Positions 1-11,698 of a DNA stretch of 11,698 nucleotides are shown in pieces; within the stretch, counting starts at the first letter, position 1, and every line of letters begins with the position of its first letter. The DNA is from Promethearchaeota archaeon (GTDB lineage Archaea; Asgardarchaeota; Lokiarchaeia; Sigyniarchaeales; SOKP01). The notes under the pieces are model-generated. The model was not told the DNA's origin. It saw nothing but the letters and a program-made list of their open reading frames with translations, and made no database searches. A program made the position numbers and the translations under genes. The stretch lies in assembly GCA_016840085.1 (NCBI GenBank), contig JAEOTA010000029.1, forward strand, positions 1-11,698, in the 5' to 3' direction.

Positions 1-688
1 CTACATACACATAATAACGATTTAAAGAATCATCGCATTCAATTTTAATATGATACCAAGTGTTTTTTACTAGACCACTTTTTAGAGTCTTCCAATCACC
101 ATCATTATATTCTAGTTTACCATAAGTCTGCCAGAATCGTAATTCTACGTTAGTATTGGAGCCTTCTTTTAATTTAATCCTTAATTGTGCTTTAGTTGAC
201 ATTGATGAGGAAGTACCCCACCAAAATTCAACTTGTGCATCAGCTTTAGAACCTGAAAAATCATTTTGGATAAGCACTCGATCGGTTTCATCATAATCTT
301 TCAATTCAAGTACTTCTGTATGATCTTGCCATGATGAAACAATTTTAGCGTGAGAATTCGAACCTGCCAAATAATAGTCTATAAAGTCAATATCATAACC
401 AATTTCATTAATTTCATCTCTGAAATCATAAGTTCCATAATATACATGTGAATCAGTATTGCATTCAAAAAAATCATATGTTCCTGGAAAATACCCGCTC
501 ATGGGTGAACAATAACCAATATTTTCAGGGGTATTTATCTGAATAGGTTGAGTGCTGAGTTTAGGTGTATCTATTGATGTAGACAAATTGTCACTTATAA
601 TTAGTGATGGTAATCCAAAAGCTAGGAGAAATGAAAATATTCCGATTAAAATAACTATCAATTTTAGTCTAATACTTTTTAAATTCAT
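1..688 (-). CDS. Secreted or membrane-anchored hypothetical protein with a beta-sandwich (ConA/LamG-like) domain, Lokiarchaeia-type; 3' end truncated by the window
   Basis: Not in the ORF track because it has no stop in the window. Manual translation from ATG at 688 is open for 229 codons to the edge: MNLKSIRLKLIVILIGIFSFLLAFGLPSLII (signal/TM) ...INTPENIGYCSPMSGYFPGTYDF...HTEVLELKD...VEFWW...NTWYHIKIECDDSLNRYYVYV. The fold and taxonomic call come from recalled motif similarity. Confidence 0.85.
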   Translation of the reverse strand, partial: MNLKSIRLKLIVILIGIFSFLLAFGLPSLIISDNLSTSIDTPKLSTQPIQINTPENIGYCSPMSGYFPGTYDFFECNTDSHVYYGTYDFRDEINEIGYDIDFIDYYLAGSNSHAKIVSSWQDHTEVLELKDYDETDRVLIQNDFSGSKADAQVEFWWGTSSSMSTKAQLRIKLKEGSNTNVELRFWQTYGKLEYNDGDWKTLKSGLVKNTWYHIKIECDDSLNRYYVYV

Positions 689-903
689 ATGTTTCAACTA
701 TTATTTAAATAAAATTCTATTTTCTAATTTTTTGTCTTTTTTTAAAATAAATTATGTTCAATTTCACAAATATGTACATTGAATATAAAAATATTACTCA
801 CTTTAGAAAAACTGATTTAATATAATTAAAGGTTGGCTCCTGTCAGTGAGACGCGACAACGCGTTAAAAAAGAATATTATAGGGAGAGGGTGAAATCAAC
901 GTG

Positions 904-920
904 TAAGAATTCAATTCTTA
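904..920. repeat. Perfect 8-1-8 palindrome TAAGAATT-C-AATTCTTA just beyond the trailer repeat of the left arrays
   Basis: Directly visible; function unknown. Confidence 0.5.
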
Positions 921-925
921 GAAAA

Positions 926-1213
926 TTTTCAATCCTTATTTTTAATGGATATTATTATGCTATTCAGTGAGGAAGGAGCACTTTTCATTATTTCGAAAGA
1001 ACTATTTCAATCCTTATTTTAGTGGATAGTATTCCATTATTAACCACGTATGTTTGTATATATACTTTCAATCCTTGTTCGCGTGGATAATATTTAACGA
1101 CGCAAATAGAATTACGCATGAATTATTTCAATCCTTGTTCGCGTGGATAATATGAATGGGTAAAGTAGGGAGACCAAAGGGCTCATTTCAATCCTTGTTC
1201 GCGTGGATAATAT
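926..1213 (-). CRISPR. CRISPR array A1: three perfect 28-nt repeats, one intermediate repeat and one degenerate 37-nt-class trailer repeat; 4 spacers
   Basis: tttcaatccttgttcgcgtggataatat at 1066, 1126 and 1186. Variant tttcaatccttattttagtggatagtat at 1005-1032. Relic ttttcaatccttatttttaatggatattattatgctat at 926-963. Spacers are 32, 32, 33 and about 41 nt. Orientation is taken from the ATTGAAA 3' end, the leader on the right and degeneration on the left. Confidence 0.93.
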
Positions 1214-1292
1214 ACTAATTTCTTCCTATTCCATGATACCTACATGAAAATTTGTTGCCTATAGTATATAGAGAACGCCATCTATTTAAAAT
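1214..1292 (-). promoter_or_regulatory. Leader of array A1 (paralog of 2034-2118) with TATA-like TTTAAA at 1285-1290
   Basis: 1214-1272 matches 2034-2092 at 51/59 positions without gaps, and the TATA-like box lies at the same offset from the first repeat. Confidence 0.8.
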
Positions 1293-1322
1293 TGATGTCT
1301 AGATTTTTTTTTAACCACTTGA

Positions 1323-2033
1323 GTTTCAATCCTTGTTTTAGCGGATACTCTTATGCTATTATCTATAATGGTACCGAAATCTGAAGCTGAATTTGAATTT
1401 CAATCCTTGTTAGTGTGGATAATATGATCATTCTGGTTTTAACATGAAGAATAAACGTTTTCAATCCTTGTTCGCGTGGATAATATTTTTTAGGACTTCC
1501 TACTGCACTATACGATCTTTTTCAATCCTTGTTCGCGTGGATAATATTTCACATTTGAAGTATTATTTTTAATTGATGTTTTCAATCCTTGTTCGCGTGG
1601 ATAATATTCCATTCCAGTCATTCTGATTTCCTCTGCTTCTTTCAATCCTTGTTCGCGTGGATAATATGACTCATAGAGTCTTCCCATTCGGAATTCTCTA
1701 TTTCAATCCTTGTTCGCGTGGATAATATTTTTATCTCTCCGGCATACGGTAGAAATATCCCTTTCAATCCTTGTTCGCGTGGATAATATACTTTTACCTC
1801 AGTGATAGAATATGCCAAAGACTTTCAATCCTTGTTCGCGTGGATAATATAATATATCTATATAGCTAATCACACTGAGGGACTTTCAATCCTTGTTCGC
1901 GTGGATAATATTGAAAGTCTTCAAAACATTTATCAAGACATTTCTTTCAATCCTTGTTCGCGTGGATAATATAGAAGAAAAAGAATTAAAGAAGCCGGCA
2001 CGCCCTTTCAATCCTTGTTCGCGTGGATAATAT
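1323..2033 (-). CRISPR. CRISPR array A2: ten perfect 28-nt repeats, one variant and one 37-nt-class trailer repeat; 11 spacers
   Basis: Perfect repeats start at 1459, 1520, 1580, 1640, 1701, 1762, 1823, 1884, 1945 and 2006. Variant tttcaatccttgttagtgtggataatat at 1398-1425. The 37-nt repeat at 1323-1359 is 33/37 identical to the reverse complement of the right-hand repeat. Spacers are 33 nt (x8), 32 nt (x2) and 38 nt (oldest). Confidence 0.97.
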
Positions 2034-2118
2034 ACTAATTTCTTCCTATTTCATGATACTTACATAGGAATTTTTAGTCTATAGTATATAGAACACCTCT
2101 TCTCTATAAATTTTTTCT
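2034..2118 (-). promoter_or_regulatory. Leader/promoter of array A2 with archaeal BRE-TATA-like GAAAAAATTTATA (minus strand, TATA at 2105-2110)
   Basis: AT-rich segment between the cas6 stop and the first repeat, duplicated at 1214. It has a purine-rich BRE-like run followed by TTTATA, and the dyad CTATA-GTA-TATAG is conserved in both copies. Confidence 0.78.
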
Positions 2119-2139
2119 TTTTTCTACAAATTATTATAT

Positions 2140-2823
2140 TTAATTATTAGAAGTTTTTTTCACTGTACCAAATCCATGAGAGACTGCTTTCCCTATTCCT
2201 AAATAATCGGGAATTAAAAAATTAACCTCAAAAATTCCTTTAAACCCTACCATAGGCACATCCTTATATGAGACTTTTAGAGGGTATACTTCGATATCTA
2301 CTTGTATCGTATCAGGAACATCATATCCTAAATGTTTAGACATCGAAAGGATATTTCCAATAAGTATCTTTTTTAATAATTCCCGTCTTTCTTTTATAGA
2401 TGCCTTCTTAAATTTATTGTAATTCTCGCTGTTAAGCGCAAGCCATGGGGAATTATATTTGTAAGAGACCATCACACCTCCATTTGTAATACCAAACTCG
2501 GATTCTTCATAATGTGCTTTAATTTCAACGAGTTTATACGTAATTTTTCCTAAAAGAAGTTCCTTAATGTTCATTACTACATTTCTTAACACGGATATAG
2601 CATTATCTCCAATTCCGAGAATAATGGCTTTATTGCTGTTAATCTTATACTGTATTTTAGGGTATTCGTATTTTAACCTCTTCTTTCCTTCGGAAGAGTT
2701 CAGGTGATGATGCAACTCGGTATATTTTTTAAATTCTGACCCAACAAATCCCCTTAAGTGAGTGGGTGTCTCTTCAATTATCTTATCTGTAATTAAAAAT
2801 AAGTGTAATATTTTTAACTTCAT
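2140..2823 (-). CDS. cas6: CRISPR pre-crRNA processing endoribonuclease Cas6 (Cas6b-like)
   Basis: 227 aa. LRGFVG...LHHH...YEYPKIQYK N-terminal pattern typical of Cas6b, C-terminal G-rich loop GIGKAVSHGFG, and located next to the array. Confidence 0.95.
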   Translation of the reverse strand: MKLKILHLFLITDKIIEETPTHLRGFVGSEFKKYTELHHHLNSSEGKKRLKYEYPKIQYKINSNKAIILGIGDNAISVLRNVVMNIKELLLGKITYKLVEIKAHYEESEFGITNGGVMVSYKYNSPWLALNSENYNKFKKASIKERRELLKKILIGNILSMSKHLGYDVPDTIQVDIEVYPLKVSYKDVPMVGFKGIFEVNFLIPDYLGIGKAVSHGFGTVKKTSNN

Positions 2824-2842
2824 TATGACTCAGTATAAATGC

Positions 2843-4306
2843 TTATAATTTTAAGATAATATTTTCTATTTTTTCATTAATCTGCTTAAATATATTGGAA
2901 AGATCTAGGTCTTTATTATCTAAGAATAGATAGAGAATTTCTTCCAAATTATTCTTCAATCTAAGATATAACTTTTCTATACTCTCTCCGTATAATTTTT
3001 CAATTTTTTCTCTTGATATAGGATCAAAACCATGAGCGATTATTGAACTGTTCCTTAAATCTCCTAAGCATTCCGTGCTTTTCTTATCCTTATATTTTTG
3101 AATTCGATCTTGCTCATTTAACTCTTTATATTGATATTTATTGATCTTATCAAAAAGTTCTAAAATGCTCATCAACGGTTTAATATTCTTGTCAAGAGTT
3201 CCTAATTTTAAAAATGCAATATAGAAAAAAACAGGACGTCCCAAATCATCGGTATCTATTTTTAACTTAAATGTCTTATAATGTTTGTTTTGAAGGGAAT
3301 TCCATATATCCGGTTCTTTTTTTTCTAAATATTGTGAAAATTTAAGATGATTTTCTTTTCTATTTAGATCTTCTTTAAAATTATCTCTAAATAGATAGTT
3401 ATTTATCTCGTATAAAAGCGCTTCTTCTAATCGAAATAACAGTGCTACGAAAAATAAATAATTCTGATTAGTATAATTAATTTCCATATTCCAAAAAAGC
3501 TCTTTAATTAATTCAATGGGTTTTAATTGTCCTTGTAAATTGAAGATCTTATATTGTTGATGTAAAGAATGAGGAGTTAGGTCTAAAAATTGTTTAAAAT
3601 GTTCTTGCGCTTTTTCAAAATCAAAATTCTTTCTTTGCTGGGCATATTTTAATAAAAAAACTAGACATTCAGTATCTTGTAATTTGCTCCTTTCCAACAG
3701 TTCTATGATTGATTTATATTGGTTTGTTTTTAATAACTCTATACACGATTTTTTGACTAATATTTTATTTATTGTCTTTTCATGATTTACAGGATATAAT
3801 TTATTCTTAAACACATTATAAAACTCATTACCTTCAAGATATAATGATGATAAAATTACATAAACAGCCCCATTCATTTGAGGCGTCCCTCCAGATAAAG
3901 AAATTATTCTTTTCTCTGTTCTTCCTATTATACTCTCTTCTTGAGTAAAATAATTAGTAAAAAAACTATACACCTTTTCATAATCAGTTGGATTATTAGT
4001 ATATTGAATTACATTAACTCGAATATTATAGGTATCTCGAATCCACTTTTTAATAATTTGTCCTAAAAAAAGAGTATCTGAATTTCTAACTCTCTGATCT
4101 TCTTGATTGGTTACAAAAATATAGATATTTTTTAATTTATTGGCGAATATTTTTAAGAAAGGTTCAAGTAGAGGATATGTAAGTTTTTCTTTTTCCATAT
4201 CATAATTATTAAACAACTCTTCACCTTTTTGCCTCACATTATCTCGTTCTAATGTATTATCATTATATAGAACATCCCTATTACCAATATTAGAAATTAG
4301 AATCAC
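2843..4306 (-). CDS. csm6: Csm6-like CARF-helical-HEPN cyclic-oligoadenylate-activated ribonuclease
   Basis: 487 aa with a GTG start. N-terminal CARF Rossmann fold (ILISNIGNRD, ISLSGGTPQM), helical middle region, and HEPN RX6H motif RNSSIIAH(GF). Lies between csm5 and cas6. Confidence 0.85.
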   Translation of the reverse strand: MILISNIGNRDVLYNDNTLERDNVRQKGEELFNNYDMEKEKLTYPLLEPFLKIFANKLKNIYIFVTNQEDQRVRNSDTLFLGQIIKKWIRDTYNIRVNVIQYTNNPTDYEKVYSFFTNYFTQEESIIGRTEKRIISLSGGTPQMNGAVYVILSSLYLEGNEFYNVFKNKLYPVNHEKTINKILVKKSCIELLKTNQYKSIIELLERSKLQDTECLVFLLKYAQQRKNFDFEKAQEHFKQFLDLTPHSLHQQYKIFNLQGQLKPIELIKELFWNMEINYTNQNYLFFVALLFRLEEALLYEINNYLFRDNFKEDLNRKENHLKFSQYLEKKEPDIWNSLQNKHYKTFKLKIDTDDLGRPVFFYIAFLKLGTLDKNIKPLMSILELFDKINKYQYKELNEQDRIQKYKDKKSTECLGDLRNSSIIAHGFDPISREKIEKLYGESIEKLYLRLKNNLEEILYLFLDNKDLDLSNIFKQINEKIENIILKL

Positions 4307-4354
4307 GTCTTATACATACTCCTTAAGAATTTGATTTAAATAGGGCCTGAAATC

Positions 4355-5659
4355 CTAATCCCACGTTAATTTAACCCAACCAAATGGAGCGATTAATTTT
4401 TCATTGTCAGATACGACAAATTTTCTTGTAAGAGGAAATAAATAACCTCTGGCTTTTTCTTCTTCACTATCAAATAATTTTTTTATTCTTTCTAATAAAG
4501 TCACATATTTATTGTTCCCCCTTATTGTAACAACGCTACATAACCACTTTTCATTTATCTTGGGTTTATTTGGTGAATCTCTATCGGGAAGAATAGTATA
4601 TCGTCCCTGTTTTGCTATTCCATATTCCTTATTATATCTATCTGGGATATTAAAATGAAAAATCTCTAAACCCTTGTATTTCCTGACAATCTGTTTATTA
4701 TCTGTGAAATTTAAAAATAAAGTTATTCCTAAAATGCTTGAACCTTGACCTAAACGAAGTATACATTCACTATCTTTCAGATGTGTTAATTCGTTATTTA
4801 GTTTCTTATAGAATCCAATAATCTCATCTAAATTAGGATCTTTTCTGTCTGTGAATTCTTTTAGCTCATACTCTATAATTTCTTTAGAAAAATCATTTAT
4901 TGCGTTGAGTATATTTTCTTGTGTTAAATCAAAATTATCAGAAATTAAAGCCTTTGCATCAGTTAATTTATTGTTAATTTTGATAGTACCTGAGCTATAA
5001 AAATTCTCATCTAAAATCTCATAATAGATAGGGATGGTAGATTTTTTATCTCTTAAGTGATAAACTGTAGATCCTGTAATTTTGATAGGTGATGTTTTAT
5101 CAATATGCGAATCCGATATAATTAATGCTCTAAGTAAATCAGTTGTCCCATCTTTTTGAATTAATTTCATTATTTCTTGATCATTGAAGCGATCAATTAC
5201 ATTTCTTATGACATTTTTTTTTTTCTCAGGGTGTTCCTTTAAAATCTTAAATAAAATGGCGGTTCTTACTGCTCCTTTTATACTAGAACCAGGAATGTAG
5301 ATTTGATTTCCAGTTTTAATAAATTGATTAATTTCATTTTTACCAATTCTCCCGATTAGATCATACTTTCTCTCCACTGATTTCTCCCAATCTATTTTAT
5401 ATCTGCTTAAAAATTCTTTAGTATCTCCTTTCCAAATATTATTTTCAAAATTTTCGTTGATATCATTTGTTAAATCATCGATAACTTCAAGTGGAATTTC
5501 TGAAATTAGTGTATCAAAATCTAATATAAAAATGTAGTTTTCATGGTAAATATAATCAAGTTGTGAATATTTCTCACCAGAACCTATATGTAGTGGAGAT
5601 AATCCTCTTAAGGTTAAGATATGAGATTTTTGACTTATATTTATTCCTTTATCTGTCAT
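4355..5659 (-). CDS. csm5: Type III-A RAMP Csm5 (Cas7 group) with a C-terminal insertion
   Basis: LSPLHIGSG, YIPGSSIKGAVRTA, LRLGQGS, FPLTR and PFGWV motifs. The ORF track starts at 5686; ATG at 5659 is preferred because it lies just after the csm4 stop with GAGGT upstream. Confidence 0.95.
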   Translation of the reverse strand: MTDKGINISQKSHILTLRGLSPLHIGSGEKYSQLDYIYHENYIFILDFDTLISEIPLEVIDDLTNDINENFENNIWKGDTKEFLSRYKIDWEKSVERKYDLIGRIGKNEINQFIKTGNQIYIPGSSIKGAVRTAILFKILKEHPEKKKNVIRNVIDRFNDQEIMKLIQKDGTTDLLRALIISDSHIDKTSPIKITGSTVYHLRDKKSTIPIYYEILDENFYSSGTIKINNKLTDAKALISDNFDLTQENILNAINDFSKEIIEYELKEFTDRKDPNLDEIIGFYKKLNNELTHLKDSECILRLGQGSSILGITLFLNFTDNKQIVRKYKGLEIFHFNIPDRYNKEYGIAKQGRYTILPDRDSPNKPKINEKWLCSVVTIRGNNKYVTLLERIKKLFDSEEEKARGYLFPLTRKFVVSDNEKLIAPFGWVKLTWD

Positions 5660-5663
5660 TTTT

Positions 5664-6845
5664 TTAATCGACCTCTCCCTTTCCAATGTTTAAATAGACT
5701 CCAATTCCATTCTTATAGATTTTATGGTATTTGCCTATAAACTCATCAGAAGCTACTTGAATTATTTTTCCTTGAATTTGCTTTTCGAATATTGCACCCT
5801 CTTCAATGAATTTAACATCATTAAATCTTTGAGAAATATTATCCACCGAATAAACAAACCCACTTCTTCCATATATATTGAAGAACTTTACATTTTGAAT
5901 CTCCTCTAAACTAGGATATACCAGAGAAATATTTGTGACATACCCTTTATCCTCTTCTTTAAAGAGATCAATATATTCAAAATTCTCATCTAGTTCTTTA
6001 ATATCAATATTATCTACTAACCCACAACCAATACTTCTTTTACCTCCAAGCCCTTCATCCGTAATTAATTTGATAGATGATAAAATTTTATTAATTAATT
6101 CATTAGCTAACCCTGAATAATCTAATAAAAAGTAGAATCCCGGAATTAGTTGAAAATTTATTTCACTTCCATTTTCTTTCACATAATATTTTGATATGTG
6201 GAACTTAAACTTTGGCCATGTGAAAGGTTCAGACTCTTTACTAGTTCTGCTGATTCTTACTTTTTGTTCGTCTAAAATTTCAAATATGGTTACTTTTCTC
6301 CGAATTGCTCGTTCTATCTTTTCTATTTTTGCGTTAGAATTATCAATTAAACTAAGAAATCCTTTTAATCCTAACAGTTCAATATCTTTTTCATGGACTA
6401 AATAATTCCCATCTATTATATGGTATTGACTTAAAGATATATTTTGCCCTTGTTGAAGCCTTCTTAATATTTCAAAAGAAATAAACTGAACTTTTTTTAG
6501 TGATTTTGGATTTTCATCAAGATATTCTTGAGATTTCTCATCTAAAGGAAATCTAATTAACGGCTTTGGTAAGAAATAAATAGTATTATAATATTCACTA
6601 TCTCTATAGATGTCAATATAATGAAAGCACGAAGACAATCTAAAAAATTCTGATTCACTATTCTCAAGTTCAATTATATGAGCTAAGCACTCTTTTAAAC
6701 TACTATTCCCATAAAGCTTTCGTACATTATTACAAATAGCACTAAATAATGTATCACTATGAATAATTGAACTAATACTTCCTGTATAATCCTTTCCAAT
6801 GCTGAAATAGTTCCTCTCTTTAGAGACTAATTTTATTATATACAT
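5664..6845 (-). CDS. csm4: Type III-A RAMP Csm4 (Cas5 group)
   Basis: IHSDTLFSAI, LSSCF, FLPKP, GLGGKRSIGCG, RSGFV and EEGAIF motifs. The ORF track starts at 6872; ATG at 6845 (MYIIKL) is more likely. Confidence 0.95.
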   Translation of the reverse strand: MYIIKLVSKERNYFSIGKDYTGSISSIIHSDTLFSAICNNVRKLYGNSSLKECLAHIIELENSESEFFRLSSCFHYIDIYRDSEYYNTIYFLPKPLIRFPLDEKSQEYLDENPKSLKKVQFISFEILRRLQQGQNISLSQYHIIDGNYLVHEKDIELLGLKGFLSLIDNSNAKIEKIERAIRRKVTIFEILDEQKVRISRTSKESEPFTWPKFKFHISKYYVKENGSEINFQLIPGFYFLLDYSGLANELINKILSSIKLITDEGLGGKRSIGCGLVDNIDIKELDENFEYIDLFKEEDKGYVTNISLVYPSLEEIQNVKFFNIYGRSGFVYSVDNISQRFNDVKFIEEGAIFEKQIQGKIIQVASDEFIGKYHKIYKNGIGVYLNIGKGEVD

Positions 6846-7608
6846 TAACGAACCAATCTTTATTTTCAACATCCTTTAAATTAAAATTTTCAGCTAAAAA
6901 TGTCTCTGCCTTTTCATGAGTATAGTAATTATTATCCCGAAGTATCATTTTTATCTCCTCAAAGCTTATTTTTCCACTTCCCCGTGAACCACTTCCTCCC
7001 AGATAATCATCCTCGAGTAATTTTAAACCTTGAAAAAGAACTTCTATTAACTCTTTGTCTTTTTCAGAAAATAAATCTAAAATGATTTCAAAATCAAATT
7101 GCGCTTCTACTGGTACTCTTTCAAGATGTCTTGGATTTGCTCTGGCAGAAATTCTATCTACTGTGTTCTCAATTTTATCTTCAGTATAATCTAATTCAAG
7201 ATTCTTAAAAAACAAGTCTTTATTTTCCTCGAAAAATGCCTCATCCAAAAATGAATCTCGAAAAATTCCTCTTCCCGGTTCATTGACTTCTGGTGCACCA
7301 AAAATTTTTATAATATCATCAACGGTATCATCTTCAAAATTATGTATTACCATCTTGGGATCAAAAAATCCATTGCCGTCATTTTTGTCTTCAGTCCTGA
7401 GGGGGTAATAATTTTGCTCAAGAAGACTTCTCAATTTTCCTTTTATTGTACTTCCTGGAATGTATGGTATACCTTTTGAGTCTTTAATTACTGGATTATC
7501 AACACCACCAATATCTAATGAAGTTTTACTACCTCCAATAGCGAGTCCTGTCTTTACTTTTATTTTTCCTGTTAATATAACTTTTCCTTTAAGTTGATAT
7601 TCTTCCAT
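6820..7608 (-). CDS. csm3: Type III-A backbone RNase Csm3 (Cas7 group)
   Basis: TGLAIGG, GGVDNPVIKD (catalytic Asp position retained), PYIPGSTIKGKLRSLLE, KIENTVDR, ANPRHLERVP and YLGGSGSRGSG motifs. SD GGAGGTGA upstream. Confidence 0.97.
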   Translation of the reverse strand: MEEYQLKGKVILTGKIKVKTGLAIGGSKTSLDIGGVDNPVIKDSKGIPYIPGSTIKGKLRSLLEQNYYPLRTEDKNDGNGFFDPKMVIHNFEDDTVDDIIKIFGAPEVNEPGRGIFRDSFLDEAFFEENKDLFFKNLELDYTEDKIENTVDRISARANPRHLERVPVEAQFDFEIILDLFSEKDKELIEVLFQGLKLLEDDYLGGSGSRGSGKISFEEIKMILRDNNYYTHEKAETFLAENFNLKDVENKDWFVNVYNKISL

Positions 7609-7613
7609 ATTTT

Positions 7614-8045
7614 TTAATCACCTCCAGAAGCTTTATGATATGCTAATATTGCTTCAAAAAACTCCTTAAAACCTTCTAAAGTTTTATTATCATTTACTTT
7701 TTTAATTAATTCAATTAATACATTTGTTAGTGGTTCTAATACTTCAAATCTGCCTTTCTGATAAGCTAATTTGGGGCGTAATAAATTTAGATCTTTTTTG
7801 CTTTCTTCAAAATTATCAGGTAACCTCTTTACAGTATTGAAAATTCCTCTGATTTGCGATGTTGAAATAAGTTTTCCTCTATATCGATAATGAGCACACA
7901 TTACACCAAAGTCTTCACTTAATTCTATAAACCTATTTATATCCTCCATAGTCTCTTTTTTCAAAATTTTGTCGGAATTATTAATTATATCATTAGCTAC
8001 TTTCATGATATCGTCTCTTCTTATTCTTCTTCTAGCATATGACAT
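7614..8045 (-). CDS. csm2: Type III-A small subunit Csm2 (Cas11)
   Basis: 143 aa, helical. STSQIRGIF, LRPKLAYQKGR and FFEAILAYHK motifs. GAGGT SD upstream. Confidence 0.96.
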   Translation of the reverse strand: MSYARRRIRRDDIMKVANDIINNSDKILKKETMEDINRFIELSEDFGVMCAHYRYRGKLISTSQIRGIFNTVKRLPDNFEESKKDLNLLRPKLAYQKGRFEVLEPLTNVLIELIKKVNDNKTLEGFKEFFEAILAYHKASGGD

Positions 8046-8082
8046 CAGATCTTTACCTCTTTTGTTGTTTTTTTAAAAAATT

Positions 8083-10698
8083 TTATTTTCTTGTTAAATA
8101 ATCTGCCCATTTTACTGCAACAGATATGAAATTTATAGTTTTTGTTTGTAAAGTTGAATCTGGTTTGAATAAATTATCAATTATAATAATTTCTACCATC
8201 TGAATAATAAACTTGGTCAATGACCTTACTTCAGGGTTTCTTGACCATAAAACAGTTCTTAAATAATATTTCAATCTCCATAATTTAGGAACTCGAATTC
8301 TTCTTTCTAGTGAATCTTCCAATAATATTCTTAACCCTAAAACTGAACTTTCAAGTTTATGGAGCATTGATTTAGAAAAATTCTTCTCTCTGATTAAATA
8401 AAATAAAATATCTTTTAAAGTAAGAGTTAATTCAAACTCTGATTTACTATTAATCCACTTAAGAATTTCCTCTTTTAATTCTTCAATTTTCTCGATTTTC
8501 ATAATTTTCAGTATTTGTTCTCTATGATACTTCTCTATTTTTTTCGAATCTTCTGAAAATTCATTATACTCATCTTCTTTTTCTAAGCTCCAATCCCAAT
8601 TCAAAACCAAGCCAAATAGTGAAATCTTATTTTTGGTATTACCCTTACCTGTAAATATTTCGAATTGTTTTGCTCTATTTATCTCATCTTCGGCGTTTAA
8701 TGAAGCTTTGATTATAGGAAAAGTAGAGGGTTCAAGAATTATAGCTGCACTTAAAGTTATATCAGGATTAAATGCCGTGAATCTCCTAAAATCTCTATAT
8801 AATCTAAATGAGAATTCAATTAATTTATCCCATGAACCAACAGCAAATAAATCATCTCCTCCAGAAAATATAAGATAGACTGAATCAGAAAATTCTGATT
8901 GAACAAGTCTAGGAACATATCCCTCAAAAAATAATGTTAATGAAGAACTTAAGGTAGAGACTCTTGATATTGTATTATTTTTACCTAAGCCTTTTTGAAA
9001 AATTTTTCCTAAAGAATCGACATCCATTTTTAAAATTCCAAGTTTGTTAAATCCTGTTCTCTGATGTGCTTGATCAGCTAACTTACTATTATCTAAAATA
9101 ATTCCAAATTTATCAAGCGGAAAAGCAATAGGAAATTGTATATCGCCTATTGTATTCTCTAATGATGGATTATTTATGGAATACCATTTATTTTGATTCT
9201 CTTTCACATTTTCTTTAAATTTAACTGCTTTTTCAAATTTATTTAAGATTCTGTTATAACTCTCTGAACCGAATTGAGTATTTTTATAAAAAATACTAGA
9301 TTTTAAATCATCTGTCAAATCTTTAAAGCTCTTACACATTATACACCAATAATCATCAGTATCAGGCATTTTTTCTAGATTTTCAAATGAATTACAAATT
9401 GCACATCGTTGAATTTTATTTGCAGAACCTTCAACTGGACCAAATATTTTTGAGAAATATTCTTGCTTTGCTCTTTTAATTATATCACTAAATTTTTTAT
9501 TCTTCTTTATAGAAGTCGTAATATTAACTTTTTTCCAACTTTCAGAGATGTTAAAAACTAAATCCTCAATAGATAAAGGTATGTAATCTAAAGCAAGATA
9601 AAGATTTGCATTGAATTGTTCAATGAATAATTTATTTATTTTTAATGAAATTTCACTTAACTTAGATTTAAGATCCTTTGAGTAATGACCAATTATATAA
9701 AAATGACCTCCCCCAGCAAATATAATGTTTACCTGTGTTAATTCTAACTGTTCAATTATATACTGAGCGAAATTTTCGGTTAATAAACTAAAGAAAAATG
9801 ATCGACCTTTTAATGTCTTCATAGCATATTTGGATGAGATCAAATGGATAAATTTCTGAATACCCGAGAAATCTCCGTGAATAAAGGTGAATAATTTACG
9901 ATCTTCAAAGATTTCTTTTTTTACATCATCCTTTTCTATTTCTTTTCGGTAAACATCGCCCTTAACATATAATTCTTTAAGGATTTGTCCCATCCTATTT
10001 AGTGTTTCAATCTCATGCTCTTTAATAATTGAATTAAATTTAAAATAATTATCAAGAGCCACCGCAATGGCACAAACCATTTTTGAGTGATCAAATAAAC
10101 TAATGTCAGGCTCAACAAAATAAGCAGCTGATGGTATAAATTTAAAATGTCTTTTTAGAAGGGAGAACAAAAATTCAAATAGGTTCTTGAAATCACCTTT
10201 ATGTTCTTTAATTCTGTCAAAACTATCTTTAAAAGAAACCCAATTATCTAAAAAATATTGTTCTAAAGAATCTATAACTTTTTCTCTTAAAAAAGGGAAA
10301 ATTTCTATTGAATCATCTTTTAAAATTAATTGTTTCCCTAAATAATAAAATTTTGGATGGTCTTTTTCCTTAAATATGGATATTTTTGAAAAAATCGGTG
10401 TTAATCCAATCCTCCTTATATCTTCTTTCTTTTCAATCCCTATTCTTTCTGATGAGGCTAACCAATCGGCAATAATTAATTTTTTTAACAAATTATAGCC
10501 ATCAGTATTGAAAAAGTCTTCGATACCAGTCTGATGATGTAAAGAAATCAAACTAGTAACGTTAGGTAAAATCTCGTCATATTTTTGAATTAAATTCTTC
10601 CCAATCTCTTGATGAGTCCCACTTTCACCAGAACGATACCCTAGTTTTCCAATATCATGTAAAAGAGCAGCAAATATTAGTTGGAATTTGTCATTCAT
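8083..10698 (-). CDS. cas10: Type III-A large subunit Cas10/Csm1 with intact HD nuclease and GGDD cyclase motifs
   Basis: 871 aa. ALLHDIGK (HD), IIADWLAS, DISLFDHSK, GDFSGIQKFI, LKGRSF, GGGHF, Zn finger CAIC...CIMC, KMDVDSLG and FSGGDDLF motifs. Confidence 0.98.
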   Translation of the reverse strand: MNDKFQLIFAALLHDIGKLGYRSGESGTHQEIGKNLIQKYDEILPNVTSLISLHHQTGIEDFFNTDGYNLLKKLIIADWLASSERIGIEKKEDIRRIGLTPIFSKISIFKEKDHPKFYYLGKQLILKDDSIEIFPFLREKVIDSLEQYFLDNWVSFKDSFDRIKEHKGDFKNLFEFLFSLLKRHFKFIPSAAYFVEPDISLFDHSKMVCAIAVALDNYFKFNSIIKEHEIETLNRMGQILKELYVKGDVYRKEIEKDDVKKEIFEDRKLFTFIHGDFSGIQKFIHLISSKYAMKTLKGRSFFFSLLTENFAQYIIEQLELTQVNIIFAGGGHFYIIGHYSKDLKSKLSEISLKINKLFIEQFNANLYLALDYIPLSIEDLVFNISESWKKVNITTSIKKNKKFSDIIKRAKQEYFSKIFGPVEGSANKIQRCAICNSFENLEKMPDTDDYWCIMCKSFKDLTDDLKSSIFYKNTQFGSESYNRILNKFEKAVKFKENVKENQNKWYSINNPSLENTIGDIQFPIAFPLDKFGIILDNSKLADQAHQRTGFNKLGILKMDVDSLGKIFQKGLGKNNTISRVSTLSSSLTLFFEGYVPRLVQSEFSDSVYLIFSGGDDLFAVGSWDKLIEFSFRLYRDFRRFTAFNPDITLSAAIILEPSTFPIIKASLNAEDEINRAKQFEIFTGKGNTKNKISLFGLVLNWDWSLEKEDEYNEFSEDSKKIEKYHREQILKIMKIEKIEELKEEILKWINSKSEFELTLTLKDILFYLIREKNFSKSMLHKLESSVLGLRILLEDSLERRIRVPKLWRLKYYLRTVLWSRNPEVRSLTKFIIQMVEIIIIDNLFKPDSTLQTKTINFISVAVKWADYLTRK

Positions 10699-11287
10699 CG
10701 TAATTTAACTTTATCTAACCCTATAAAAATAAAAATTTTACATGAATATTAACAAAAATGTCCTTATAAGATTAACTATTTAAGTTTTAATTAGAGTAAA
10801 AATTTTTTTAAGGGAATTTTATCTTTTTTTTAAAAGAGTGTAATTGCTGAATTTTCATATTTTTTTAAGACTTAATTTTAAGGTTAAAATCATATTTAAA
10901 GTATATAAAGAATTTCGAGCATCGACACCATAATTTTTACATTTTTATAAATTTCTATTTTGAATATTCATTAAATAAGTATAAAATTATCACCTTTCGA
11001 GGAAAAGACTAATTGATCATGCAATCTTAAAACAGATATTTAATCTTTTTAATTTGGGCCATTTACTTATAATTCGAAAAATCTTCAATTTAATTTAAGA
11101 TACAGTTTAATTGCATTTAATAAAAGCGAATTATAAGCTTTTAGAGCATTTTCTGAGAATTGAATTTCATCGAGTATCTTTTTAAGTAAAATGAAAATTT
11201 GTTAATGCTCGAACAAAGATATTTAAAAATTAAAAAGAAATAAGATTAAATAATTTTTTATCATATTCTATTATAGTATTATAAAGG
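10699..11287. promoter_or_regulatory. AT-rich divergent intergenic region holding the cas10 operon promoter (minus) and the leader of array B (plus)
   Basis: 589 nt with no ORF in the track, between the cas10 start and the first 37-nt repeat. Several TTTAAA/TTTATA-like boxes are present, but the exact promoters cannot be pinned down. Confidence 0.65.
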
Positions 11288-11698
11288 ATAGCATAGAAAT
11301 ATCCACTAAAACAAGGATTGAAACTTTATATTTCTCAATTTTTAGCATAAGAGTTTGTTGAGTTATAGCATAGAAATATCCACTAAAACAAGGATTGAAA
11401 CCTAAGATAATTCTTAACTGAATTAAAATCCAAATACTTTAATAGCATAGAAATATCCACTAAAACAAGGATTGAAACTTATATATACATCTGGTTTCGT
11501 CCACATCGGACAGATAATAGCATAGAAATATCCACTAAAACAAGGATTGAAACTAGACATAACAAATTCATTATCTTCGCTCATTACAACTATATCATAG
11601 AAATATACACTAAAACAAGGATTGAAACTCAGAGTATCTATTCTTTCTTCTACATCTTTAAGGATAGCATAGAAATATCCACTAAAACAAGGATTGAA
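11288..11698 (+). CRISPR. CRISPR array B: 37-nt repeat ATAGCATAGAAATATCCACTAAAACAAGGATTGAAAC, at least 6 repeats, runs off the window
   Basis: Repeats at 11288, 11365, 11442, 11517, 11592 (2 substitutions) and 11664 (truncated). Spacers are 40, 40, 38, 38 and 35 nt. The repeat ends in the canonical ATTGAAAC handle. Confidence 0.98.

Follow-up and report, generated by a model that had tools for sequence, protein, structure and literature searches.

Beside the III-A operon of this Lokiarchaeial genome lie arrays of 28-nt repeats and 32–33-nt spacers, and we conclude, with a probability of roughly 0.7, that they carry a Cas6b-type repeat cut to type I-E size and were filled in trans, now or formerly, by a Cas1e–Cas2e integrase. 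Evidence for this reading comes from, among other things, the geometry of the units, the end of the leader, the 5′ half of the repeat, the frequency of G as the first spacer base and the presence of I-E operons in the same assemblies as loci of this kind.

Organization of the locus and its mosaic arrays

The window, i.e. the whole stretch of DNA analysed (11698 nt), is the complete contig C16 of a metagenome-assembled genome of 4.68 Mb, 29.5% GC and 98.8% completeness. In a profile search cas10, csm2, csm3, csm4 and csm5 all exceeded the NCBIfam cut-offs, which identifies the locus as subtype III-A, and the minus-strand operon runs in the order cas10, csm2, csm3, csm4, csm5, a weak csm6 and cas6b (Table 1). 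Neither cas1 nor cas2 is present at this locus in the window, where the contig ends inside array B, and both genes are likewise absent from the III-A loci L034, L038, L173, L177 and L180.

Table 1. Features of the 11698-nt window
Feature	Position	Strand	Remarks
Terminal degenerate long repeat (927–963) and 41-nt spacer (964–1004)	927–1004	-	
Array A2	1005–1213	-	three perfect 28-nt repeats and a degenerate copy (1005–1032); spacers of 32, 32 and 33 nt
Trailer and leader 2	1214–1322	-	leader 2 has 86% identity with leader 1 over the proximal 59 nt
Long 37-nt-type repeat (1323–1359) and 38-nt spacer (1360–1397)	1323–1397	-	
Array A1	1398–2033	-	11 repeats of 28 nt and 10 spacers of 33/32 nt
Leader 1 of short-repeat array	2034–2139	-	ends in TTAGT, as native Lokiarchaeial I-E leaders do
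cas6b	2140–2823	-	72–77% identity with Cas6b of short-repeat-only loci, 50–66% with long-repeat loci
csm6-like CARF-HEPN gene	2843–4306	-	scores under curated cut-offs
csm5	4355–5686	-	profile match
csm4	5664–6872	-	profile match
csm3	6820–7608	-	profile match
csm2	7614–8045	-	profile match
cas10/csm1	8083–10698	-	HD and GGDD motifs both present; groups with long-repeat III-A loci
Array B leader (70 nt examined)	11218–11287	+	ends in TATAAAGG, unlike I-E leaders
Array B	11288–11698	+	37-nt repeats, 35–40-nt spacers; cut by the contig end

The region to the left of cas6b consists of two cassettes, each with its own leader, a division that had escaped the earlier note on this DNA, as had the long repeat at the end of each of them. 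In each cassette perfect short repeats give way to an intermediate copy, a 38- or 41-nt spacer and a long-type repeat; in array A1, for example, ten repeats are identical and the distal copy is intermediate towards the long repeat. Because a repeat of the long 37-nt type, preceded by a long spacer, closes each cassette, these arrays are mosaics of both unit types. In Promethearchaeota archaeon YT_039, a member of the same family (genome G121; locus L027, contig C48), the array begins with long units and a trailer; the same leader follows, then ten short units, four long ones and finally short ones again, and the long-repeat/trailer/leader junction of the window is also found in this independent genome. 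It is likely that the mosaics arose by recombination through the 3′ part that is common to both repeats, in which the longest contiguous shared stretch is 14–15 bases at most.

The short repeat lacks the first eight bases and the last base of the long one. As the earlier note had stated, it agrees with positions 9–36 of the 37-nt repeat of array B at 22 of 28 positions (read on the minus strand) and has the 4-bp ATCC/GGAT stem in common with it; the spacer lengths given there were also reproduced, with nine spacers of 33 nt and four of 32 nt in the short arrays and with 40, 40, 38, 38 and 35 nt (period 72) measured in array B, where 35–40 nt had been reported. Among 228 short-array spacers 24 are of 32 nt, 194 of 33 nt and ten of 34 nt, compared with 2, 155 and 3 respectively in native Lokiarchaeial I-E arrays and with lengths of 36–46 nt in long arrays. 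With a standard deviation of length of 0.38 nt in these 228 spacers, as compared with 1.9 nt among the 112 spacers from long arrays, the fixed geometry of the short units is not a matter of chance, and the 28-bp repeat with a 33-bp spacer is that of an I-E-adapted array.

Leader and repeat compared with type I-E

A comparison with native I-E leaders, which the earlier note had proposed, showed that the leader ends are alike. AGT stands at the leader end in 19 of 21 short-repeat leaders, nine of ten I-E leaders and none of 11 long-repeat leaders (leaders of related organisms, which are not independent), and the I-E leader of L215 ends in AAAAAAGTAGT, identical over 11 nt with many short-repeat leaders. 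On alignment to I-E leaders the median z was 3.1 for short-repeat and -0.4 for long-repeat leaders, dropping to 1.2 and -0.9 when the last 10 nt were removed; an I-E-like leader–repeat junction is present, strongest in its last 10–11 nt and weak upstream. The two leaders of the window, with z values of 2.3 and 2.9, carry a weaker variant of this end.

Owing to the point at which the repeat is cut, CCAC falls at positions 8–11, which is also its place in I-E. The 5′ half of the short repeat agrees with the Lokiarchaeial I-E repeat at 8–10 of 14 positions, against 5–6 of 14 for the corresponding frame of the long repeat, the increase being due to changes at positions 1, 2, 12 and 13; the 3′ half agrees at four of 14. 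The long GC stem is missing, as noted before: the fold energy is -1.8 kcal/mol compared with -11.7 kcal/mol for the native I-E repeat, the long stem made by IR1 and IR2 in I-E is not formed and the IR2 motif is lacking. In E. coli both inverted repeats are essential for efficient adaptation, although mutation of IR2 brings into play a 16-nt ruler that is set from IR1 (positions 6–12) (Goren 2016, PMC5039180).

The earlier note had argued from the E. coli repeat. With that repeat as typed there we recovered its identity of 15/28, but the frame of the 37-mer already gives 12/28; similarly, positions 2, 4, 12 and 13 do shift towards E. coli, but position 1 shifts away. Taken alone, this comparison (four of six changes) is a weak argument, the informative standard being the I-E repeat and leader of the Lokiarchaeia themselves. 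The description of the repeat as a two-piece chimera was not borne out either. We rejected a simple chimera of this kind, as I-E-type substitutions occur only at positions 1, 2, 12 and 13 and positions 3 and 6–7 remain of the long-repeat type, kept for the Cas6b stem.

Composition, strand and targets of the spacers

G is the first base of 83 of 228 short-array spacers (36%; background 12%), 17 of 112 long-array spacers, 157 of 160 native I-E spacers (98%) and seven of the 13 in the window, and it exceeds expectation in nearly every short-array locus. As a PAM-type signature this bias is weak. In E. coli the first-base G of the spacer derives from the AAG PAM (PMC7054753), and a bias that is only partial is what one would predict if no selection for a PAM is exerted by Csm. 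The short arrays also display a mirror bias, with C as the last base of 81 of 228 spacers and G of only ten. We considered a ‘flipped spacer’ origin of the C-last bias, which is not supported, G-first and C-last being independent.

Strand bias was read from spacer composition and not from targets. The pyrimidine (antisense) bias of the short arrays (176:51) runs in the opposite direction to that of native I-E arrays (58:101), a codon model gave 105:29 antisense for the short-array spacers, and the long III-A arrays are antisense-biased as well. For these figures, as for the leaders, arrays of related organisms are non-independent samples and the statistics overstate. The family-wide antisense bias fits RNA targeting, approximately 65% of type III spacers being of the RNA-targeting strand (PMC8482600). 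There is no strand bias in the window, where 12 spacers split 6:6, or in G121 (three of nine); with this even split, the case for use of the spacers by Csm at this locus rests on position, Cas6b and the conserved stem and handle.

No protospacer, and with it no PAM, was found when viral contigs were scanned for exact copies of the repeat and of two spacers, by blastn of the array against phages, by comparison of the L039 array with 135 genomes of the family or by comparison of all spacers with this genome. A 33-nt match of the L039 array in G020 proved to be leader DNA and not a spacer. Two short-array spacers overlap I-E spacers of L215 on the opposite strand and in an end-compatible manner (19/21 and 13/13; none in a reversed control), which suggests that both arrays met the same invaders and may have had a host in common. 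In the 13-nt overlap, a single case, GA precedes the G.

Search for the integrase

Contig C22 encodes the only Cas1 of this genome. The gene shares its operon with cas2 and cas4, a I-B effector lies next to it, and the array found there has 37-nt repeats and 35–43-nt spacers. With 32 bits against the I-E Cas1 profile (cut-off 215.6) this protein is not of the I-E type, and the expectation of the earlier note that the genome would hold an I-E-type Cas1 plus a second one was thus disappointed. The C22 operon (L002:7082–11800) comprises a 443-aa ORF of no assigned function, cas1, cas2, cas4 and a beta-CASP nuclease gene; the 443-aa ORF also lies upstream of cas1 in G081, and cas8b of C22 is split into ORFs of 508 and 147 aa.

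Searches of this genome for cas1e, cas2e, cse1, cse2 and cas6e found none of them, the I-E profiles matching only Cas1 and Cas3 of C22, and neither an I-E gene nor a remnant of one was detected in the 98.8%-complete assembly. When I-E Cas1 and two diverged Asgard Cas1s were used as seeds, iterative searches gave nothing beyond C22, a weak test in that the diverged seeds drew in almost no relatives. Diverged Cas1 domains are found within open frames of ~1950–2160 aa in L125 (G057) and in contig C87 of G062. YT_039, the second short-repeat genome, has no Cas1 at all. The short repeat is absent from all eight genomes with Cas1e, none of three Cas1e loci looked up lies in a short-repeat genome, and no genome with both was found, among GTDB genomes of which only three have the repeat and in which assemblies break at arrays; the genomes of GCA_019057775 (L173), L175 and L179 were left out of the Cas1 searches.

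I-E Cas1 matches occur in eight of 161 genomes of the class (five above the cut-off), three of them within this genus. Full I-E operons share assemblies with short-repeat III-A loci: L184 with L181, L185 with L180, and both L183 and L215 with L177; the I-E locus L186 is in SDBV01. The Lokiarchaeial I-E Cas2 (L132:12538–13701; also L213, L215 and L218) has ~370–390 aa and a C-terminal exonuclease domain of the RNase_H_2 family. In addition, contig C69 of this genome carries, at ~168345–168440, an orphan I-E-type mini-array of two repeats. Its period is 61 nt, it has no cas genes in its vicinity, and its leader end, GAAAAGTAGT, resembles those of short-repeat leaders; it is possibly a vestige of I-E, belonging either to this lineage or to a mobile element. 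The proposal of the earlier note that an I-E-like integrase acts in trans is partly supported, by geometry, leader end, repeat 5′ half and G-first bias, but not by the co-occurrence of Cas1e in any genome.

Distribution among relatives

The short repeat, with its 61-nt period and conserved leader, was found in 16 metagenome stretches. Short arrays are the only array type beside the complete III-A operons L034/L177, L038, L173 and L180, and the related operons in G115, G081, L175 and L179 have long repeats only. In phylogenetic trees Cas10, Csm5 and Csm6 of the window group with long-repeat loci (support 96–99), Csm4 more weakly (88), and the Cas6b sequences of long-repeat loci form a group that excludes the window Cas6b (support 92/91). 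Together with the higher identity of the window Cas6b to that of short-repeat loci (Table 1), these trees suggest that cas6b, leader and short array may have come in as one block.

Several further occurrences were recorded. In the III-A loci L082, L175 and L180 short arrays are numerous and each has a leader to itself, the repeats of L175 varying strongly within an array. A decayed short-repeat array with no leader and no cas genes nearby lies at ~7200–7550 of L083 (G096, same genus). This genome itself has a solitary near-perfect short repeat, again with neither leader nor cas genes (L003 ~6870–6950; C9:70913–70940), whose upstream bases resemble the 5′ end of the long repeat and which is followed downstream by a degenerate repeat remnant; it is possibly a decayed array or a regulatory or decoy repeat. 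Near the start of contig C42, positions 144–164 reproduce 21 nt of proximal leader 1 exactly, with no repeat behind them. A pattern match in G203 was rejected as a short array, being coding sequence.

Proposed mechanism and alternative explanations

We propose that Cas1e–Cas2e, with its Cas2–exonuclease fusion, would dock at the leader end and at the CCACGC motif at repeat positions 8–13, duplicate 28 bp and insert 33-bp spacers whose first base is often a PAM-derived G. Cas6b, which is present in the window, would cut the unchanged 4-bp stem of both repeats. As seven handle bases are conserved in the short repeat, the 8-nt handle of a short-array guide would consist of these and the first spacer base, the latter replacing the terminal C of the long repeat. 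A single Csm would load guides from both unit types, and selection would keep mostly antisense spacers with no PAM enforced. The long units were most likely written by the Cas4-associated Cas1 of contig C22, and the I-E module may be either unbinned or lost from this lineage. We go further only tentatively, at slightly less than even odds, in proposing that cas6b, the I-E-type leader and the 28-nt repeat form a portable adaptor that plugs a III-A effector into I-E adaptation and was recombined here onto a long-repeat csm operon, so that one Csm would be fed by two unrelated integrases (Cas4-type and I-E), with the mosaics recording both.

Against filling by I-E enzymes stand the missing co-occurrence with Cas1e, the absence of IR2 and GC stem, a G-first frequency of 36% in place of 98%, the C-last bias and the even strand split in the window; in its favour it counts that IR1 alone can serve as a ruler in E. 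coli. The lack of Cas1e in short-repeat genomes and of IR2 in the repeat could point to a different integrase with a fixed 33-nt ruler, either a diverged Asgard Cas1 or one borne on an element, with the I-E likeness of the leader reflecting a shared host factor or promoter. The symmetrical G-first/C-last bias, unlike that of native I-E arrays, and reports of very diverged Cas1 homologues in Asgard archaea (PMC8730458) would agree with this. We nevertheless consider it unlikely, since length spectrum, leader end and positions 8–13 match the local I-E systems specifically and since the iterative searches reached only C22, albeit with diverged seeds of little recruiting power. That the C22 Cas1–Cas2 alone writes both geometries, its ruler being switched by leader or repeat, seems improbable to us. 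It is the only Cas1 in a nearly complete assembly, single arrays alternate both unit types, and the beta-CASP nuclease and 443-aa ORF of its operon could trim prespacers; yet spacer length is fixed by the integrase and by trimming before integration, not by the array, and the spacers of the C22 array itself are long. Moreover, only long units are present in G081, where this Cas1 module and a III-A locus both occur, and the G-first bias is restricted to short units.

Two further explanations concern the arrays rather than their integrase. I-E enzymes could fill the short arrays while the crRNAs go to a type I Cascade or have no use at all, with the proximity of csm being incidental; the geometry and the missing strand bias in the window and in G121 are what this would lead one to expect. 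We regard it, too, as improbable, as short arrays are the sole arrays flanking complete csm–cas6b operons in five other loci, the antisense bias is family-wide, the repeat has no Cas6e-type stem and 64% of the spacers do without the G that native I-E keeps almost invariably. Finally, a window that is a whole contig of a metagenome-assembled genome invites the suspicion that the mosaic is an assembly chimera, which is scarcely credible given the same mosaic and junction in YT_039 and the brevity of the sequence shared by the two repeat types. If filling of the short arrays by I-E enzymes is correct, this natural 28-mer separates what the integrase needs (leader end, length, positions 1–2 and 8–13) from what processing and effector need (4-bp stem and 3′ handle) and challenges the rule from E. 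coli that I-E adaptation needs both inverted repeats. As type III selects no PAM, the 228 spacers would record the capture bias of I-E (G-first and C-last) free of Cascade selection, and the locus would let one test directly how a type III system that lacks cas1/cas2 changes its adaptation partner.

Relation to known systems

The short arrays share with I-E systems (E. coli; Lokiarchaeial L132, L184, L190 and L215) the 28-bp repeat, the 33-bp spacer, the leader end, the IR1-region motif at positions 8–13 and the tendency towards a first G. They differ from them in that IR2 and the long stem are lacking, the locus carries no I-E genes, G comes first in only 36% of spacers and the bias is antisense where that of native I-E arrays is sense. 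The repeats of array B and the long ones that end the two cassettes are members of the 37-nt ...ATTGAAAC repeat family of archaeal type III and I-B systems, near-identical members of which have been classed as III-B with a TTA PAM (PMC8482600 supplement); the short repeat keeps the stem and 3′ handle of this family but departs from it in length, leader and fixed-length spacers.

Category 2 of Vink et al. 2021 comprises type III arrays that receive their spacers in trans from type I machinery, with I-E and type III together in three genomes (PMC8482600). Our locus resembles these cases in being a type III locus without cas1/cas2 that bears a type I acquisition signature, the RNA-strand bias being seen family-wide and not in the window. 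In contrast, neither this genome nor G121 has the donor I-E, which we found only elsewhere in the genus and in the metagenomes concerned. That catalogue has two type III repeats (one III-B and one III-D) whose AA PAM is of the I-E type, and each is a complete I-E-type repeat, GC stem included (PMC8482600). The repeat described here, by comparison, is of the Cas6b/ATTGAAA type, truncated and with no more than four I-E-type substitutions, and it moreover coexists and interleaves with its long parent repeat. A further parallel is the VI-B array of Flavobacterium columnare, shown experimentally to be filled in trans by a II-C Cas1–Cas2 (Hoikkala et al. 2021, PMC8092290): it too is an RNA-targeting locus without cas1/cas2 that has a donor-sized repeat and is adapted in trans despite sequence differences, but it is Class 2, with one array type and one donor. 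Our literature search, which did not extend to Makarova 2020 on Asgard Cas1, brought up no account of a repeat of Cas6b type that has been shortened to I-E size behind an I-E-like leader, nor of arrays in which the two kinds of unit are interleaved. The sharing of adaptation from type I to type III has already been established computationally, and what appears to be new here, with good though circumstantial support, is the remodelled repeat and the mosaic arrays.

What the first reader, a model, noticed from the sequence alone, without database searches (positions are those of the whole stretch)
926..1425. Fossil record of a repeat switch (37-mer to intermediate to 28-mer) preserved at the old end of both left arrays
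Seen: both arrays end in a 37-nt-class repeat (926-963; 1323-1359, 33/37 identical to array B). Each is separated by a long, B-sized spacer (about 41 and 38 nt) from a 28-nt intermediate, after which spacers are 32-33 nt. The 1005-1032 intermediate keeps the B-type CTAAAA loop; 1398-1425 is a 2-substitution variant of the 28-mer. The 926 and 1005 copies share a private substitution (ccttAtttt), which supports descent in place. The leader-repeat junction TAGT|ATATTATCC also resembles TAGCATA-gaaa-TATCC of the 37-mer. Inference: repeat length and spacer ruler changed together within an existing array. The oldest spacers and intermediates differ between the two arrays, so this may have happened twice or been followed by homogenisation.
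Basis: partly seen in the sequence, partly recalled or inferred. Interest (0 to 1): 0.72.

Follow-up and report, generated by a model that had tools for sequence, protein, structure and literature searches.

The report
Mosaic CRISPR arrays, two repeat lengths
Two CRISPR arrays beside a type III-A operon of a Lokiarchaeal genome do carry old 37-nt repeats behind younger 28-nt repeats. The pattern is better explained by repeated recombination between two related, co-resident repeat families than by a repeat changing length step by step on the spot.

Summary
Both left arrays are transcribed on the minus strand, so their low coordinates are the old end. Each ends in a 37-nt-class repeat (926-963 and 1323-1359; the latter is 33/37 identical to array B). 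Each relic is followed by a long spacer (41 and 38 nt), then a variant 28-mer, then 28-mers with 32-33-nt spacers.

- A Promethearchaeota MAG (YT_039) has the same trailer and the same terminal-repeat variant, followed by at least 13 37-mers. So A2 was once a 37-mer array.
- The 28-mer was not born here. The 28-mer and its own conserved leader form an established family: 19 sediment contigs, all pure 28-mers, eleven of them beside orthologous csm/cas6b genes.
- The leaders of A1 and A2 belong to that 28-mer class. They show no detectable similarity to the 37-mer leaders.
- The first 28-mers after the relics in A2 and in YT_039 already have 28-type loops.
- YT_039 also has 28-mers that are older than a block of 37-mers. 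A duplicated 33-nt spacer there is followed once by a 28-mer and once by a 37-mer lacking its terminal G, which marks a crossover in the shared 14-nt core.

Best reading (about 0.6): recurrent inter-array recombination. This could include inversion of the operon between oppositely oriented arrays.

Repeat 1005-1032 may be a true intermediate. Interest is moderate.

The parts
926..963 (-). Relic 38-nt repeat of the 37-nt (Rfam DR7) class. It is the terminal, oldest repeat of array A1.
   Evidence: 5 mismatches and a 1-nt insertion against the array B consensus. Rfam DR7 scores 21.9 bits on the minus strand.
964..1004 (-). 41-nt spacer, of the size class seen in 37-mer arrays
   Evidence: Array B spacers are 35-40 nt; 28-mer arrays have 32-33 nt.
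1005..1032 (-). 28-nt repeat with a 37-type core and loop and a 28-type tail. It is either a chimera or a true intermediate.
   Evidence: It differs at 2 positions from the B 37-mer with 8 internal nt removed, and at 5 positions from the 28-mer consensus. DR7 scores 28.8 bits.
1066..1213 (-). Three canonical 28-nt repeats of A1, with 32-nt spacers between them
1214..1322 (-). Leader of A1 (28-mer leader class), running into the trailer of A2 (…TTTTTTTTTAACCACTTGA)
   Evidence: The leader is closest to the YT_039 left-array leader (score 118). The stretch spanning the trailer and terminal repeat (1293-1359) is 91% identical to L033:2437-2502.
1323..1359 (-). Relic 37-nt repeat, the terminal repeat of A2
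   Evidence: 33/37 identical to array B. Its ACTCTTATGCTAT tail variant is shared with the two oldest repeats of the orthologous YT_039 array. DR7 scores 34.1 bits.
1360..1397 (-). 38-nt spacer, of the size class seen in 37-mer arrays
1398..1425 (-). Variant 28-mer with an AGT loop. It is the oldest 28-mer of A2.
   Evidence: 2 substitutions from the local CGC form and 1 from the family's commonest CGT form
1459..2033 (-). Ten identical 28-nt repeats with 32-33-nt spacers (period 60-61)
2034..2139 (-). Leader of A2 (28-mer leader class), directly downstream of cas6b
   Evidence: Closest to the cas6b-proximal leader of metagenome contig L071 (score 118). Scores against 37-class leaders are 20 or less.
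2140..2823 (-). cas6b, the presumed processing nuclease for both repeat classes
   Evidence: Pfam Cas6b_N and Cas6b_C, E = 2.6e-19 and 5.6e-41
2843..10698 (-). Type III-A operon: csm6, csm5, csm4, csm3, csm2, cas10
   Evidence: NCBIfam equivalogs; Cas10/Csm1 scores 519 bits
11198..11287 (+). Leader of array B (37-mer leader class)
   Evidence: Similar to the leader of the type I-B array C on contig C22 (score 43), and not to the 28-class leaders
11288..11698 (+). Array B: six 37-nt DR7 repeats that run off the contig end. It lies in inverted orientation to A1 and A2.
   Evidence: Rfam DR7 scores 44.6 bits, above the gathering score of 37. Spacers are 35-40 nt.

Best explanation
A1 and A2 are mosaic arrays. 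Each consists of a young block of the 28-nt repeat family, with that family's own leader and 32-33-nt spacers, joined to the stump of an older array of the related 37-nt (DR7) family.

Inferred mechanism: the joints arose by recombination within the sequence the two families share. That sequence is the 14-nt core TTTCAATCCTTGTT plus GTGGATA on the plus strand. The junction spacer and everything older therefore came from a 37-mer array, and everything younger, including the leader, came from a 28-mer array.

Shown:
- Two leader classes exist.
- The 28 family is pre-existing and widespread.
- YT_039 has an orthologous 37-mer array.
- YT_039 has recombinant junction repeats.
- Spacer duplications occur within and between arrays of this family.

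Inferred:
- The exchange partner. The arrays flank the csm operon in inverted orientation. A single crossover between a 28-mer and a 37-mer on opposite sides would invert the operon and swap the old ends. This yields exactly A2 (cas6b, then leader28, 28-mers, 37-mer, trailer).
- That all units are still processed by Cas6b into crRNAs with the tag AUUGAAA(N). Both families keep the 3' segment AACAAGGAUUGAAA, so the mosaic should cost nothing.

At family level the 28-mer looks like the 37-mer with 8 internal nt removed (RNA sense ATAG[CATAGAAA]UAUCCAC), without the final C, and with a changed 3-nt loop.
For: (1) The leaders of A1 and A2 align with the conserved leader of every 28-mer array found. 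In one search, A2 scores 118 against L071 and A1 scores 118 against YT_039. Scores against the 37-class leaders (B, C, G115, G098) are 20 or less.

(2) 19 metagenome contigs carry pure 28-mer arrays of period 61. Eleven of them show orthologous csm or cas6b genes (Cas10 59-66%, Cas6b 73-78% identity).

(3) On the Cas10 tree the pure-28 loci form a 100/100 clade that excludes the window. G115 and G098 carry 37-mers.

(4) In YT_039 (L033) the same trailer and terminal-repeat variant are followed by 13 37-mers up to the contig end.

(5) The YT_039 left array reads, from old to young: partial 28-mer, spacer X, 28-mer, spacer X again, a 37-mer preceded by A instead of G, three 37-mers, then G plus a 28-mer with a CAC loop, nine 28-mers, and the leader. 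Both crossovers map to the shared core, and 28-mers lie older than 37-mers.

(6) The first 28-mers after the relics in A2 (AGT loop) and in YT_039 (CAC loop) already have 28-type loops. An in-place event would need a deletion plus 2-3 substitutions at once.

(7) Duplicated spacers occur in L067 and L068 (tandem) and between two arrays in L073/L074. Recombination is therefore common in this family.

(8) A chimeric assembly is unlikely. The shared core is only 14 nt, and an independent MAG shows the same junction context.
Against: - 1005-1032 is equally well read as a true intermediate: a 37-type sequence in 28-nt format that shares the G-to-A change with its 38-nt neighbour.
- A similar 37-loop repeat sits at the old end of the orphan 28-mer at C9:~70849.
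- Old-end 28-mers in other contigs show 37-like states (TGA or CTA loops, TTTT tails).
- In A2 the base before the junction 28-mer is A, not the G expected if the core came from a 37-mer.
- The operon-inversion step is untested because array B runs off the contig.
- No integrase with 28/33 geometry was found. The only cas1-cas2 in this 98.8%-complete MAG is the type I-B one on C22.
- No reads were available to verify the assembly.
Confidence: 0.6

Rival explanations
1. In-place switch. The leader-proximal 37-mer of an existing array lost about 8-9 nt. The shortened copy was propagated by later acquisitions, spacer length changed with it, and the old end preserves the series 37-mer, intermediate, 28-mer.
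For: - The polarity is right, and the junction spacers are 37-class in size.
- 1005-1032 is 2 changes from the B 37-mer minus 8 nt, against 5 changes from the 28-mer. It shares the G-to-A change with 926-963.
- Repeat length can change when repeat motifs or their spacing change (Haloarcula hispanica I-B, duplications of 29-33 bp instead of 30: PMC4872114; E. coli I-E rulers: PMC5039180).
- Variants of 28-mers lean towards the 37 state, 30 of 86 mismatches against 7% expected.
- The window's Cas10 lies outside the pure-28 clade, so this lineage could be transitional.
Against: - The leader changed class as well.
- The 28-mer and its leader exist in many loci without any 37-mer relic.
- The A2 and YT_039 junction 28-mers already have 28-type loops.
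- YT_039 has 28-mers older than 37-mers.
- The relic 37-mers are nearly identical to the living array B, although the csm loci with 28-mers are only about 60% identical in Cas10.
- The lean towards 37 states is largely explained by A/T mutation bias and transitions, and by copying of variant repeats.
- The G-to-A change is recurrent (G115).
Confidence: 0.2
2. A single ancestral mosaic module (trailer, 37-mer, 28-mers, leader) was duplicated in tandem. A1 and A2 would then share one junction event rather than two.
For: A1 and A2 have the same layout, and their leaders are 85% identical over 108 nt (family D6). Tandem [array-leader] modules are typical of this csm family, including the 37-mer genome G098.
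Against: - The two relic repeats, the two junction spacers and the two junction 28-mers are all different.
- The A1 leader is orthologous to the YT_039 left-array leader, and the A2 leader to the cas6b-proximal leader of L071. The modules therefore split before these lineages did.
- The YT_039 left array has a different old end.
Confidence: 0.12
3. Assembly artefact: contigs of a 28-mer array and a 37-mer array were joined through the shared repeat core, or strain variants were collapsed.
For: The genome is a short-contig MAG (89 contigs, 7.6% contamination). The window is a whole contig that ends inside array B. No reads could be checked.
Against: The two repeat classes share only 14 contiguous bases, below usual assembly k-mers. 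The junction context 1293-1359 (trailer plus 37-mer variant downstream of a 28-class leader) recurs at 91% identity in an independent MAG of another genus.
Confidence: 0.04

Closest known systems
Degenerate terminal repeats and polarised repeat variants in CRISPR arrays (survey: PMC12839519)
   Same: The oldest repeat differs from the array consensus. New repeats copy the leader-proximal one, so old variants persist at the trailer end. G115 shows this for a G-to-A change.
   Different: Here the terminal repeats are not decayed copies of the array's own repeat. They are members of another repeat class, 9 nt longer, with their own spacer size, next to a leader of a different class.
Recombination and reassortment between CRISPR arrays (mentioned in PMC7145637; Kupczok et al. 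2015 and Held et al. 2013 cited from my own knowledge, not read here)
   Same: Exchange of repeat-spacer blocks through crossover in repeats, with duplicated spacers as a signature.
   Different: The partners are two repeat families of different length (28 and 37 nt) that share only a 14-nt core. The products are visibly mosaic, and the crossover points can be mapped.
Ruler-based control of repeat length by Cas1-Cas2 (Haloarcula hispanica I-B, PMC4872114; E. coli I-E, PMC5039180; Pyrococcus furiosus, PMC6698737)
   Same: Mid-repeat motifs and their spacing set where the repeat is cut. This provides a known route by which an internal deletion could create a heritable shorter repeat, as the 37-to-28 relation suggests.
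   Different: Those are engineered changes of 1-3 bp in one system. Here a natural 9-nt difference is coupled to a new leader and a 4-6-nt shorter spacer. No matching integrase was identified.
Rfam CRISPR-DR7 (RF01320), 37-nt repeats ending AUUGAAAC, used by Cas6b-type I-B and type III loci
   Same: Array B passes the family threshold (44.6 bits against 37). The relic repeats score 34.1 and 21.9 bits.
   Different: The canonical 28-mers reach at most 23.6 bits. They are a truncated derivative that is not in Rfam as a family.
Type III loci that rely on another system's adaptation genes (PMC8092290; review PMC9048733)
   Same: The csm operon has no cas1-cas2. The 37-mer arrays resemble the I-B array and its leader on C22, so they are probably filled in trans.
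   Different: The 28-mer arrays have a geometry (28 + 33) that does not match the one adaptation module present.

Membership tests
CRISPR array (class 1, Cas6b-processed) | Regularly spaced direct repeats with unique spacers | tested here: met
   Periods are 60-61 (28-mers) and 72-77 (37-mers). All spacers are unique.
CRISPR array (class 1, Cas6b-processed) | Repeat 3' end encoding the 8-nt crRNA tag AUUGAAA(N), with cas6 and effector genes adjacent | tested here: met
   All repeat classes end …AACAAGGAUUGAAA in RNA sense. cas6b and csm genes are adjacent. Cleavage itself was not tested.
Rfam CRISPR-DR7 (RF01320) | Score at or above the gathering threshold of 37 bits | tested here: met
   Four array B repeats score 44.6 bits.
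Rfam CRISPR-DR7 (RF01320) | The same threshold applied to the relic repeats 1323-1359 and 926-963 and to the 28-mers | tested here: not met
   34.1, 21.9 and at most 28.8 bits. The relics are related but sub-threshold. The 28-mers are not members.
Type III-A (Csm) system | cas10/csm1, csm2, csm3, csm4 and csm5 in one operon | tested here: met
   All exceed the NCBIfam equivalog cut-offs. Csm6 is weak (39.8 bits against a cut-off of 150).
In-place repeat-length switch recorded in one array | The same leader before and after the switch | tested here: not met
   The A1 and A2 leaders are of the 28 class and show no detectable similarity to 37-class leaders.
In-place repeat-length switch recorded in one array | The first short repeat after the switch is the long repeat minus the deleted bases | tested here: inconclusive
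   Met for 1005-1032 (A1). Not met for 1398-1425 (A2) or for YT_039 L033:1581.
In-place repeat-length switch recorded in one array | The short repeat is absent outside descendants of the array | tested here: not met
   19 metagenome contigs carry pure 28-mer arrays in a separate Cas10 clade.
Inter-array recombination product | Hybrid junction repeats and duplicated spacers | tested here: met
   In YT_039, spacer X occurs twice, followed once by a 28-mer and once by a 37-mer lacking its G. A G is retained before the 28-mer at L033:1581. In the window itself only 1005-1032 is hybrid.
Inter-array recombination product | The reciprocal product (28-mers at the old end of a 37-mer block) | tested here: inconclusive
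   Seen in the YT_039 left array. It could not be tested for array B of the window, which runs off the contig.

The most novel reading that the evidence does not exclude
This Lokiarchaeal lineage may have caught the birth of a new CRISPR repeat class. On this reading a 37-nt DR7 repeat lost 8 internal nt and acquired a new leader and a 33-nt spacer ruler (I-E-like 28 + 33 geometry). Repeat 1005-1032, the similar repeat at C9:~70849 and the 37-like old-end 28-mers of other contigs would be surviving transitional forms. G000 and YT_039 would be a transitional lineage that still runs both classes on one Cas6b/Csm machine.
Probability: 0.2. Interest if true: 0.7.

Novelty: new variant of a known kind. 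Interest (0 to 1): 0.5.

Why it matters
Repeat length, leader and spacer length are normally fixed together for a CRISPR system. How a new combination evolves is poorly documented. This locus and its relatives offer a natural series:
- csm loci with 37-mers on both sides (G115, G098);
- loci with 28-mers on both sides (a metagenome clade);
- a lineage with both classes, whose arrays are visibly mosaic.

The series shows that arrays of different repeat length can exchange blocks as long as the Cas6 and tag-encoding core is shared. Such mosaics can be misread as in-place evolution. The series also gives a concrete pair of substrates (28-class leader with 28-mer, 37-class leader with 37-mer) for testing what sets the repeat and spacer rulers. 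For array-based strain typing or dating, it warns that position in an array does not always equal age.

Tried and rejected
- Protospacer and PAM search. Two spacers searched in viral contigs gave no hits. All 20 spacers searched against the own genome gave only short chance matches. The two spacer classes could therefore not be compared by PAM.
- Search for a second adaptation module. Pfam Cas1 and Cas2 found only the I-B locus on C22. No Cas1 was found in YT_039. No cas1 was found among ten neighbouring ORFs of the metagenome contigs.
The four contigs said to encode the identical Cas6b could not be fetched as an independent check of the assembly.
- Test for a family-wide 'fossil series'. Variants of 28-mers are enriched for 37-mer states, and old-end repeats more so. 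I reject this as firm evidence because A/T mutation bias, transitions, relaxed constraint at those positions and copying of variants confound it.
The leader end is not conserved in other 28-mer arrays, where it reads …AAAAAGTAGT. An internal 8-nt deletion retaining the first ATAG fits better. The predicted …GGATACTAT form exists, for example in L075.
- Relatives. No 28-mer arrays were found in the other 53 genomes of the genus. Among 400 genomes of the phylum only G121 (= YT_039) had them, plus a degenerate orphan in G061.
- The repeats fold only into a weak 4-bp stem that is no better than shuffles. Structure gives no discrimination between the classes.

Full report
**Setting**

The window is a whole 11,698-nt contig (C16) of a 4.68-Mb MAG with 29.5% G+C. 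The evidence for a Lokiarchaeal (Promethearchaeota) origin is indirect:
- the closest array locus is titled 'Promethearchaeota archaeon YT_039';
- some Cas6b relatives are named Lokiarchaeota or come from Loki's Castle sediment;
- earlier notes of this scan say the same.

Genes on the minus strand are cas10, csm2, csm3, csm4, csm5, csm6 and cas6b. Together they form a type III-A operon without cas1 or cas2.

Downstream of cas6b lie two tandem arrays of a 28-nt repeat, A2 (1323-2033) and A1 (926-1213), each with its own leader. Upstream of cas10 lies array B, made of 37-nt repeats, which runs off the contig.

The repeats end …GGATTGAAA(C). Rfam CRISPR-DR7 matches A1 and A2 on the minus strand and array B on the plus strand. 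The low coordinates of A1 and A2 are therefore the old ends, and A and B are inverted relative to each other around the operon.

**Observation**

All sequence statements of the finding hold.
- 1323-1359 is 33/37 identical to the array B consensus.
- 926-963 is a 38-nt copy with 5 mismatches and one inserted base.
- The spacers next to them are 38 and 41 nt, within or just above the 35-40 nt range of array B. All later spacers are 32-33 nt.
- 1005-1032 has the B-type loop in a 28-nt frame.
- 1398-1425 differs from the 28-mer at two positions.
- Shuffled windows never produce such matches.

**The 28-mer is an established family with its own leader**

A metagenome scan found 19 contigs with 28-mer arrays of period 61. 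They come from marine sediment, including Loki's Castle. None of them holds a 37-mer.

Eleven of these contigs show csm or cas6b genes orthologous to the window's (Cas10 59-66%, Cas6b 73-78% identity). In several the arrays form tandem [array-leader] modules.

The roughly 100 nt after the youngest repeat are conserved across these arrays and across A1 and A2.

In pairwise leader comparisons:
- A2's leader is closest to the cas6b-proximal leader of contig L071 (score 118);
- A1's leader is closest to the YT_039 left-array leader (score 118);
- no 28-class leader scores above background (20 or less) against the leaders of 37-mer arrays (array B, the type I-B array C on contig C22, G115, G098).

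Leaders B and C resemble each other (score 43). The only cas1-cas2-cas4 in the MAG sits beside array C. Array C has 37-nt repeats and a 72-76-nt period.

**The 37-mer is the older class**

Its 24-nt core occurs in arrays of Methanosarcinales, Ignavibacteria, Beggiatoa and others, and it belongs to Rfam DR7.

In the same archaeal family, G115 has 37-mers with 37-class leaders on both sides of an orthologous csm operon. The more distant G098 has 37-mers upstream of cas10.

On a Cas10 tree the pure-28 loci form a 100/100 clade. The window and G115 branch outside it, unresolved.

Sequence comparison suggests how the 28-mer is derived from the 37-mer:
- 8 internal nt are removed (plus-strand tail GGATA[TTTCTATG]CTAT becomes GGATACTAT, a variant that exists, for example, in L075);
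- the final C (RNA sense) is lost;
- the 3-nt loop is changed.

The junction position is the most variable position of the family.

**The orthologous locus in YT_039** (G121; same family, different genus)

It has the same 28-class leader. After about 300 nt comes the same trailer (…TTTTTTTAACCACTTGA) and the same terminal-repeat variant (…ACTCTTATGCTAT) as in A2, at 91% identity. These are followed by 13 37-mers with 36-40-nt spacers, up to the contig end.

The YT_039 left array reads, from old to young:
1. a partial 28-mer;
2. a 33-nt spacer X;
3. a 28-mer;
4. spacer X again;
5. a 37-mer preceded by A instead of G;
6. three 37-mers;
7. a 28-mer (CAC loop) preceded by the 37-mer's G;
8. nine 28-mers;
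9. the leader.

Here 28-mers are older than 37-mers, and both borders of the 37-mer block are hybrid repeats whose crossover lies in the shared 14-nt core.

Duplicated spacers also occur in L067 and L068 (tandem), and between two arrays in L073/L074.

**Weighing the readings**

An in-place switch predicts three things:
- an unchanged leader;
- a first short repeat that equals the long repeat minus the deleted bases;
- no 28-mers outside the descendants of the array.

The first and third predictions fail. The second holds only for 1005-1032. The A2 junction repeat (AGT loop) is one step from the family's commonest CGT form, and the YT_039 junction repeat has CAC.

The mosaic junctions of A1, A2 and the YT_039 left array are all different, so this is a recurring process.

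I therefore favour recombination between co-resident arrays (0.6).

Because the arrays flank the operon in inverted orientation, one crossover between a 28-mer and a 37-mer would invert the operon and swap the old ends. That gives A2 exactly. Two such events give the YT_039 sandwich. This step is inference. The old end of array B, which should then hold 28-mers, is not assembled.

**What remains open**

1005-1032 could be either a chimera (crossover in GTGGATA) or a true intermediate.
- A similar 37-loop repeat lies at the old end of an orphan 28-mer on contig C9.
- Old-end 28-mers elsewhere lean towards 37-mer states. A/T mutation bias and copying of variants confound that signal.
- The 'private' G-to-A change is recurrent: it is the consensus in G115, where the older repeats still have G.

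The integrase that makes 28 + 33 units was not found.

Function is inferred, not tested. All classes keep AACAAGGAUUGAAA, so Cas6b should process mosaic transcripts, and Csm should load them.

**Limits**

- YT_039 lacks the csm operon in its bin.
- The scans of genome contigs and metagenome contigs were exact-pattern scans, so diverged arrays were missed.

Noticed in passing
G000:C9:70847-70940 (L021/L086): An orphan mini-array far from any cas gene. A degenerate repeat with the 37-type loop (…AATCCTTATTTTAGT…) is followed about 65 nt later by a 28-mer of the common CGT form. No recognisable 28-class leader follows.
   Followed up: partly
window 1004-2005 (base before each 28-mer on the + strand): The base adjoining the repeat's 3' end (RNA sense) is G in 7 of 15 units, U in 5, A in 3 and never C. 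The 8th base of the crRNA tag is therefore variable and G-biased, as in PAM-derived repeat ends of type I-E. In most metagenome arrays the variable position is shifted by one base (NTTCAATCC).
   Followed up: partly
L092 (G098:C79) 12590-16800: Four tandem [leader-array] modules of a different 37-nt repeat lie upstream of cas10. The last repeat of three of the modules is cut at …AACAAGGATT and fused to following sequence, in two cases (about 14590 and 15310) a copy of the leader of the next module. This suggests that modules multiply by recombination.
   Followed up: no
L090 (G115:C14) 6100-6990: Within one 37-mer array the oldest full-length repeat has …CCTTGTTTT… and all younger ones have …CCTTATTTT….
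   Followed up: partly
L085 (G000:C22:4001-24000): The type I-B locus has cas8b split into two ORFs (508 and 147 aa). It also has a beta-CASP nuclease between cas8b and cas4, and an unannotated 443-aa ORF upstream of cas1. Array C follows about 1 kb further on.
   Followed up: no
L101, L102, L103 (IMG/VR contigs): Single repeat-like units (CAATCCTTGTT…GTGGATA) occur in three viral contigs, without arrays. They may be solitary repeat units or chance matches.
   Followed up: no
window 2-697 (-) and 830-875: The flanking 232-aa ORF has no Pfam or NCBIfam match. A short stretch (about 836-872) looks richer in G+C than the AT-rich spacer region before A1 and contains a small dyad (…ACGCG…CGCGT…). 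This was seen by eye only.
   Followed up: no
L093 (G061:C44:~12388-12540): A genome of the same genus as G000 holds a degenerate three-repeat orphan of the 28-mer family (period 60-66) with no csm genes found.
   Followed up: partly
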